64,000 nt of DNA. Origin: Alphaproteobacteria bacterium. Lineage in GTDB: Bacteria; Pseudomonadota; Alphaproteobacteria; Bin95. Numbering within the stretch: the first letter of the stretch is position 1; the number at the start of each line of letters is the position of its first letter. Location of the stretch: assembly GCA_040263875.1 (NCBI GenBank), contig JBDQJI010000002.1, forward strand, positions 18,847-82,846. The letters run 5' to 3'. Position numbers and translations under genes: made by a program. The notes beneath the pieces were generated by a model. The model ran no database searches. It was not told where the DNA came from and worked only from the letters and a program-made list of their open reading frames with translations. Shown one piece after another: positions 1 through 64,000 of the stretch.

Positions 1-773
1 AACAGGCCAAGACCCTTGGTGCCAGCGGCAGCACCTTCTGGCCGAGCCAGCAGCAACGCCACGTCAGCGTCTGCGTGGGAGCAGAACCATTTTTCGCCGT
101 AAAGCTTCCATGCATCGCCATCGGGTACGGCTGTCAGCGTGGCTTCGCCAACATCTGACCCAGCGGCTTTTTCGGTCATAAACTGCGTGCCGGTCAGCCG
201 GTTATCGAAGTCTAGCGATGTCAGGCCTTTCCAGAACATTTCCTTCAGCTTTGGATCATCCGCCCATTCGAAGTGATATGCCGAGGTCTCGGAGACAGAG
301 AGTGGGCAAAGAATGCCAAACTCGCTCTGCGCGAACATATATTGGAATGCGTATTTGATGGGCGCTGGTGTCACCTCCGGCCAGCCAAGGGCACCGGGCC
401 GATGCGCCATCGCTGCCATCTGAAAATCACCCCAGGCAATCTTCTCCATCTCGCGATATGCCGGGTGATAGTCGATCCAGTCGATATCCCGCCCGAACCG
501 GTCTCGGGGATGCAGCACGGGCTCATTCTTGTCGGCCTGCATTGCTAAATCGTTCAGCCGCCCGCCCGCGACTTCGCCCATTGCATCAAAATGCGGGGAG
601 AAGTGATTGAGCTCATCCTGCGTCAGATATAAGGGCAGCAGGCTTTGGAATTGATGGTCGATCTCGAAGAAGTTCAGGCCTGCGCAATCCGGTGCTATCC
701 GGTCACTGTCATTCATACCGGGGCGGACGCCGGAATAGTATTTCGGCTGCTTCGGCGCATCGAGCGGGCTCAT
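1..773 (-). CDS. Acyl-CoA dehydrogenase, AidB-like (5' part; runs off the window start)
   Basis: Not in the ORF track. Manual translation of the minus strand from ATG at 773 (AGGAAA upstream) gives MSPLDAPKQPKYYSGVRPGMNDSDRIAPDCAGLNFFE...GTQFMTEKAAGSDV...WKLYGEKWFCSHADADVALLLARPEGAAAGTKGLGL, matching AidB-type ACAD motifs. Confidence 0.85.
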   Translation of the reverse strand, partial: MSPLDAPKQPKYYSGVRPGMNDSDRIAPDCAGLNFFEIDHQFQSLLPLYLTQDELNHFSPHFDAMGEVAGGRLNDLAMQADKNEPVLHPRDRFGRDIDWIDYHPAYREMEKIAWGDFQMAAMAHRPGALGWPEVTPAPIKYAFQYMFAQSEFGILCPLSVSETSAYHFEWADDPKLKEMFWKGLTSLDFDNRLTGTQFMTEKAAGSDVGEATLTAVPDGDAWKLYGEKWFCSHADADVALLLARPEGAAAGTKGLGL

Positions 774-833
774 GGGCTTTGGTTTCCTGCTGAATATCAT
801 TTCACCAGAAGATCGCCCATGCGCTGCTGAAAG

Positions 834-2201
834 TCACGGTGTCTCGCGCCGGTCCGCCAAAGCCAGCAAGCGAAAGCGCGCCGCGAGGGAAATAGTCGAG
901 GCCAGCGTCGCCAAACCAATCGCAGACATCAGCCCGACCGGTCCCCACGTCCAAACGAGCGTGAACACATAGGCTGCGGGCAGCATAATGAATACGAAGC
1001 ACGCGATCTGGATCGCCGTTGTTGGCCACACATCCCCCCGCGCCCTAAGCGCGTTCGCCAGCACGGCCTGCGCGCCATCCACCAGGATCACGATCCCGGC
1101 AAGCTGCATCGCGTCCGCCGCCATTTCCTGGGCGACATCTTCCAAGCCATAAAGGCTGGCGATCCAGCGGGCTGTCGGTGCGAGCGCAATGGCGATGATG
1201 GCCATGGCGACAGTGTTGACGCCAAGCCCAATCCACCCGGCACGCTCTGCGCCTGCTTTGTCACCCGGCCCCCATGCAGCGCCGACCCGGACTGACGTTG
1301 CAACGCCGATACCAAGGGCCGCCATAAATACAACCGCCAACAAGTTCATCGTGGCTGAAAATGCGCCGAGCGCCAGCACGCCCGCCAACCCTGCCATCAT
1401 CGTCAGGCCGCTGAATGCGGAGGATTCAGCGATCAACGCCGCCCCCGTCGCCAGGCCAATTTTCATCTGCTCGCCAAAGCCAGACCATTGCTTGGGGAAG
1501 CCTCGTCCCATGCCGAACGTTCCCCGATCGCGCATCATCAGGATGTAGGCGACGGCAACGACGGCGAGCATGGTGCGGGCACCCGTGGTGGCCCACGCTG
1601 CACCCTCTGCCCCCATGGCCTCTACACCTTCGACCCCATAAATCAGAACAAAATTCAGGCCGACATTTAGGATGTTCGCGACAATCATCGCCAACATTGC
1701 CGGGATTGGTCGCTTAATGCCTTCCAAAAAGAATTGACTGCCTACAGCAATCGCAATCGGTACAAGACCGATGCCATAGGCGACTGTCACCGGTGCGGCT
1801 CCCGCCGCGACTTCTGGTGTCTGGCCAATCGCAAGCAGCAGCCATTCCGCTTCAAGACACAAAAAAGCGCCAACGGAACCGATGATGAGCGCAAGCGGCA
1901 TAGCGCGACGCCATATCCGCCCGCACTCGATATAATCCTTACGGCCAAAAGCCTGGCTGGTCTTCACCAGCGTGCCCATCAGCAGCCCAATATTGGCGAC
2001 AAGCAGAACCGTTGATAATGACCATGCAAGGCCGAGATAAGCCAGTTGCGCCGTATCATATTGGCCGACCATGACCGTATCCGCGATGGACATCATCAAC
2101 ATGCCCGCACGCGCAATGATCGCCGGGCCCGCAAGCTTCAGCGTCTCAACGATTTCAGCGCGAATAGGTGGGCGCGCTAAAGTTTCGGCAGCGGCGGACA
2201 T
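834..2201 (-). CDS. MATE family efflux transporter (NorM-like)
   Basis: 455 aa, about 12 hydrophobic segments; DTVMVG, GAEGAAWAT, VRVGAAWG and ALRARGD MATE motifs. Confidence 0.9.
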   Translation of the reverse strand: MSAAAETLARPPIRAEIVETLKLAGPAIIARAGMLMMSIADTVMVGQYDTAQLAYLGLAWSLSTVLLVANIGLLMGTLVKTSQAFGRKDYIECGRIWRRAMPLALIIGSVGAFLCLEAEWLLLAIGQTPEVAAGAAPVTVAYGIGLVPIAIAVGSQFFLEGIKRPIPAMLAMIVANILNVGLNFVLIYGVEGVEAMGAEGAAWATTGARTMLAVVAVAYILMMRDRGTFGMGRGFPKQWSGFGEQMKIGLATGAALIAESSAFSGLTMMAGLAGVLALGAFSATMNLLAVVFMAALGIGVATSVRVGAAWGPGDKAGAERAGWIGLGVNTVAMAIIAIALAPTARWIASLYGLEDVAQEMAADAMQLAGIVILVDGAQAVLANALRARGDVWPTTAIQIACFVFIMLPAAYVFTLVWTWGPVGLMSAIGLATLASTISLAARFRLLALADRRETP

Positions 2202-2263
2202 GGTGTTGGCCTTTATGGAGCGTATACACTGGCCGCTATCGCACGGCCTGAAGGATAGAGCAA

Positions 2264-3781
2264 ATGCGCGTCGCTATTGGCGGATTCATGCACGAGACAA
2301 ATACGTTCGCGCCCTCCAAGGCGACTTACGAGATGTTTGAGCGTGCCGATAGCTGGCCAGCCCTGGTAGAAGGCGACGGCATGGCGGAAGCGACGGCAGG
2401 CGTGAATATCGCCATCGCCGGGTTCGTTGAGGCTGCGCCTGCTCTCGGTTTCGATCTGGCACCCTTGCTCTGGTGCAATGCCGGCCCTTCCGCCTATGTA
2501 ACCGACGACGCATTCGAGCGCATTTCCATCCGCATAGCGAACTTAGCCCAGCAAGTAGGCCCCATCGACGCCGTATATCTGGACCTACACGGCGCTATGG
2601 TGACGGAAAGCTTTGAGGACGGCGAAGGTGAGTTGCTGGCCCGCGTCCGTGCCGTAATCGGCCCCGACATTCCATTGATCGCCAGCCTGGACCTGCATGC
2701 TAATGTCACAGACGCCATGGTCCGTCACGCAGACGCTTTGGTTGGGTTCCGCACATATCCCCATGTGGACATGGCCGAAACAGGGGCGCGCACCGCACAT
2801 TTGCTGAAGCGCATCCTGGCAGAAGGCAAGCCCGCCAAAGCCATGCGACGCACGCATTTTCTGGTGTCGATCAACTGGCAATGCACGCTCGTTGACCCTG
2901 CCAAAGCGGTTTACGCGGAATTGGCAGCGCTGGAAGCGGCAGACCCTGGCCTTAGCCTCAGCTTCCTGCAAGGGTTTCCGCCCGCTGACATTGCGGAATG
3001 CGGGCCAAGCGTTGTGGCTTATGGCCGGGACCAAGCGACGGCTGACAATGCCGCAGACGCGCTGATGGCCGCCATCACGAGCCGCCAGGATCAATTCGAC
3101 GGCGATTATCTGGACCCCGAGGCCGCAGCCGCTAGCGCCATGCAATTGGCTGCCGCAAACCCTGGCAAACCCATCGTCATTGCTGACACCCAGGATAATC
3201 CAGGCGGCGGCGGGGATGGGGATACGACCGGCATGCTCCGCGCGCTCGTTGCTGCGAAGGCGGATGCCGTACTCGGCCTAATGATTGACGCAGACGCCGC
3301 CGCAGGCGCTCACAAGGTTGGTATTGGCGGCACAATTGAACTTTCCCTAGGTGGACGAAGCTGGCATGAGGATACGACCTTCCCAATCCGCGCCACGGTC
3401 GAGCAACTGGGCGACGGTCAGTTCACCTGCACCGGCGGGTTCTATATGGGCTCCAAAATGCAGCTTGGCGAAATGGCCTTGATCCGCATCGCAGATACGC
3501 CAACCCGCGTCGTCATAGCGTCCAAAAAAGTGCAGGCCGCCGACCAGGAGATGTTCCGCCATCTGGGCGTTGAGCCTGCCGATGAGCGCATCTTGGTCCT
3601 CAAAAGCTCTGTCCATTTCCGCGCTGATTTCGAACCCATCGCAGCAGATGTCCTCGTCGCCCGTGCGCCGGGTCCCGTCATCGCAGACCCGGCGGACTTG
3701 CCGTACACGCGGTTGCGACCGGGCGTGCGTTTAGGGCCGAAAGGGCCGGTTTATGGCGGGGGTGGCCCAAGCAGGCCCTAG
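2264..3781 (+). CDS. M81 family metallopeptidase (MlrC-like)
   Basis: HETNTF, LDLHGAM, LDLHAN, RTYPHVD, DTQDNPGGGG and LKSSVHFRADF motifs. Confidence 0.92.
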   Translation: MRVAIGGFMHETNTFAPSKATYEMFERADSWPALVEGDGMAEATAGVNIAIAGFVEAAPALGFDLAPLLWCNAGPSAYVTDDAFERISIRIANLAQQVGPIDAVYLDLHGAMVTESFEDGEGELLARVRAVIGPDIPLIASLDLHANVTDAMVRHADALVGFRTYPHVDMAETGARTAHLLKRILAEGKPAKAMRRTHFLVSINWQCTLVDPAKAVYAELAALEAADPGLSLSFLQGFPPADIAECGPSVVAYGRDQATADNAADALMAAITSRQDQFDGDYLDPEAAAASAMQLAAANPGKPIVIADTQDNPGGGGDGDTTGMLRALVAAKADAVLGLMIDADAAAGAHKVGIGGTIELSLGGRSWHEDTTFPIRATVEQLGDGQFTCTGGFYMGSKMQLGEMALIRIADTPTRVVIASKKVQAADQEMFRHLGVEPADERILVLKSSVHFRADFEPIAADVLVARAPGPVIADPADLPYTRLRPGVRLGPKGPVYGGGGPSRP

Positions 3782-3835
3782 CCAATCAGAGAGCGGCTAC
3801 TAAGCTACTGCAATGAAAGATCGGAGCCGAAGCTG

Positions 3836-5080
3836 ATGAATCGCGACCAGACTTACTTCTTGCTGCTCAATATCGGGCATTTTCTTGACCACCTGTTCAT
3901 GCTGGTCTTCGCGACGGTTGCCGCATTGGCGCTGGTGCGGGAATGGGGGGTGAGCTACGCGGAGCTTTTGGCCTATGCAACGCCAGGTTTCTTCGCCTTC
4001 GGCCTGTTTTCCCTGCCTGCAGGATGGCTTGCGGACCGGTGGAGCCGGGACGGCATGATGTGCGTGTTCTTCGTTGGCATCGGCGCCACGTCAATTTTGA
4101 CCGGTATGGCGGGCTCGCCGATTGAAGTCGGCATTGGCCTCTTCGTTATCGGCGTGTTCGCGGCGATCTATCACCCGGTTGGCCTCGCCATCGTGACAAT
4201 GAAATGGAAGAATACCGGTATGCGCATCGCCATGAATGGCGTGTGGGGCAATCTGGGCGTCGCGGCGGCGGCGTTGATCACGGGCTATATGATCGACAAT
4301 GGCGGGTGGCGGATGGCGTTCATCCTGCCGGGCATATTCTCCATCCTGACAGGCATCGCCTATTACACCTTGCAGCGAGATCAAATCCGCGCAGACGGCG
4401 CCAAAGACAAAGCGGAGAAGAAGGCGGCTGCGGCGCCCTTACCGGCAGACTATAAAGCGCTGCTGATCCGGGTCTCCGCCATCGTGTTTTTAACGACGGC
4501 GGTCTCCTCCATCATCTTCCAGTCCACCACATTCGCGCTGCCGAAAATGCTGGACGAACGCCTGCAGGGCTTCGCGACACGGCTGGCGGAGATGGTTCAA
4601 CCCGTGGCGGATGGCGCGCAGGCGGATACAGCGACTGTGATCGGCATGCTGGCGTTCATTGTATTCGCAGTAGCGTCCATGGCGCAGTTGGTCGTCGGCA
4701 GTATGTTGGATAAGCACGGACCAAAGAAAGTGTTCATGACCGTCGCCGCCATCCAGATCATCTTCTTCGCCGCAATGCCTGGCTTGCAGGACGGTGTGGC
4801 GCTGGCAGTTGCGCTCGGCTTTATGCTGGGCGCGTTCGGCCAGATTCCCATCAACGATTTCATGATCGGCAAAATGGCCAGCGGCCCCGCCCGCGCGCGC
4901 ATTTACGGCGTGCGCTATGTCGTCAGCTTCACGGTCCTTGCAGCGTCCCTCCCCATGATCGCCTTCGTCCACAGCAATTGGGGCTTCGACGCACTGTTCC
5001 TCATCCTAGCTGCTGCAGCACTGGTGATCCTCGTGGCGGTGTTCACGCTGCCGAAGAAGCTGCCCGTCGCGCCTGGGTGA
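3836..5080 (+). CDS. MFS transporter
   Basis: 414 aa with about 12 TM segments; GWLADRWSR (motif A), AIYHPVG, G-x-WGNLG. Confidence 0.9.
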   Translation: MNRDQTYFLLLNIGHFLDHLFMLVFATVAALALVREWGVSYAELLAYATPGFFAFGLFSLPAGWLADRWSRDGMMCVFFVGIGATSILTGMAGSPIEVGIGLFVIGVFAAIYHPVGLAIVTMKWKNTGMRIAMNGVWGNLGVAAAALITGYMIDNGGWRMAFILPGIFSILTGIAYYTLQRDQIRADGAKDKAEKKAAAAPLPADYKALLIRVSAIVFLTTAVSSIIFQSTTFALPKMLDERLQGFATRLAEMVQPVADGAQADTATVIGMLAFIVFAVASMAQLVVGSMLDKHGPKKVFMTVAAIQIIFFAAMPGLQDGVALAVALGFMLGAFGQIPINDFMIGKMASGPARARIYGVRYVVSFTVLAASLPMIAFVHSNWGFDALFLILAAAALVILVAVFTLPKKLPVAPG

Positions 5081-5106
5081 CCGGAACCATTGCATCTGCT
5101 TCCAAG

Positions 5107-5140
5107 TCTCCTCTCCCTTTGTTTGGGGAGAGGGGATTTT
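5107..5140 (+). terminator. Hairpin/intrinsic terminator after the MFS gene (CCTCTCCC/GGGAGAGG REP-like core)
   Basis: TCTCCTCTCCC-loop-GGGAGAGGGGA followed by TTTT, between convergent genes. Confidence 0.6.
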
Positions 5141-5192
5141 CGGTCAGAACCCCTATCTTGCCGCTAATAATTCGCTCATTCGAAGCGGTGCA

Positions 5193-6083
5193 TTACCCCC
5201 GCTTATCAAGCGTCTCCAAATACACCTTGAGCGATTCCTGTACTGGCCTTGACCGGTCCCAGGTTGCCCGCGTTTCGGAGGCTAGGGGCGTGTCTTTCAG
5301 CACGTCGTAGACCCAGGCAGCGCCCTCGTGGAATTTGGGGGTTACGCCGGCGCTGGCGAGGGTGGCGGCGATTTCGTCCATTTCGGGGCCGAAGCGATGG
5401 GCGTCTGCGGCCAGGAATCCAACCCAGTTTTGCATGCCCGTGAAAGCGTGCTGATTACCGCCTTCAAGCTCATTCATCAGGGCTGGCAGCAGCTTGTAAC
5501 GCTCAGCCGCCATGCCAACGGCGGCCATCATTGCCCAGGACCCTTTGGTGAGGGAGGCGAACAGCATTTTGAGCGTTGAGGCCTGGCCGATATCTGGCCC
5601 AAGTGCGATCACTTTCATATTCGGGCGGCCAAGTAATGGCGCCACTGCCTCAGCATCCGGGCCGGAGAGATATACGCGCGGTGTCGCCAAATCCGGCGAG
5701 CGGCCAATAATGCCGCCATCCAGAACCTTAGCCCCTGCCCCCGTCACGGCCTTTGCGATCGCCGCCATCGTGATCGGCGAGATTGCGTTCAGGTCCATAT
5801 AAAGCGGCTGCCTGCCCGTGCGCGTCATGGCGGCTGCGGCATCAACAGCCGCACTCTCCGCAAACGCGGGCGGCATGATGGACATGAGGGCGCCTGCGAC
5901 AGTGATCACGCCATCCAGCGAGCCTACGTCCTCAATCCCAGCTTTCTCAGCCCGCGCGCGGCTTTCCGCACTGCGGCCGGCAAGGTCTGACACCACGCGG
6001 AACCCGCCCTCGGCCAATGTTTGGCCAACAGCCGCACCCATGTCGCCAACGCCAAGCAAGCCAATTGTTTTAATTGCGGTCAC
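5193..6083 (-). CDS. NAD(P)-dependent oxidoreductase, 3-hydroxyisobutyrate/6-PGDH-like with DUF1932-type C-terminus
   Basis: GLLGVGDMG Rossmann motif, DLNAISP, DGGIIG, ASTLKMLFASLTKG; GTG start overlaps the stop of the upstream cupin (GTGA). Confidence 0.85.
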   Translation of the reverse strand: MTAIKTIGLLGVGDMGAAVGQTLAEGGFRVVSDLAGRSAESRARAEKAGIEDVGSLDGVITVAGALMSIMPPAFAESAAVDAAAAMTRTGRQPLYMDLNAISPITMAAIAKAVTGAGAKVLDGGIIGRSPDLATPRVYLSGPDAEAVAPLLGRPNMKVIALGPDIGQASTLKMLFASLTKGSWAMMAAVGMAAERYKLLPALMNELEGGNQHAFTGMQNWVGFLAADAHRFGPEMDEIAATLASAGVTPKFHEGAAWVYDVLKDTPLASETRATWDRSRPVQESLKVYLETLDKRG

Positions 6084-6505
6084 TTATCAGTCCCTTGCAT
6101 CGGATAGCCTTCGGCATTTGTATCTTGAGCGACATATTCAACAATGCGTTCTTTGGAATGATGAATCCCAAGCAGGCGCATCGTCTTGTCCCCGGCGACG
6201 GCAAATGTGTGCGGCGTGTTTGGTGGCATGGACGCCATGTCTCCCGCTTTCATCCGTCGCTTCGCATCCTCATGGCCTTCCACCCACACATCCGCCTCGC
6301 CTTCCAGGATGAACAGCAGTTCCTCATACGGGTGCTGGTGCATTTCGGCGACGTAACCGGGTTCTGCCGTTTGAATGCCGGTGCGCACCGCCGTCGTGCC
6401 GTCGCTCATCAGCGGGTGATAGTGGGATATCGGGCTGAACTCCACGCGTTCAGATGTCTCAAGCCGCGCCAATTTAGCGCCCCGCTCCAGGTGTTCCACA
6501 GTCAT
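6080..6505 (-). CDS. Cupin domain protein
   Basis: Real start taken as ATG at 6505 (AGGAG upstream); HQHPYEE..ILEG and PPNTPHTF cupin motifs. Confidence 0.85.
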   Translation of the reverse strand: MTVEHLERGAKLARLETSERVEFSPISHYHPLMSDGTTAVRTGIQTAEPGYVAEMHQHPYEELLFILEGEADVWVEGHEDAKRRMKAGDMASMPPNTPHTFAVAGDKTMRLLGIHHSKERIVEYVAQDTNAEGYPMQGTDK

Positions 6506-6554
6506 TGCTCTGCTCCTATGCTTTGATTTCAAACATACAACGGAGCTTGAGCGG

Positions 6555-7490
6555 ATGCGAATAGCAGTGATTGGAGCAGGCGGCGTTGGCGGACCATTCG
6601 GCTCTGCCTTGGCGCGATCAGGCGAGGATGTGTGGTTTTTGGCGCGCGGCGCGCACTTGGAAGCCATGCGGAAAGACGGCTTGACCATCACCGGCGCGCG
6701 CGGCGACTTCCACCTGGACAACGTGCAAGCAACAGATAGCCCGGAGGAGATCGGCAAGGTCGATTTCGTGCTGTTCACGCCAAAGCTCTGGGACGTTGAA
6801 ACGACAGGCCTTGCGATCAAGCCGCTGCTGGATAGCCACACGGGCGTCATCACTTTGCAGAACGGCGTCGACGCGCCAGACCGCTTGGCAAGCGTGATTG
6901 GGCGCGAAGCCGTCATCCCGGGCGTCGCGGTTATCAACGCCGCCATTGAAGCGCCGGGCCGCATCCAGCAAATGGGTGAATATCAGAACCTGACCTTCGG
7001 CGAATTCGACGGGACTGAAAGCGGGCGTGTGCAAGCGCTGCTAGCGTCCTGCGAGGCGGCTGGGATTGAGGCACGAATTTCAGCCAACATCATAAAGGAT
7101 CTATGGGAAAAATTCGTATTCCTGGTCTCGGTTTCGTCCCTGACAGCCGCCAGCCGCCAGCGCATGGGCTATATCCGCACGGATCCGGACGCGCGGGCGA
7201 CACTGATGCGCCTCCTAAGCGAAGTCGCCGCCGTTGGCCGCGCCCATGGTGTACCGCTGGCCGATAATCTGGCCGAAACCCGCCTCGCCATGATTGACGG
7301 CCAAAACGCCGAAAGCATCGCCTCCATGACGATAGACCTGTTGCGAGGCAACCGCCTGGAACTGCCCTGGCTGGCAGGCAAGGCCGTAGCACTCGGCATC
7401 GAACACAATGTCGAAACGCCTGCACTTCAGGCGCTGCTTGGGGCGCTAAAGCCTTACACGATGGGGCCAGCGGAACTGCCGAAGGTATAG
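6555..7490 (+). CDS. panE: 2-dehydropantoate 2-reductase family (ApbA/PanE)
   Basis: GAGGVGG, LQNGV, WEKFVFL, SMTIDL..G.RLE motifs. Confidence 0.85.
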   Translation: MRIAVIGAGGVGGPFGSALARSGEDVWFLARGAHLEAMRKDGLTITGARGDFHLDNVQATDSPEEIGKVDFVLFTPKLWDVETTGLAIKPLLDSHTGVITLQNGVDAPDRLASVIGREAVIPGVAVINAAIEAPGRIQQMGEYQNLTFGEFDGTESGRVQALLASCEAAGIEARISANIIKDLWEKFVFLVSVSSLTAASRQRMGYIRTDPDARATLMRLLSEVAAVGRAHGVPLADNLAETRLAMIDGQNAESIASMTIDLLRGNRLELPWLAGKAVALGIEHNVETPALQALLGALKPYTMGPAELPKV

Positions 7491-7494
7491 CCTT

Positions 7495-7878
7495 CTAATT
7501 TGCTAGATCTCGTGCCCAGGTAGGCCAAAATTTGCGAATTCTATACGCATGGCAAGGATTCTCCGCCATAAATCGGTCTAAGTCACGCAACCGTTCCGGA
7601 TAGGGGGGATGATGGCTGTCAGTTGTGAAGGGAAAATAGTATCCCGCTTCACGAAGACGCTGCACTTTAAGCCACTGCTCTCGATTCGCTCGCTTTGGCG
7701 CTTTAAATGAACGTCCCATTTCCCAAAGCTCAGAGCCGCACTGCGGACATTTGGGCGCTGTACTCCGGAATGAAATTTTGCAGCTTTTGCTGCAGCTGAA
7801 GCAAGCGTGGGGCGATGTATAACCCGCATCGTTGTTAAAGGCATGCTCGCCAAAAACGCGTGCTTCATATCTAGCCAT
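7495..7878 (-). CDS. Hypothetical Zn-ribbon-like protein
   Basis: 127 aa; CFSC...CPQC, MGRSFKAPK...QW; visibly lower GC than its neighbours. Confidence 0.65.
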   Translation of the reverse strand: MARYEARVFGEHAFNNDAGYTSPHACFSCSKSCKISFRSTAPKCPQCGSELWEMGRSFKAPKRANREQWLKVQRLREAGYYFPFTTDSHHPPYPERLRDLDRFMAENPCHAYRIRKFWPTWARDLAN

Positions 7879-7933
7879 TTGCCCAGGCCCCCAGGTAAAT
7901 CCATATTATGCGCACGACGCTAAATACTATTGC

Positions 7934-8683
7934 CTACATCGCCGTCCTGCCGCCATCAATCGGCAGCAGAACCCCCGTCATGAACGTCGCTTCGTCTGAC
8001 GCCAAATAAACGGCGGCGCTGGCGACGTCGTCCGGCACGGCGAGGCGGCCCAGCGGGATGGTGGCGGTGAAGCGTTCGCGTTTGGCGTCTGTGATCTCGC
8101 CGACTACGCCTTCAAACAAAGGCGTTTCTGCAGCAACTGGGCAAAGCGCGTTGACTCGGATGTTTTTGGCCGCGAGCTCTGCCGCCATGGTCAGCGTCAG
8201 GCTGCACGCTGCCGCCTTCGAGGCATTATACCAAGCCGCACCCGCCCGTGGCCGCAATCCGGCGACAGAGGCTGTATTGATGATAGATCCGCCACCGTTG
8301 CCTGCGAGGTGTGGAATGGCGGCGCGGTTGGTGAACAGCCAGCTTTTAACGTTGACGTTGAAAATGAGATCAATCTCATCCTCCGTCACGTCCTCAAAAT
8401 TATTGATGAACTGGGGCGCACCTGCATTGTTCACCAGGATATCCAGCCCGCCGAAGGCATCCACGGTCGCCGCAATCATTGCGTCCGCTTCTGCGGCTTT
8501 GGTCACATCCGCGCCGATGGAGCGGACCGCGTCGCCTATGCTGTCAGCAACTGCCTTGGCCCCCGCCGCATTCATATCGGCCACCATGACTTTGGCACCT
8601 TCGGCCACGAACCGGCGCGCCATCACTTCGCCGAAGCCAGATGCACCGCCCGTAATGACGGCCACTTTGCCTTTGAGACGCAT
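7934..8683 (-). CDS. SDR family oxidoreductase
   Basis: TGGASGFG, NNAG, YNASK catalytic motif. Confidence 0.93.
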   Translation of the reverse strand: MRLKGKVAVITGGASGFGEVMARRFVAEGAKVMVADMNAAGAKAVADSIGDAVRSIGADVTKAAEADAMIAATVDAFGGLDILVNNAGAPQFINNFEDVTEDEIDLIFNVNVKSWLFTNRAAIPHLAGNGGGSIINTASVAGLRPRAGAAWYNASKAAACSLTLTMAAELAAKNIRVNALCPVAAETPLFEGVVGEITDAKRERFTATIPLGRLAVPDDVASAAVYLASDEATFMTGVLLPIDGGRTAM

Positions 8684-8686
8684 TGC

Positions 8687-9637
8687 TCAGGCCTCCCCGT
8701 TCATCCAAGAGACGATCAGGCGATAGGCGATCGAGTCCCGGCGTGGCAGTTTCATGCCAATATCTTCAAGGTTATCGAGCTGGCTGCGATGGACCCAGCG
8801 GGCGTCCTCCATCTCTTCCTCGTCGATCATGATTTCTTCGGTTTCGGCCTCTGCGTGGAAGCCCAACATCAATGAAGCCGGGAACGGCCAGGGCTGGGAC
8901 GCCCAGTAACGCACCTTATCTGGATTAACGACAACGGCCGTTTCCTCCAACACTTCGCGGGATACGGCTTCCTCCAGCGTTTCACCCGTTTCCACAAACC
9001 CTGCCAATGTTGAATACATACGCGGCATGAAATGGGGGGAGCGGCCAAGCAGGCAATTGTCGCCTTTGTAGACCAGCATGATCACTGCAGGGTCGGTGCG
9101 CGGGAAGTTCAGAGAATTGCAATCGGGGTTGACGCAGCGGCGCTGGCTACCGGCTTTCTCCGCCTTCGATTCCGCACCGCAAACGCCGCAGAAACTGTTT
9201 TTGTTGTGCCAAAACATCAGCCCCCGCGCATGGGCCAAGATGGAACCTTCTTCCTGCTCCAACGCTGGGCCAACCTTGCGCAGGTCTTCAAAGGCGCCGT
9301 GGGAATCGATATGTGGGTGGGCTTTGTAGGGGTCCTCGTGGTGGGAGAGGTCCACGCCGAAATAGGCCACGCCCTTCTTCATGCCAAGGAACGAGTGATG
9401 CCGACCCGCATCCAGCAGCTCTTTGGCCTCTCCAACGGTTGGCAGCAGCGCGCCGTCTTCCTCCGTGTGGACCAGGCTTTTGTCTTTCCATACAGCGACG
9501 ATACGGCTTTCGGAATCATAAAGCTTGTTGTTCATCCACCCATCATCAGCACGGCGGTGGGACAGGCGGTCCAGCGGCGCGCCCGTGTACCAAAGCGCCT
9601 TGGAGACGCCAGCTTTCGACTGATCAGGATCGGACAT
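8687..9637 (-). CDS. nudC: NAD(+) diphosphatase (NudC)
   Basis: CGVCG and CxxxxC Zn sites, FPRTDPAVI, Nudix box GFVETGETLEEAVSREVLEET, SQPWPFP signature. ATG 9637 preferred over TTG 9670. Confidence 0.93.
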   Translation of the reverse strand: MSDPDQSKAGVSKALWYTGAPLDRLSHRRADDGWMNNKLYDSESRIVAVWKDKSLVHTEEDGALLPTVGEAKELLDAGRHHSFLGMKKGVAYFGVDLSHHEDPYKAHPHIDSHGAFEDLRKVGPALEQEEGSILAHARGLMFWHNKNSFCGVCGAESKAEKAGSQRRCVNPDCNSLNFPRTDPAVIMLVYKGDNCLLGRSPHFMPRMYSTLAGFVETGETLEEAVSREVLEETAVVVNPDKVRYWASQPWPFPASLMLGFHAEAETEEIMIDEEEMEDARWVHRSQLDNLEDIGMKLPRRDSIAYRLIVSWMNGEA

Positions 9638-9724
9638 ATGAATTCTGCTTTCGGAACGATGGGTCGGCAAAGCTTAAAGCGGGATATGCTTCGTTGGAAG
9701 CGGGGTGCCCGCTGATAAGGAAAC

Positions 9725-10483
9725 CTACCCCCGACCCAGGAATGGCATCTTCGTCGCCATCACCGTGATCGTCTGCACATTCGCATCCAGCGGCAGTCCG
9801 GCCATGTAAACAATCGCGTCGCCAACGGCCTTCACATCCATCACAGGCTCTTCCTGCATAGAGCCATCGGGCTGGATCACGCCTTCTTTCATACGCTGGG
9901 TCATCGGCGTTTCGGCATTGCCGATATCGATCTGCCCAACTGCGATATTATACGCCCGGCCATCCAGTCCCGTCGCCTTGGTCAGCCCCGTGATCGCGTG
10001 TTTGGTGGAGGTATAGGGGGCTGAAAACGGCCTCGGCACATGGGCGGAAATTGAGCCATTGTTGACGATCCGTCCGCCCATCGGCTCCTGCGCCTTCATG
10101 ATGCGGAACACTTCCTGGCTGCACAGGAACGGGCCGGTCAGGTTCACGCTGACGCAACCCTGCCATTGCTCAACGGTCAAGTCCTCAAACGGAATTGGCG
10201 GCGTGCCAGCACCCGCATTGTTGAAGAGGAAATCGACACGACCAAAGGCTTCCTCAGTGCGCTGAAACAATTCAGCCACTTCGGCAGCGACGGTGACATC
10301 TGTTGGCACCCCGATCGCCCGGTCCGCACCAACGCCCGCTTCAGCGATCACATCCTGCAGCGCCGTTGCCCGTCGCCCAGCCAGCGCCACGTTCCACCCT
10401 GCAGCAAGCAGCCCCAACACCGCCGCCCTGCCAATGCCAGAGCCCGCACCCGTAATCACTGCTACTTTCCGATTATCCGCCAT
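9725..10483 (-). CDS. SDR family oxidoreductase
   Basis: [33 protein letters not shown]; start placed at ATG 10483 from SD spacing. Confidence 0.9.
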
Positions 10484-10616
10484 GCCCATGTCCCTTTGCC
10501 AAATATTTTTAACGGATGCTTGATCGCCAATTTTATCGTCAGCTGTCAAACACCGACTGCTTGGCCTCTGCAACGATTCGCGCCATGCTAGCCGTCTGAA
10601 ATTCAGGAGACCTAAA

Positions 10617-11486
10617 ATGCCGTTCGATGTCCAGCAGCCACAAGCTTATCAACACCTGACAACGCGCCCTATTTCCGGCGGCGTGGGCGCTGAAATAGAA
10701 GGTGTGGACCTCGCCCAAGCCAAGCCGGAGGTAATGGCGGAGGTGCATCAGGCACTATTGCAACATGGCGTGATATTTTTTCGGGACCAGGATTTACGTC
10801 CGGAAGAATTGATCGCAGCGGCCAAGTATTTTGGACCGCTGAATATCCACCCAATCTATCTGCCCCTGGATGGCTATCCCGAAATCATGCCGGTGGTGAA
10901 AGAGCCGACAGCCACCATGAATATCGGCAATAGCTGGCATTCGGATGTAAGCTTCATGGAAAAGCCGTCCCTTGGCTCCCTGCTGTATGCGCTGGATGTG
11001 CCGCCATATGGCGGTGACACCATTTTCGCCTCCCAGCGGCTGGCCTATGAGGGCCTGAGCGACGAAATGAAATCCATGCTGGGCGGCATGCGCGCCGTCC
11101 ATTCAGACCGCATCCTGTCCAGCGCAGAGAGCAAAGCCAAACGCAATGCTGGCCGCTCCACCAAGCTGGACGAAAAACCAACACCGGAAATGCAAACCAC
11201 GCACCCCGTTATCCGCACGATCCCAGAAACCGGCCAAAAGCATTTGTATGTGAATGAGGCGTTCACGATCCGCCTTGACGGCATGACGGAAGCCGAGAGC
11301 AAACCGCTGCTAGATTACCTGTATGAGCACGGCCACAAACCCGAGTTCACCTGCCGTTTCCAATGGCGAAAAGGCTCTGTTGCATTTTGGGATAACCGCG
11401 CGGTTCAGCATTACGCAATCAACGATTACCAAGGCTTCCGCCGCGAAATGTGGCGCGTCACCGTAGAAGGCGAGCGTCCGGAATGA
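10617..11486 (+). CDS. TauD/TfdA family Fe(II)/2-oxoglutarate dioxygenase
   Basis: WHSD facial-triad motif, [25 protein letters not shown]...R; AGGAG SD. Confidence 0.93.
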
Positions 11487-13498
11487 CCGCCAGAGCAGGT
11501 GTCGAAGTCGGCGGTACGTTTACGGACCTCGTCTATGTGAAAGACGGTGAGATTACCGTCGCCAAATCGCCGAGCACGCCCTCGTCGCCGGATATTGGCG
11601 CGCGTAATGCGTTGGCTAAGGGCGCGGTTGATCTGGCGGGGCTGGATGAACTGGCCCATGGGTCAACAGTCGCCACCAATGCCATTCTGGAGCGGAAGGG
11701 CGCGCGCGTCGCACTGCTGGTGACGGAAGGCTTTCGGGACTTGCTGTTGCTACAGCGGCATCAGCGCCAGCAGATTTATGATCTGCATTATGAAAAGCCT
11801 GTGCCTGTTGTCCGCCGCCGGGATACGGTTGAGATTATTGAGCGGATCGGGCCAGATGGGTCCGTCGCATGTGAGTTAGATGAGGACGCTGCCCGCGCAT
11901 CAATTCAGGCATTGCTGGCGTCGCGGGACTTCGACGCCGTCGCGATTTGTTTGTTAAACAGCTTCGCCAACCCGGCCCACGAAGCGCGATTGGTCGAGAT
12001 TCTGGCTGAATTAGCGCCCGATATGCAGGCCGCGCCCTCCTACAAAATCGCCCGGGAATTCCGCGAGTTTGAGCGCGCATCCACCACAACCCTCTCCGCC
12101 TATGTGCAGCCTGTAGTCGGGCGGTATTTGGACCGGTTTGAAGCCGCGCTCGGCGAAGACGGGTTCACGGGTGCCTTTTCCGTGATGCAATCCAATGGTG
12201 GGCGGATGCCAGCCGCTGCGATGGCGGAAAATGCGATCACGGCGCTGTTTAGCGGCCCTGCGGCAGGCGTTGTTGGCGCGGTGCGGCAGGCGGCACGATC
12301 CGGGTTCAAGAACTTCATTACGCTGGATGTCGGCGGTACCTCAACAGACGTCTGTTTGGCACCTGATGGCCGCCCGGCCCTGGCACCCATGACCGAAATT
12401 GACGGCCTGCCCGTTAAAACACCAGTGATCGACATGGCAACGGTCGGCGCTGGCGGTGGATCGCTGGTCTGGGCGGATGATGGCGGCATGTTGCGCGTCG
12501 GGCCCGAGAGTGCCGGCGCAGACCCTGGCCCCGCTTGCTATGGCAAAGGCGGACGCGCGCCGACGATCACTGATGCCCATGTGGTGCGCGGCACCATGCA
12601 GGCCGCAGCCTTTCTTGGCGGCGAGATGGACCTGGACGCCGCCGCTGCGGAAGCCGCGTTCCAACCGCTCGCTGAGTTGTTCGATAAATCGCCACTCGAG
12701 ATTGCCGACGCCGCAATTCAGCTCGCAGAATCAAACATCGCCCGCGCCATCCAACGGGTTTCCACTGAACGGGGCCGTGACCCACGGGATTACGCGATGG
12801 TCGCCTTCGGTGGTGCCGGGCCAATGCATGCCGTGCGCGTTGCCGAGGAGATTGGCCTTTCCGCCGTCATTATCCCGCCATTCGCAGGCGTCCTATCAGC
12901 GCTTGGATTGCTGGTCGCGGACTATGCCCGCTTCGCCGCCCTGACTGACCGCCAGCCGCTGGATGCCAAAGTGGCAGACGTCGTGCGCGGCCACATGACC
13001 AATTTGGAAGCCGATATCCGCAGCCATTTCAGCGACCACGGCTTGGCCGCACCCGCACACTTTCAATATACGCTGGATATGCGCTATCGCGGCCAGGCGT
13101 TCGAGGCTTCTGTCGAGCTTTCCGCCGATGAACTACCAAGCCTGAACCAAGCCGTGTTAGAAGAAAAATTCCGCGCGGCCCATACACAGCTTTATGCTTT
13201 CGCAAAAGCGCCGGGCGAGCCTGCGGAGATTGTGGCGTACCGGGCGGGCGGATACCTGCCGCCGCCTGCATTCCCGGAATCGCCGGTGACACGGGCCGAG
13301 GCAGATGCGACTGCGATCAATTTGTATGAGCGCGGCGGCCAGCACACTGCCCAGATGCTATCCCGCGCCGCGTTATCGACTGACGGCGACGCCGGGCCGC
13401 TGCTGATCGATGACGGGCTCGCCACCGTATATGTGCCGCCGGGCTGGACTGCCAGCTTAGATACATCTGGCAATATCGTTATTCGGAAGGAGGGCTGA
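11483..13498 (+). CDS. Hydantoinase A / 5-oxoprolinase family ATP-binding subunit
   Basis: GVEVGGTFTD, HGSTVATNAILE, SGPAAG, DVGGTSTD, GAGGGS, SAGADPGPACYG; ATG 11483 overlaps the TauD stop (ATGA). Confidence 0.92.
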   Translation: MTARAGVEVGGTFTDLVYVKDGEITVAKSPSTPSSPDIGARNALAKGAVDLAGLDELAHGSTVATNAILERKGARVALLVTEGFRDLLLLQRHQRQQIYDLHYEKPVPVVRRRDTVEIIERIGPDGSVACELDEDAARASIQALLASRDFDAVAICLLNSFANPAHEARLVEILAELAPDMQAAPSYKIAREFREFERASTTTLSAYVQPVVGRYLDRFEAALGEDGFTGAFSVMQSNGGRMPAAAMAENAITALFSGPAAGVVGAVRQAARSGFKNFITLDVGGTSTDVCLAPDGRPALAPMTEIDGLPVKTPVIDMATVGAGGGSLVWADDGGMLRVGPESAGADPGPACYGKGGRAPTITDAHVVRGTMQAAAFLGGEMDLDAAAAEAAFQPLAELFDKSPLEIADAAIQLAESNIARAIQRVSTERGRDPRDYAMVAFGGAGPMHAVRVAEEIGLSAVIIPPFAGVLSALGLLVADYARFAALTDRQPLDAKVADVVRGHMTNLEADIRSHFSDHGLAAPAHFQYTLDMRYRGQAFEASVELSADELPSLNQAVLEEKFRAAHTQLYAFAKAPGEPAEIVAYRAGGYLPPPAFPESPVTRAEADATAINLYERGGQHTAQMLSRAALSTDGDAGPLLIDDGLATVYVPPGWTASLDTSGNIVIRKEG

Positions 13499-13502
13499 GG
13501 CC

Positions 13503-15146
13503 ATGGCTCCCAAGACCGCATTAGATCCCGTCGAACAAGCCATCGTCGCCCAAAGCCTGATCGCGGCAGCGCAGGAAATGGGCGTGAAGCTTATCCGCTC
13601 CGCCCATTCGCCCATCGTTCGTGAGGCTGAGGACTGTTCTGCAGCCCTAATGAGCGCCGACGGCGATGTGATCGCCCAGGCGGAGCTTATCCCGATGCAG
13701 CTTGGCTCCATCAGCCACACCTTCCGCCATTGCGCCGAACGCTGCCCGCCTGACAGCCTCGAGCCCGGTGATTTCTACATCACCAATGACGCTTATAAGG
13801 GCGGCCAACACATCCAGGATATTTTCCTGTTTTGCCCGATCTTCCATGAAGGTATGCGCATTGGTTTCGCGGCAACGGTTGTGCATCACATTGACTTGGG
13901 CGGTGGTGCTGCTGGCCTGAACCCGAACGCGCCGGATATTCATTCAGAAGGCATCATCTTCCCAGCGCTCAAGCTGAACCGCGATCGGGATTGGGCTGGC
14001 GGGCCTTGGGAGGCCTTCGTGCGGGCCAATGTCCGCATGCCCGATGCCACCTTGGGCGATATCGACGCGCAGTTCGCCGCCAACGCCGTCGGCGCAGAAC
14101 GCCTGACCGCACTCGCGGATAAATATGGCCGCGAAAAACTGGCAGACGCCATGACAGAGATGCTGGACTATTCCGAACGTCGCGTCCGCAATGCGCTCCG
14201 CGATGCACCGGATGGCGTCTATACCGGCCAGGATGCTCTGGATGATAACGGTGTCACGTCAGACCCGGTGCCGGTAAAGGCGACCGTCATGATCAAAGGC
14301 GATTCCATGGAGATCGACTTTGCGGGCACAGCACCCCAAGTCGCGACCAATATGAACACACCCTTCGCGTCCACGGTTGCAGCAGCGGTTGCAGCGGCGA
14401 AATCCGTACTGACAGACGCGGATATTCCGTTCAATGACGGCTGTAGCCGCGCGATTACGGTGAAAGCGCCCGAAGGCTCGATCCTCAATCCGCGCTACCC
14501 CGCCCCTGTGCGCGCCCGCTTATTGGCCAGCTACAGGGCTTTCAATGCCGTGATGAAAGCCCTTTCAACCGCTGCACCAACACGGGTGATCGCGACAGGC
14601 ACAGACACGACGACCGCTTGCTGCCTCTCCTGGCTTGGGCCGAATGGCTATGACATTTATCTGGAAATCTTCGGCGGTGGATACGGTGCGGGGCCAGAGA
14701 ATGATGGCGCAGACGGCGTTGATAGCCCGCTGTCCAATTGCGGCAATATCCCGATTGAAGCCACAGATATGGACCACGTGTTCTTCCGCTGCATCGACTA
14801 CAGCTACATTGCAGGGTCCGGCGGCAAAGGCCGCATGCGCGGCGGGCTTGGGTTCCGCAAGGTCTATGAAATTCTAGAAGACAACGTGACCTTCGCGACA
14901 TATGGCGACCGCTTCACACAGCAGGCCGATGGTTTGTTCGGTGGCGGCCAGGGTGCGCCCGGCCAAAACCAAGTACTGCGGGGCGATGAGGTGATCAACC
15001 TGCTCTCCAAAACCTCATTCCCCCTGCAAAGGGGCGACAAGCTGATTGTGCAGGTCGCTGCAGGCGGCGGATACGGCGACGCAGCAGACCGCCCCAATGC
15101 CCGAGCCGTCCGCGACCAGGAAGATGGGCTCGTCGCGGCGGAGTGA
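13503..15146 (+). CDS. Hydantoinase B / oxoprolinase family subunit
   Basis: RSAHSPIVRE..D.S, NDAYKGGQHIQD, HHIDLGG, ANVRMP, SGGKGRMRGG, AGGGYGD. Confidence 0.92.
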   Translation: MAPKTALDPVEQAIVAQSLIAAAQEMGVKLIRSAHSPIVREAEDCSAALMSADGDVIAQAELIPMQLGSISHTFRHCAERCPPDSLEPGDFYITNDAYKGGQHIQDIFLFCPIFHEGMRIGFAATVVHHIDLGGGAAGLNPNAPDIHSEGIIFPALKLNRDRDWAGGPWEAFVRANVRMPDATLGDIDAQFAANAVGAERLTALADKYGREKLADAMTEMLDYSERRVRNALRDAPDGVYTGQDALDDNGVTSDPVPVKATVMIKGDSMEIDFAGTAPQVATNMNTPFASTVAAAVAAAKSVLTDADIPFNDGCSRAITVKAPEGSILNPRYPAPVRARLLASYRAFNAVMKALSTAAPTRVIATGTDTTTACCLSWLGPNGYDIYLEIFGGGYGAGPENDGADGVDSPLSNCGNIPIEATDMDHVFFRCIDYSYIAGSGGKGRMRGGLGFRKVYEILEDNVTFATYGDRFTQQADGLFGGGQGAPGQNQVLRGDEVINLLSKTSFPLQRGDKLIVQVAAGGGYGDAADRPNARAVRDQEDGLVAAE

Positions 15147-15165
15147 CGCGAATTCTATAATTTTA

Positions 15166-15194
15166 TTGCTTTTCCAGGGTGATGGGTCCATATC
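15166..15194 (+). promoter_or_regulatory. Putative sigma70-type promoter for the DEAD-box helicase
   Basis: TTGCTT-N17-CATATC with an AT-rich upstream segment; resembles alphaproteobacterial housekeeping promoters. Confidence 0.4.
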
Positions 15195-15447
15195 CGTCCC
15201 AACACCGCGCCGCGCGTAGAAGACGACAATCCGTCAGCGGCGCTGCTCTAGAGCAACCGGTACCACCACGTTCGCGATATTTTGCGCGTGAGATCGTTGG
15301 CTTTTGTGCAACCACGGGACCCCATACTAGGCCCTGTACAGCCACCCGGCAGCTGATCTACGCAAGCTCCATTTGAAAAGACGGCAAGCGCCGCTCAGCA
15401 CCATTGCGAGCGGTCATAAGGCTTGCCATGTGTATTGGACTTGAAAC

Positions 15448-17424
15448 TTGACAAATTTTACTGATCTCGGCCTTGCCGAGCCTCTAACTCAGGCCATCGA
15501 AACGATGGGCTACGAGAAACCCACCCCGATCCAAGCCGCTGTAATTCCGGCCTTTCTTGATGGCCGTGATGTTATCGGCATCGCCCAGACCGGCACCGGC
15601 AAGACCGCAGCCTATGTGCTGCCAATGCTGCACGCCCTGGAAGAGCGCCCCTCGCGGCCCTCGCCAAAGCGCTGCCGGGTTTTGATCCTGGCACCAACCC
15701 GGGAGCTTGCTGGCCAGATCGCTGACAGCATTCGCTCCCATGGTCGGCACATCCGCCATTCAGTCGCCCTTGTGGTCGGTGGCGCGCGGCCCGGCCCGCA
15801 AATCAAGGCGATGGCGCGCGGCGTAGATTTCCTCGTCGCGACCCCTGGCCGCTTGATGGACCACATGGAAACCGGCGTTCTCAGCCTCGACGATGTTGAG
15901 ATGGTTGCGCTCGATGAAGCGGATCAGATGCTGGACATGGGCTTCCTGCCGCCAATCCGGCACATCCTCGGCGCGATCAAAGGCAAGCGACAGACGGTTC
16001 TGCTTTCCGCCACCATGCCCCGCCCGATCCGCCAGCTCGCGAATGAGTTTCTCCATAAGCCAGCCGAAGTTTCTGTGTCTGAAGGCGCAAAGCCAATTGA
16101 GCGGATTGACCAGCACGTTCTGCACATTGAAGCAGGTGCCAAGCGCCGCGTTTTGACTGACATTCTGCGCGATCCGGGCCTGGAACGCGCCATCGTGTTC
16201 ACGCGTACCAAGCGTGGCGCAGACCGGGTTCAGCTGCATCTTGAGAAAGCTGGCCTCCGTGCTGAAGCGATCCACGGCAATCGCAGCCAAAGCCAACGTG
16301 ACCGCACTCTCAGCCGCTTCAAAGGTGGGCGCGTGAATATTCTGGTCGCAACCGATGTCGCCGCCCGTGGCATTGATGTGGATGATGTCTCCCACGTCAT
16401 TAACTTCGAGCTGCCGAACGTGCCGGAAAGCTATGTTCACCGGATTGGGCGGACGGCTCGCGCAGGCAAAGCCGGCGTCGCGATCTCCCTTTGTGACCGA
16501 ACGGAACGCGCTTACCTGCGTGATATCGAACGCCTGATCAGCACCCGCATCCAGCCTATGGACGCGCCGGAAAGCACAGGCCCACAGGAAGTTGACTCAG
16601 GTCCAGACCAGCGCCGGGACTATGATGACCGCCCGCCCCGCCGCTTTGAATCCCGCGGCAATGATGAGCCGCGCCGCCATCAACATGGCCGGTCCGGTGG
16701 TGATCGCCCACAGAACGGTCGGCCCCCTTATGGCAATTCCAGTGGCGATCGCGACAGGAACGCCCGCCCAGCCGGTGATCGGCCGCCCTATGGTCGGTCT
16801 AATGGGGATCGATATCGTGATGACCGGCCACGCGGCGATCGACCTCATGGGGATCGATCACGCGATGATCGACCAAGCGGCGACAGGAACTGGAATGACC
16901 GGCCTCAACACAGTCGCCCAGAAAATGGTCGCCCGGAAAACGGACGTCAGGAATGGCGTCGTGATGGCGCTGCCTCGGATGGCCGCCGGTTCAATGATAA
17001 CCGTTCGGAAGATGGACGCCCGCCCCGGCGTCGCCCGGAGGAAGGTAGCTCCCGGATTGGCCGCCGTCGCCATTTAGACCCCCGCGCACAAGCACCTGCA
17101 CGCGCCGAAGCCTGGGGCGAAGATCGCCCGCAGCAGCGCGCGCCCAGGAACACCGAAGAGCCGCGCGGGCATCGCAAAGGCGGTAAGTTCGCACCCAAAC
17201 CAAGCGGCAAAGCAGTAGACGGCGACGGCGGCCATGCGCCGATGCGCCGAAAAGGTGCAGCCCCCGCTGGAAAGAAGCCAGGCGGCAAAGCTGCACATGC
17301 AGATGGCGCTGCTGGGCGCATTGCCGGTAAACCGTTCCGCAAAAGCTCGAAGACTAAGGCTGCGGCATCCAAGCCTGCCGGTAAGGCGGGACGTCGCCCC
17401 AACAAACAGCGCGCAGCTGGCTGA
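15448..17424 (+). CDS. DEAD-box ATP-dependent RNA helicase (RhlE-like) with long disordered C-terminal tail
   Basis: Q motif PTPIQ, AQTGTGKT, PTRELA, TPGRL, DEAD, SAT, ARGIDV, HRIGRTARAG; TTG start. Confidence 0.95.
   Translation: MTNFTDLGLAEPLTQAIETMGYEKPTPIQAAVIPAFLDGRDVIGIAQTGTGKTAAYVLPMLHALEERPSRPSPKRCRVLILAPTRELAGQIADSIRSHGRHIRHSVALVVGGARPGPQIKAMARGVDFLVATPGRLMDHMETGVLSLDDVEMVALDEADQMLDMGFLPPIRHILGAIKGKRQTVLLSATMPRPIRQLANEFLHKPAEVSVSEGAKPIERIDQHVLHIEAGAKRRVLTDILRDPGLERAIVFTRTKRGADRVQLHLEKAGLRAEAIHGNRSQSQRDRTLSRFKGGRVNILVATDVAARGIDVDDVSHVINFELPNVPESYVHRIGRTARAGKAGVAISLCDRTERAYLRDIERLISTRIQPMDAPESTGPQEVDSGPDQRRDYDDRPPRRFESRGNDEPRRHQHGRSGGDRPQNGRPPYGNSSGDRDRNARPAGDRPPYGRSNGDRYRDDRPRGDRPHGDRSRDDRPSGDRNWNDRPQHSRPENGRPENGRQEWRRDGAASDGRRFNDNRSEDGRPPRRRPEEGSSRIGRRRHLDPRAQAPARAEAWGEDRPQQRAPRNTEEPRGHRKGGKFAPKPSGKAVDGDGGHAPMRRKGAAPAGKKPGGKAAHADGAAGRIAGKPFRKSSKTKAAASKPAGKAGRRPNKQRAAG
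16696..16950 (+). repeat. Degenerate 15-nt (pentapeptide GDRP[R/H/S], DDRP, RPENG) coding repeats in the helicase tail
   Basis: Protein reads GDRPQNGRPPYG...GDRPPYG...GDRYRDDRPRGDRPHGDRSRDDRPSGDRNWNDRP...RPENGRPENGR; DNA has recurrent GATCG. Confidence 0.75.
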
Positions 17425-17446
17425 TATTTTCCAGCCTAGCTATGTC

Positions 17447-17487
17447 AAAGAGCCCCCGTTGACCAATGTCAGCGGGGGTTTTTCTTT
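17447..17487 (+). terminator. Intrinsic terminator after the helicase (possibly bidirectional)
   Basis: GCCCCCGTTGAC-CAAT-GTCAGCGGGGGT followed by TTTTCTTT; AAAGA on the 5' side. Confidence 0.85.
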
Positions 17488-18077
17488 GGGTCTCCGACAA
17501 GCGCATCAACCAGAAGGCATAAGCTTTCGCGATATGCCGCCGGCGCAGCCCCAGCCGCAATGGCGATGGCGGCACGGTCAAACGCGGCAGAGAGCATATC
17601 GGCCAGCGCGTCGACTGAAGCTGGGTCTGTGGTTTTCGGCAAGGCGGCAATCAGGCCGTCGCGCAGCGCCCCGCCGCCAGTCGCCGCGTCAATTTTCCGG
17701 ATCGCGGCATGGCCCAGAACCGCAGGCCCATCGAACAATAATAATCGAATGCGGCCGGGCGCGGCCATGGCGGCGAAATATGCGGCTCCGCCCGCCGCCA
17801 ACGCAGCAGCGGCCGTAGGCGCATCCACTGCGCTTTCTTCAATTTCATTGGCAACGGCTTCGGCCTCCGCACGGACGACGGCGGCGAAAAGATCTGCCTT
17901 GTCCCGGAAGTGATGATAGAGCGCGCCTCGCGTTACTGCCGCTGCCTTCACAATCTCCGGCGTGCCTGTATCCGCGTAACCTTTCTCTGCGAAAAGCATG
18001 CGGCTTGCCTGGATCAGCGCCTTGCGGGTCGCCTCTGTGCGCGCCTGATTAGACTGACGGATATTTTTCTCTTGCAT
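17469..18077 (-). CDS. TetR/AcrR family transcriptional regulator
   Basis: LFAEKGYADTGTPEIVKAAAVTRGALYHHFRDKADLF HTH. Confidence 0.93.
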   Translation of the reverse strand: MQEKNIRQSNQARTEATRKALIQASRMLFAEKGYADTGTPEIVKAAAVTRGALYHHFRDKADLFAAVVRAEAEAVANEIEESAVDAPTAAAALAAGGAAYFAAMAAPGRIRLLLFDGPAVLGHAAIRKIDAATGGGALRDGLIAALPKTTDPASVDALADMLSAAFDRAAIAIAAGAAPAAYRESLCLLVDALVGDPKKNPR

Positions 18078-18123
18078 ACATACAGCCTGTATGTTTATGT
18101 GTATTTACATGCAGATTGTATGT
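18078..18123. promoter_or_regulatory. Two tandem palindromic operators (putative TetR sites)
   Basis: ACATACAG-C-CTGTATGT (18078-18094, perfect 8-1-8) and ACATGCAGATTGTATGT (18107-18123, 3 mismatches) between divergent tetR and VOC genes. Confidence 0.8.
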
Positions 18124-18146
18124 TTTTTCAGAAAAGGATGAAACCC

Positions 18147-18581
18147 ATGAAATGCACGCAATTCTGCCCCGTCATTCAGACCAATGACGTCGCCGCTGTC
18201 GCCAAATTCTACATCAAGAATTTCCGCTTCAAGGCCGCGTTTGAAAGCGACTGGTATATGCACCTGCAATCGGCAGAGGATGCATCCGTCAATATCGCCG
18301 TCCTGCAGGGCGATCATGAAACCATCCCGGAAGCAGGCCGTGGTGCCACCGCCAACATGCTTATCAATTTCGAGGTGGAGGATGTTGACGCAGAATATGC
18401 AAAGGCTGTCGCCAATGGCGTGCCGATCCTCAAATCTCTGCACAGTGAGCCATATGGGCAACGCCACTGCATCGCGCAAGACCCGGAAGGCGTCCTGATT
18501 GACGTGATCACGCCGATCCCGCCAAGCGCCGAATTCGCCGATGGGTTCAGCGAGGACGCGTTGAAAGAAACCGGCGCATAG
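18147..18581 (+). CDS. VOC/glyoxalase family protein
   Basis: FY...F.F..AFESDWY, INFEVEDVDAEY, EPYGQRH...DPEGVLIDVI; ATG 18147 (18138 also possible). Confidence 0.88.
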   Translation: MKCTQFCPVIQTNDVAAVAKFYIKNFRFKAAFESDWYMHLQSAEDASVNIAVLQGDHETIPEAGRGATANMLINFEVEDVDAEYAKAVANGVPILKSLHSEPYGQRHCIAQDPEGVLIDVITPIPPSAEFADGFSEDALKETGA

Positions 18582-18640
18582 GCTCCATGACGCCCCGCGC
18601 CGGATGCGATATCATGACCACCTCGGTATGATAGGAATGT

Positions 18641-20938
18641 ATGATGGGCGCAGATATTTCCAGTGCGGGACGGCTTGAAGATCATCGGTTCTTAACGGGC
18701 GAGGGCCGGTTCACCGCCGACCTGCGGCGGGAGGGCGAGGTCCACGGATTTGTCCTACGGAGCCCATACGCCCATGCTGAAATCCTGAATGTGGATGTGG
18801 GCAACGCTGCATCCATGCCAGGCGTAATCGCAATAATCACTGCCGCGGATTTGAGCGCAGACGGCCTTGGCGACCTGCAGAATAAGTCCCAGATCCCCAG
18901 CGACCCGCCCATGGTCCACCCGCCGCGCCCAGTCCTTGCGCGCGGCAAGGTCCGCCATGTGGGGGAGGCCGTCGCCTTCGTCGTAGCGGAAAGCCTGACT
19001 GCGGCCCAAGACGCATCCGAAGCCATTCTCGTCGACTACAAAGACCTGCCCGCCGTGGTCGACCCAGCGGCAGCGCTTGCTGACGGGGCACCGCAGATTG
19101 CCGAAGACGCACCCGGCAATCTGATTTGTATCTTCCGAACGGGCGATCAGTCTGCAGCAGATGCTGCTATCGCTGATGCTACCCACGTGCTGGAGATGAC
19201 GGTGGATAATCACCGCGTTTCCGCCCTACCGCTTGAGCCACGCGCCGCCATCGGTGCCTATGACGCTGCTAAGGATGAATTGCTGCTGACATTGACGGGC
19301 CAGGGCGTTCACGGCATCCGCGGGCACTTGGCGACTCCCGTGTTCGGACTGCCGCCAGAAAAACTGCATGTTATGGCCCATGATGTGGGCGGCGGGTTCG
19401 GTGCGAAAAACTTCTCATACCCGGAATGGGCGCTGGTGCTTTACGCTGCCCGGAAGCTTGGGCGACCCGTTAAATGGGTGGCGGAACGAACCGAGGACGT
19501 GCTGGGCGGCGCCCATGGCCGCGCGGTAAAATCTACGGCGCAGATGGGGCTTGATGCATCCGGCAAAATCCTGGGTTTGAGCGCACACCTAACGGCGGAT
19601 TTAGGCGGATATCTCTCCAACGGCGCGCCGGGCAGCGGCACAGTATCTGTTACACGCTCACTTCAGGGCATGTACGATATTCCGGCTGTATACATGGAAT
19701 CCACCGGCGTTCTGACCAATACTGCCCCCGTGGACGCTTATCGTGGGGCCGGCAAGCCCGAAGGTAATTTCCTGATTGAGCGGATGGTGGAAACGGCGGC
19801 GCGGCGCTTCGGCTTCGACCCCGTAGAACTCCGCCGCCTGAACGCCATATCGGAATTCCCGCACACAACGGCCCTTGGTTTTGAAGTCGATACAGGTGAT
19901 TTCAAGGCACTGGTGGACCGGGCAGAGGCATCATCCGACCGCGCCGGGTTCGAAGCGCGCCGGGCAGAGGCTAAGTCACGCGGCAAGCTGCGCGGTCTTG
20001 GGTTCGCAAGCTTCCTGGAATCCGCCCGCGGCGCACCAAGCGAAGGTGCTGATTTGCGCTTCACTGAAGACGGCATGATCGAAGTCCGCCCCGGTACGGA
20101 ATCCAACGGCCAAGGGCATGAGACGATTTTCACGCAGCTCGTCGCGGACCGGCTTGGGCGCCCGATGGATGAAGTGCGCTACATACAGGCGGACACCCGC
20201 GAGACACGGATGGGGTCTGGCCATGGCGGTGCCAGGTCCATGCATATGGGCGGGACAGCGATTGTGGGCGCAATTGATATGGCCTTGGAGAAGGGCAAAG
20301 GCGTTGCTGCTGGCATGCTCCAGGCGCCGCCGGAACAAGTCCAGTTCATGGGGGGTGATTTTGTTGCCGGGGATGGCCGCGCGGTCTCCCTCACCGATGT
20401 CGCAGCCGCCGCACGGCAGCCCGAATTTGGCCTTGAAGGCGGCCTCGATAGCTTCTTCAGCTGGGAAGACGCACCAATCACCTGGCCCGCTGGGTGCCAT
20501 TCAGCTGAAGTTGAGATCGACCCGGAAACGGGCGATGTGCAGCTGCTGGCTTATACCGGCGTGGATGATTACGGCTTTCTGCTAAACGAACAACTGACCG
20601 AAGGCCAAGTGATCGGCGGCCTCGTCCAAGGCATCGGCCAGGCGCTTGGCGAACAGATCGTCTACGACCCCGAAACCGCCCAGTGCCTATCCGCAACCCT
20701 GATGGACTATGCCGCCCCACTGGCCCGCATTCTGCCAATGTTCAACATTGAATTCCTATCGACCCCGACGGAAGCCAACCCGCTGGGGGTTAAAGGCTCC
20801 GGCCAGGCAGGTGCGATCGCTTCAGCCCAAACCATCATCAACGCCATCATCGACGCGCTAGCGCCGCTCGGCATCGACCATCTCGATATGCCGGCAACGC
20901 CAGAACGGGTTTGGCGGGCTATCTCTGAAGCGAAATAA
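18641..20938 (+). CDS. Xanthine dehydrogenase family molybdopterin-binding subunit (CoxL form II-like)
   Basis: ED.RFLTG.G.F, RSPYAHA, DVGGGFG.K, AYRGAGKPE, GQGHET, QGIGQAL.E, NPLGVKGSGQ. Confidence 0.9.
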   Translation: MMGADISSAGRLEDHRFLTGEGRFTADLRREGEVHGFVLRSPYAHAEILNVDVGNAASMPGVIAIITAADLSADGLGDLQNKSQIPSDPPMVHPPRPVLARGKVRHVGEAVAFVVAESLTAAQDASEAILVDYKDLPAVVDPAAALADGAPQIAEDAPGNLICIFRTGDQSAADAAIADATHVLEMTVDNHRVSALPLEPRAAIGAYDAAKDELLLTLTGQGVHGIRGHLATPVFGLPPEKLHVMAHDVGGGFGAKNFSYPEWALVLYAARKLGRPVKWVAERTEDVLGGAHGRAVKSTAQMGLDASGKILGLSAHLTADLGGYLSNGAPGSGTVSVTRSLQGMYDIPAVYMESTGVLTNTAPVDAYRGAGKPEGNFLIERMVETAARRFGFDPVELRRLNAISEFPHTTALGFEVDTGDFKALVDRAEASSDRAGFEARRAEAKSRGKLRGLGFASFLESARGAPSEGADLRFTEDGMIEVRPGTESNGQGHETIFTQLVADRLGRPMDEVRYIQADTRETRMGSGHGGARSMHMGGTAIVGAIDMALEKGKGVAAGMLQAPPEQVQFMGGDFVAGDGRAVSLTDVAAAARQPEFGLEGGLDSFFSWEDAPITWPAGCHSAEVEIDPETGDVQLLAYTGVDDYGFLLNEQLTEGQVIGGLVQGIGQALGEQIVYDPETAQCLSATLMDYAAPLARILPMFNIEFLSTPTEANPLGVKGSGQAGAIASAQTIINAIIDALAPLGIDHLDMPATPERVWRAISEAK

Positions 20939-21048
20939 TTTATGGGCTTTTCGACTAACACCTCAGTAAACCATCAGCACTAAACTACCGATTGCGGCCC
21001 AGGTTTTCAGATACCCCACCGTGTGCCGTACGGGAGGTTTATGCCTGA

Positions 21049-23091
21049 ATGTTCAAGTTTTCTCGGCCAAGTAAGCGCTTGCCGCAATCTGACCTCACGC
21101 GTTTATTGAACCTACCCTTCCCAGAGGCGGTTCAGAATTCCGGTGACCCATTCCTCGACCGATATCTGGCAGAGCCTGAACGGTCAGATGAAGCGCATCG
21201 GAATTTCCCAGCCGATTTTCCGAACAGCGAGATGTTGCTGCGGGGCGGAATGGACGCAATCGGATTGCGGCGCCTGCGGGCTGAAGCACTGCTGTTGATG
21301 GAAAGACAATCGCATGGTTCCACAGGGCCCGTCTGGAACCCATCAGTGGTCCGCATAAGGCTCATAAGGCTTCTCCCTGAATTGAATGCAGTTGAGGCGA
21401 CCTTTGCGCAGTCTGATATTCTCGCCATGCTGCAAACATTCCCAAGGCAACGGTTAGGCCACGGCCATGACCATCAATACCTGACGCCATTTCTTGCGCT
21501 GATCGATCGCGCCAGTACCGCAGACGCCCCGAGCCATTGGCTAAAAATGCTATCTGTGATCGCCAAAGCGCTGGATGATGAAGATAAAGGATGGATCATT
21601 GGGAAGGACCACCCTCTGATCCAAGAGCGTCTTTACTTAGAATTGGACCGAGATCCAGCCTCATCTCCCTATCTCCTAAGGATCGCAGAAGGAAAGGCTA
21701 GAGCCCAACAAAGTATCAATGCCCTGCGCCGCGCCTTAGGCCCCGTTTTGGTACCACTGCTGGATGCTTTCTCAGCGACCAACAATGCGGCAAGCATTGC
21801 CGAAGCTGTTGATCATTTGGCGAATGTCTCGCCAGAAGGCCGGGCGGCAATCCTATTAGGCATCGTGCGGTATCATCAGTTCCGCACAGAATTGTTCTCA
21901 TTGGAAAACCGCATCAAGATGGGGTTTGTAAGCCAACATCTGCCCGATTTCATGGGATTCGACAGGCTGTTGCAGACGGTCGCTCAAACGGCAGAACGGC
22001 GAAAGTCCGTATTTACTGAAGCAGAAGCTTTGGAACTTCTACGTTCTGAACATGAAGGTAATTATTGCACCGGGCACAAGAATGTCGGCGTTTGGCGCTG
22101 GGTTGGACAGGCCTTGCCGCCAGAGTCATTAGCAGCACGTCAGGCAGTAGATGCCGTCATTTCTGCCTGGAACAGGGCACAATCTGACTGGGTGATAAAG
22201 GCCTCTGCCTACCTGTTGGCATCATTCAAACCTGAAGAGACCAGCCAAAATGCATGTGGCGCGGCCGAAGCGCGCGCTGACGCAGACCGCGCCTTCTCAG
22301 AAGCCATCGATGCGCTAATGCGCTGGGAAACTGTGGAGAAATTGAAATTCCAATCACAATGTGCGGCAGCTGATCGGGCCAGGCAGTTGAGTAAAAAACA
22401 GCCCATAGGGATTGCATACAACAAAATGTGGCGGCTGCCGTTTGAGCATTTGGAATTTATCGCAGATGCGCATATCACCTTGATGCATGCAGCAAAGCTT
22501 GGTCCACCAGCCCCAGCAGCGCTCGCAAAGCTTGATGATGTGACGGCACAGTTGGAAAGCTATCGGACTGGGCCGTTGCCGCCGCACGCACATGCCGTGC
22601 AAACGGCTGAAGCGCTCATCAGAGAATTAATGGCGGGCCGCGAACGCGCTACGATTTATCTTGAGCTTTCCTCGGCTGAACGAGCAGCGCTCTTGGCGGC
22701 GGAGGACGTGGCGCATGATGCCCCATCAAGCGCACGCCCATCTAACGCGTGGCGGAAAAAGAGCATAGCGCGCATGGCGGACGTCAATCAAACAGACCTT
22801 ATCGGCGCGCTTCAGACGATGTTGACCACGCTGACGCCCTTCCTTCCACTCTCCTATAACCGGACTGCTTTTAATAGAGAGGCATATGGCACGATGGTTG
22901 GATTGATATGGATGGCTGGTGACCTGCCGCCAGCGGACATCGCCGATCCTTTGACCACGTTCGCCACACGCGCCATAGAGGTTGTCCCTGGCGTAGGCTT
23001 ACGGGCTGAGAAGCTGGCGACCGCCTGCTTCTGGTCGCTCGCTGCATTGCCGGATGGAAGCGGGCGGAACAGCCTGGAAGCTTTGCGCTAA
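21049..23091 (+). CDS. Hypothetical helical protein; C-terminus resembles the segment preceding DUF4132 domains; possibly truncated
   Basis: 680 aa ORF with atypical AT-richer codons; ends ...VPGVGLRAEKLATACFWSLAALPDGSGRNSLEALR*, and the frame continues QAPYPKVQRAIDKVQAAVVSS*. Confidence 0.6.
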   Translation: MFKFSRPSKRLPQSDLTRLLNLPFPEAVQNSGDPFLDRYLAEPERSDEAHRNFPADFPNSEMLLRGGMDAIGLRRLRAEALLLMERQSHGSTGPVWNPSVVRIRLIRLLPELNAVEATFAQSDILAMLQTFPRQRLGHGHDHQYLTPFLALIDRASTADAPSHWLKMLSVIAKALDDEDKGWIIGKDHPLIQERLYLELDRDPASSPYLLRIAEGKARAQQSINALRRALGPVLVPLLDAFSATNNAASIAEAVDHLANVSPEGRAAILLGIVRYHQFRTELFSLENRIKMGFVSQHLPDFMGFDRLLQTVAQTAERRKSVFTEAEALELLRSEHEGNYCTGHKNVGVWRWVGQALPPESLAARQAVDAVISAWNRAQSDWVIKASAYLLASFKPEETSQNACGAAEARADADRAFSEAIDALMRWETVEKLKFQSQCAAADRARQLSKKQPIGIAYNKMWRLPFEHLEFIADAHITLMHAAKLGPPAPAALAKLDDVTAQLESYRTGPLPPHAHAVQTAEALIRELMAGRERATIYLELSSAERAALLAAEDVAHDAPSSARPSNAWRKKSIARMADVNQTDLIGALQTMLTTLTPFLPLSYNRTAFNREAYGTMVGLIWMAGDLPPADIADPLTTFATRAIEVVPGVGLRAEKLATACFWSLAALPDGSGRNSLEALR

Positions 23092-23178
23092 CAAGCACCT
23101 TATCCCAAGGTCCAGAGGGCGATTGATAAAGTGCAGGCTGCTGTCGTCAGCAGCTAGGTTCGTGCCAAACAGCGACGG

Positions 23179-24711
23179 CTACAGTGGAATGTTATCGTGC
23201 TTTTTCCAGGGGTTTGCGAGTTGCTTGTCTTTGAGCATGGCTAGGCTGCGGCAGATGCGGGCGCGGGTGTTGTGGGGGCGGATGACGTCGTCGATATAAC
23301 CGCGGCGGGCGGCGACGAATGGGTTGGCGAATGCGGCGGCATACTCATCGGTACGAGCCTTAATTTTCTCTTCATCGCCAATGTCTTGGCGGAAGATGAT
23401 CTCCACAGCACCCTTGGCACCCATCACGGCGATTTCAGCATTTGGCCAAGCGTAGTTCACATCCCCACGCAGATGCTTGGACGACATCACGTCATAAGCA
23501 CCGCCATAGGCTTTGCGCGTAATAACGGTGATTTTCGGCACCGTCGCTTCAGCATAGGCAAACAGCAGTTTGGCACCGTGTTTGATGATGCCATTGAATT
23601 CCTGGTCCGTACCAGGAAGGAAGCCCGGCACATCAACGAGCGTGACGATGGGGATTTCGAACGCATCCAGGAAGCGCACAAACCTTGCTGCTTTCCTCGC
23701 ACTATCAATATCCAGGCACCCTGCCAGCACCATCGGCTGATTGGCAACGATGCCGACCGTCTGGCCGTCCATCCGCGCCATGCCAATAACGATGTTTCCG
23801 GCATAATTTGGCTGAACCTCAAAGAAATCGCCCTCGTCGACGATTTTCTCAATCAGCTCCTTGATATCATAAGGCTTGTTCGGATCCGCCGGAACAAGCG
23901 TATCAAGCGAGAGTTCCTGGCGGTTTGCCGGGTCATTGGTCGGGCGAACAGGTGTGGGTGCCCGATTGGATGCGGGCAGGAAATCGAAGAAGCGGCGGGT
24001 TTCCAGCAGCGCTTCAACGTCATTCTCAAACGCCATGTCAGCAACGCCGGACTTGGCAGAATGGGTGATGGCACCACCGAGCGCTTCCTGGGTCACTTCT
24101 TCATGGGTGACGGTTTTCACAACGTCCGGTCCGGTGACGAACATGTAGGATGTGTCCTTCACCATGAAGATGAAGTCCGTCATGGCGGGGGAATACACGG
24201 CCCCACCAGCGCATGGCCCCATGATGACAGAAAGTTGGGGCACAACGCCGCTTGCCAGCACGTTCCGCTGGAACACTTCGGCATATCCGCCAAGGGAGGC
24301 CACACCTTCCTGGATGCGGGCACCACCGCTATCATTCAAGCCGATCACGGGTGCGCCGACTTTCATCGCTTGATCCATGACCTTGCAGATCTTTTCCGCA
24401 TGGGCTTCTGAAAGCGAGCCGCCGAATACCGTGAAATCCTGGCTGTAAACGAACACCAGACGCCCGTTGACTGTGCCGGAACCGGTAACGACGCCATCAC
24501 CCGGAACTCGCTGGTTTTCCATGCCGAAATCGGTGGAGCGGTGCTCCACGAACATGTCGAGTTCTTCAAAGGAACCTGGGTCCAGCAGAATATCCAACCG
24601 TTCCCGCGCCGTTAGCTTACCGCGCGCGTGTTGCGCATCGATCCGGCGTTGCCCGCCGCCCAGCTTTGCAGCGTCTCGCATGGATTCCAGTTGGGCGACA
24701 ATATCGGACAT
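23179..24711 (-). CDS. pccB: Propionyl-CoA carboxylase beta (carboxyltransferase) subunit
   Basis: [50 protein letters not shown]-terminal [10 protein letters not shown]. Confidence 0.95.
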
Positions 24712-24879
24712 GGCTTTAGGGCTCGCTCACGCATTCGGGGATGACATATCCAAATAGCATTCAGCACGGGTTTAGGCCAACTCTCAAAAACGCTCGCCCT
24801 GTTTCAGGTCGCCAAATCCAACTGAAGCATGATACCTCCCTCTCATTCCGCATCTCTTCCGAAAGGGCGCTAGCCCCCA

Positions 24880-25821
24880 ATGGCCGTCTATACTGATGTC
24901 AGCCCAGCAGCGCTTAAGGGATTTCTGGATGGATACGCCATTGGCGATCCCACCCGGCTAACTGGCATTCTACAAGGCATCGAGAACTCCAATTTCATGC
25001 TGGAGACGACTGGCGGCAAATACGTGCTGACAGTGTTTGAGCGACGCGCCGCACGGGAAGACCTACCATATTTCCTAGGGTTGATGGCACATCTGGCAGG
25101 GAATGGCTTTCCAGCACCCGCGCCGATAACGGCCAATAACGGTGCGGTGCTTGGCGAGATTGCCGGCAAGCCCGCCGCCGTGGTTTCGTTCCTGGGTGGC
25201 GAATGGCCACACGATCCCTCGCCAGAAGACGCCCACGAAGCCGGGCGGGCGCTTGCCAACCTGCACCTGACTGCAGCGGATTTTCCGATGGTCCGCAAAA
25301 ATACGCTCGATGCCGATACATGGCGGGCATTGTATGACGCATCCGCCTCCCGCGCCGACAGCGTCGAAGATGGGCTTGGTACCGAAGTCGAGCAGCGGCT
25401 GTCTGTCATCCTGGCGGATTGGCCTAAAGATCTGCCATCCGGCGCCATTCATGCGGACCTATTTCCGGATAATATGTTTCTGCAAAACGGCACGGTTTCC
25501 GGCGTGATCGACTATTACTTCGCCTGCACGGACGCTTACGCCTATGACCTGGCGATCACCCTGAACGCTTGGTGCTTCGACAAGAACAACCATTGGCTTG
25601 CCGACCATAGTGCCGGGATGCTTGCTGGCTACCAATCCGTTCGCCCGCTGAATGACGCCGAACACGCGGCCATGCCCGTACTGTTGCAAGGTGCCGCCAT
25701 GCGGTTTCTGTTGACGCGGCTCTACGATTGGCTAAACCCGCGCAAGGATGCGCTCGCAACCCCAAAAGACCCACTGCAGCAACGGGACCAGCTTCGCTGG
25801 CATCAGGATCACACACTATGA
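24880..25821 (+). CDS. thrB: Homoserine kinase type II
   Basis: [38 protein letters not shown]; adjacent to rnhA. Confidence 0.93.
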
Positions 25822-26246
25822 CAGTCGAGATTTTCACGGACGGTGCCTGCAGCGGCAATCCTGGCCCTGGCGGATGGGGCGCCATTCTGCGTTATGGCGA
25901 TGCTGAAAAAGAACTCTCCGGCGGCGAGGCTGAAACCACCAATAACCGCATGGAGCTGATGGCCTGCATCGCAGCGCTCGAAGCCTTAACGCGCCCGACC
26001 GAGGTGACCCTCACGTCCGACAGCAAATATGTGCTCGACGGCATCAAAAGCTGGATGCCGAACTGGAAACGCAATGGCTGGAAAACCGCCGCCAAAAAGC
26101 CCGTTAAGAACGTGGACCTATGGCAACGCCTGGATGCAGCAACAACCAAGCACACGATCACCTGGAAATGGATCAAAGGTCACGCTGGCCACGCCGAGAA
26201 TGAACGCGCCGACGAACTGGCGCGCGGCGGCATTCCTGGCAGGTAG
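25818..26246 (+). CDS. rnhA: Ribonuclease HI
   Basis: [53 protein letters not shown]; ATGA overlap with thrB. Confidence 0.97.
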
Positions 26247-26327
26247 CGAAGCTCAGCAAAGTAGGTGTCCGCCTTTAGAGATCAGCGCTATTGTGCCGTC
26301 ACACACAGTTCTGATTGAGGGCGGACG

Positions 26328-27950
26328 ATGACCAAGCAGCAAGTAACGAACAGTGCCGATCACTTTGATGCGCTGATCATCGGTGCAGGCTTTGCGGGCC
26401 TTTATCAACTGCATTGCCTGCGCGACAAGCTTGGCCTGAACGCCCGCGTGCTTGAGGCAGGCGGTGGGGTTGGCGGCACCTGGTACTGGAACCGCTACCC
26501 CGGTGCGCGCTGCGATACCGAAAGCCACGGCTACTGCTTCACCTTTTCCGAAGCGCTCTTCAAAGGCTGGGAATGGTCTGAGCGTTATCCCGAACAGCCG
26601 GAGATCGTGCGCTATATCAATTACGTCGCGGACGAATTGGACCTAAAACGCGACATTCAATTCGAGACGCGCGTGACCAGTGCTGCATGGGATGATGCAG
26701 CGGGCCTTTGGCGGGTTGAGACGGAAGCAGGTGAGCGCCTTTCCGCCCAATTCCTGGTGACAGCGGTTGGTTGTCTGTCTGCTGCCAACGTGCCGGATAT
26801 TCCGGGGCGTGACAGCTTCGAAGGCGAGTGGCGCCATACCGGTAATTGGCCCCATGAAGGCGTTGATTTCACAGGCAAGCGCGTTGGATTAGTCGGCACC
26901 GGATCAACCGGAGTGCAGGCAACGCCCGTCATCGCAGAACAGGCAGCGCACCTCACCGTTTTCCAGCGCACGCCAAACTATTCCGTGCCCGCTCGCAATG
27001 CTCCGCTGACGCCAGAGTTCAAGCGCCACGTTAAAGAGAACGCGAGCGATATTCGCGATACAATGCAAAACACCTTGAGCGGCCATCCCTGGTTTCCATC
27101 CGACAGGCGCACCCACGAAACACCGGCAGACGAACGCGAGCGGCTTTATCAGGAGGCCTGGGAGCGGGGCGGGCTGCAGTTCCGCGCGACCTTCCAGGAT
27201 ATTCTGGTGGATAAGCAAGCAAACGAAGTTGTTGCCGATTTCGTCAAGCGCAAGATCGAAGACACCGTCAAAGACCCGGAGACCGCCCGCAAGCTCACCA
27301 ATTTTGACCACGCCTATTCGACCAAACGCCCGATCATCGATACACACTATTTTGAGGCCTATAACCGGGATAATGTGGCGCTTGTTGATGTGCGCGCGGC
27401 ACCAATTCAGGCAATCACGGCGGATGGCATTCAAACAGCAGACGCGTTCTATCCATTAGACGTGATCGTGTTCGCTACAGGCTATGACGGCGTTACCGGC
27501 CCACTGCTGCGCCTCGACATCAAAGGCCGCAATGGTGCAGCGTTGAAAGACGTGTGGGAGGCAGGCCCCAAGACCTATCTTGGTCTACAGGTCGAAGGTT
27601 TCCCCAACCTGTTCACAATCACCGGGCCGCAAAGTCCATCTGTATTGACCAACATGCCGGTCGCGATTGAACAACACGCCGAATGGATCAGTGACTGTAT
27701 CGCCCATATGCGTGCCGAAGGCTTGGAACGGATTGAACCACAGCCTGAGGCCGCTGCGGCCTGGGGAGAAACCGTCAACGCCGCCGCCAATGCGACGTTG
27801 TTAGTGACAGCGGAAACCTCCTGGTATCTCGGCGCGAATGTTCCGGGCAAACCCAGAGCATTCCTGGCCTATGCAGGCGGGATGACGCGATATCGTGATA
27901 TTTGCACAGACGTCGCGGCCAAAAACTACGAAGGCTTCACGCTTGCCTAA
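26328..27950 (+). CDS. Type I Baeyer-Villiger monooxygenase (cyclohexanone/phenylacetone monooxygenase-like)
   Basis: GAGFAG, GGTWYWNRYPGARCD, FEGEWRHTGNWP fingerprint, GTGSTG. Confidence 0.95.
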   Translation: MTKQQVTNSADHFDALIIGAGFAGLYQLHCLRDKLGLNARVLEAGGGVGGTWYWNRYPGARCDTESHGYCFTFSEALFKGWEWSERYPEQPEIVRYINYVADELDLKRDIQFETRVTSAAWDDAAGLWRVETEAGERLSAQFLVTAVGCLSAANVPDIPGRDSFEGEWRHTGNWPHEGVDFTGKRVGLVGTGSTGVQATPVIAEQAAHLTVFQRTPNYSVPARNAPLTPEFKRHVKENASDIRDTMQNTLSGHPWFPSDRRTHETPADERERLYQEAWERGGLQFRATFQDILVDKQANEVVADFVKRKIEDTVKDPETARKLTNFDHAYSTKRPIIDTHYFEAYNRDNVALVDVRAAPIQAITADGIQTADAFYPLDVIVFATGYDGVTGPLLRLDIKGRNGAALKDVWEAGPKTYLGLQVEGFPNLFTITGPQSPSVLTNMPVAIEQHAEWISDCIAHMRAEGLERIEPQPEAAAAWGETVNAAANATLLVTAETSWYLGANVPGKPRAFLAYAGGMTRYRDICTDVAAKNYEGFTLA

Positions 27951-27978
27951 CAGTGTCGCCCGCAAAATATGAGGCGTC

Positions 27979-29121
27979 TCAAGTCATACCCATGCGTTTG
28001 GCGATAACTTGCAGCATGATTTCATTGGCCCCACCGCCAATAGCAGCCAGCTTCATGTCCCGGTAAGTCCGGCTGATACGGTTTTCAGCCATGAAGCCCT
28101 GCCCACCCCAGAAGCGTAGGCATTCGCTGGGGATCCATTCCGCCAGACGGCCCATCTTGTATTTCGCCATGGACGCAAGCTTGGTCACGTCCTCACCGTC
28201 GATGTAAGCCTGAACGGCAGCGTGGAAGAGCGCCCGCAACGCCTCGACTTCTGTTTGCATCTCCGCAAGGCGAAAGTGAACGAACTGATTGTTCAGAATG
28301 GATTTCCCGAAGGCCTCGCGGTCCCGGGTGTATTCAATGGTATCGGCGATCGCATCCTCCAACAGGCCGATAGACCGGCCCACCACATAAAGCCGTTCTT
28401 CCTGGAATTGCTCCATCTGATACCCGAAGCCCTTATTCTCATCTCCGATCAAGTTGCGGGCGGGAATGCGGACATCGTCAAAAAACGTTTGCGCCGTGTC
28501 AGAGGAATGCAGCCCAAGCTTTTTCAGCTCATGCCGCGTCACGCCCGGCGCGTCCAACGGCACCACCATCAAAGACTTATTGCGGTGGGGGCCATTGTCC
28601 TGGCTAGAATTGACCAGCATGCACATCCAATCCGCCTGCATGCCGTTCGTTGTCCACATTTTAGATCCGTTGATGACGTAATCATCGCCATCGCGCCGGG
28701 CGTAGGTTTTCACGTTCGCTACGTCTGACCCCGACCCGACTTCGGATACGCCAAGGCAGCCGACCACATCCCCCGCTATCGTTGGTACCAGCCATTCCCG
28801 GCGCAATGCGTCAGACCCGTGCTTCGCCAAAGCCGGTGTACACATAGTCGCCTGAATGCCGATCGCACTGGAAACGCCATAGGCCTGAATATGGCCAAGT
28901 TCTTCAACGCAGGCGATTTCATAGGAATAATCGAGTGCCAGTCCGCCGAATTCCTCCGGCCTGGAAATGCCAAGCAGCCCCGCATCACCCAAAATCTTCA
29001 TCACCTTGTGCGCGGGGAACCGGCCAGCCTCCTCCCATGCGTCCACATGCGGATTGATGTGTTCTTCGACGATGCGCTGGGTGGTGCGCTTCAGTTCAAG
29101 ATGCTCGTGGCTCCACTGCAT
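27979..29121 (-). CDS. Acyl-CoA dehydrogenase (citronellyl-CoA dehydrogenase AtuD-like clade)
   Basis: GVSEVGSGSDVA, NGSKMWTTNG.QADW, SSDTAQ.FFDDVR, QFQEER, IGGGANEIM. Confidence 0.88.
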   Translation of the reverse strand: MQWSHEHLELKRTTQRIVEEHINPHVDAWEEAGRFPAHKVMKILGDAGLLGISRPEEFGGLALDYSYEIACVEELGHIQAYGVSSAIGIQATMCTPALAKHGSDALRREWLVPTIAGDVVGCLGVSEVGSGSDVANVKTYARRDGDDYVINGSKMWTTNGMQADWMCMLVNSSQDNGPHRNKSLMVVPLDAPGVTRHELKKLGLHSSDTAQTFFDDVRIPARNLIGDENKGFGYQMEQFQEERLYVVGRSIGLLEDAIADTIEYTRDREAFGKSILNNQFVHFRLAEMQTEVEALRALFHAAVQAYIDGEDVTKLASMAKYKMGRLAEWIPSECLRFWGGQGFMAENRISRTYRDMKLAAIGGGANEIMLQVIAKRMGMT

Positions 29122-29130
29122 TGGACGACC

Positions 29131-29544
29131 TTACTTTGCGACGCGGAAATACGGCAGCACGAGGTCATCCGTTTCTTGGCCAAAGATGACCTCAACAGCG
29201 AGGCCAATCTTCAGATCAGCCGGATCGACATCAAGCAATTGGCTCTGGATACGAACACCTTCTTCCAATTCAACTGTTGCCAAAATGTAGGGTACCTCAG
29301 CCTTGAACCCGATATGGAAAGGATGGTGGGCGACGGTCCAGCTATAGACTTCGCCTTTGCCGCTGGCCTCAATCCAATCGACTTCCATTGAATGGCATTC
29401 GCCGCACATGGGTCTTGGATAATGCCGGGCTGTGCGGCAGTCCGAGCAGCGCTGCAGCATAACGCGCCGGTCTTTCAGGCCATCCCAATAGGGCTGTGAA
29501 TCAATGGAAGGTTCTGGCAGCGGTTTCAAATAAGGTTCGCTCAT
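29131..29544 (-). CDS. DUF35 Zn-ribbon/OB-fold protein
   Basis: P.W......LQRCSDC....YPRPMCGEC, SGKGEVYSWT, PY..A.VELEEG. Confidence 0.92.
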   Translation of the reverse strand: MSEPYLKPLPEPSIDSQPYWDGLKDRRVMLQRCSDCRTARHYPRPMCGECHSMEVDWIEASGKGEVYSWTVAHHPFHIGFKAEVPYILATVELEEGVRIQSQLLDVDPADLKIGLAVEVIFGQETDDLVLPYFRVAK

Positions 29545-29547
29545 GGT

Positions 29548-30702
29548 TCAGGACGCCTTCTGCATGATTGCGACAGACCCGTCGCCTAAATCGCCATAGC
29601 CGGTGACGAGGCCGATATCCGCACCGGCCACTTGCGCCGCCCCGCCTTCACCGCGTAGCTGGCGGACCAGTTCATAAACATGGTTCATCCCAGCAATATG
29701 CGCCTGCGACAACAGCCCGCCATGGGTATTGGTTGGCAATTCACCACCCAGCCGGATACGCCCGCCCTCAACATAAGCCCCACCTTCGCCCTTCTTGCAG
29801 AAGCCAAGGTCCTCCAGCTCACAGATGACCATATAGGTGAAGCAGTCATAGATTTGCGCCACGTCGATATCAGCGTGTTTGACGCCTGCCATCTCAAACG
29901 CACGCGGTGCGGCCTTTGCGAGACCAAGCGTCATCAGATCCGGACGTTGGGTGATGGTACTGGGGGAGTCTGGATGGCCTTCCGCGACACCAAGAATGGT
30001 GACAGGGGCCCGTGAATCCTTCGCCCGGTCTGCCGCGCTGACGATAACCGCCGTGCCGCCGTCGCTCTCTAAGCAGCAATCGAACAGGCGGAAAGGGTCA
30101 GAGATCATGCGACTGGCGTGGTGGTCCTCCACCGTCATCGGCTTCTTCATAATGGCGTTGTCATTCAGCATTGCATGTTCGCGCATGGTGACGGCGATTT
30201 CTGCAAACTGATCTTCATTCGTGCCGTAAAGCTCCATATGGCGCCGGGCCATCGGCGCGTAGAGCTGTGCGGGCGCAATGGCACCGATAGGATTTTCAAA
30301 CTCGCTGATCTGGCGGAATTGCGGCATGGCAGCGATCCGGTTCGCGACCCGGGAGTCTGATGCTCCACGACGGCCAAGCACGACCAACACATGGTTACAT
30401 ACCCCTGCTGCAATCACTGCAGCGGCGCATTGTAGTGCCGCCACAGGGCTGGCCCCACCCATTGGGGTTTGGGCAGAGAACCGAACATCGGTCAAATTCA
30501 GGCCGGTCATAATTTCTTCGCCAACTGGGCCAAGCGAATAGGGGATGACGCCATCGATGTCATTCGGCTTCAAACCGGCATCAATAATCGCCTTCAATGA
30601 AGCTTCGAGCATGAGGCCGATAGAGCTTTTATCTGCGCTCCTGGAATACTCAGTCTCGCCGATGCCCGTTATGGCCGCTTTGCCATTTAAACTATCCGCC
30701 AT
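29548..30702 (-). CDS. Thiolase-like protein (SCP-x/Ltp2 type)
   Basis: AAITGIGET, DCCLESDGG, YDCFT, NTHGGLLSQAH; MGGAS at the usual nucleophile Cys position. Confidence 0.9.
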   Translation of the reverse strand: MADSLNGKAAITGIGETEYSRSADKSSIGLMLEASLKAIIDAGLKPNDIDGVIPYSLGPVGEEIMTGLNLTDVRFSAQTPMGGASPVAALQCAAAVIAAGVCNHVLVVLGRRGASDSRVANRIAAMPQFRQISEFENPIGAIAPAQLYAPMARRHMELYGTNEDQFAEIAVTMREHAMLNDNAIMKKPMTVEDHHASRMISDPFRLFDCCLESDGGTAVIVSAADRAKDSRAPVTILGVAEGHPDSPSTITQRPDLMTLGLAKAAPRAFEMAGVKHADIDVAQIYDCFTYMVICELEDLGFCKKGEGGAYVEGGRIRLGGELPTNTHGGLLSQAHIAGMNHVYELVRQLRGEGGAAQVAGADIGLVTGYGDLGDGSVAIMQKAS

Positions 30703-30747
30703 GACTTGGCTCCTTCCTTATTCAAAGACGTACTAAATGTGCAAAGG

Positions 30748-31890
30748 CTAACCGCCAAAGCTAGTCTTGGACAGGCGCTCCAACGTATCCGCAAGCTCGA
30801 CCTGCATGTCGTACATAACCTGACGTACGCTGGTTTCTTCCTTCATCGCGCCAACAACCTGTCCTGCAGGGAAGGAATAGAGGTCCGCCCGCTCAGCCCG
30901 GATGACGCGGGCCGTCGCTTCATTGAACAGGATACCTTGTAGCGGCGAGCCCAGATATTCAGGGGCACCCGGCGCTTCCCATACTTCAGAAAGCTTAGAC
31001 CGCAGCATGCGCACTGTCTTGCCAGTGCGACAGCGGCGGCGCACTGCATCCTCCGTCTCCGCATCGAAATAGGCTTGGCGCTCGAACGGCGTCAGCTCAC
31101 TTTCCCGCGTTCCAAGCCATACAGTGCCGCACCACACGCCTTCCGCGCCCAGCGCCAAGGCGGCTGCAATCTGGCTGCCACGCGCGAATCCACCGGCGGC
31201 GATCACAGGTATTTCTCCCCCCACAGCGTCAATCACCTGGGGGACAAGCACCAGCGTTGCGATTTCGCCCGTATGGCCGCCTGCCTCCGTGCCTTGGGCG
31301 ATAATGACGTCAACGCCCGCTGCCTTATGCCGGGCTGCATGCTTTGGCCGGCCGCACATAGCTCCGATGGTGATGTCGTGGGCGCGTAGCTTTTCAACCA
31401 CATCCGGCGGCGGTGCGCCAAGCGCACTCACAACGAAACGGACCTGTGGGTGGCGTAACGTTACCTCCAGCAAACGGCGCGCGCCGTCTGGCGTCATTGC
31501 ACCCCGGCCCGCGACGATTTCATCGTTGATATGGGCCCGGTCTTCATCGGGCAATTCCGGAACGCCTTCGTCGTCCAACACTTTATCAATGAAGGATTTA
31601 TGCTCATCCGGGATCAAGTCATGGAGATCAATCTTGCCGAAGGAGTCTTCTGCTTCCGTGTTATAATTGCCCGGAATAATCACATCGACGCCGTAGGGGC
31701 GACCATCCACGTGGGCGTCAATCCACGCCAGCTCGACCTCTAACTGCTCTGGGCTGAACGTCGACGCGCCAAGCACACCATATCCGCCCGCTTTCGTTAC
31801 CTCGACCACGACATCGCGGCAATGCGAGAACGCGAATATCGGCGTCTCAAACCCAAGCATATCGCGCAAGCTCATACCTTCATTCTCCAT
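30748..31890 (-). CDS. Nitronate monooxygenase / FabK-like FMN oxidoreductase
   Basis: FAFSHCRDVV, QGTEAGGHTG, AAGG, GAEGVWCGTVWL, GQVVG. Confidence 0.88.
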   Translation of the reverse strand: MENEGMSLRDMLGFETPIFAFSHCRDVVVEVTKAGGYGVLGASTFSPEQLEVELAWIDAHVDGRPYGVDVIIPGNYNTEAEDSFGKIDLHDLIPDEHKSFIDKVLDDEGVPELPDEDRAHINDEIVAGRGAMTPDGARRLLEVTLRHPQVRFVVSALGAPPPDVVEKLRAHDITIGAMCGRPKHAARHKAAGVDVIIAQGTEAGGHTGEIATLVLVPQVIDAVGGEIPVIAAGGFARGSQIAAALALGAEGVWCGTVWLGTRESELTPFERQAYFDAETEDAVRRRCRTGKTVRMLRSKLSEVWEAPGAPEYLGSPLQGILFNEATARVIRAERADLYSFPAGQVVGAMKEETSVRQVMYDMQVELADTLERLSKTSFGG

Positions 31891-32125
31891 TTCGGCGCTT
31901 TGATATTCTGCAGCAGCGGGCTGGTGTGGTGCCTCCTGCGCACTGCAAACTTGCGCCTTTCACGTGGTTAACGCAGCTTGCAAAGGGCGCACAAGTTTGT
32001 CTAGGCTTTCAGGCAGAGGCGGGCTTACCCGTCCGATCCGTACGAATGTTGCACTTCTTTAGCGCTCAACGTTCGACAAAATCGGCCGTGATCCAGCGGC
32101 CAAACTGGGAGGAGAAATCCTTATC

Positions 32126-33181
32126 ATGAAGCAACTTTGGAAAGTCGCCCTCGGCGGCGCAGCTGCTCTGGCTCTCGCCAGCGGCCCGGCCATTGCCGAC
32201 AAGCACAGTATGAAAGTGGTTGATGGCCCTCGTGTTCACTGGGATTATGCGCTCTGGGGCAAGTCCCGCGCGATTACCCGTTATCAAGAAAACATGGAAA
32301 AGTGGCTGCCTGAAATGACAGGCGGCAAGTTCACCTTCCAAATCCATTGGGGCACGCTTTCCAAGCCGCGCGCCGTGCTGGATAACCTGAAAGCTGGCTC
32401 CTTCCAGATGGGCAATTTCTGCGCCTCATACTATCCAGGCAAGCTTTCAGCGCATACCGGCATGGACCTTCCGTTCCTGCCGATCGATAACCTGAACATG
32501 CTCAAAAATGTGACGCATGAATATTATGACCACCCGACACTGCAGGGCGAAATGAAGAAATGGAACGCGCGGTTCCACATGTCTTCTCTGCTGCCGCTGT
32601 ATGAAATCGTCGGCAAAGGCGATGTGCCAACGTCCTTGAATGATTTCAAAGGCATGCGCATCCGCTCCCTCGGTCAGCAAGGTAAGGCCATGGCCAAGCT
32701 CGGCGCAGTACCGACCAGCGTTCCAGCGCCGGAAGTGTACACCTCGCTTGATCGCGGCCTGCTCGATGCAGCCGGCTTTGCGTACTATGCCCATAAATCT
32801 TATCGGACATTCGAACTCGGCAACTGGTTCACCAGCGGCTTGGCTGTCGGCTCCATCGCCTGCGGTTCCATGATGAACCTGGACGACTGGAACGCGCTTC
32901 CTCCGCAGTACCAAGCGCTGATGAAACAGTTCGAAGACAGCGACGCTGGCTATAAAGCCCAGATTAGCAGCCTTGAAGCAACGGAAGCAGCCACACCGGC
33001 TGAATTCGTGAAAGCTGGCCTGACGGAATGGAAGGTCAACAAAGAAGAACGCGCAGCATTCGAAGCAGTCGGCGGTAAGCCGGTCTGGGAAGACTGGGCG
33101 AAAGAGATGACTGAAGAAGGTTACGACGGCCAAGATCTGTTGAACACCATCCACTCATCCATCAAGAAGCATGGCGGCTGA
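32126..33181 (+). CDS. dctP: TRAP transporter substrate-binding protein DctP
   Basis: Signal peptide; DFKGMRIR (conserved Arg), LGAVP...APEVYTSLDRGLLD; GGAGGAG SD. Confidence 0.9.
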   Translation: MKQLWKVALGGAAALALASGPAIADKHSMKVVDGPRVHWDYALWGKSRAITRYQENMEKWLPEMTGGKFTFQIHWGTLSKPRAVLDNLKAGSFQMGNFCASYYPGKLSAHTGMDLPFLPIDNLNMLKNVTHEYYDHPTLQGEMKKWNARFHMSSLLPLYEIVGKGDVPTSLNDFKGMRIRSLGQQGKAMAKLGAVPTSVPAPEVYTSLDRGLLDAAGFAYYAHKSYRTFELGNWFTSGLAVGSIACGSMMNLDDWNALPPQYQALMKQFEDSDAGYKAQISSLEATEAATPAEFVKAGLTEWKVNKEERAAFEAVGGKPVWEDWAKEMTEEGYDGQDLLNTIHSSIKKHGG

Positions 33182-33205
33182 TCTAATTCACCGCCTTTGA
33201 ATACC

Positions 33206-33250
33206 CCTGCCCGGCCGGGCTTGGCGCATGTCGCCATCCGGCTGGGCAGG
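33206..33250 (+). other. Stem-loop between dctP and dctQ (transcript stabiliser or partial terminator)
   Basis: CCTGCCCGGCCGG...CCGGCTGGGCAGG followed by TTTCTT. Confidence 0.55.
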
Positions 33251-33319
33251 TTTCTTCAAATTTCCTAACTCGACCGACATAGCAGCATTCGTGCAGCATT
33301 CGGAGCCGGAGTTCCCCCA

Positions 33320-33961
33320 ATGGTGTTGCCAGTAAGCGACACGCCGTTCGCCAAACTTGATCGTGGCTACCACATGATTGAGAAAACGCTGAACTACGTT
33401 GCCGCCGCCTTCCTGTTTTCGCTAATGCTTCTGGGTTGCGCCGAAGTGCTTATGCGGAAACTCTTCAATTCGCCGATCCACGGACAGGCGGACCTTGTGG
33501 AAATCATGATTCCCACCATGGGTTTCTTTGGCCTGGCCTATTGCCAGCGCCTTGCCGGCCACGTGCGGATGGAATTGCTGATCCACCGTTTGAAAGGCCG
33601 TGCGCTCTGGATTTTTGAGTTCTGCGGCAATCTCGCAACGCTGGCGATTGTCGCTGTGATGATCTTCGGCACTTGGCAGAATTTCCTGAATGCTTGGGTG
33701 CTTGGTGATAGCAGCATGGACGCGCAAATCCCTGTATGGCCGCCCAAGCTGATCATTGTGCTTGGCTTCTGCCTCCTGTTTATCCGCTGCGCCATTTCCT
33801 TCTTTGGCTATATCCGCCTGATCCGCCATCCGGACGCAGAGCCGATTGGTGTGCCGATCAGCCCGACAGTCGCAGATATCGCCGAAAGCGAAGCCGAAGT
33901 CGCACGCGACGCAATCAAAGACGATATTGACGAGACACGCATTAAGGGGTCCGGCCAATGA
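33320..33961 (+). CDS. dctQ: TRAP transporter small permease DctQ
   Basis: About 4 TM segments, R.LFNSPI.G, GHVRMELL, P.WPPK. Confidence 0.9.
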   Translation: MVLPVSDTPFAKLDRGYHMIEKTLNYVAAAFLFSLMLLGCAEVLMRKLFNSPIHGQADLVEIMIPTMGFFGLAYCQRLAGHVRMELLIHRLKGRALWIFEFCGNLATLAIVAVMIFGTWQNFLNAWVLGDSSMDAQIPVWPPKLIIVLGFCLLFIRCAISFFGYIRLIRHPDAEPIGVPISPTVADIAESEAEVARDAIKDDIDETRIKGSGQ

Positions 33962-35322
33962 TGATCGAACCCATTACCGTTGGCCTGATCGGCCTCGGCT
34001 GTCTCGCTATTCTTGTGGTCATTGGCATGCAAGTCGCCTACGCAGGCGCACTTGTTGGCTTGATGGGCATTGTTGTCACCATTGGCGCGCGCCGTGTGCG
34101 CGATACGGGCGACTTTTGGGATATTCTGGACAAAGGCTGGGAGCCTGGGCTTAAGAACGCTGGCACCATCCCGTTCTCTGAATTGGCGCATTACTCGCTC
34201 TCGGTGCTGCCGATGTTTATCTTAATCGGATACATGGCGTTCCATGCCCGGCTGACCCAGGGCGCGTTCTATTGCATGCGCATGTGGTTCGGGCATCTGC
34301 CCGGCGGCCTGGCTATCGCGACCGTTTTCGCGACCGCAGCCTTCGCCGCCGTATCCGGCGCATCGACCGCCACGGCTGCCGTATTCAGCCGCATCGCCAT
34401 CCCGGAAATGCTGCGTTACGGCTATCCTCCTGGCTTCTCTGCCGGTGTTGTGGCTGCAGGCGGCACACTTGCCTCCCTCATCCCGCCGTCTGGCATTCTG
34501 GTGATCTACGCGATCATCGTTGAAGAATCTGTCGGCAAGCTGCTGATGGCAGGCTTCATCCCAGGCATCCTTTCGGCGATCATCTATGCGGGCTCGATTA
34601 TGGTCCGGGTTAAGCTGAACCCAGAGCTGGCCGGTGACCCCATCGGCAAGGTCACCATGAAGGAACGCTTCGCCTCCATGAGCCAGATGTGGGGCATCCT
34701 GTTTGTTGTCGCCATCATCATGGGCGGTGTGTATTCCGGCTGGATGACACCAACGGAATCAGGCGCTATCGGTGCCTTCGTCGTGTTCATGCTCGCGCTC
34801 AAGAATGGCATGAACAAGGACCAGTTCCTCAGCGGCCTAGCGGAAAGCGCCAAGACGGCGGTGATGATCATCACCATCATCTGGGGCATTTTGATCTTGG
34901 TGCGGTTCCTTGGCTTCTCTGATCTGCCCAACGTCATCAAGGATGAAATCACCAGCCTTGGCTGGAACCGCTACTGGATCCTGCTGATCATCCTGCTCAT
35001 GTATGCCGTGCTCGGCATGTTCATGGACGCGATTGGCATGCTGTTGCTTACACTGCCGCTCGTGCAGCCGCTGGTCATAGCGCTTGGGTTCGACCCGATC
35101 TGGTTCGGCATTATCGTCGTGAAAATGGTGGAGATCTGCCTGATTACCCCACCGATTGGATTGAACTGTTTCGTTGTGGCTGGGGTCAGACCGGATATAC
35201 CTCTAGGATCAATCTTTAAGGGTATCTGGTGGTTCTTCATCTGTGACGTGCTGACAGTCGCCTTGTTCGTGGCCTTCCCGAACATCGTGCTGTGGCTGCC
35301 GAACAACATGCTTGGCAGATGA
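33958..35322 (+). CDS. dctM: TRAP transporter large permease DctM
   Basis: LPMFIL.G, GGLA, SGASTATAA, GGTLASLIPPS, ITPPIGLN.FV; ATGA overlap. Confidence 0.93.
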   Translation: MMIEPITVGLIGLGCLAILVVIGMQVAYAGALVGLMGIVVTIGARRVRDTGDFWDILDKGWEPGLKNAGTIPFSELAHYSLSVLPMFILIGYMAFHARLTQGAFYCMRMWFGHLPGGLAIATVFATAAFAAVSGASTATAAVFSRIAIPEMLRYGYPPGFSAGVVAAGGTLASLIPPSGILVIYAIIVEESVGKLLMAGFIPGILSAIIYAGSIMVRVKLNPELAGDPIGKVTMKERFASMSQMWGILFVVAIIMGGVYSGWMTPTESGAIGAFVVFMLALKNGMNKDQFLSGLAESAKTAVMIITIIWGILILVRFLGFSDLPNVIKDEITSLGWNRYWILLIILLMYAVLGMFMDAIGMLLLTLPLVQPLVIALGFDPIWFGIIVVKMVEICLITPPIGLNCFVVAGVRPDIPLGSIFKGIWWFFICDVLTVALFVAFPNIVLWLPNNMLGR

Positions 35323-35323
35323 C

Positions 35324-35371
35324 GTAATGACTGTCCCCGCGCGCCATGCCGGCGCGCGGGGACAACATTAC
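35324..35371. other. Long GC-rich hairpin directly after dctM
   Basis: TGTCCCCGCGCGCC-ATGCC-GGCGCGCGGGGACA (14-bp perfect stem) extended by GTAATG/CATTAC; no U-tract. Confidence 0.65.
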
Positions 35372-35521
35372 GAAGCTTTCATGTTTCGGACATAATGGCG
35401 TTAAGCAGCGTCTGGCATAGTCCAGTCATCGAATTTGAACTGACATCCGCTCCTTGCGGTAAGCGCCCTGCCCAGGCTCTGCCCGCCACACAGAATTTGC
35501 TCCTGATTTACCTGCCTCGAG

Positions 35522-35553
35522 AAACCCTCAGCGTTCAAGCGCTGGGGGTTTTT
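35522..35553 (+). terminator. Intrinsic terminator (plus-strand orientation favoured)
   Basis: AAACCCTCAGCG-loop-CGCTGGGGGTTTTT; the U-G wobble pairs only on the plus strand. Confidence 0.7.
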
Positions 35554-35569
35554 CGGTTCTGGTGTGGCA

Positions 35570-36313
35570 CTAAGAGCTTTTCGTCTCCGTTGGCGGAGTA
35601 ATCTTCCGGTTCGGTCCAAACCGCCCCGTTTCAATCCCTGGCGCGCAGCCAAGGCCAGCAAACTTGCAGCCAGCATCTTGCAGGATGCTGAAATAGTTCT
35701 GCCGAAGCTCTAGCCGTAATCCTGTGAGCGGCTGCCTATTGGCGGATTTGCACGCGGCCCCGTCCTCTACAGCAAGCACAGCGCCATCAGCGAATGTGCA
35801 AGTCATCTGGAGGCGGTAATGATTAGTCCCAAATATGGCGACACTAACGGCGTGCAGCGGGTGCCCTGGCCCATTGGCATCATGGTCCACCGGGCAGGCC
35901 GCTTTCTCACCCGGCGGCGGCAGGATCGCTTTGGCGGGTAGGGCCAAAGTTTCCGAACACCGGAGCGCTACAGACTCACCACCCTTGGTCGCGCCCGGCC
36001 CATATTTGGCCGCACCAAATCGCACCCACACATGGTCAATGCGCGCCTGACCTGCATCGAGCAGATCGCCCGCTTCGCCCGCAACCTGCTTCAGCGGCTG
36101 GCACAATCCCGCCGCATCTTCCTTGCAGATGCGGACGCCATAATCGAGCGGTGGCGGGGCGGGCGGTAGATAAACTGCAACGCCCACCATCACCGCCGCT
36201 GCAATTGCAAGCGCAACAGAAGACTTCCACGCAATTTCAACAGCACCTGGCGTCGATAACGCCCGGATAATCGCCTTTAAGCGGCCCAAGCCAAGTAATT
36301 GACTGGCTCGCAC
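35570..36313 (-). CDS. Hypothetical membrane-anchored, Cys-rich protein
   Basis: 247 aa; one N-terminal TM segment, Pro linker, 8 Cys; starts 14 nt after the enoyl-CoA hydratase stop. Confidence 0.65.
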   Translation of the reverse strand: MRASQLLGLGRLKAIIRALSTPGAVEIAWKSSVALAIAAAVMVGVAVYLPPAPPPLDYGVRICKEDAAGLCQPLKQVAGEAGDLLDAGQARIDHVWVRFGAAKYGPGATKGGESVALRCSETLALPAKAILPPPGEKAACPVDHDANGPGHPLHAVSVAIFGTNHYRLQMTCTFADGAVLAVEDGAACKSANRQPLTGLRLELRQNYFSILQDAGCKFAGLGCAPGIETGRFGPNRKITPPTETKSS

Positions 36314-36326
36314 CCGCTTGGCTCAA

Positions 36327-37127
36327 TCAGCGACCGGTAAACGCTGGTTTCCGCTTCTCCATGAAAGCCGTCTGGCCCTCTTTGTAATCGTCGCTGGCGA
36401 AGCAAGCATCGACCATTGCGTCCAGTTTGGCAAAATCACGGTCAGCTTCATGGGCCAGTGCGGTTTGGATCGCATAATTGGCCGCAGCGATTGTGAGCGG
36501 CGCGTTTTCGGCAATCATCCCGGCATATTCACGGGTTTTGGCTTCAAGGCCATCCAACGTCGTCAAGTGATTGATCAGCCCCATGTGAAAGGCCTCTTCC
36601 GCCGAATATTTCCGGCCCGTGAAGAAAATATCCTTCGCATAGGCAGGCCCGACCAGGCTCACCAACCGCTTCATGCCAGGATAGCGATAGCCCAGCCCAA
36701 GCTTGGCTGCGGGCACAGCATAGACCGTATTATCCGCCGCAATGCGGATGTCGGCTGAGAGCGCAACCGCCAATCCACCACCAATGCAGAAGCCCTGGAT
36801 CATGGCGATCAACGGCTTGTCGAAGCTTTCGATGGCGGCGTAAGCGGCGTCGCTTGTGGCATTGTAAAGCTTGGATTGCTCTTCGCCGGTGCGCTTTTCC
36901 GCGAACTCAGAAATATCTGCGCCGGATACGAACGCCTTATCGCCAGCGCCCTTCACGACACAGCAGCGCACATCATCCCGCGCGCTCAATTCTGCGAAAA
37001 TCTTCGGGATAGCGACCCACATTTCCCACATCACGGCATTCCGCCGCTCAGGATTGTTGAACGTGACCCAACCGACGCCGTCGATCACTTCGACGATCAT
37101 CTTCTCCGTACCGAAATCAAGTTTCAT
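36327..37127 (-). CDS. Enoyl-CoA hydratase/isomerase family protein
   Basis: NNPERRNA, AFVSGADISEF, GFCIGGG, PAAKLGLGY, DYKEGQTAFMEKRKP.F.GR. Confidence 0.93.
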   Translation of the reverse strand: MKLDFGTEKMIVEVIDGVGWVTFNNPERRNAVMWEMWVAIPKIFAELSARDDVRCCVVKGAGDKAFVSGADISEFAEKRTGEEQSKLYNATSDAAYAAIESFDKPLIAMIQGFCIGGGLAVALSADIRIAADNTVYAVPAAKLGLGYRYPGMKRLVSLVGPAYAKDIFFTGRKYSAEEAFHMGLINHLTTLDGLEAKTREYAGMIAENAPLTIAAANYAIQTALAHEADRDFAKLDAMVDACFASDDYKEGQTAFMEKRKPAFTGR

Positions 37128-37151
37128 AAGCTTTTGCTTTCAATTCAGGCT

Positions 37152-38333
37152 TTATACAGCGCCGCCATCACGCAATGTCGCGATCGCTGCCGCGTCATAG
37201 CCCAAGTCTTGCAAGATTTCATCCGTATGCTCGCCTTGCTCTGGTGTGGCAGTGCGGATGGAGGATGGCGTGCGGGACATCTTGATCGCCTGGTTGACGA
37301 TCTCGAATTCACCCATGCGCGGATGCTGCAACGGCACCGCCATCTGGACATGCTGGACCTGGGCATCTGCAAAAACCTGATCCATCGAATAGATCGGGCC
37401 GCAGGGGCACCCGGCAGCGTTCAAATGGTTAATCCAATGCTCAGACGAGTTGGTGCGCGTAACGGCATCAATCGCAGCATTCATGGCTTTCCGGTTTTCA
37501 GACCGAAGCGGCCCTGTTGCGAAATCAGGATGGTCCTTCAATTCCGGCGCACCAAGCGCATCACAGAAGCGCTCGTAGATTTCCTGGCCTGCAACGGCGA
37601 TATTGACGTGGCCATCCGCCGTTTCAAACACGCCCGTCGGGATCGATGTCGGATGATCATTACCGGCTGACTTGGGCACGTCGCCATTCTTCAGGTACCG
37701 TGCCGCCTGGAAATCCAGCATCTGAATTTGCGCTTCAAGCAGTGATGTCTGCACCCACTGGCCTTTGCTGGACGCTTCCCGTTCGAGAAGGGCTAGCATG
37801 ATGCCCTGGGCGCAGAACATGCCCGCACACAAATCCGCCACCGGAATGCCGACGCGCATCGGGCCACCGCCTGCTTCGCCGGTGATGCTCATCAGGCCGC
37901 CCATGCCTTGGGCGATCTGGTCAAATCCAGGCCTGTCGGCATAAGGCCCATCCTGCCCAAAACCGGAGATTGAGCCAAGAATGATGCCCGGATTGATCTT
38001 GGCCAGGCTGTCATAATCGATCTTCAGGCGGTTCTTCACATCCGCCCGAAAGTTCTCGACCACAACATCAGCCTGCTCGATCAGCTTGTAGAAAACAGCC
38101 AAGCCTTCCGGCGCTTTCAGGTTCAGCGTGAGGGAGCGCTTGTTGCGGTGCAGGTTCTGGAAGTCAAACCCATCGCGAGCGCCGCCGAGGCCTTCTTTGC
38201 CATCAGGCGGGGCCTCAACCTTGATGACATCCGCACCCCAGTCCGCCAATTGGCGCACACATGTGGGGCCGGATCGCACCCGCGTTAAGTCCAGCACCCT
38301 GTACCGCGAAAGCGGCATACCGGTCGTCGCCAT
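37152..38333 (-). CDS. CaiB/BaiF class III CoA-transferase
   Basis: VLDLTRVRSGP, GADVIKVE, NKRSLTLNLK, ENFR, SGFGQDGPY..RPGFDQIAQ. Confidence 0.93.
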   Translation of the reverse strand: MATTGMPLSRYRVLDLTRVRSGPTCVRQLADWGADVIKVEAPPDGKEGLGGARDGFDFQNLHRNKRSLTLNLKAPEGLAVFYKLIEQADVVVENFRADVKNRLKIDYDSLAKINPGIILGSISGFGQDGPYADRPGFDQIAQGMGGLMSITGEAGGGPMRVGIPVADLCAGMFCAQGIMLALLEREASSKGQWVQTSLLEAQIQMLDFQAARYLKNGDVPKSAGNDHPTSIPTGVFETADGHVNIAVAGQEIYERFCDALGAPELKDHPDFATGPLRSENRKAMNAAIDAVTRTNSSEHWINHLNAAGCPCGPIYSMDQVFADAQVQHVQMAVPLQHPRMGEFEIVNQAIKMSRTPSSIRTATPEQGEHTDEILQDLGYDAAAIATLRDGGAV

Positions 38334-38411
38334 TGGTCTCATCCCAATTCTTGAAGTGAATTCTCAGTCCCGCAAAAGCTACTTTATGCAGGCCTCTGCG
38401 CCTAGCAGAAA

Positions 38412-38891
38412 CTAATCCGCCGTTGCATCCCGTTGCTCTTGGCTCGCCATCATACGAACAGCCTCATAGGTCAGCACGATCTCACCATTTTGATTGATCG
38501 CATCATTGCGGGTTTTGACGATGCCGCGCCCGCCTTTGCTCGTCTCGCGGACAGACAGCACCTCGACCTCGCAGTGAATGGTGTCGCCAACATTGGTCGG
38601 GCCAACGGTTTTCATGGTGGTTTCCAGCATGGCGAGGCCAGTCATCTGCATGGTGCCTTGCACCAGCAGGCCCTCGCAGAAGCAATACACCAATGCACCA
38701 GGCACGGGTCGGCCACCCTTGATGGCACCATGCCGGTCATTAAATGTTGCGTCCGTGAAGATCATCTCGACCATGCCGGTTGCGTTGATGAAGTTCACCA
38801 AATCCGCTTCCGTGATGGTGCGGTTGATGGTTTTCAGCTTATCGCCAGCTTTCAGTTCATCCCAGCCAATGCCGAGGCCCACTACGCGCAT
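38412..38891 (-). CDS. MaoC-like (R)-hydratase, hot-dog fold
   Basis: RTITEADLVNF, VPGAL, GDTIHCEVEV, NQNGE.VL.Y; start ATG 38891 with GGAGAG SD. Confidence 0.88.
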   Translation of the reverse strand: MRVVGLGIGWDELKAGDKLKTINRTITEADLVNFINATGMVEMIFTDATFNDRHGAIKGGRPVPGALVYCFCEGLLVQGTMQMTGLAMLETTMKTVGPTNVGDTIHCEVEVLSVRETSKGGRGIVKTRNDAINQNGEIVLTYEAVRMMASQEQRDATAD

Positions 38892-38939
38892 GCGTCTCTC
38901 TCCCAAAGTAGAAATATGAATAGTCAGGTCTGTGAAAAC

Positions 38940-39758
38940 TTAGAAATCGAGCGGCTCAAGCCCAAGCTGCGCCACCTTATTCAGATAGTCGCGCACCTTT
39001 CCGGCCAGTTCAATCATGTCCGCCGCTGGCATGGGCGGGTCCTCGCGCACGGCGCGGTATTGCGGCGGGTCCTCGACCTCCCAGGTCCAAAGGTCCGGCA
39101 GACAATCAGGTTGGGATACCAGGAACAACGGATAGGGGCGCCCGCGATAGACGCCCTTCAGCACCTGCTTGCCAAGATAATGAAAATGAAAGCCGTGCCG
39201 GTCCGGCATGCGCGCCAGAACTTCAGCCAGATTCATGGACATAATCACCTGGCCGAAATGCGCGTGAGGGCTTAAGCGGAACCCCAGATCAATATCGGGG
39301 CCGAGGTAATCCACGTAAGCATCCCCGCCACCCATATCCGCCATCTCACGGATTTCAATGGCGATGTTTCTATCCGGGAAGCGCGCCGCCCAAATGCAGC
39401 CGCGAATCCGCAATGGCCAGCGGTCAAACAGGCGAGCGTCATATGTCACAACGGTGCGATAAAAAGCTTCCGTCAGCAGCAGGGCTTCCTCGGCAGTACG
39501 CGGTTCCGCCTGAAACACAATCTCATCGCCGATGACCTTCCAGACAGAAACTTCAGGCACACTTTCGGCTTCAAGAAACGCCTGTGCCACCTGGCCCATC
39601 AACACCAGCGGCAGTTCTTTGAAATAGGTCTCGAACGCTTCCAACCAGCCGGGCCTGCCATCCTTTGGGCCAGTGATATCTTTGAAATTGGTGGAACCCG
39701 CCAGATCAACCGACATGAATAGCAGCGTGCGTGGGCGGGAAAGGTCCATAGCGGTCAT
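38940..39758 (-). CDS. Stand-alone divergent class III nucleotidyl cyclase-like protein
   Basis: LFMSVDLAGST, WKVIGDEIVF, DYLGPDIDLGFRL and LKGV align in order with the class III cyclase motifs F.D..GFT, K..GD, G..VN.A.RL and LKG. Confidence 0.7.
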   Translation of the reverse strand: MTAMDLSRPRTLLFMSVDLAGSTNFKDITGPKDGRPGWLEAFETYFKELPLVLMGQVAQAFLEAESVPEVSVWKVIGDEIVFQAEPRTAEEALLLTEAFYRTVVTYDARLFDRWPLRIRGCIWAARFPDRNIAIEIREMADMGGGDAYVDYLGPDIDLGFRLSPHAHFGQVIMSMNLAEVLARMPDRHGFHFHYLGKQVLKGVYRGRPYPLFLVSQPDCLPDLWTWEVEDPPQYRAVREDPPMPAADMIELAGKVRDYLNKVAQLGLEPLDF

Positions 39759-39772
39759 CAGGGTCTGCCCAG

Positions 39773-40102
39773 TCAGCCAGTCAACGCTTCAGCGCGGGAT
39801 GGGAAGACTGGCAAAATGGCGGTGAAGCCCGAAATATCAAACACATCCCGCACCATTGGCGAGAGATTACACATCCGCACCTGCCCACCCAGCGGCTGCA
39901 CCTTCTTCGCCGCGACCAATAAAATCCGCAATCCCGCACTGCTGATATACGCCAGCTCCTGGCAATCCACGACCAGCGTCGTCGCACCATCCGCAATCGC
40001 TTGATCCAGCACAGTCTGAGCATCCGGCGCAGTCACGGTATCCAGGCTCCCAGCGATCTCGACGACCGTTCCCGCCTCTTCAGCCGCAACCGTGATGTCC
40101 AT
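39773..40102 (-). CDS. STAS domain anti-sigma factor antagonist (SpoIIAA/RsbV-like)
   Basis: 109 aa; GSLDTVTAP, VVD...L.YISSAGLRILL, V..VFDISGF; AGGAG SD. Confidence 0.92.
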   Translation of the reverse strand: MDITVAAEEAGTVVEIAGSLDTVTAPDAQTVLDQAIADGATTLVVDCQELAYISSAGLRILLVAAKKVQPLGGQVRMCNLSPMVRDVFDISGFTAILPVFPSRAEALTG

Positions 40103-40347
40103 GCTATCTCGCTCCTGCTCGCCTAAACCGCTTGGCAGCCAGTATCATAGGTCATAACACCAGCCGCTTGAACCGCCGTTTTTAGAGAACCTGTAAACCT
40201 TACCCATCGTGCTGATGACGCCGCGAACACCTGAGTAGAAAATGAAAGCTGGCGGCACTATTCTAGGCCCGACAGACGACACCCCGCCCACGCGGGAGCT
40301 CTTACTATGAAGAAAACATCCTTCCTAAACGCCGGAGCACTTCCCCT

Positions 40348-41589
40348 ATGTCCCGTATGAAATTTGGCGCGTTTTTGGCGCCGCATCATCCTATTGGTGA
40401 GCATCCGATGCTGCAGTACCGGTCTGATCTGGACCTGGTGGAGCGGCTGGACCAGCTGGGCTTTGATGAGTTTTGGTGCGGCGAACATCATTCTACCGGG
40501 TGGGAGACCATCGCCTCGCCGGAGATGTTCCTGGCAGCTGCCGGTGAGCGTACCCACCGCATCCGGCTTGGTACGGGCGTTGTCTCGCTGCCCTACCATC
40601 ACCCGTTCATTGTGGCCCAGCGCATGGTGCAGTTGGATCACATGACCGGCGGGCGGGCGATGTTTGGCTCTGGCCCTGGCGCTTTGCCGTCAGACGCCTA
40701 TGTCCTCGGCATTGACCCCGTGACCCAGCGCGACCGGCAGGATGAAGCGCTTGGTGTGATCCAGCGCTTGCTGCGCGGTGATGAGCGGTTCAGCCACAAG
40801 TCAGACTGGTTCACCCTGAATGACGCTGGCCTGCACCTGTTGCCCTTACAAGAAGAGTTGCCGTTCGCTGTCGCCAGCATGGTCAGCCCATCGGGCATGA
40901 CGCTGGCCGGCAAATACAATACCGGCGTGCTGTCCATCGGCTCCATGTCATCTGCCGGGCTGAATGCGTTGCCAACGCAATGGTCATTTGCGGAGGAATC
41001 TGCCGAGAAGCACGGTAATGCCGTGGACCGCAAGAACTGGCGAATCATCCTGCAATGGCACCTGGCGGAAACCCGTGAGCAGGCGATTGAGCAGTGCAAG
41101 GACGGCCTGTTCCATTGGCATAACGAATATAATGTCGGCACACTGCAACGGCCCGGCGTCGGCCCCTTCGCGACCCCCCATGAGGGCGTTGAGAAAATGG
41201 CATTTTCTGAAGGTGCAACCGCAGTTATCGGCACACCGGACGATCTGATCAAACGCCTGCGGGACCTGATTGAACTGACAGGCGGATACGGCGTCACAGT
41301 TGGGTTCGTGCACGATTGGGCCAACCGCGAAAACACCATGAAGAGCTGGGACTTGGTGATGCGCTATGTAGCACCCGAGCTGAACGGCATGCTCGACGCC
41401 TACCGGAAATCCCGAGAACACGTCGTGGCGCACCGGGATAGTTTTGCGGATGCACAGCAGGGCATTCTCAACAAAATCATGGAAAACCCCCGTGCCGCTG
41501 CGGCCCTGAAAGATACCAAAGTCGGCGTCGCCGCCGCCCTTGGTCCGCACGCAGGGCCTGATTTAGCAAAGGCTGCCAAAGATAGCTGA
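40348..41589 (+). CDS. LLM class flavin-dependent monooxygenase (limonene 1,2-monooxygenase LimB-like)
   Basis: FGAFLAPHH, GEHHSTGWETIASPE, GTGVVSLPYHHP, GPGALPSDA. Confidence 0.88.
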   Translation: MSRMKFGAFLAPHHPIGEHPMLQYRSDLDLVERLDQLGFDEFWCGEHHSTGWETIASPEMFLAAAGERTHRIRLGTGVVSLPYHHPFIVAQRMVQLDHMTGGRAMFGSGPGALPSDAYVLGIDPVTQRDRQDEALGVIQRLLRGDERFSHKSDWFTLNDAGLHLLPLQEELPFAVASMVSPSGMTLAGKYNTGVLSIGSMSSAGLNALPTQWSFAEESAEKHGNAVDRKNWRIILQWHLAETREQAIEQCKDGLFHWHNEYNVGTLQRPGVGPFATPHEGVEKMAFSEGATAVIGTPDDLIKRLRDLIELTGGYGVTVGFVHDWANRENTMKSWDLVMRYVAPELNGMLDAYRKSREHVVAHRDSFADAQQGILNKIMENPRAAAALKDTKVGVAAALGPHAGPDLAKAAKDS

Positions 41590-41590
41590 C

Positions 41591-42073
41591 CTATTCCGGC
41601 AGCGGCAGCGCCGTTACCGGTTTAATGGTTTCCATGGACAGGCTGGAGGATACGGTGTGAATGCCGATGCGCTCTATCAGGCGCCGGTAGAAGGCGTCAA
41701 ACGCGCGGGTGCTGGGCACTTGGACCTTCAGCAAATAATCCTCCGCACCGGCCAGGCGATGCGCTTCGGTGATTTCACGCATGTCTTGAATGGCAGCGCT
41801 GAAGGCGTTTAGCCATTCCGCTTCGTGGCGATCTGTGCGGACGGATACAAAAAATGTCTCCGCGACGCCGGCTTTTTCAGGGTCCAGCAGGGCTGCGTAG
41901 CGGCGGATCAGGCCCGTCTGCTCATAACGTTTGACGCGGTTCCACACGGCGGTGCGGGACGAGCCCGCGTCTTTGGCGATGGTTTCCAATCCTGCACGCG
42001 CATCTTGTTGCAGCGCGTTGAGGATACGGAAATCGAGCGGCTTCAGGTCGTCACTTAGCGGGATATCAGACAT
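41591..42073 (-). CDS. Lrp/AsnC family transcriptional regulator
   Basis: D.RIL..LQ.DAR, W.RVKR.E..G.I, HRLAG..DYLLKV, SSSLSME.IK. Confidence 0.93.
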   Translation of the reverse strand: MSDIPLSDDLKPLDFRILNALQQDARAGLETIAKDAGSSRTAVWNRVKRYEQTGLIRRYAALLDPEKAGVAETFFVSVRTDRHEAEWLNAFSAAIQDMREITEAHRLAGAEDYLLKVQVPSTRAFDAFYRRLIERIGIHTVSSSLSMETIKPVTALPLPE

Positions 42074-42167
42074 AGATGGGAATCTCCAGAAACGTGAAAT
42101 ATGTTCACGCTTTCTGCTGATTTACGCCTAAACCGGAATAATTTCCAGCTCTGGTTTCTTCTGATGC

Positions 42168-43214
42168 CTATGCCGCTGTCTTAAATCCATCAAACGCCAC
42201 TGGTGTCGCTCGCAGTTTGGCAATCAGGTCTTTGTGCAAATCGGGATCGATATCATCCGGCAAATCCAGGCGGAGCGTGTCCACAACGCCGCCAAATCGC
42301 TCGGCGACGGCAGCGGGCAATTCATCATATGTGCCGACAGCGGCGAACAGGCGAACCACGTCATCTGACACCTGTGCCGCAAGCTCATTCCACTTGCCTT
42401 CCTTCGACATCTGGTGGAGCTTCAAGCCAAGCTCTTCCAGGCCATGCTGCTCAAATACCGGTAAGTATGTACGCGTAGAGCCATAGAAACCAACCCGGTA
42501 GCGCACCCAATCCAACTTCTCAGCAACAGCTTGCTCATCCGCACCTGTGGCAACGAACCCACCGCCTGAAATCTCGAAAGATGCGCGGTCCCGGCCACTG
42601 CGCGCCATGCCTTCCTCGACCTTCGGCATACACACATTTTCGATGTATTTCCGTGTGCAAAAGCCATGCAGGCGCGCGCCATCAGCGATCCGCCCCGCCA
42701 TTCGAAGCATATCCGGGCCAACAGCAGCCACGGTCAGCGGCGGCAGGCGGAGGCCCGATTTCGGTGGGGAGAATTCCGGCGTCATTAGGGTGAAGCTGTA
42801 GTGTTCGCCTTCAAAGTTCAGCTTTTCGCCGTGCTCCCAAGCGTTCCAGATTGCCCGGATCGCCTGCATATATTCCCGCATCCGGGCGACGGGCGCGACC
42901 CAGGGTGTCGAGAACCGGCGTTCATTATGACCTTTGACCTGGGTGCCAAGGCCGAATTCAAACCGCCCACCCGTCTGCGCATTCAAATCCCACCCCATAT
43001 TGGCAGCGATCATCGGGCTTCGCGGAAACGCCACGGCGATGGAGGTGCCAAGCGCTACACGGTTTGTGGAATGGCCAGCAATCGCCAAAGGCATGAAGGG
43101 GTCATGTGCGAGTTCAGACGTGGTGACGCCATCATAGCCAATGCCTTCCGCCCACTTGGCGCGGGTCCCCGCGCGGTTCCAATTGTCAGTGGGCAGTTGG
43201 CAGACAATACGCAT
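42168..43214 (-). CDS. LLM oxidoreductase, probable F420-dependent TIGR03617-like family
   Basis: E.AHDPF, AVAFPRSP, GLGTQVKGHNERRFS, RMREY..AIRAIW, TLMTPEF, FYGSTRTY. Confidence 0.85.
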   Translation of the reverse strand: MRIVCQLPTDNWNRAGTRAKWAEGIGYDGVTTSELAHDPFMPLAIAGHSTNRVALGTSIAVAFPRSPMIAANMGWDLNAQTGGRFEFGLGTQVKGHNERRFSTPWVAPVARMREYMQAIRAIWNAWEHGEKLNFEGEHYSFTLMTPEFSPPKSGLRLPPLTVAAVGPDMLRMAGRIADGARLHGFCTRKYIENVCMPKVEEGMARSGRDRASFEISGGGFVATGADEQAVAEKLDWVRYRVGFYGSTRTYLPVFEQHGLEELGLKLHQMSKEGKWNELAAQVSDDVVRLFAAVGTYDELPAAVAERFGGVVDTLRLDLPDDIDPDLHKDLIAKLRATPVAFDGFKTAA

Positions 43215-43372
43215 AACTTATCCTTCTGGATTGGGCTTCCGGGTCCGGTTCTGAAGGGAAGGCTAGCGCAGAAGAATCCTCCCGTGAACTGTAGATAGCG
43301 TGTGAACTGGCGCGGCGTTGCAAATCCGCGCTAGGTTTGGTCTCGACAATCATGAACAACAGGAGACATCCC

Positions 43373-43780
43373 ATGCCCGATTCAGCCAAAGCCCCCGCCA
43401 AGGGCCGCATCGCTCACGCTACCCGTGAAAGCGCGCCGCCGGTCGAGGGACGCCGCGATTTCTTTCGCTACAGGGACTTAGGCGTGATGGATGCATCGGG
43501 CGGCGCTCTCCGTGCGCAAACCATGACCGCCATTCGCGGTATGACGGAGCCCACCGGCTGGCACTATCACGAGTGCGAAGGTCAATTCGTCTATGTGCTG
43601 AAAGGCTGGGTCGATCTGGAATTTGAGACCGGCGAGCAGCTGCGGATTAAAGAAGGCGAGAGCTTGTATATCCCCGGCGGCATGAAGCACAACGAATATG
43701 GCACGTCCGAGGATTTGGATATTCTGGAACTCTCAACGCCGGGCAAAATGGGCACCGTCGTCTGCGATCCGCCGAACTAG
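43373..43780 (+). CDS. Cupin domain protein
   Basis: YRDLG, GWHYHEC..QFVYVLKGW, G..HNE; AGGAG SD before ATG 43373. Confidence 0.88.
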   Translation: MPDSAKAPAKGRIAHATRESAPPVEGRRDFFRYRDLGVMDASGGALRAQTMTAIRGMTEPTGWHYHECEGQFVYVLKGWVDLEFETGEQLRIKEGESLYIPGGMKHNEYGTSEDLDILELSTPGKMGTVVCDPPN

Positions 43781-44082
43781 GGACCGGCAAACTACCACCA
43801 GGCCGCCCGCACCACCGCTTCAAAGCGGACGGGTGCGGAGGCCGCGCGGGCAATCCAAATCAAACGCTGGAATTGCGCGAGATACATCGTCACCAGATCG
43901 AGAGCCATGTTCCTGGTGTCGAGGCACTTCTCATCGCCGTACGACAGTCTCGCTGGGGAGAAAGCTTGATCTTACGCCGTAGCGCCTCATGCTCTGTCCG
44001 AGAGACGCCATTCTGTAGACAGGCCCGGCCGTTGCCGTTAGATCAACAGACGGTATTTCATTTGACTGGAACCAGCCCCAAC

Positions 44083-45429
44083 GTGCCCGCGACACAGCCA
44101 CCCTTCCTATATATGCCGATGGAAATCGCTTCGAGGGAACTGGATTCCCGGCTGCTGATTGCCCTGTACGCAACAGCTTCCGGCGTTGAGGTCGTGACCG
44201 GCCAGAAATGGCTGCTGCAGAAGAACGCCAGTCGGATGCCCAAAGGCTTCTGGATATTCAAAACACTAACTCCTGGCGACGCCAAAGCCATGGGCCGCAT
44301 TCAAAAGCTTGGCCATCGTATCACTGCCATAGACGAAGAAATGCCAGGGCTGGGCGAGGGCAGTGGTCGGCTGCGCTGGGTGCATCCGAAATCTATGGCG
44401 GCTTGTGAGACCGTATTTTGCCTTGGCCCGCGCCATGCCCGGGCGCTGGAAGAAAAATATCCGGCCCATAGCGGAAAGCTGACAATCACCGGTAACCCGC
44501 GCTGGGATTTCCTGCGCCCAGAGCTCCGCTCCATGTATGCGGAGGACGCCAAAGCGATCCGAGCGAAATATGGCGCGTTTATTCTGGTCAATACGAATAT
44601 CGGCCTCGTCAATTCCGCTAAGAACACGGCAGATGGACTGATCCGCAGCCTAACGCGGGACGGCCGCATCAACCTGGATGTGCCGGAAGACAAAGCCTTC
44701 GTTGATGACCTTGTCGCGTTTGAGACGGCGAACTTGGCTGCAGCCGCGCCTCTAGTTCTGCGCCTGCGGAAGGAATTTCCAGACCACCAAGTCGTGCTGC
44801 GCCCACATCCGATGGAGAAGTTGGAGCCATACGAAGAGAAATTGGCGGGCACCGAGGGCGTTCATATCGTTCGTGAAGGCCCTGCCGCTGCATGGCTGTC
44901 CGCCTGTGATGTGTTGGTTCACACCAGCTGCACCACCGCGACAGAAGCTTTTGCACTGGATAAGCCAACCGTTTGCTATCAAACGATTCCGTCACCGCTC
45001 CACACTTACTTCCTCTCCGGCGCGCTTGGGGCCGTTGGGGATAGTGAAGATGCGGTGATTGCTAAAGCCCGGGCTATCCTGGCAGGTGAAACTGACCCTG
45101 AAACCAAAGCAGCCCAGCGCGCCCGCTTTGAAGAATTTTTTGCAGCCCAAGACGGCGCTTTCGCAGCTGAACGTATCGCCAGCCATGTTGCGGAAGCATT
45201 GGGCGTATCAACGCCCACAGCGCCCCGCTGGAAGCCCAGCTGGCTGTTCCGCAAAAAATGGCGACCATCCAAGTTCCAAACCCGCATCTTCCCGGATATG
45301 AGTGCGGGAACTATTCAGGCGCGCCTTGGCCAATTAGCGGCGGCGGCCGGAATGCAGACTGTGCCGAAAGTCGTCAAAGTCGGCGATGGGCAGTATCATA
45401 TCTTTAATGCACCGAACGAGAATGATTGA
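44083..45429 (+). CDS. Surface carbohydrate biosynthesis protein (TIGR04396-like, GT-B-like fold)
   Basis: PMEIASRELDSRLL, IDEE, TGNPRWD.L, ILVNTN, RPHP.E, HTSCTTA.EA. Start uncertain; GTG 44083 chosen over TTG 43873. Confidence 0.7.
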   Translation: MPATQPPFLYMPMEIASRELDSRLLIALYATASGVEVVTGQKWLLQKNASRMPKGFWIFKTLTPGDAKAMGRIQKLGHRITAIDEEMPGLGEGSGRLRWVHPKSMAACETVFCLGPRHARALEEKYPAHSGKLTITGNPRWDFLRPELRSMYAEDAKAIRAKYGAFILVNTNIGLVNSAKNTADGLIRSLTRDGRINLDVPEDKAFVDDLVAFETANLAAAAPLVLRLRKEFPDHQVVLRPHPMEKLEPYEEKLAGTEGVHIVREGPAAAWLSACDVLVHTSCTTATEAFALDKPTVCYQTIPSPLHTYFLSGALGAVGDSEDAVIAKARAILAGETDPETKAAQRARFEEFFAAQDGAFAAERIASHVAEALGVSTPTAPRWKPSWLFRKKWRPSKFQTRIFPDMSAGTIQARLGQLAAAAGMQTVPKVVKVGDGQYHIFNAPNEND

Positions 45430-45437
45430 GCCCACAT

Positions 45438-47429
45438 ATGTTCTCTAAAATCCTGATCGCCAACCGAGGTGAAATCGCCTGCCGGGTTATCAAGACCGCT
45501 AAGCGCCTAGGCGTGAAAACTGTGGCGGTTTATTCCGACGCTGACGCCGGGACACCCCATGTTTTGCAGGCGGATGAGGCTGTCGCCATTGGCCCCGCAC
45601 CCGCGGCTGAAAGCTACTTGGTGGCAGAACGGATTATCCAGGCGGCTAAGGATACCGGCGCGGAGGCGATCCATCCGGGCTTTGGGTTTTTATCTGAGAA
45701 CGCTGGCTTCGCGCGCGCCGTTGCCGAAGCTGGCCTGGTCTTTATCGGCCCGCCACCATCCGCAATCGATGCAATGGGCGACAAGATTGAATCCAAGCGG
45801 CTGGCGAAAGAAGCGGGCGTTTCTACCGTGCCCGGTTCCGCCGACGCGATCACGGACCCCGAAGAGGTCGTCCGCATCGCCAATGAAATCGGCTATCCCG
45901 TCATGCTGAAGGCGTCTGCCGGTGGCGGCGGCAAAGGCATGCGGATTGCGTTCAATGATGATGAGGCCCGGGACGGGTTGGTCCGCGCCGCGTCTGAGGC
46001 CAAATCCAGCTTCGGCGATGACCGGGTGTTCGTTGAGAAATTCGTCGTGGATCCTCGGCACATCGAAATCCAGGTGCTGGCCGATAGCCACGGCAATACG
46101 GTGCATTTGTTTGAGCGTGAATGCTCCATCCAACGCCGCCACCAGAAAGTCGTTGAGGAAGCGCCAAGCCCCTTCCTGGATGCTGAAACCCGCGCTGCTA
46201 TGGGCGCTCAGGCCGTCGCACTCGCCGCTGCGGTTGGGTACCAGTCCGCCGGAACGGTGGAGTTCATCGTTGGCCCTAACCGGGATTTCTACTTCCTGGA
46301 AATGAATACCCGCCTACAGGTCGAGCATCCGGTGACTGAGCTTATCACTGGCCTTGATCTGGTCGAGCAGATGCTGCGCGTCGCGTCTGGCGAAAAGCTT
46401 GGCTTTGGCCAGGACGATCTCAAAATTAATGGCTGGGCGCTCGAATGTCGCCTCTATGCTGAAGATCCCACACGCAATTTCTCCCCCTCCATAGGCCGGC
46501 TAACGCGCTATCGCCCACCTGTGGAGAAAGATGGCGTGCGGGTTGATACCGGTGTGGCAGAAGGCGGCAAGGTGTCGATGTTCTATGACCCGATGCTCGC
46601 CAAGCTCTGCACCCACGGCGTGGACCGCAATGAGGCCATCAATCGCATGACTCTTGCGCTGGACCGGTTCCAGACGCGGGGTATCCGCCATAACCTGACG
46701 TTCCTCTCCGCCATCGTCGATCATCCGCGCCACCGTTCCGGCAATATCTCAACCGCGTTCATCGAGGAAGAATTTCCCGAAGGCTTTGAGAATGACCTGC
46801 TGGCCGACGCACGGATGGACATCATCGCCCCTGTGATCGCTACTCGCCATGCCGCCAATGCAGAACGTGACCGAGCGCTTGCCGCCAATTCCGCCCTCAC
46901 GCCACCACCGCTCGTGCATGATTACGTCGTGCTGCTGGCGGACGTGCGCCGGGAAGTATCCGTCACGCTGGACGCCCACGGGGCGGCAGTTGTGATGGAC
47001 GGCCAAACCATCCACGTCGCGGGGGACCCGGACCCCGCAAAGCTGCTGTTCGAAGGCGATGTCGGCGATATCCAAGTCGCCGTCCAGATAGACCGCGACG
47101 GCCCCGGCTACATCATCACCCACGGCGGCGTCGAAGCCCGCGCGCTGGTGCTGACGCCAGACATCGCAGCCCTGCACGCGCTGATGCCAGAAAAACTCCC
47201 GCCAGACACCTCCAACCTCCTCCTCTCCCCCATGCCCGGCCTCCTCAAAGCCGTAATGGTCGAAGCAGGCGACACGGTCGAACCCGGCCAAGCGCTAGCC
47301 ATCGTCGAGGCCATGAAGATGGAAAACGTGCTGCGTGCGGAGAAAACGGCAGAGATTGCTGTAGTGGAAGCAGAAGCTGGCGCCAGCTTGGCGGCGGACC
47401 AAGTAATTTTGACGTTTGTAGAGGGCTAA
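45438..47429 (+). CDS. pccA: Propionyl-CoA carboxylase alpha subunit (biotin carboxylase + BCCP)
   Basis: MFSKILIANRGEIA, HPGFGFLSEN, GGGGKGMR, ERECSIQRRHQK, EMNTRLQVEHPVTE, biotin site EAMKM. Confidence 0.92.
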   Translation: MFSKILIANRGEIACRVIKTAKRLGVKTVAVYSDADAGTPHVLQADEAVAIGPAPAAESYLVAERIIQAAKDTGAEAIHPGFGFLSENAGFARAVAEAGLVFIGPPPSAIDAMGDKIESKRLAKEAGVSTVPGSADAITDPEEVVRIANEIGYPVMLKASAGGGGKGMRIAFNDDEARDGLVRAASEAKSSFGDDRVFVEKFVVDPRHIEIQVLADSHGNTVHLFERECSIQRRHQKVVEEAPSPFLDAETRAAMGAQAVALAAAVGYQSAGTVEFIVGPNRDFYFLEMNTRLQVEHPVTELITGLDLVEQMLRVASGEKLGFGQDDLKINGWALECRLYAEDPTRNFSPSIGRLTRYRPPVEKDGVRVDTGVAEGGKVSMFYDPMLAKLCTHGVDRNEAINRMTLALDRFQTRGIRHNLTFLSAIVDHPRHRSGNISTAFIEEEFPEGFENDLLADARMDIIAPVIATRHAANAERDRALAANSALTPPPLVHDYVVLLADVRREVSVTLDAHGAAVVMDGQTIHVAGDPDPAKLLFEGDVGDIQVAVQIDRDGPGYIITHGGVEARALVLTPDIAALHALMPEKLPPDTSNLLLSPMPGLLKAVMVEAGDTVEPGQALAIVEAMKMENVLRAEKTAEIAVVEAEAGASLAADQVILTFVEG

Positions 47430-48097
47430 CGGCTACCCATCGACCGGTGTTCGATGCGGGAGAGGAGTCGGACCAAGGGCCATAGCAGGACCAGGTACAG
47501 CACTGCGGCCATCACGATTGGCGTTGCGTTGAAGGTGACGGAGCGGGCCATGTCTGCGGAATATAGCAACTCCGGTAAGGCGACGACGCTGGCCAGCGAC
47601 GTGAGTTTGGCGACCTCCAACGTGTTGCTGACAAGGTCTGGCAGGACGTTGCGGATGGCTTGGGGGAGGACGACATAGGTGGTTGTTTGAAATCCGCTGA
47701 GGCCGGTGGACCGGGCGGCTTCTGCTTGGCCGGTGCCGACACTTTCGATACCGGCGCGGAAGACTTCGCCATAATATGCGGATGAGTTCAGCAGGAAAGC
47801 TAGGCAGACGGAGACGATAGCCGGCAGATCAATGCCCGCGAACGGCAGGCCTGCATAGATGAAGATCAGCAGGACCAGCGGCGGGAATGCCCGGAAGAAA
47901 TCCACATAAATAATGGTCAGCCAGCGGACAGTGCGATAGCGGGACTGGCCGAGCAAGGCGACCGTTAGCCCGCCAATGCAGCCGACGGGGATGACAGCGG
48001 CCATCAGGATCAACGTCATACCGAAGCCGCGCAAAAGCAGCGGCCAAGCTTGGGTCACGATATCCCAATTGAAGAAGTTCTGGAGGATGAATTCCAT
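47426..48097 (-). CDS. Polar amino acid ABC transporter permease
   Basis: FRAFPPLV, SAYYGEVFRAGI, GQ.EAARSTG, LPQAIR, K.TSLAS. Confidence 0.93.
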   Translation of the reverse strand: MEFILQNFFNWDIVTQAWPLLLRGFGMTLILMAAVIPVGCIGGLTVALLGQSRYRTVRWLTIIYVDFFRAFPPLVLLIFIYAGLPFAGIDLPAIVSVCLAFLLNSSAYYGEVFRAGIESVGTGQAEAARSTGLSGFQTTTYVVLPQAIRNVLPDLVSNTLEVAKLTSLASVVALPELLYSADMARSVTFNATPIVMAAVLYLVLLWPLVRLLSRIEHRSMGSR

Positions 48098-48112
48098 TCT
48101 GCTCGCCCCTCC

Positions 48113-48808
48113 CTATGTCCTGCGCCACGCGAAGCGCGTTTCAACCCACCGGCCGAAAATCACCACGGGTATGAACAGAATGAGATAGGCCAGCGCCCCT
48201 AAAACCAACGGCGACGCATTGCCGGAGAATGACTGACCCGTCGTCGCCTGATTCAAAATTTCACCAACGCCGACAACCGTGCCAAGCGCCGTATTCTTTG
48301 CGATGGCGATGGTGCGGTTGGTAAGCGGCGGGACTGTCATGCGGATCGCCTGGGGCATGATCACATAGGCCAGCGATTGGCCGAACCCGAGACCGGTAGA
48401 GCGCGCGGCCTCCCACTGGCCTTTGGGTGTCGCTAAAATCCCAGCGCGAAAAATTTCCTCAGAGAATGCAGCCAGGACCAATGTCAGCGTGACATAGGTG
48501 GCGGCATAGCCGCTCAAGTTCAGGCCAACGCCCGGTAGGCCGAAATAGAGCAACAGGATGAACACTAGTGGTGGCAGGGCGCGCATGACATCTGCGAAAA
48601 CAACAATCAGCCAGCTTGTCAGCCAAAATTCATAAGCGCGGATTACGGCCAGGATCAAACCAAGTGCTAAGCCGGAGATGACGATGAGGATCGCCAAATG
48701 GCACGTCAGCAGGAACCCATCGACGATGTCCGGCAGGTATTTCTGCATCACCGCCAGATCGAAGAAACTGGCGAGGAAGCGATCCCATTGGGTGATTTCA
48801 GGGCTCAT
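48113..48808 (-). CDS. Polar amino acid ABC transporter permease
   Basis: RALPPLV, EIFRAGI, GQWEAARSTG, PQAIR, KNTALG. Confidence 0.93.
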   Translation of the reverse strand: MSPEITQWDRFLASFFDLAVMQKYLPDIVDGFLLTCHLAILIVISGLALGLILAVIRAYEFWLTSWLIVVFADVMRALPPLVFILLLYFGLPGVGLNLSGYAATYVTLTLVLAAFSEEIFRAGILATPKGQWEAARSTGLGFGQSLAYVIMPQAIRMTVPPLTNRTIAIAKNTALGTVVGVGEILNQATTGQSFSGNASPLVLGALAYLILFIPVVIFGRWVETRFAWRRT

Positions 48809-48811
48809 GTG

Positions 48812-49552
48812 TCAGTGATCGATCCGGGAGACGAAATCCCTGGTGCGGGGCATTTGCGGGTCACCAAACACTTGGTCCGGCGGACCTTCCTCCACGATAT
48901 GCCCTTCATCCATGAACACGACGCGGTCTGCGGCTTCGCGGGCGAAACGCATTTCATGGCTGACAACCAGCATGGTCATGCCCGCAGTTCGTAAATCCCG
49001 CATGACTTCAAGCACACTGCCGACCAATTCCGGATCAAGCGCGCTGGTTGGTTCATCGAACAGCACCATTTTCGGCTCAAGCGCCAAAGCGCGCGCAATG
49101 GCGACGCGTTGTTGTTGGCCGCCTGAAAGCTGGTTCGGGTAATTTTCGGCCTTGTCGCTCAACCCCACCCGATCCAGTGCGGCCCGCGCACGTTCCAGCG
49201 CCTCTGCCTTTGGGCGTTTCAGGACTTTGCGCAGTGCCAGGGCCACATTCCCTTCCGCTGACATATGCGGGTAGAGATTGAACGACTGAAACACCATGCC
49301 GATCTTCTGGCGAACGGCGTTGATATTTGTGGATTTGGCAGTGATATCGGTGCCATCAAAGATGACAGCACCGCCGTTTGATTCTTCCAGGCGATTGCAG
49401 CACCGCAGCAGCGTGCTTTTGCCGGAGCCGGACGGGCCGATGATAAACACCAACTCCCGCTCGCGCACGGCCAGATCAACGCCCTTCAGCACTTCAAGCT
49501 TGCCGTAGGATTTACGCAGGCCCTGGACATCCAGGATAGGGGAATCGCTCAA
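48812..49552 (-). CDS. Polar amino acid ABC transporter ATP-binding protein (GlnQ-like)
   Basis: GPSGSGKST, LSGGQQQRVAIARAL, FDEPTSALDPE, SHEM. Confidence 0.95.
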   Translation of the reverse strand: MSDSPILDVQGLRKSYGKLEVLKGVDLAVRERELVFIIGPSGSGKSTLLRCCNRLEESNGGAVIFDGTDITAKSTNINAVRQKIGMVFQSFNLYPHMSAEGNVALALRKVLKRPKAEALERARAALDRVGLSDKAENYPNQLSGGQQQRVAIARALALEPKMVLFDEPTSALDPELVGSVLEVMRDLRTAGMTMLVVSHEMRFAREAADRVVFMDEGHIVEEGPPDQVFGDPQMPRTRDFVSRIDH

Positions 49553-49575
49553 GGGCCAAATGCTCCATCGGCGCT

Positions 49576-49615
49576 AAAAAAAGATGCTGGCCGGGCGCAT
49601 ATCGCCCGGCCAGCA
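49576..49615 (-). terminator. Intrinsic terminator/attenuator between the SBP and ATPase genes
   Basis: 13-bp stem TGCTGGCCGGGCG/CGCCCGGCCAGCA followed on the minus strand by TCTTTTTTT. Confidence 0.75.
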
Positions 49616-49623
49616 GTAGTGTA

Positions 49624-50481
49624 TTAGCCGCAGTTAGGCGCGTGCGGCGTTGCTTCGAAGCCCTCAAGACCAGGCTGGCCGTAGCCGCCCTGGACCGTCA
49701 CAGCAGCAGAACCGGGCGTTGGTGCCAGGCCAAACCACTTCATGCTCATCGCGGTGAAGGTACCGTCGAGCTTCATGCACTCAATAACGGCTTCGACCTT
49801 ATTGCGGGTTTCAGCATCGTCTTTACGGAACGGCATGCCGAACATTTTGCCCGTGGAGTAATTGTAGGACACTTCAAGCTGCGGGTTCTTCTTCACAGCC
49901 CATGCAACGCCGGTATTGCCGGCCACATTGGCGAAAGCACGGCCAGACATTACAGCCTGAATAGCATCCGTCTGCGTGCCGTAAGACTGCACCTTCCAGC
50001 CAATGGACGCTTCAAGGCCGCGGGCCCAGCTATCGTAAACGGAGCCTTTGTTGACGGAAATGATCTTGCCCTTGAAGTCTTCCAGGGTCGCCATCGCAGG
50101 CGCGCCTTTTTTCACAGCGAACAAGAAGTCCGTGTTCAGGTAACCCTCGGTGAAGAGCATGGTCTTCGCGCGCTCTTCGGTGATTGTTGTCGGTGCCACC
50201 AGGAAGTCATACTTGCCAGCCTGCATTGCCGGGATCAGGCCAGACCACTGGGCCGCCGTGATGTTCATTTTGGCACCAAGACGCTTGCCGATTTCATTGG
50301 CAAGATCGACGTTGAAGCCTTCAATGCCACCAGAAAGCTTGGGCATGGCATGGGGTGCGAACGTGCCGTCTAGGGCGACGTTATATTCTTTCTTCATTGC
50401 GTGTTTATCTGCCAGCGCGCTGCCGGAAAAGGCTCCAGCTGCGAGGGCGATTGCGCCCAAAAATCCAATCGTTTTCTTCAA
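49624..50481 (-). CDS. Polar amino acid ABC transporter substrate-binding protein
   Basis: Signal peptide, GFNVDL, WSGLIPAM..GKYD, TITEERAK; TTG start with AGGAG SD. Confidence 0.92.
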   Translation of the reverse strand: MKKTIGFLGAIALAAGAFSGSALADKHAMKKEYNVALDGTFAPHAMPKLSGGIEGFNVDLANEIGKRLGAKMNITAAQWSGLIPAMQAGKYDFLVAPTTITEERAKTMLFTEGYLNTDFLFAVKKGAPAMATLEDFKGKIISVNKGSVYDSWARGLEASIGWKVQSYGTQTDAIQAVMSGRAFANVAGNTGVAWAVKKNPQLEVSYNYSTGKMFGMPFRKDDAETRNKVEAVIECMKLDGTFTAMSMKWFGLAPTPGSAAVTVQGGYGQPGLEGFEATPHAPNCG

Positions 50482-50680
50482 GTTAGCTCTCCTGCGTAAA
50501 AGCCGCCCTGACTGAGCGGCGCTGATGTTTCTTGGAACTAGGTCACCGGATGCGCCCAGTTCAGATTTGGCTAGAAGTCAGCATGAGCATAATCCCGTAC
50601 TGTCTTGCCAAACAAGGTTAGCGCCATTGCGTGTGGAAGTCTCATCCACCATTCCCCGGTTTCCCGCTCCAATCTCAAAC

Positions 50681-50696
50681 AGCAAGCGCCGTGCCA
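50681..50696 (-). promoter_or_regulatory. Sigma54 (-24/-12) promoter upstream of the amino acid ABC operon
   Basis: Minus strand reads TGGCACGGCGCTTGCT, matching TGGCACG-N4-TTGC(A/T), oriented toward the SBP gene. Confidence 0.75.
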
Positions 50697-50915
50697 AATA
50701 CGATAGGCCTTGGCATTCTACGGCTCGACAGAAAAGCTCAGAAGCTGACGGCCTCAAATCGCACAATGCATAGTCGCCACACGTCGCTTTTGATGAAAAT
50801 TTGAGCACCGTCAGTCTCCGCCACTTGGCAATTTCGGGTGCGTCGCTAAGCTATGCGTCAACACATCAATCATCCCGGATAGAGCAGTTTTCTGCTCCCT
50901 TTAAAGGACCCTCCC

Positions 50916-52115
50916 ATGCCCCGACGCGGTATGAGCTTTGGCGTATTCCTCGCTCCTTTCCATGCAATTGGCGAAAACCCTACGCTTTCCATGGAACGAG
51001 ATATGGAATTGATCGAGCGCTTGGATCAGCTTGGCTATGATGAAGCATGGGTCGGTGAGCACCATTCCGCCGGGTGGGAGACCATTGCCAGTCCTGAAAT
51101 TTTCATTGGTGCCGCCCTCCAGCGGACCCGGCATATCAAGCTGGGTTCTGGCGTGACTTCCCTGCCTTATCATCACCCGCTTCTAGTGGCGCAGCGCTTT
51201 GTGCAGCTAGACCACATGAGCAAAGGCCGAACCATGCTTGGCTGCGGGCCGGGCGCCCTGCCATCTGACGCATACATGATGGGCATCAAGCCAACGGACC
51301 AACGCCGCCGCATGATCGAATCCCTGGACGCAATCATGGCGCTGCTGAAATGCGAAGATCCCGTCACCATGGAAACCGACTGGTTCACGCTGAATGAGGC
51401 CCGCCTGCACCTGGCACCTTGGTCGGAGGACCGGTTTCCGGTCGCCGTTGCTTCCACCATTACCCCGTTTGGGATGATGGCTGCAGGGCGGCACGGCATT
51501 GGCGTGCTGTCCATTGGTGCTGGTATTCCGGGCGGACCAGAAATGTTGGCGAAACAATGGAATATCGCAGAGGAAGAGGCCGCCAAACACGGCCACAAGA
51601 TGAACCGCAAGGATTGGCGCGTCGTCGTCAACATGCACTGCGCGGAGGATGATGAGCAGGCGCTGAATGAAGTCCGCGCTGGCGAACGCCTGGAAACCAT
51701 CACCTATTTCGAAGAAACCCTTGGCCGCCCGCCGGGGCGCGCAGATGATCCGCTGAAAGACGGTGTCGAGATGGGTACCACGCTGATCGGTTCGCCCGAC
51801 AAAATCTCTGAAGGTATCGAATATCTTTTGGAACTCAGCCAAGGCGGGTTCGGTGGCATGCTCTTCCGCGCCAATGAATGGGCGACGCGGGAGCAGATTT
51901 TGCGGAGCTATGAGCTGTTTGGCCGCTATGTAGCACCAAAATTCCAAGGCTCCCTCAACACCATCATCGATAGCAACCGCTGGACTAAAGAGAACCGCAC
52001 CACGGTGCTTGCCGGCAATGTGGAAGCCGTCAAAAAAGCCTTCACAGACAGCGGCCGCGCTGTTCCCGAAGGCTTCGAAGGCCGGACACTTGGAGCCGGA
52101 GACGTCAAGAGTTAG
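50916..52115 (+). CDS. LLM class flavin-dependent monooxygenase (LimB-like; paralog of 40348-41589)
   Basis: FGVFLAPFH, GEHHSAGWETIASPE, SLPYHHP, GPGALPSDA. Confidence 0.88.
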   Translation: MPRRGMSFGVFLAPFHAIGENPTLSMERDMELIERLDQLGYDEAWVGEHHSAGWETIASPEIFIGAALQRTRHIKLGSGVTSLPYHHPLLVAQRFVQLDHMSKGRTMLGCGPGALPSDAYMMGIKPTDQRRRMIESLDAIMALLKCEDPVTMETDWFTLNEARLHLAPWSEDRFPVAVASTITPFGMMAAGRHGIGVLSIGAGIPGGPEMLAKQWNIAEEEAAKHGHKMNRKDWRVVVNMHCAEDDEQALNEVRAGERLETITYFEETLGRPPGRADDPLKDGVEMGTTLIGSPDKISEGIEYLLELSQGGFGGMLFRANEWATREQILRSYELFGRYVAPKFQGSLNTIIDSNRWTKENRTTVLAGNVEAVKKAFTDSGRAVPEGFEGRTLGAGDVKS

Positions 52116-52160
52116 GCTTTCCGCCAAACCAAACCTGAACGACCGCTAAGGATTGACCCC

Positions 52161-53135
52161 ATGAGCGACCTGCCGAGCCGTATCGATATTCAGGAAGAGG
52201 GCCCGCGTGAGGGCTTTCAGATTGAGCCGGGACCAATTACGACAGCCCGCAAGATCGAACTGATTGATGCGCTGACGGAAACTGGGCTGAAGAAAATTCA
52301 GGTGGCGTCATACGTCAACCCAAAGCGGGTGCCGGGCTGGGCGGATGCGGATGAGGTCGTCAAAGGCTTCAAACGCAAGGAAGGTGTTGCGCATCACGTG
52401 CTGTGGCTGAACGAGAAAGGCCTGCAGCGGGCGATTGCGGCAGATGACATCTACATGGCTGGCTCCATCTCAACGACGACGTCTGAGACGTTTATGGGCA
52501 TGAACACTAATCGTGGGTTCAAGGAAAATGTCGGCGTTCAGCGCAACCAGATCGCCATCTATCAGGAGCACGGCATCCCGGTGACGCGCGCCTCCATCAT
52601 GACAGCGTGGGGCTGCAATTTCGAAGGCGATATTCCGCCTGCACGCGTGGTTGAGCGGCTCGAAGAACTGCTGGCGCTTGAAGCCGAAACCGGCATTGAT
52701 ATCGGGATCATCAGCCTCGCTGACACTGTTGGATGGGCGACGCCTAAATCTGTGAAAGAGGTCGTCGGTGCTGTTCGCAACCGCTGGCCAGACAAGCGCA
52801 TCTGCCTGCACCTGCACGACACCCGGGGCTGCGGCATCGCCAATGTCTATGCCGGGCTGGAAATGGGCGTCGACCTTTACGATAGCTCCATCGCAGGCCT
52901 CGGCGGCTGCCCGTTTGCGGGCCACAAGGGCGCAGCAGGCAACGTTACGACTGAGGACATCGTCTTCATGTGTGATGAAATGGGCGTCGAAACCGGCATT
53001 GATCTGGAAGCCCTAATCGAATGCGCCCGCCTTGCCGAAGATATTGTCGGCCATGACCTGCCAGGCAAAGTCATGCGCGGCGGCGCACTCTCCGCCCTCC
53101 GCCGGGACGCGAAAGCGGCGGCAGCCCATGCCTAA
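52161..53135 (+). CDS. Hydroxymethylglutaryl-CoA lyase family (DRE-TIM metallolyase)
   Basis: EEGPREGFQ, LADTVG.A.P, LHLHDTRG, GLGGCPFA, GNV.TED. Confidence 0.88.
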   Translation: MSDLPSRIDIQEEGPREGFQIEPGPITTARKIELIDALTETGLKKIQVASYVNPKRVPGWADADEVVKGFKRKEGVAHHVLWLNEKGLQRAIAADDIYMAGSISTTTSETFMGMNTNRGFKENVGVQRNQIAIYQEHGIPVTRASIMTAWGCNFEGDIPPARVVERLEELLALEAETGIDIGIISLADTVGWATPKSVKEVVGAVRNRWPDKRICLHLHDTRGCGIANVYAGLEMGVDLYDSSIAGLGGCPFAGHKGAAGNVTTEDIVFMCDEMGVETGIDLEALIECARLAEDIVGHDLPGKVMRGGALSALRRDAKAAAAHA

Positions 53136-53586
53136 TTCAAATCCACCTGAAGCGCCCAACAAGACCATCGCTGCATTCGGCTGGCCCACATCCCTGGTGA
53201 AAGACTACGGGCCGTGGGTGGTGCTGGTGCGACCGGCGCAGCCAACCTGGGGGTCGTTGGTGTTGGCCTGTACGGAGGATGCAGAGGCCTTCTCCGACAT
53301 CTCAGCGGAAGCGTTTGCGGCGCAGCCCCCAGCGATCAAGGATATTGAGACAGCGCTGAAGGCCGCGTTTGATTACGACAAGATCAACTATCTGATGCTG
53401 ATGATGGTGGACCCGAACGTCCACTATCACGTGATCCCCCGCTATTCGGCGGCGCGAAGCTTCAATGGTGCTGAGAACGCAGATTCCGGCTGGCCCGGAC
53501 CGCCTGCTTTGGGCGACGCGATCACGCTGGACACGGGCGGGATGATGGCAATGGCTGAGCATTTGAAGGCGCATTGGCCGACTTGA
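53128..53586 (+). CDS. HIT family protein
   Basis: RPAQPTWGSLVL, YDKINYLMLMMVDPNVHYHVIPRY; ATG 53128 overlaps the lyase end. Confidence 0.82.
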   Translation: MPNSNPPEAPNKTIAAFGWPTSLVKDYGPWVVLVRPAQPTWGSLVLACTEDAEAFSDISAEAFAAQPPAIKDIETALKAAFDYDKINYLMLMMVDPNVHYHVIPRYSAARSFNGAENADSGWPGPPALGDAITLDTGGMMAMAEHLKAHWPT

Positions 53587-53640
53587 TATGGTGCCTGCAG
53601 CCACCCCCACCCAACGCAACACCTTTTGAAAGGCATCGCC

Positions 53641-54795
53641 ATGCCTCTGGACCTCACAACTTTATCCGTGAACGCGCATCTGGTGGGGCAACCGGGCTCC
53701 CGCGCGGCTTTGTCGACACCGGCCTTGGTGCTCGACCTGGACATCATGGAGGCCAATATCGCCACCATGTTAAGCTGGACGAAGGCCAAAGGCCTGCGCA
53801 TCCGCCCACACGCCAAAACGCATAAATCAGTCACGATTGCGAAAATGCTGGTGGATGCAGGTGCTGTCGGTGCCTGTTGCGCGACATTGGGCGAGGCGGA
53901 AGCCTTGGCAGGCGGCGGCGTTCCGGGCGTGCTCATCACCTCCCCCGTTGTTCAGGCTGCGAAGATTGATCGGCTTTTAGCGCTGAATGAAATCGCGGAT
54001 GATTTGGCCGTCGTCACAGATGATCCGACCAATGTCGCCATGCTGGCAGCGGCGGCGGAAGCCAAAGGCGGGAAGCCGCTGACGGTGTTTATTGATAACG
54101 ACGTGGGCGCCAATCGCACGGGCGTGCCATCCGCCCAACAGGCGACAGCGCTTGCGCGGGATATTGATGCGGCCCAGGCGCTCCGCTTTGGTGGTATCCA
54201 AGGCTATGCCGGGCAGTTGCAGCACATCGTTGATTTTGAGGAACGCAAACGCGGCGCAGAAGAAGTCGCCCGGCATATGCGCCAGGTAGAATCGGCCTTG
54301 AAGGAGGCAGGCATAGCCCCCCCACTGCTGACAGGCGGCGGCACTGGCACCCACGCAATCGAAGCCGACGCAGATGGCCTTGGCGAGCTTCAGGCCGGGT
54401 CCTTCATCGTGATGGATGTGGATTATAACCGGGTTGATCTGCGCGGCGGCGGCGAACGCCCCTTCAAGGACGCACTCTTCCTCCGCACCAGCGTTGTCTC
54501 CGCACAGCACGAAAAGTTCGTGACGACGGATGCCGGCCTTAAGTGCTTTGCGACAGAAGGCTATATGCCCGTGATTGCCAGCGGCGCGCCGGAAGGTGCC
54601 ACATATGGCTGGTCCGGCGATGAGCATGGCCGGGTGACGCTGCCTGAAGGTGCTGCCGCCCTAAAAATCGGCGACGCCATGGAATGTGTGACTCCGCACT
54701 GCGACCCTACCATCAACCTGCATGATTGCTATCACGTGTGCCGGGGCGATGTGCTGGTCGACATTTGGCCGGTGGATGCCAGGGGTAAGCGGTAA
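53641..54795 (+). CDS. DSD1 family PLP-dependent enzyme (D-threonine aldolase / 3-hydroxy-D-aspartate aldolase-like)
   Basis: TPALVLD, RPHAKTHK (PLP Lys), TGGGTGT, ELQAGS..MD, DAGLK, GDEHG, PHCDPTINLHD. Confidence 0.92.
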   Translation: MPLDLTTLSVNAHLVGQPGSRAALSTPALVLDLDIMEANIATMLSWTKAKGLRIRPHAKTHKSVTIAKMLVDAGAVGACCATLGEAEALAGGGVPGVLITSPVVQAAKIDRLLALNEIADDLAVVTDDPTNVAMLAAAAEAKGGKPLTVFIDNDVGANRTGVPSAQQATALARDIDAAQALRFGGIQGYAGQLQHIVDFEERKRGAEEVARHMRQVESALKEAGIAPPLLTGGGTGTHAIEADADGLGELQAGSFIVMDVDYNRVDLRGGGERPFKDALFLRTSVVSAQHEKFVTTDAGLKCFATEGYMPVIASGAPEGATYGWSGDEHGRVTLPEGAAALKIGDAMECVTPHCDPTINLHDCYHVCRGDVLVDIWPVDARGKR

Positions 54796-54844
54796 AGGCG
54801 GGAAGCGTTAAAGGCGGGCGATTTTTCTCTCGCCCGCTGCCTTC

Positions 54845-54958
54845 CCCCCTAATCCTGCCCTCTCCCCCCAATGGGTGGCGAGGGTTCAACAAGAAATAAC
54901 GCGGGCTTCGTGAGAGTCCCCTCGCCCTCCAGCGGAGGGATAGGGATCAGGGAGAGGG
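54845..54958. repeat. Degenerate two-armed palindromic intergenic element (REP/CIR/MITE-like)
   Basis: Left arm CCCCCTAATCCTGCCCTCTCCCC..GGCGAGGG; right arm CCCCTCGCCC..GGGATAGGGATCAGGGAGAGGG; about 30-nt spacer; between convergent genes. Confidence 0.6.
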
Positions 54959-54984
54959 TGGGAGCCTGCAGAATGGAGGCTGCA

Positions 54985-55218
54985 TTAGGCGAGCAACCCC
55001 CGCCCAGGAGCCGCGGCGCCACGCTTGTTTTTCAGCACGTATTCGAGCTTCCGCACTGCGGCCTGCTGCAAAATATGTCGCGGGCTGGCGGTCGCGCCGA
55101 CGATGGACACTTCGACCATCGAAACGGGGTCAATCGCGATCGCCTTCGTATAGGAGCCGTTCTGTTGAAACTCGACAAAAACCTCACTGAGGCCCGCGCT
55201 ATTTTCCCTGCGGCGCAT
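54985..55218 (-). CDS. Small conserved alphaproteobacterial protein (DUF6898-like)
   Basis: EVFVEF...G...KAIAIDP....EVSIVG.......L...A.RKL; GGGGAG SD before ATG 55218. Confidence 0.7.
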   Translation of the reverse strand: MRRRENSAGLSEVFVEFQQNGSYTKAIAIDPVSMVEVSIVGATASPRHILQQAAVRKLEYVLKNKRGAAAPGRGLLA

Positions 55219-55320
55219 CGTATCTCCCCTGGCGCGCAAACTGCGGCTATAACCATGACTGAAGCACAATGATACTGGCGGAAACCTTGCCGCCGTCTTA
55301 ACCATTTGAGGAGCAATTCC

Positions 55321-56520
55321 ATGCCCGACGGCGCAAAGAAAACCAGCACCCTGCCTCCCTTTAATTGGATGGACCCATTACTGCTGGGTGAACAACTCAA
55401 CGAAGACGAACGGATGACATCCGAAGCCGCTGCCCGCTTCTGCGAGCAAGAATTGTTCCCGGGCGTGCTGGAAGCCAACCGCAACCAGACCTTTGATCGC
55501 GCCATCTACAAGAAAATGGGCGATGCGGGTTTCCTCGGCGTCGGCCTGGAAGGCTATGGCTGCCCCGGCGGCACGGCTGTGATGTACGGCGTGGTCGCCC
55601 GCGCGGTTGAGGCTTGTGATAGCGCCTATCGCTCAGCCATGAGCGTACAGTCCAGCTTGGTCATGTATCCGATCCACACATATGGGTCTGAGGAGCAGAA
55701 GCAGAAATACCTGCCAAAGCTGGCCTCTGGCGAGCATGTCGGCTCCTTCGGCCTGACAGAGCCTGACCACGGCTCTGACGCTGGCGGCATGAAAACGCGT
55801 GCTGTCGCCGTTGATGGCGGCTATCGCCTTAAGGGCGCCAAGATGTGGATCACTTCCTCGCCCATCGCAGACGTGTTCGTCGTTTGGGCGAAGGACGATG
55901 ACGACGTCATCCGCGGCTTCATCCTGGAGCGCGGCATGGAAGGCCTGACAACGCCGAAGATTGAGGGCAAGTTCTCGCTGCGGGCGTCGCCAACCGGTGA
56001 AATCGTCATGGATGACGTGTTCGTGCCGGAAGAAAACAAACTGCCGAAAGCCCGTGGCCTCGGCGGCCCATTCGGCTGCTTGAATAAAGCCCGTTACGGC
56101 ATCGCCTGGGGCGCTATGGGGGCTGGCGAATTCTGCTGGCGGGCAGCCCGTGAATACGTGATGGAACGGAAAGCCTTTAGCCGCCCGCTCGCCGCGACAC
56201 AGCTGATGCAAAAGAAGCTTGCGGACATGCAGACCGAAATCTCGCTCGGTTTCCAGGCCGCATTGCGTGTTGGCCGCCTGATGGACGAAGGCAAGGCGGC
56301 GCCCGAAATGGTGTCGCTGATCAAGCGCAATAACTGCGGCAAGGCGCTGGAAATGGCCCGCGTCGCCCGTGATATGCATGGCGGCAACGGCGTTTCAGAC
56401 GAATACCACGTGATCCGCCACATGATGAACCTGGAAGCCGTCAACACCTATGAAGGCACCCACGACATCCACGCGCTGATCCTGGGCCGGGCCATCACGG
56501 GGCTACAGGCGTTTAGCTAA
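55321..56520 (+). CDS. gcdH: Glutaryl-CoA dehydrogenase
   Basis: [71 protein letters not shown]. Confidence 0.93.
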
Positions 56521-56548
56521 GCGGCTAGGTTTGTGACGAGAGACTTCG

Positions 56549-56584
56549 AGGGCGCCTTCATCTGAGGGCGCCCTTTCTCCTTTT
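56549..56584 (+). terminator. Intrinsic terminator after gcdH
   Basis: AGGGCGCCTTC...GAGGGCGCCCT followed by TTCTCCTTTT. Confidence 0.7.
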
Positions 56585-56631
56585 AGCGGCCATAGCGTAA
56601 GCTCCGCATCAGATCCCACAGGAGGTTCTGA

Positions 56632-57969
56632 ATGCCAGACGCAAGCGGCCCGGCCCAACCAGATCAGTTCGCCCAAATGGTCGATGACCGGGCGAGCGAA
56701 GGTCAGTTCCGGATTGACCGACGTATGTATGACGACGAGGCCGTGTTCGAAGCGGAGATGGAGCGCATCTTTGAAGCAACATGGATGTATGTCGCCCACG
56801 AAAGCCAAATCCCGAGTGCAGGCGACTATATCTGGACCGAAGTTGGTCGCCAGCCGGTCATCATCAATCGGCTGGATGACGGCAGTGTTAGCGGCGTTAT
56901 CAACGCGTGTTCACACCGGGGCGCATTGCTGACGGCCAATCGCCAGGGCAACGCCCGCGTGCTTGTGTGCCGGTATCACGGCTGGACCTTCAAATCCTCC
57001 GGCGAGTGTATTCGTATCAAGGATGAAGCCGCTGGCTTCCCCAATGGCGTTGATAAGAGCTGCTATAATCTGACACCCGTTCCTCGCGTCGAAAGCTACA
57101 AAGGTTTCATCTTCGCCTGCCTGAACCCGGATGCGCCAACGCTGATGGAGCATCTAGCCGAAACCCTCCCCTTCATCGACATGTTGGCCGACCAATCGCC
57201 TGACGGCATGGAGGTGCTGCCAGGCTCCGCCGCTTATGTGGTGGACTGTAACTGGAAGCTTCAGGTCGAGAACGGCGTTGATGGCTACCATGTGGGCGTC
57301 GTTCACCGGAATTTCGCGCAGACTGTCCGGCGGCGGAATGAAATCAACGGCGCATCTGGCATGAAGCTGACAGAAAACGCGCGCTTTGACCCGGGTGCGG
57401 TCGAGACCGCCTGCTATGATCTCGGCAATGGCCACAACATCATCTGGTCAGACCGGGGGGCACCGGAAGCAGCACCCTTGTATGAGGCCAAAGATAAAGT
57501 CCTTCCCGAAGTCGGGCAGGAAAAGTGGAACTGGATGGTCGGGCGCGGGCGGAATCTGCTGCTCTATCCGAACTTGTTTTTGATGGACCAATCCTCCACC
57601 CAAATCCGTATTATTCGGCCATTAAGCGCCTCCTCCACCGAAGTGCGCGTCTACTGCATCGCACCCAAAGGCGAGAGCGTGCAGGCCCGCACCGCCCGTC
57701 TCAACAAATTCCGGGACTTCTTCCTGACCAGCGGTCTCGCGACCCCCGATGATTCCGTGGCGCTGGAGGACACGCAGGCGGGCGTCGGCGGCAGACTCGC
57801 CAAATGGTCGCCGTTCGAGCGCGGCCAAGCGACGGAGATCAAAGGGCCGGACGCACATGCCCGCTTGCTCAACATCAACCCCGTCGCCAGCAATACGCCT
57901 TGGGACTTAGAGACGATTTTTGTGGGGCAATACCGCCGCTGGGCCGAGCTGATGGCGTCGCAGCCATGA
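56632..57969 (+). CDS. Rieske aromatic ring-hydroxylating dioxygenase alpha subunit (benzoate/anthranilate type)
   Basis: CSH-x17-CRYH Rieske motif; NWKLQVENGVDGYHV..VH iron site; G.ATPDD. Confidence 0.92.
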   Translation: MPDASGPAQPDQFAQMVDDRASEGQFRIDRRMYDDEAVFEAEMERIFEATWMYVAHESQIPSAGDYIWTEVGRQPVIINRLDDGSVSGVINACSHRGALLTANRQGNARVLVCRYHGWTFKSSGECIRIKDEAAGFPNGVDKSCYNLTPVPRVESYKGFIFACLNPDAPTLMEHLAETLPFIDMLADQSPDGMEVLPGSAAYVVDCNWKLQVENGVDGYHVGVVHRNFAQTVRRRNEINGASGMKLTENARFDPGAVETACYDLGNGHNIIWSDRGAPEAAPLYEAKDKVLPEVGQEKWNWMVGRGRNLLLYPNLFLMDQSSTQIRIIRPLSASSTEVRVYCIAPKGESVQARTARLNKFRDFFLTSGLATPDDSVALEDTQAGVGGRLAKWSPFERGQATEIKGPDAHARLLNINPVASNTPWDLETIFVGQYRRWAELMASQP

Positions 57970-58478
57970 ACGCCGTATCGGACGCTGATATTCGCCTGCA
58001 ATATGAAGTCGAGCGGCTGATCTTTCGTGAGGCTTACCTGTTGGACAACAGGAAGTTTGACAGCTGGCTCGATCTCTATCTGGAAGATGCAGAATATTTG
58101 ATGCCGGCGTGGATCAACGAAACCACGCTCGCGACAGACCCGAACGCCGAACTTTTCCTGATCTACTTCCCAACCAAAGCTGGGCTGGATGACCGCGTTT
58201 ATCGGATCAACACGCGGGATTCCTATGCCTCAGCGCCCATGCCGCGCAGCGCCCATGTGATCGGCAATGTGCTGATTTTGGGCGGAGATCAGGACCGAAT
58301 TGAGGTGACCTGCAGCTGGACCGTCCACCAATATGCAGACCGCAAAGGCCCCCGCAGCCACGGCGGGCGCTATGACTACGTGCTGCAGCGTGGCGATGAC
58401 GGCCTTAAAATAGCCAAAAAGCACATCACATTCCTGAACGACCGGGTAGACATTCCGTTGGACGTATACAACGTCTAG
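57966..58478 (+). CDS. Aromatic ring-hydroxylating dioxygenase beta subunit
   Basis: REA.LLD...WLD.Y, MPAW, GLDDRV.RI, PR..HVIGN; ATGA overlap with alpha. Confidence 0.92.
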   Translation: MNAVSDADIRLQYEVERLIFREAYLLDNRKFDSWLDLYLEDAEYLMPAWINETTLATDPNAELFLIYFPTKAGLDDRVYRINTRDSYASAPMPRSAHVIGNVLILGGDQDRIEVTCSWTVHQYADRKGPRSHGGRYDYVLQRGDDGLKIAKKHITFLNDRVDIPLDVYNV

Positions 58479-58508
58479 GACGAAGTCAGGCCAGAAGGAT
58501 AAAAGCTC

Positions 58509-59549
58509 ATGCGCGCCGTCGCCAAACTAGCGAAAGCGGAAGCCAGTGTCGGCGTCATTGATGCGCCGGAACCAGAGGCAGGCCATGGCGAAGCGCTAAT
58601 CCGCGTTTTCGCCGCCGGTATCTGTGGCACAGACATGGCAATCTATGACTGGGCACCACGGATGCAGCCCCGTGTCGCACCGCCGCGTATTCTGGGCCAT
58701 GAGGCGACCGGCATCGTGGAGGCGCTTGGCACTGGCGTCACGCATATCAAAGTTGGGGACCGCGTCAGCTTAGAAAGCCATATCTTTTGTGGGGAATGCC
58801 GGTTTTGTCGCCGGGGCGATGCGCACCTCTGCCAATTTCTGGGCTATCCGGGGATCAGCATTGACGGTGGATTTGCTGACCGGGTCGCCGTTCCAGCACA
58901 GATCGCCCGTCCCGTACCCGCCGGTATGGACGATCATCTGGCTGCCATGATCGAGCCGTTTGGCATCGCTGTGCATTCCTGCATGGCGCAACGGGGCGTA
59001 TCTGGGCGGACGGTTCTGGTGAACGGCTGCGGGCCGATTGGCCTGATGACGATCGCGGCTGCCCGTGCGCTCGGTGCCCGGCGCGTACTGGCAGCCGATC
59101 CGAATCTGAAACGCCTGAAGTTAGCCGAACAGATGGGCGCTGATCTGATCATCGATCCCGCCAAAACAGATGTCGCCAAGGCTGCCAAAGACGCAACCGG
59201 CGGGTTTGGGGTGGAGGTCGGCATCGAATATTCCGGGGTAGCCTCCGGCTTGGACGCCGTGCTGGCAGCGACTGAACGCATGGGCGATATCCGCCTGGTC
59301 GCCGGGCCGAAAGATCCGCACCCACTGGATATCAACGCCATTCTTCGCACCGGCATCTCGCTCTACGGCGTGCATGGCCGCAGGCTTTGGCAAGATTGGG
59401 ATATGTCCGTGGAACTCCTAAGCGAGGGCCGCGTTGATATATCGATGCTCGCGGACCCAGTTCTGCCGCTCGACCGCGCTGTCGAGGGGTTTGAGGCGAT
59501 TAAGGCTGGCGCGGCGTTGAAGCCAATTTTGATTCCGGAACAGGCCTGA
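58509..59549 (+). CDS. Zn-dependent MDR dehydrogenase, L-threonine 3-dehydrogenase-like
   Basis: GICGTD, GHE, CGECRFC.......C structural Zn, EPFG.AVH, GCGPIG, G.HGRRLWQDW. Confidence 0.85.
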   Translation: MRAVAKLAKAEASVGVIDAPEPEAGHGEALIRVFAAGICGTDMAIYDWAPRMQPRVAPPRILGHEATGIVEALGTGVTHIKVGDRVSLESHIFCGECRFCRRGDAHLCQFLGYPGISIDGGFADRVAVPAQIARPVPAGMDDHLAAMIEPFGIAVHSCMAQRGVSGRTVLVNGCGPIGLMTIAAARALGARRVLAADPNLKRLKLAEQMGADLIIDPAKTDVAKAAKDATGGFGVEVGIEYSGVASGLDAVLAATERMGDIRLVAGPKDPHPLDINAILRTGISLYGVHGRRLWQDWDMSVELLSEGRVDISMLADPVLPLDRAVEGFEAIKAGAALKPILIPEQA

Positions 59550-59563
59550 TACACCCAGCGCCA

Positions 59564-61504
59564 ATGCGCCTGATTTCACACCTAGCAATTGGTCTGTGGG
59601 CTTCGCTGCTTGTCACATCGGCAGCAGCAAACGGCTTAGATGCGCGCCGAACTTCAGAACCCAGCAGTGCATTCCAGGCACCCCTGGCTGCACCCGCGCC
59701 GCCGCCGCGCGTGCTTCTGGCCCAACAACCGGAGCCAGAGCCAAAAGGCACGCCGGAAGTGGAACGCGGCGATCCATCAGACAAGCCCGCCAGTACCCAA
59801 GCGCCAACCAAAGTGTACGCCTACGAAGTCTTCTATAGTGCGCCCCAAAAGAAGCTGGAAAAGAAGCTCGTCGATCTATCCATATTACAGCGCAAAGTCG
59901 CTGAACCACCGCTTAGCCGGGCGGCGCTGATCCGCCGGGTCGAAAGCGATGTGGCGCTTTTCCAAAAGGCGCTGCAGTCCGAAGGTTATTACGCCTACAA
60001 GGTCGAGCAGAAGATCGATTTTGCAAACTCCCCAGTCGCCATCACCTTCGATATTGCCCCAGGTCCTCGGTACAAACTTGGGCAATACCGGATTGATTAT
60101 GACAAACCGGACGCGCCAGGCCTTTTTAAGGATCTAAGCCTGCTTGGCATCGTGGTCGGCGGGCCGGCCGAGTCTGAAAAGATCGTCGAAGCGGGACCCG
60201 TGATACTCAGAAAGCTTGGTGAATCCGGCTACCCACTCGCTAAACAAGGTAAGCGTCGCGCGGTCGTGAACCATGATGAAAAGACGCTGACAGTCGTGCT
60301 GGACATCCATGAAGGCCCCCGGGTCAATATCGGCCAGACATTTATCGCGGGCGTAGACCGGACCAAGGAAAAATACCTCAAACGGGTCGCCAATTTGGAC
60401 CAAGGCGATCTGTTTGATATCTCAAAGATCGATGCCGCACGCCGCCGCCTTTACCAGACCGGTCTGTTCAATGGCATCCAGATCAATTGGGATGATGCGC
60501 CTGATGAAGCCGGTGAGCTGGATCTCACCGTGGTCGCAAAGGAACGCAAACCGCGCACTATTTCGCTCGGTCTAAATTACTCAACAACGGAAGGTGCCGG
60601 AGCCGACATTGAGTGGGTGCACCGGAATATTTTTGGCTCAGACGAAGACCTAACCGCGACGCTGAAAGCCGCAGAGATCGAACAGAGTTTCCGTACTGAA
60701 TTGGCAGCACCGAACTGGAAACGGTTGGATCAACGGGTTCATGTTGCTGGCGAGATCGCGCGCGAAGTAACGGAGACCTACGAAGAACAGAAAATCTCCG
60801 CCGAATCGGGCGTCAGTCGCCCGTTTGGCAAGCGCTGGAAAGGCTCTGCGACTGGCGTGCTGGAAGTGCTGGACACGTCGGAAAATGGCATAGAGACCCA
60901 GAATGTTGTCGCCGCATTCCCACTCATCGCCCTTTACGATGGCAGCAACGATCCTTTCGACCCGTCCAAAGGCTACAAGCTCGAATTCAAGCTGGAGCCT
61001 GCTGCAATCACGCTCGACAACACAGATTTCCTCACGACGTTTTCCATGGGCGGGTCGGTCTATCATGACTTGCTTGGTGACAAGACGCTGATTGCTGCCG
61101 CCCGCAGCCGTGCAGCCTTCATTTTGGGGCCTGCACGGGACCGCATTCCTGCAAGCCGCAGACTCTATGCAGGCGGCAGCGGTTCGATCCGCGGGTTCGA
61201 GTTCCAGTCCGTAGGTCCGCTCGACGCTGGGAATGATCCTGAAGGTGGGCGCTCTTCCCTGGAATTCGGCGTTGAAATGCGCTGGCGGATCACAGACGAC
61301 ATTGGCATCGTACCTTTCATCGACGGCGGGTCTGCCTTCGAGGACCCCAGCCCAGATTTCACAGATTTCCGCTTCGCTGCGGGGCTTGGCCTTAGATATT
61401 ACACCCCCATTGGGCCGCTCCGCCTGGATGTCGCCGCGCCGTTGAACCCGCGCGAACAGGACAATCTGTTTGAATTCTACATCAGCATTGGACAAGCATT
61501 CTGA
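59564..61504 (+). CDS. tamA: Autotransporter assembly outer membrane protein TamA (Omp85 family)
   Basis: Signal peptide, POTRA-like region (L.SEGYY), R.YAGG.GSIRGF, G.GLRY.TPIGPLRLDVA.P, C-terminal YISIGQAF. Confidence 0.92.
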   Translation: MRLISHLAIGLWASLLVTSAAANGLDARRTSEPSSAFQAPLAAPAPPPRVLLAQQPEPEPKGTPEVERGDPSDKPASTQAPTKVYAYEVFYSAPQKKLEKKLVDLSILQRKVAEPPLSRAALIRRVESDVALFQKALQSEGYYAYKVEQKIDFANSPVAITFDIAPGPRYKLGQYRIDYDKPDAPGLFKDLSLLGIVVGGPAESEKIVEAGPVILRKLGESGYPLAKQGKRRAVVNHDEKTLTVVLDIHEGPRVNIGQTFIAGVDRTKEKYLKRVANLDQGDLFDISKIDAARRRLYQTGLFNGIQINWDDAPDEAGELDLTVVAKERKPRTISLGLNYSTTEGAGADIEWVHRNIFGSDEDLTATLKAAEIEQSFRTELAAPNWKRLDQRVHVAGEIAREVTETYEEQKISAESGVSRPFGKRWKGSATGVLEVLDTSENGIETQNVVAAFPLIALYDGSNDPFDPSKGYKLEFKLEPAAITLDNTDFLTTFSMGGSVYHDLLGDKTLIAAARSRAAFILGPARDRIPASRRLYAGGSGSIRGFEFQSVGPLDAGNDPEGGRSSLEFGVEMRWRITDDIGIVPFIDGGSAFEDPSPDFTDFRFAAGLGLRYYTPIGPLRLDVAAPLNPREQDNLFEFYISIGQAF

Positions 61505-64000
61505 TGCTGCGTGTTCTGAAATGGTGCGGCGTCATCCTGCTGGCGCTTGCCGTACTCATCGCCGTTGCGGTGATTGGCGGGCGATACTGGTTGGCGAGCG
61601 ATAGCGGGCGCAATTTCGTCGCAAACCAGGCAGAGGCAGCAGGTGTGCACATTGCTGGCCTTGAGGGCGATCCGTTTGGCGCGTTGACCGCTGCTAAAAT
61701 CGAAGTCCAAGACCCGGAAGGCGCTTGGCTGACAGTCGAAAACACCACCTTCCAGTGGCGTCCAATGGCGCTCTTTTCCCGCACAATCTTGATCGAAAAC
61801 CTTGCTGTGGACAGGGTAACGGTGGCGCGCCAACCTGCCTCTGACCCCGCCCCAGTGGATACTGGACCGAGCGAGCCTTTCGAACCGCCGCCGATCTCCG
61901 TCGAACTACAGCGCCTTAGCGTTAAAGAAATTGTGATTGCGGAAGCTGTCGCTGGCACGCCCGCACGCCTAAGCCTGAACGGCAACGCACGATATGTAGC
62001 TGGCGCGGCGGAAGCGAAAATTGCTGTAGATCGGCTAGACGGCCCCGGCAATTTGAAGCTTTCTGGCGGCTACCGGCTTGCTGACAATCATTTCGATATT
62101 GACCTGATGGTCGATGACCCGGCAGGCGGCCTCGCGACCAATCTGCTTGGTTTGCCGGATGGCGTGCAGGCTGTGCTGATGGGTGCGGGAGATCTTTCCG
62201 CCTGGAAAGGGCGCTTGGACGGCAAGACTGGCGCATCCAAGCTGGCGGACCTAGCGATCACGCTCAACCGGTCCGGCAATGCAATCCAAACAACGGTACA
62301 GGGTGACCTGCATCCAGCCGTTCTGATACCCGCCGACTTGCGCGAAACCATTGGCGACACACTCGCCATCGACCTAGCGGCCGGGCTAACGGAAACCGGT
62401 GCCGTTGTCGTCGAACGCTTCACTGCCAAGGCAGCACCGGCGGCCATCGCCGTGCAGGGCCGGTTTGAGCCAGATACCGGCACCGTCAACGCGACCGTGC
62501 GGACTGAAGCCATCGATGTCAGTAAAATCACGCCATTTGCGCCCGGCCTTGAACTTAAAAATCCGGCTATGACGGCAGAAGTTACGGGCACGGTCAAAAA
62601 GCCCGAAATTTCCGCGACCATCACTGCCAATCGGGCCGCCATGAACGCCGTTGCAGCCAGCGACATCTGGCTGAAGGTTCAAACAGCGCCTGACCTTGCC
62701 GCTGCGCAGCTCGGCGCACCCTGGACCGCGCGGCTGGAGCTGAAGGAAATCACGCTAGATGATCCCCAGCTCACCAAGCTTAGCCGCCGTCGTTGGGTCA
62801 TTGATGCATCCGGGCGCTATGACGCCGATGCAACACGACTGCCCATCAAGGCGCAAATTACCGGCGCAGGCTTGGCAGAAGCGCGGTTTGATGGCGGCGC
62901 TGACCTCTCGGGCGTCGTTGAGGGTGCCTTCACGGCGAATATCCTGAACCTAGCCGCACTCGCACCTCTATCCGGCCTACCCCTGAATGGCCAAGGTAAA
63001 CTGGCGGGCGATGTCCGGTTCGGGCCTGATGGGTTAAGGCTCAAAGGGCTGAACGCAACCGCGCTTGGTGCAGCACTATCCGGTGCGGTAACGCTTGGCC
63101 CGGGGCTGCAAGAAATCGACAGCGCCCTGAAGCTGAGCGTGCCTGATCTCGGCAAGGTCGCCCGGATTGTTAAAGCGCCGGTGGACGGCGCGCTTTCTGG
63201 CGGTATCAAAATCGCTGGAAAACTGACGGATCCAGCCGTGGCGGCAGACCTGAGCTTCGCGCCGCTTATTGCCGCCGGACAGACGTTCCAGGCAGCCCGC
63301 ATCCAGGCTGAAGCAAAAGGCCTGACGACCGGACCGAATGGCCGCCTCAATGTTTCCGCTGCCTCACCCTACGGCCCGCTAGATGTAAAGACGCTCTTCG
63401 CACTCAAAGGCCAGACTCTCAACCTGAAGGACATCGCGGTTAGCGGACCAGGGGCGGAAGCCACAGGCGATCTGTCGGTCAATCTCAACACGACGATCGC
63501 TGACGGAATGGTGCGGGTAACGCTCGCCAGTCTTGCGGAGGCAGGCCGCGCGTTTGGACAAAAAGCGGCTGGCGAGGGCGGCGGTGTCATCAAGCTTTCC
63601 GGGGGCAGGTCCGGCCAGCAGATCAATGCTGACCTGGACCTCAAAAACCTCTCTGCCGCTGGCATCAACGCAAAGCGCATTACGGTGAAAGCAAATGGGG
63701 GCATAGATGGTGCCTCCCCCATCAAGGCAGAAGTGACCGTTGAACAAGCGAAGCTGGACGGCGCGGACATTGCCGAAGCCGTCGTCACACTAGATGGGCC
63801 ACTGAGTGGTGCTGACGTAACGGCCAAAGTTAAAGGAAAAGCGAGCGGTCAGGCCGTGTCGGCTGATATCGCAGGCAGGTTGGCGCTCGCTAATGGCACC
63901 ACGCGCTTCGAACTTGCGAGCGGCAAGGGCGCATTCGCCGGGGCACCCTTCAGGCTAGAGCCTGGCCTTCTCGTTTCACAAAGCAGCGCCGGGCTGACGG
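61504..64000 (+). CDS. tamB: Translocation/assembly module TamB (AsmA-like), 5' part; runs off the window end
   Basis: Not in the ORF track. ATG 61504 overlaps the tamA stop (TGATG); MLRVLKWCGVILLALAVLIAVAVIGG signal anchor, D.EGAWL......WRP.AL, then Gly/Ala/Leu-rich beta-type sequence. Confidence 0.88.
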   Translation, partial: MLRVLKWCGVILLALAVLIAVAVIGGRYWLASDSGRNFVANQAEAAGVHIAGLEGDPFGALTAAKIEVQDPEGAWLTVENTTFQWRPMALFSRTILIENLAVDRVTVARQPASDPAPVDTGPSEPFEPPPISVELQRLSVKEIVIAEAVAGTPARLSLNGNARYVAGAAEAKIAVDRLDGPGNLKLSGGYRLADNHFDIDLMVDDPAGGLATNLLGLPDGVQAVLMGAGDLSAWKGRLDGKTGASKLADLAITLNRSGNAIQTTVQGDLHPAVLIPADLRETIGDTLAIDLAAGLTETGAVVVERFTAKAAPAAIAVQGRFEPDTGTVNATVRTEAIDVSKITPFAPGLELKNPAMTAEVTGTVKKPEISATITANRAAMNAVAASDIWLKVQTAPDLAAAQLGAPWTARLELKEITLDDPQLTKLSRRRWVIDASGRYDADATRLPIKAQITGAGLAEARFDGGADLSGVVEGAFTANILNLAALAPLSGLPLNGQGKLAGDVRFGPDGLRLKGLNATALGAALSGAVTLGPGLQEIDSALKLSVPDLGKVARIVKAPVDGALSGGIKIAGKLTDPAVAADLSFAPLIAAGQTFQAARIQAEAKGLTTGPNGRLNVSAASPYGPLDVKTLFALKGQTLNLKDIAVSGPGAEATGDLSVNLNTTIADGMVRVTLASLAEAGRAFGQKAAGEGGGVIKLSGGRSGQQINADLDLKNLSAAGINAKRITVKANGGIDGASPIKAEVTVEQAKLDGADIAEAVVTLDGPLSGADVTAKVKGKASGQAVSADIAGRLALANGTTRFELASGKGAFAGAPFRLEPGLLVSQSSAGLT

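Follow-up and report, generated by a model that had tools for sequence, protein, structure and literature searches.

A SpoIIAA/RsbV-type STAS protein encoded beside a divergent class III-fold nucleotidyl cyclase: a candidate partner-switching module with a cyclase output

Partner switching is usually taught as a means of freeing a sigma factor. The locus analysed here raises the question of whether a STAS protein of the type acting in such switches may gate a nucleotide cyclase in place of a sigma factor, as had been suggested in a preliminary description of the sequence. The locus lies in a 64,000-nt stretch of an alphaproteobacterial genome (contig C2, positions 18847–82846), the whole of which is called the window below. 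It comprises two genes on the minus strand, and all motifs described within them are read from this strand. The upstream gene (39773–40102) encodes a STAS anti-sigma-factor antagonist of 109 aa, and the downstream gene (38940–39758) a class III-fold nucleotidyl cyclase-like protein of 272 aa. The two are co-directional, as first described, with a 14-nt spacer (39759–39772) between the stop codon of the STAS gene and the start codon of the cyclase-like gene. The intergenic stretch 40103–40347, which separates the STAS gene from a divergently oriented gene for a luciferase-like monooxygenase, is, from its position, the presumed promoter region; no sigma-70 consensus match was found within 36000–40500, and terminator-like sites in this interval occur at the frequency expected by chance. 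The window contains no genes for RsbW, RsbU or a sigma factor, as had been noted, and all matches of the genome to the HATPase_c_2, SpoIIE and Sigma70_r2 models are located on other contigs.

The STAS protein matches the Pfam STAS model (9.3e-21) and the anti-sigma factor antagonist family TIGR00377 (1.3e-24), in agreement with its original assignment to the SpoIIAA/RsbV type. The expected phospho-acceptor motif, YISSAGLR, occupies residues 52–59 (39926–39949), with Ser55 as the presumed phospho-acceptor on the basis of its conservation and its place in the predicted interface described below. Ser55, Gly57, Leu58 and Arg59 are invariant among 15 cyclase-linked STAS proteins, and Ser55 is presumably equivalent to Ser58 of SpoIIAA. 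This is the single-domain form of STAS with a conserved phospho-acceptor serine that is characteristic of partner switches.

The nature of the second protein is hidden from family models. No Pfam or NCBIfam family, PF00211 included, matched the 272-aa protein at E ≤ 1 with hmmscan, and none of 40 sampled relatives had a match to any Pfam model, that of PF00211 among them, on its cyclase-like part at E ≤ 0.1. The 272-aa protein likewise showed no sensor or other Pfam domain, in line with its description as a stand-alone protein; a search for longer, fused forms of it found none, which is weak evidence. Both proteins of the pair are small and presumably soluble. PADLOC gave no defence-system match for either of them, save a chance-level match to SspH.

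The cyclase fold, which structure searches had been proposed to reveal, is present. The AlphaFold (AF2) model of the protein (pLDDT 90.3) gave 188 Foldseek matches in the PDB at E ≤ 1e-3; class III cyclases head the list, with CyaC as the best (E 2.8e-10). The best VIA match was CyaB (3r5g; Z 17.1, rmsd 2.5 Å over 184 aligned residues), and all 50 best entries listed were class III adenylyl or guanylyl cyclases. The predicted structure is that of a class III cyclase homology domain, with its beta-alpha-alpha-beta-beta-alpha-beta core. The relationship is faint in the sequences: phmmer and hmmsearch against PDB sequences returned only Rv1264, at E 0.19–0.43 and amid unrelated matches, and hhalign with an alignment of 37 sequences found no match to nine canonical domains (E 0.11 local, 0.74 global). 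A profile-profile comparison of a 144-sequence alignment with the nine PF00211 domains of the same genome gave E 1.2e-4 over 177 columns, with a probability of 54%.

Most structural matches stop near residue 221. Past the cyclase core, the structural matches and the AF2 model delimit a C-terminal extension (residues 222–272; 38943–39095) containing a helix at residues 245–263; this extension is absent from cyanobacterial members of 204–219 aa. The GDE motif of the protein is reminiscent of GGDEF. The GGDEF domain (PF00990) gave no Pfam match, the motif reading IGDEI and not GG[DE]EF, and GGDEF structures are absent among the 50 structural matches listed, although a distant kinship could still exist. 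The mCpol/Panoptes family, considered as an alternative, is likewise absent among these 50, beyond which other families are possible.

The class III motifs are arranged in the order originally reported: SVDLAGST (residues 16–23), WKVIGDE (73–79), RGCIWAARFP..N (119–131), DYLGPDIDLGFRL (150–162) and LKGV (200–203); the codons of DYLGPDIDLGFRL, as well as those of YISSAGLR, were checked against the DNA. The first motif (39690–39713) aligns with FADIVGFT of canonical cyclases and provides Asp18 at the position of the first metal-binding Asp; this residue terminates strand beta1 in the AF2 model and occurs in 144 of 144 relatives. The second (39522–39542) aligns with DKxIGDA. Its Lys74 corresponds to the purine-specifying lysine (132 of the 144 relatives have Lys here, the other 12 Arg), Asp78 (143/144) to the second metal-binding Asp, that of the beta2-beta3 hairpin, and Glu79 is present in 139/144. 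Arg119 holds the position of the phosphate-binding arginine of strand beta4 (Lys or Arg in 141/144). Within LKGV (39150–39161), aligned with vKGk, Lys201 holds the position of the gamma-phosphate lysine (beta7-beta8); this position is Lys or Arg in 139/144 relatives, and Gly202 is found in 143/144.

The segment DYLGPDIDLGFRL (39273–39311) contains Asp150, Asp157 and Arg161. Position 150 is Asp or Glu in all 144 relatives and is taken by us to be that of the adenine-specifying Asp, given its spacing (7 residues before 157) and the numbering of adenylyl cyclases. Asp157 and Arg161 are both present in 144/144. The claim that Asp replaces the transition-state Asn while the Arg is kept holds, since DWFGSPVNVASRV of Rv1264 aligns with DYLGPDIDLGFRL (E 0.19–0.43) and the alignment to the canonical domains (E 1.2e-4) places these residues alike. 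The Asn-x3-Arg pair of helix alpha4 is thus altered family-wide to Asp with a retained Arg161, and the alpha4 motif GxxxDxGFR aligns with that of class III cyclases. According to the alignments and the 144 relatives, the metal-binding Asp pair, the Lys/Asp base-specifying pair and the phosphate-binding Arg and Lys of class III enzymes are all in place. In class III cyclases the base-specifying pair is Lys with Asp or Thr for ATP, and Glu with Cys for GTP.

Plain cAMP synthesis is the default expectation from these residues, because the adenine-type Lys/Asp pair and all other catalytic positions are kept, while the universal Asp157 leaves room for another product. A protein with a cyclase fold that is not a cNMP cyclase could instead produce a linear or cyclic oligonucleotide, a 2',3'-cNMP or a cNMP with a pyrimidine base, or serve as an adaptor without catalytic activity. 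The replacement of the canonical Asn in every relative fits such a function, as do the family's own invariant residues, Lys26, Glu79 (of the GDE motif), Trp123 and Asn131, which have no PF00211 counterpart in a family to which PF00211 is blind. Distant members fused to NUDIX-like or HD/PDE-like domains also point to nucleotide chemistry. However, the conservation of all other class III catalytic positions, the adenine pair included, speaks against a pseudoenzyme and favours ATP as the substrate, and the closest structures among the 50 matches listed are all adenylyl or guanylyl cyclases, not GGDEF or Cas10-type proteins. A departure from cNMP synthesis is considered unlikely.

The cyclase-like family comprises 1923 cluster representatives. 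The 169 close homologues of the 272-aa protein are metagenomic; cultured carriers of the family include Sphingopyxis witflariensis DSM 14551, Phenylobacterium kunshanense BUT-10 and Pseudomarimonas salicorniae CAU 1642. Gene neighbourhoods were fetched within 5 kb around the cyclase-like gene, for 58 related loci in the case of partner-switch genes and for 79 in the case of sigma factor genes. Genes for STAS, HATPase_c_2 or SpoIIE proteins occur in 51 of the 58 loci, a sample of which was confirmed by Pfam; contig ends cut two of the seven loci without such a gene within 5 kb. The neighbourhood survey proposed earlier thus reveals a recurrence of these genes across several phyla. A quick tree, from which L074 and L079 were dropped as too short, places the partner-switch-linked clade in Alpha- and Gammaproteobacteria, Acidimicrobiia, Planctomycetota and Cyanobacteriota.

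The gene orders vary by lineage. They include a PP2C-kinase fusion followed by STAS and cyclase-like genes; cyclase-like, kinase and STAS genes; a kinase-STAS fusion followed by the cyclase-like gene; and the cyclase-like gene beside a convergent PP2C gene. In about 40 related loci a PP2C gene adjoins the cyclase-like gene. Five of five genomes labelled 'PP2C-only' have a pair of STAS and kinase genes, and in all three of these that were fetched it is located on the same contig, about 5–6 kb past the PP2C gene. Sigma factor genes were found by phmmer with seven sigma proteins, a search of limited sensitivity, in 2 of the 79 loci.

Nine canonical PF00211 cyclases are encoded in the genome studied here, along with three small STAS proteins, and some adjacency of an ordinary STAS gene to a merely divergent adenylyl cyclase gene, with no functional link, could arise because of these numbers. 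The pairing goes beyond chance, since 51 of 58 loci, from different phyla and with varied gene orders, carry partner-switch genes near the cyclase-like gene, and accidental adjacency appears extremely improbable.

A single copy of the cyclase-like family is present in the genome, which also encodes one stand-alone RsbW-like kinase (HATPase_c_2, 145 aa; contig C114) and one SpoIIE-type PP2C, a CHASE2-SpoIIE protein of 705 aa (contig C160). There are eight Sigma70_r2 genes, none of them in the window, where a sigma factor as the output of the switch is accordingly lacking. We infer that this kinase and this phosphatase are paired with the STAS protein of the window because they are the sole copies in the genome. 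The proposal of a STAS-cyclase module therefore stands as regards its link to partner switching, but the two genes do not form a self-contained system, the kinase and PP2C being encoded elsewhere. Since genes of both kinds occur elsewhere in this genome and beside the cyclase-like gene in relatives, the pair may be regarded as the output end of a complete partner switch.

The downstream co-directional genes code for a MaoC-like dehydratase, a family III CoA-transferase and an enoyl-CoA hydratase. The distance between the pair and the MaoC gene, first given as about 50 nt, is 33 nt to a TTG start or 48 nt to the first ATG. The pair could be a local regulator of these acyl-CoA genes, co-transcribed with them: all are on the same strand with gaps of 33–69 nt, and the gene order is shared by L001–L004. 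Contigs from RNA libraries of a relative with about 91% identity bridge the MaoC and cyclase-like genes and the cyclase-like and STAS genes (X18 records 30 and 31), and another STAS paralogue of the genome adjoins genes for a thiolase and ChsH2. However, the synteny is confined to close relatives (84–97% identity), with these genes beside the cyclase-like gene in none of the other loci, and such contigs do not prove a single transcript, given possible DNA carry-over. The link is limited to L001–L004 and is not a property of the family, and a local regulatory role for the pair, co-transcribed with the acyl-CoA genes as suggested earlier, seems very unlikely. RNA-library contigs cover most of 36300–40400. 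A near-identical one (X15 record 7; 9 differences in 758 nt) spans 39235–39992, across the 14-nt spacer, and is weak evidence because RNA libraries can contain DNA. Another, from a near-identical strain (X16 record 15), was rejected as a bridge between the MaoC and cyclase-like genes, as it extends only 15 nt inside the latter.

Direct contact between the two proteins is predicted by a model of their complex, for which the cyclase-like protein was supplied as two copies and only the STAS partner was scored. Class III cyclases form head-to-tail dimers that place the active sites between the subunits. The ipSAE values, which express the model's own confidence, were 0.63, 0.66 and 0.70; the best of three controls reached 0.01, and the STAS protein with an unrelated 272-aa protein scored 0.00. 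The complex of a cyclase dimer with STAS, which had been suggested for modelling, thus passes its controls (0.66 versus 0.01). Of 80 solved complexes, 58 reach the pass mark, as do 2 of 110 mismatched pairs; these counts apply only roughly here, because purpose-made alignments and three chains were used. The runs share at least 88% of contacts, with a partner pLDDT of at least 88.

In this model, the phospho-serine face of STAS, with residues 54–56 and 58–59 in the predicted interface, docks on helix alpha2 of the cyclase-like protein. The predicted docking patch comprises helix alpha2 and the alpha2-beta2 loop (residues 47–71, PLVLMGQVA..F; 39546–39620), with contacts at residues 47–48, 50–55, 57–59, 61–62, 65–67 and 69–71. 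Helix alpha2 is the element used by G-alpha proteins on mammalian cyclases. In the partner-switch-linked clade, 53 of 59 rows have both Pro50 and Gly55 of the patch, versus 0 of 19 distant rows. The passing score could partly reflect the model's prior exposure to this STAS face, which is known from STAS-kinase complexes, but the score of 0.00 with the unrelated protein speaks against this. Both the controls and the clade-specific interface patch speak, like the gene linkage, against chance adjacency.

A different arrangement of the same components would be that the RsbW-like kinase binds the cyclase-like protein directly and holds it inactive, STAS serving only to draw the kinase off, as in the RsbV-RsbW-SigB switch. 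Binding of the output by the kinase fits the gene orders equally well, because the kinase gene is located directly 3' of the cyclase-like gene in L012, L015 and L027, and in the cyanobacterial L053 and L056 a PP2C-kinase fusion is encoded directly 5' of it. In L024 and L031 a gene for a kinase-STAS fusion lies 5' of the cyclase-like gene, and the cyclase-like gene takes the place of the sigma gene, consistent with the scarcity of the latter in the 79 loci. Against sequestration, the immediate neighbour of the cyclase-like gene is the STAS gene in the window, as are its orthologues in L001, L002, L005, L006, L009, L010, L011 and L047, and the complex model sets STAS directly on the conserved, clade-specific patch of the cyclase. 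Kinase sequestration is an unlikely account, and the two models are not mutually exclusive.

The reading we favour, as somewhat better than an even prospect, is that the two genes encode the switch and the output arm of a partner-switching system, the output being a nucleotide cyclase and not a sigma factor. The fold, the recurrent linkage and the complex model lend support to the earlier suggestion that STAS may gate the cyclase. In such a system, the RsbW-like kinase of contig C114 would phosphorylate Ser55 of STAS, and the CHASE2-SpoIIE phosphatase of contig C160 would strip this phosphate upon an envelope or extracellular cue. Unphosphorylated STAS could then bind helix alpha2 and the alpha2-beta2 loop of the cyclase through its Ser55-bearing face. 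This loop, in the model, runs into the hairpin bearing Lys74 and Asp78, and the docking of STAS may alter cyclase activity, with activation suggested by analogy with SiaC and SiaD. The contact would be lost once Ser55 is phosphorylated or STAS is captured by the kinase. The substrate is probably ATP and the product probably cAMP. Either sign of regulation is conceivable, because HsbA, a STAS protein discussed below, binds its cyclase when phosphorylated.

If true, this arrangement would tie Ser/Thr phospho-switching directly to class III cyclase signalling, probably by cAMP, in many environmental bacteria. It would also assign a function to a large family missed by domain databases and offer a natural test of the role of the conserved Asn in cyclase catalysis. 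To our knowledge, the second-messenger exceptions to sigma factor output, namely SiaABCD, HsbA-HsbD and stressosome-linked cyclases, all use GGDEF enzymes. A broader proposal can be put forward only tentatively and appears rather doubtful as a whole. It holds that the window protein is the first representative of a branch of class III cyclases that has so far gone unrecognised, with about 1900 clusters and no Pfam model, marked by the GDE and GxxxDxGFR motifs and by an Asp where the catalytic Asn would be. One large clade of this branch would have been recruited in at least five phyla as a dedicated partner-switch output replacing the sigma factor, with the STAS phospho-face on helix alpha2. 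Its product may differ from 3',5'-cAMP, and a prophage sister clade would be coupled to ImmA-type proteases and NUDIX domains.

In the literature searched, mostly open and in its main texts, no paper was found that connects a class III cyclase with partner switching by STAS. The hits read concern the use of Bordetella adenylate cyclase in two-hybrid assays, or GGDEF cyclases, and the word 'cyclase' is absent from a STAS review (PMC8256260). In the fungal adenylyl cyclases Cyr1 and Cac1, a PP2C domain is part of the cyclase polypeptide itself, according to passages of one report (PMC12710969). Like the system proposed here, they tie a PP2C to a class III cyclase, but this is a eukaryotic fusion, with no STAS or kinase partner in the account drawn upon.

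The PF00211 cyclases CyaB (3r5g), Rv1900c (1ybu) and CyaC (1wc1) resemble the window protein in structure (Z 16–17, rmsd 2.1–2.6 Å over 163–184 residues) and in the placement of the metal Asp pair, the Lys/Asp pair, the phosphate-binding Arg and Lys, and the transition-state Arg. The family differs from them in having Asp for Asn, the GDE motif, Lys26, Trp123 and Asn131, as well as a helix alpha2 that is long and conserved and a C-terminal extension of 50 residues. The RsbU-RsbV-RsbW-SigB and SpoIIE-SpoIIAA-SpoIIAB-SigF switches of Bacillus share with the system a phospho-serine STAS protein, and an RsbW-type kinase and a SpoIIE-type PP2C are encoded in the genome; unlike these, the module of the window contains no sigma gene, and the predicted partner of STAS is an enzyme.

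Parallels with a cyclase output are provided by two systems of Pseudomonas aeruginosa. In one of them, HsbR combines Rec and PP2C domains with a kinase/anti-sigma domain and targets the STAS protein HsbA, whose partner is a cyclase with a gene close by (as outlined in PMC6482189), and the form that binds HsbD is phosphorylated HsbA (from passages of PMC5085249 and PMC6482189). The HptB-HsbR-HsbA-HsbD arrangement is echoed in L006 and L047, which encode a (HK-)REC-Hpt protein, a REC protein (in L047 only), a REC-SpoIIE-HATPase_c_2 protein, STAS and the cyclase-like protein. HsbD, however, is a GGDEF diguanylate cyclase bound by phosphorylated HsbA, and the kinase and phosphatase activities joined in HsbR belong, in the genome of the window, to separate proteins encoded elsewhere. 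In SiaABCD of Pseudomonas aeruginosa, the PP2C SiaA and the kinase SiaB set the phosphorylation, on Thr68, of SiaC, which binds and activates the diguanylate cyclase SiaD (as described in sections of PMC7647112). The likeness consists in a partner switch with a nucleotide cyclase as its output in place of a sigma factor. SiaD, a GGDEF enzyme, produces c-di-GMP, whereas the output encoded in the window has the class III fold and adenine-type residues. SiaC belongs to a separate STAS-like family, not PF01740; the switch protein of the window is a PF01740 STAS protein with a serine acceptor, in contrast to the threonine of SiaC.

On the minus strand of the window, a 109-aa ORF (40102..39773) and a 272-aa cyclase-like ORF (39758..38940) stand in that order, 14 nt apart. 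The first encodes a typical STAS antagonist (Pfam STAS, 9.3e-21; TIGR00377, 1.3e-24) with the motif YISSAGLR; Ser55 does not vary among 15 STAS proteins whose genes lie close to members of the cyclase-like family. This motif and the cyclase motifs quoted in the preliminary description were all found where it had placed them. Downstream, on the same strand, lie genes for a MaoC/FAS1-dehydratase-like protein (38906..38412), a family III CoA-transferase (38342..37152) and an enoyl-CoA hydratase (37127..36327); acyl-CoA genes adjoin the pair only in close relatives (L001–L004). A luciferase-like monooxygenase gene (40348..41589, plus strand) is divergent from, and upstream of, the STAS gene; together with a second such gene (43214..42168, minus strand) it flanks an AsnC/Lrp-family regulator (42073..41591), the three occupying 40348–43214. 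Metatranscriptome contigs cover the STAS/cyclase locus: a near-identical one (9 differences in 758 nt) contains the 5' half of the cyclase gene and most of the STAS gene, and those of a ~91% identical relative join MaoC to the cyclase and the cyclase to STAS. They are compatible with transcription and co-transcription of the locus, proving neither. In a genome of the same genus (G007, C5:152866-153612) the cyclase-like orthologue carries an in-frame TAG stop, and the cyclase-carrying ORF of L004 also gives a weak STAS score, pointing to a gene copy that is broken or frame-shifted in that lineage.

Searched against Pfam, NCBIfam and PADLOC, the 272-aa protein gave no match at E ≤ 1. Its 169 close homologues (260–280 aa) are mostly unnamed, two of them bearing the JGI label "class 3 adenylate cyclase." An AlphaFold2 model (pLDDT 90.3, pTM 0.90; alignment of 37 homologues) returned 188 Foldseek matches in the PDB at E ≤ 1e-3 (best E 2.8e-10), headed by CyaC, CyaB, Rv1900c and soluble guanylate cyclase; structural re-alignment to CyaB gave Z 17.1 and an rmsd of 2.5 Å over 184 residues. 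All 50 structural matches listed are class III adenylyl or guanylyl cyclases and cover model residues 1–221, residues 222–272 forming an extra C-terminal helix. The class III cyclase fold is thereby shown in silico for the predicted structure. The protein has remained unannotated because the sequence evidence for a cyclase is thin: phmmer and hmmsearch matched only Rv1264 (E 0.19–0.43), and a shallow profile-profile comparison with canonical cyclases failed. Alignment by hhalign of 144 sequences of the wider family with the nine canonical PF00211 domains of the same genome gave E 1.2e-4 over 177 columns. A full HMMER scan of 1.84 billion representatives recovered 1923 clusters of the family at E ≤ 1e-3 and 1480 at E ≤ 1e-10, with no Pfam match on the cyclase-like part in any of 40 sampled representatives. 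In the ESM Atlas the protein falls among clusters automatically named "adenylate cyclase, class 3 family protein," which lack a common Pfam family. One cluster representative (P0153, 521 aa) has its cyclase-like N-terminal domain fused to an HD-type domain weakly similar to the PDEase_I 3',5'-cyclic nucleotide phosphodiesterase (E 0.0018), hinting that the family may handle cyclic nucleotides.

The catalytic residues were placed by profile alignment to canonical PF00211 domains, and their conservation was counted in 144 relatives. Metal Asp 1 (Asp18, 144/144) and metal Asp 2 (Asp78, 143/144) are accompanied by Lys74 of KxIGD (Lys in 132, Arg in 12), the phosphate Arg119 (Lys or Arg in 141), the transition-state Arg161 (144/144) and, in the KG motif, Lys201 (139, as Lys or Arg). 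The AlphaFold2 model puts them at secondary-structure positions that fit canonical cyclase topology. Asp157 occupies the position of the transition-state Asn in 144/144 relatives; the Asp-for-Asn change reported earlier for the window's protein thus holds throughout, and is the one systematic departure of the family from the class III catalytic set. Seven residues before it, position 150 is Asp or Glu in 144/144; by mammalian adenylyl cyclase numbering (Asp1018, Asn1025), we take Asp150 to be the adenine-specifying Asp site. Lys26, Glu79, Trp123 and Asn131 are invariant residues special to the family. The conserved catalytic pattern argues for an active enzyme using ATP.

Gene neighborhoods were analyzed in 79 loci from reference genomes (5 kb fetched), using local HMMs built from Pfam-verified examples. 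A STAS, RsbW-type HATPase_c_2 or SpoIIE-type PP2C gene lies within the fetched 5 kb at 51 of the 58 loci of the family proper (L001–L058), two of the 51 (L004 and L008) being weak; of the seven exceptions, L003 and L055 are truncated by contig ends, and the others are L013, L016, L033, L057, and L058. The 21 most distant loci have no partner-switch genes, and sigma-70-family genes were found in only 2/79 loci, in a search of limited sensitivity. In a quick maximum-likelihood tree of 78 rows, from which L074 and L079 were left out for their shortness, the partner-switch-linked loci fall in one clade of 59 rows (SH-aLRT 81), including Alpha- and Gammaproteobacteria, Acidimicrobiia, Planctomycetota, Verrucomicrobiota, Gemmatimonadota, and Cyanobacteriota. 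Genomic linkage of the family to partner-switch genes is shown in silico.

The order of genes varies from lineage to lineage, an argument against synteny by simple inheritance. The orders observed are an ammonium-transporter-GAF-PAS-SpoIIE-kinase fusion, STAS and cyclase (L005, L009); a (HK-)REC-Hpt protein, a REC protein in L047 only, REC-SpoIIE-kinase, STAS and cyclase (L006, L047); cyclase, kinase and STAS (L015, L027); a kinase-STAS fusion and cyclase (L024, L031); and, in cyanobacteria, a SpoIIE-kinase fusion and cyclase (L053, L056). At 33 loci from Sphingomonadales, Phenylobacterium and related organisms, the cyclase gene stands beside a convergent HAMP-SpoIIE gene; a STAS and kinase pair is present in 5/5 genomes sampled from this group, and in 3/3 fetched genomes it is on the contig that bears the PP2C, ~5–6 kb past that gene. 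A ~9 kb cluster (L103, G001:C22:224500-235000; L104; L105) is conserved between Sphingomonadales and Phenylobacterium, in the order cyclase-like gene, convergent HAMP-SpoIIE, an 830–890-aa protein with weak MFS/TLC-transporter and HEAT matches, a ~430-aa HAMP protein, two Pfam-less proteins, STAS and RsbW-like kinase. The very large input proteins of L005 (70-3495) and L009 (159-4427), encoded immediately before STAS and the cyclase-like gene, combine an ammonium-transporter domain, GAF, several PAS, SpoIIE PP2C and RsbW-like kinase in one chain, which suggests nitrogen sensing as one input. In L056, from a Synechococcaceae MAG, the SpoIIE-kinase fusion and cyclase-like pair occurs twice in 7.4 kb (82-2449, 4097-6722), followed by a STAS gene; both cyclase copies score identically.

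A distant clade of the cyclase-like family (23–30% identity, mostly 440–560 aa; L059–L078 on genome contigs, L106–L113 on viral contigs) is found in Bacillota, Spirochaetota, Fibrobacterota, Patescibacteria, and others. Its gene directly follows an ImmA/IrrE Peptidase_M78 gene at 15/21 genome loci and on 7/8 viral contigs, and the two may form a prophage-borne signaling or defense pair. The proteins of L077 and L078 end in a domain with weak NUDIX-like similarity, and in L060 and L062 the genes that follow are AAA_14-DUF4143 and DNA methylase genes.

Two cyclase copies and STAS, each with an alignment, were modeled as a complex, for which ipSAE was 0.63, 0.66, and 0.70 in three runs against 0.01 for the best of three controls. 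In calibration, 58/80 solved complexes and 2/110 mismatched pairs reached the pass mark, counts that apply only roughly to such an input. Between runs, at least 88% of contacts recur, and partner pLDDT is at least 88. The predicted interface involves the Ser55-bearing face of STAS (residues 22, 54–56, 58–59, 62–63, 66, 87, 90–93, and 96) and cyclase residues 47–71, comprising helix alpha2 with the loop leading to the beta2-beta3 hairpin, on which Lys74 and Asp78 sit. G-alpha subunits likewise dock on helix alpha2 of mammalian adenylyl cyclases. An independent check supports the predicted STAS-cyclase interface: the PLxxxGQ patch (Pro50 and Gly55) is present in 53/59 rows of the partner-switch-linked clade and 0/19 distant rows, where the corresponding segment is unrelated and shorter. 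For the STAS-cyclase contact, what is shown in silico is a controlled model. In the main rival, considered less likely, the kinase would sequester the cyclase as it would a sigma factor.

Kinase, phosphatase and sigma genes had been described as absent from the window, and indeed none of the genome's matches falls inside it. The genome (4.05 Mb, 99.9% complete) has a single free-standing RsbW-like kinase (contig C114, 145 aa) and a single SpoIIE PP2C, which carries a CHASE2 sensor (contig C160, 705 aa). Its small STAS proteins number three and its canonical cyclases nine, and the cyclase-like family is represented once. The kinase is 31–42% identical to cyclase-linked kinases elsewhere, and the PP2C domain 41–46% identical to cyclase-adjacent PP2Cs; this is consistent with, but no proof of, their being dispersed partners of the pair. 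At these loci (C160, C41, and C114; L087, L089, L090, and L080), a second STAS gene and a metallo-beta-lactamase-fold gene lie upstream of the CHASE2-SpoIIE gene, the third STAS gene is beside thiolase and ChsH2-type genes, and the kinase gene adjoins msrA and a gene whose product joins a STAS-like domain to an MlaE permease. The cyclase-like family is patchily distributed, being present in 5/9 other same-genus genomes, 0/9 genomes of other genera of the same taxonomic family and 0/12 of other families of the class.

In the mechanism we favor, regulation through STAS binding, the RsbW-like kinase and PP2C would set the phosphorylation state of Ser55. Unphosphorylated STAS would bind helix alpha2 and alter cyclase activity, the product probably being cAMP; the contact would end once Ser55 is phosphorylated or the kinase captures STAS. 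For the sign of regulation the precedents differ: SiaC activates the diguanylate cyclase SiaD when unphosphorylated (PMC7647112), and HsbA binds HsbD when phosphorylated (PMC6482189).

Partner switches and stressosomes controlling GGDEF diguanylate cyclases are documented (PMC5085249, PMC6482189, PMC7647112). A full-text literature search covering few subscription journals found no paper in which a class III cyclase is coupled to a STAS partner switch; the matches read concerned two-hybrid assays or GGDEF enzymes. The 272-aa protein resembles class III cyclases in its predicted fold and catalytic set, but departs from them in two respects: the PF00211 profile does not detect it, and its counterpart of the Asn-x3-Arg pair lacks the Asn. 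We therefore class the pair as a partner switch whose output is a class III-like cyclase from an uncatalogued family.
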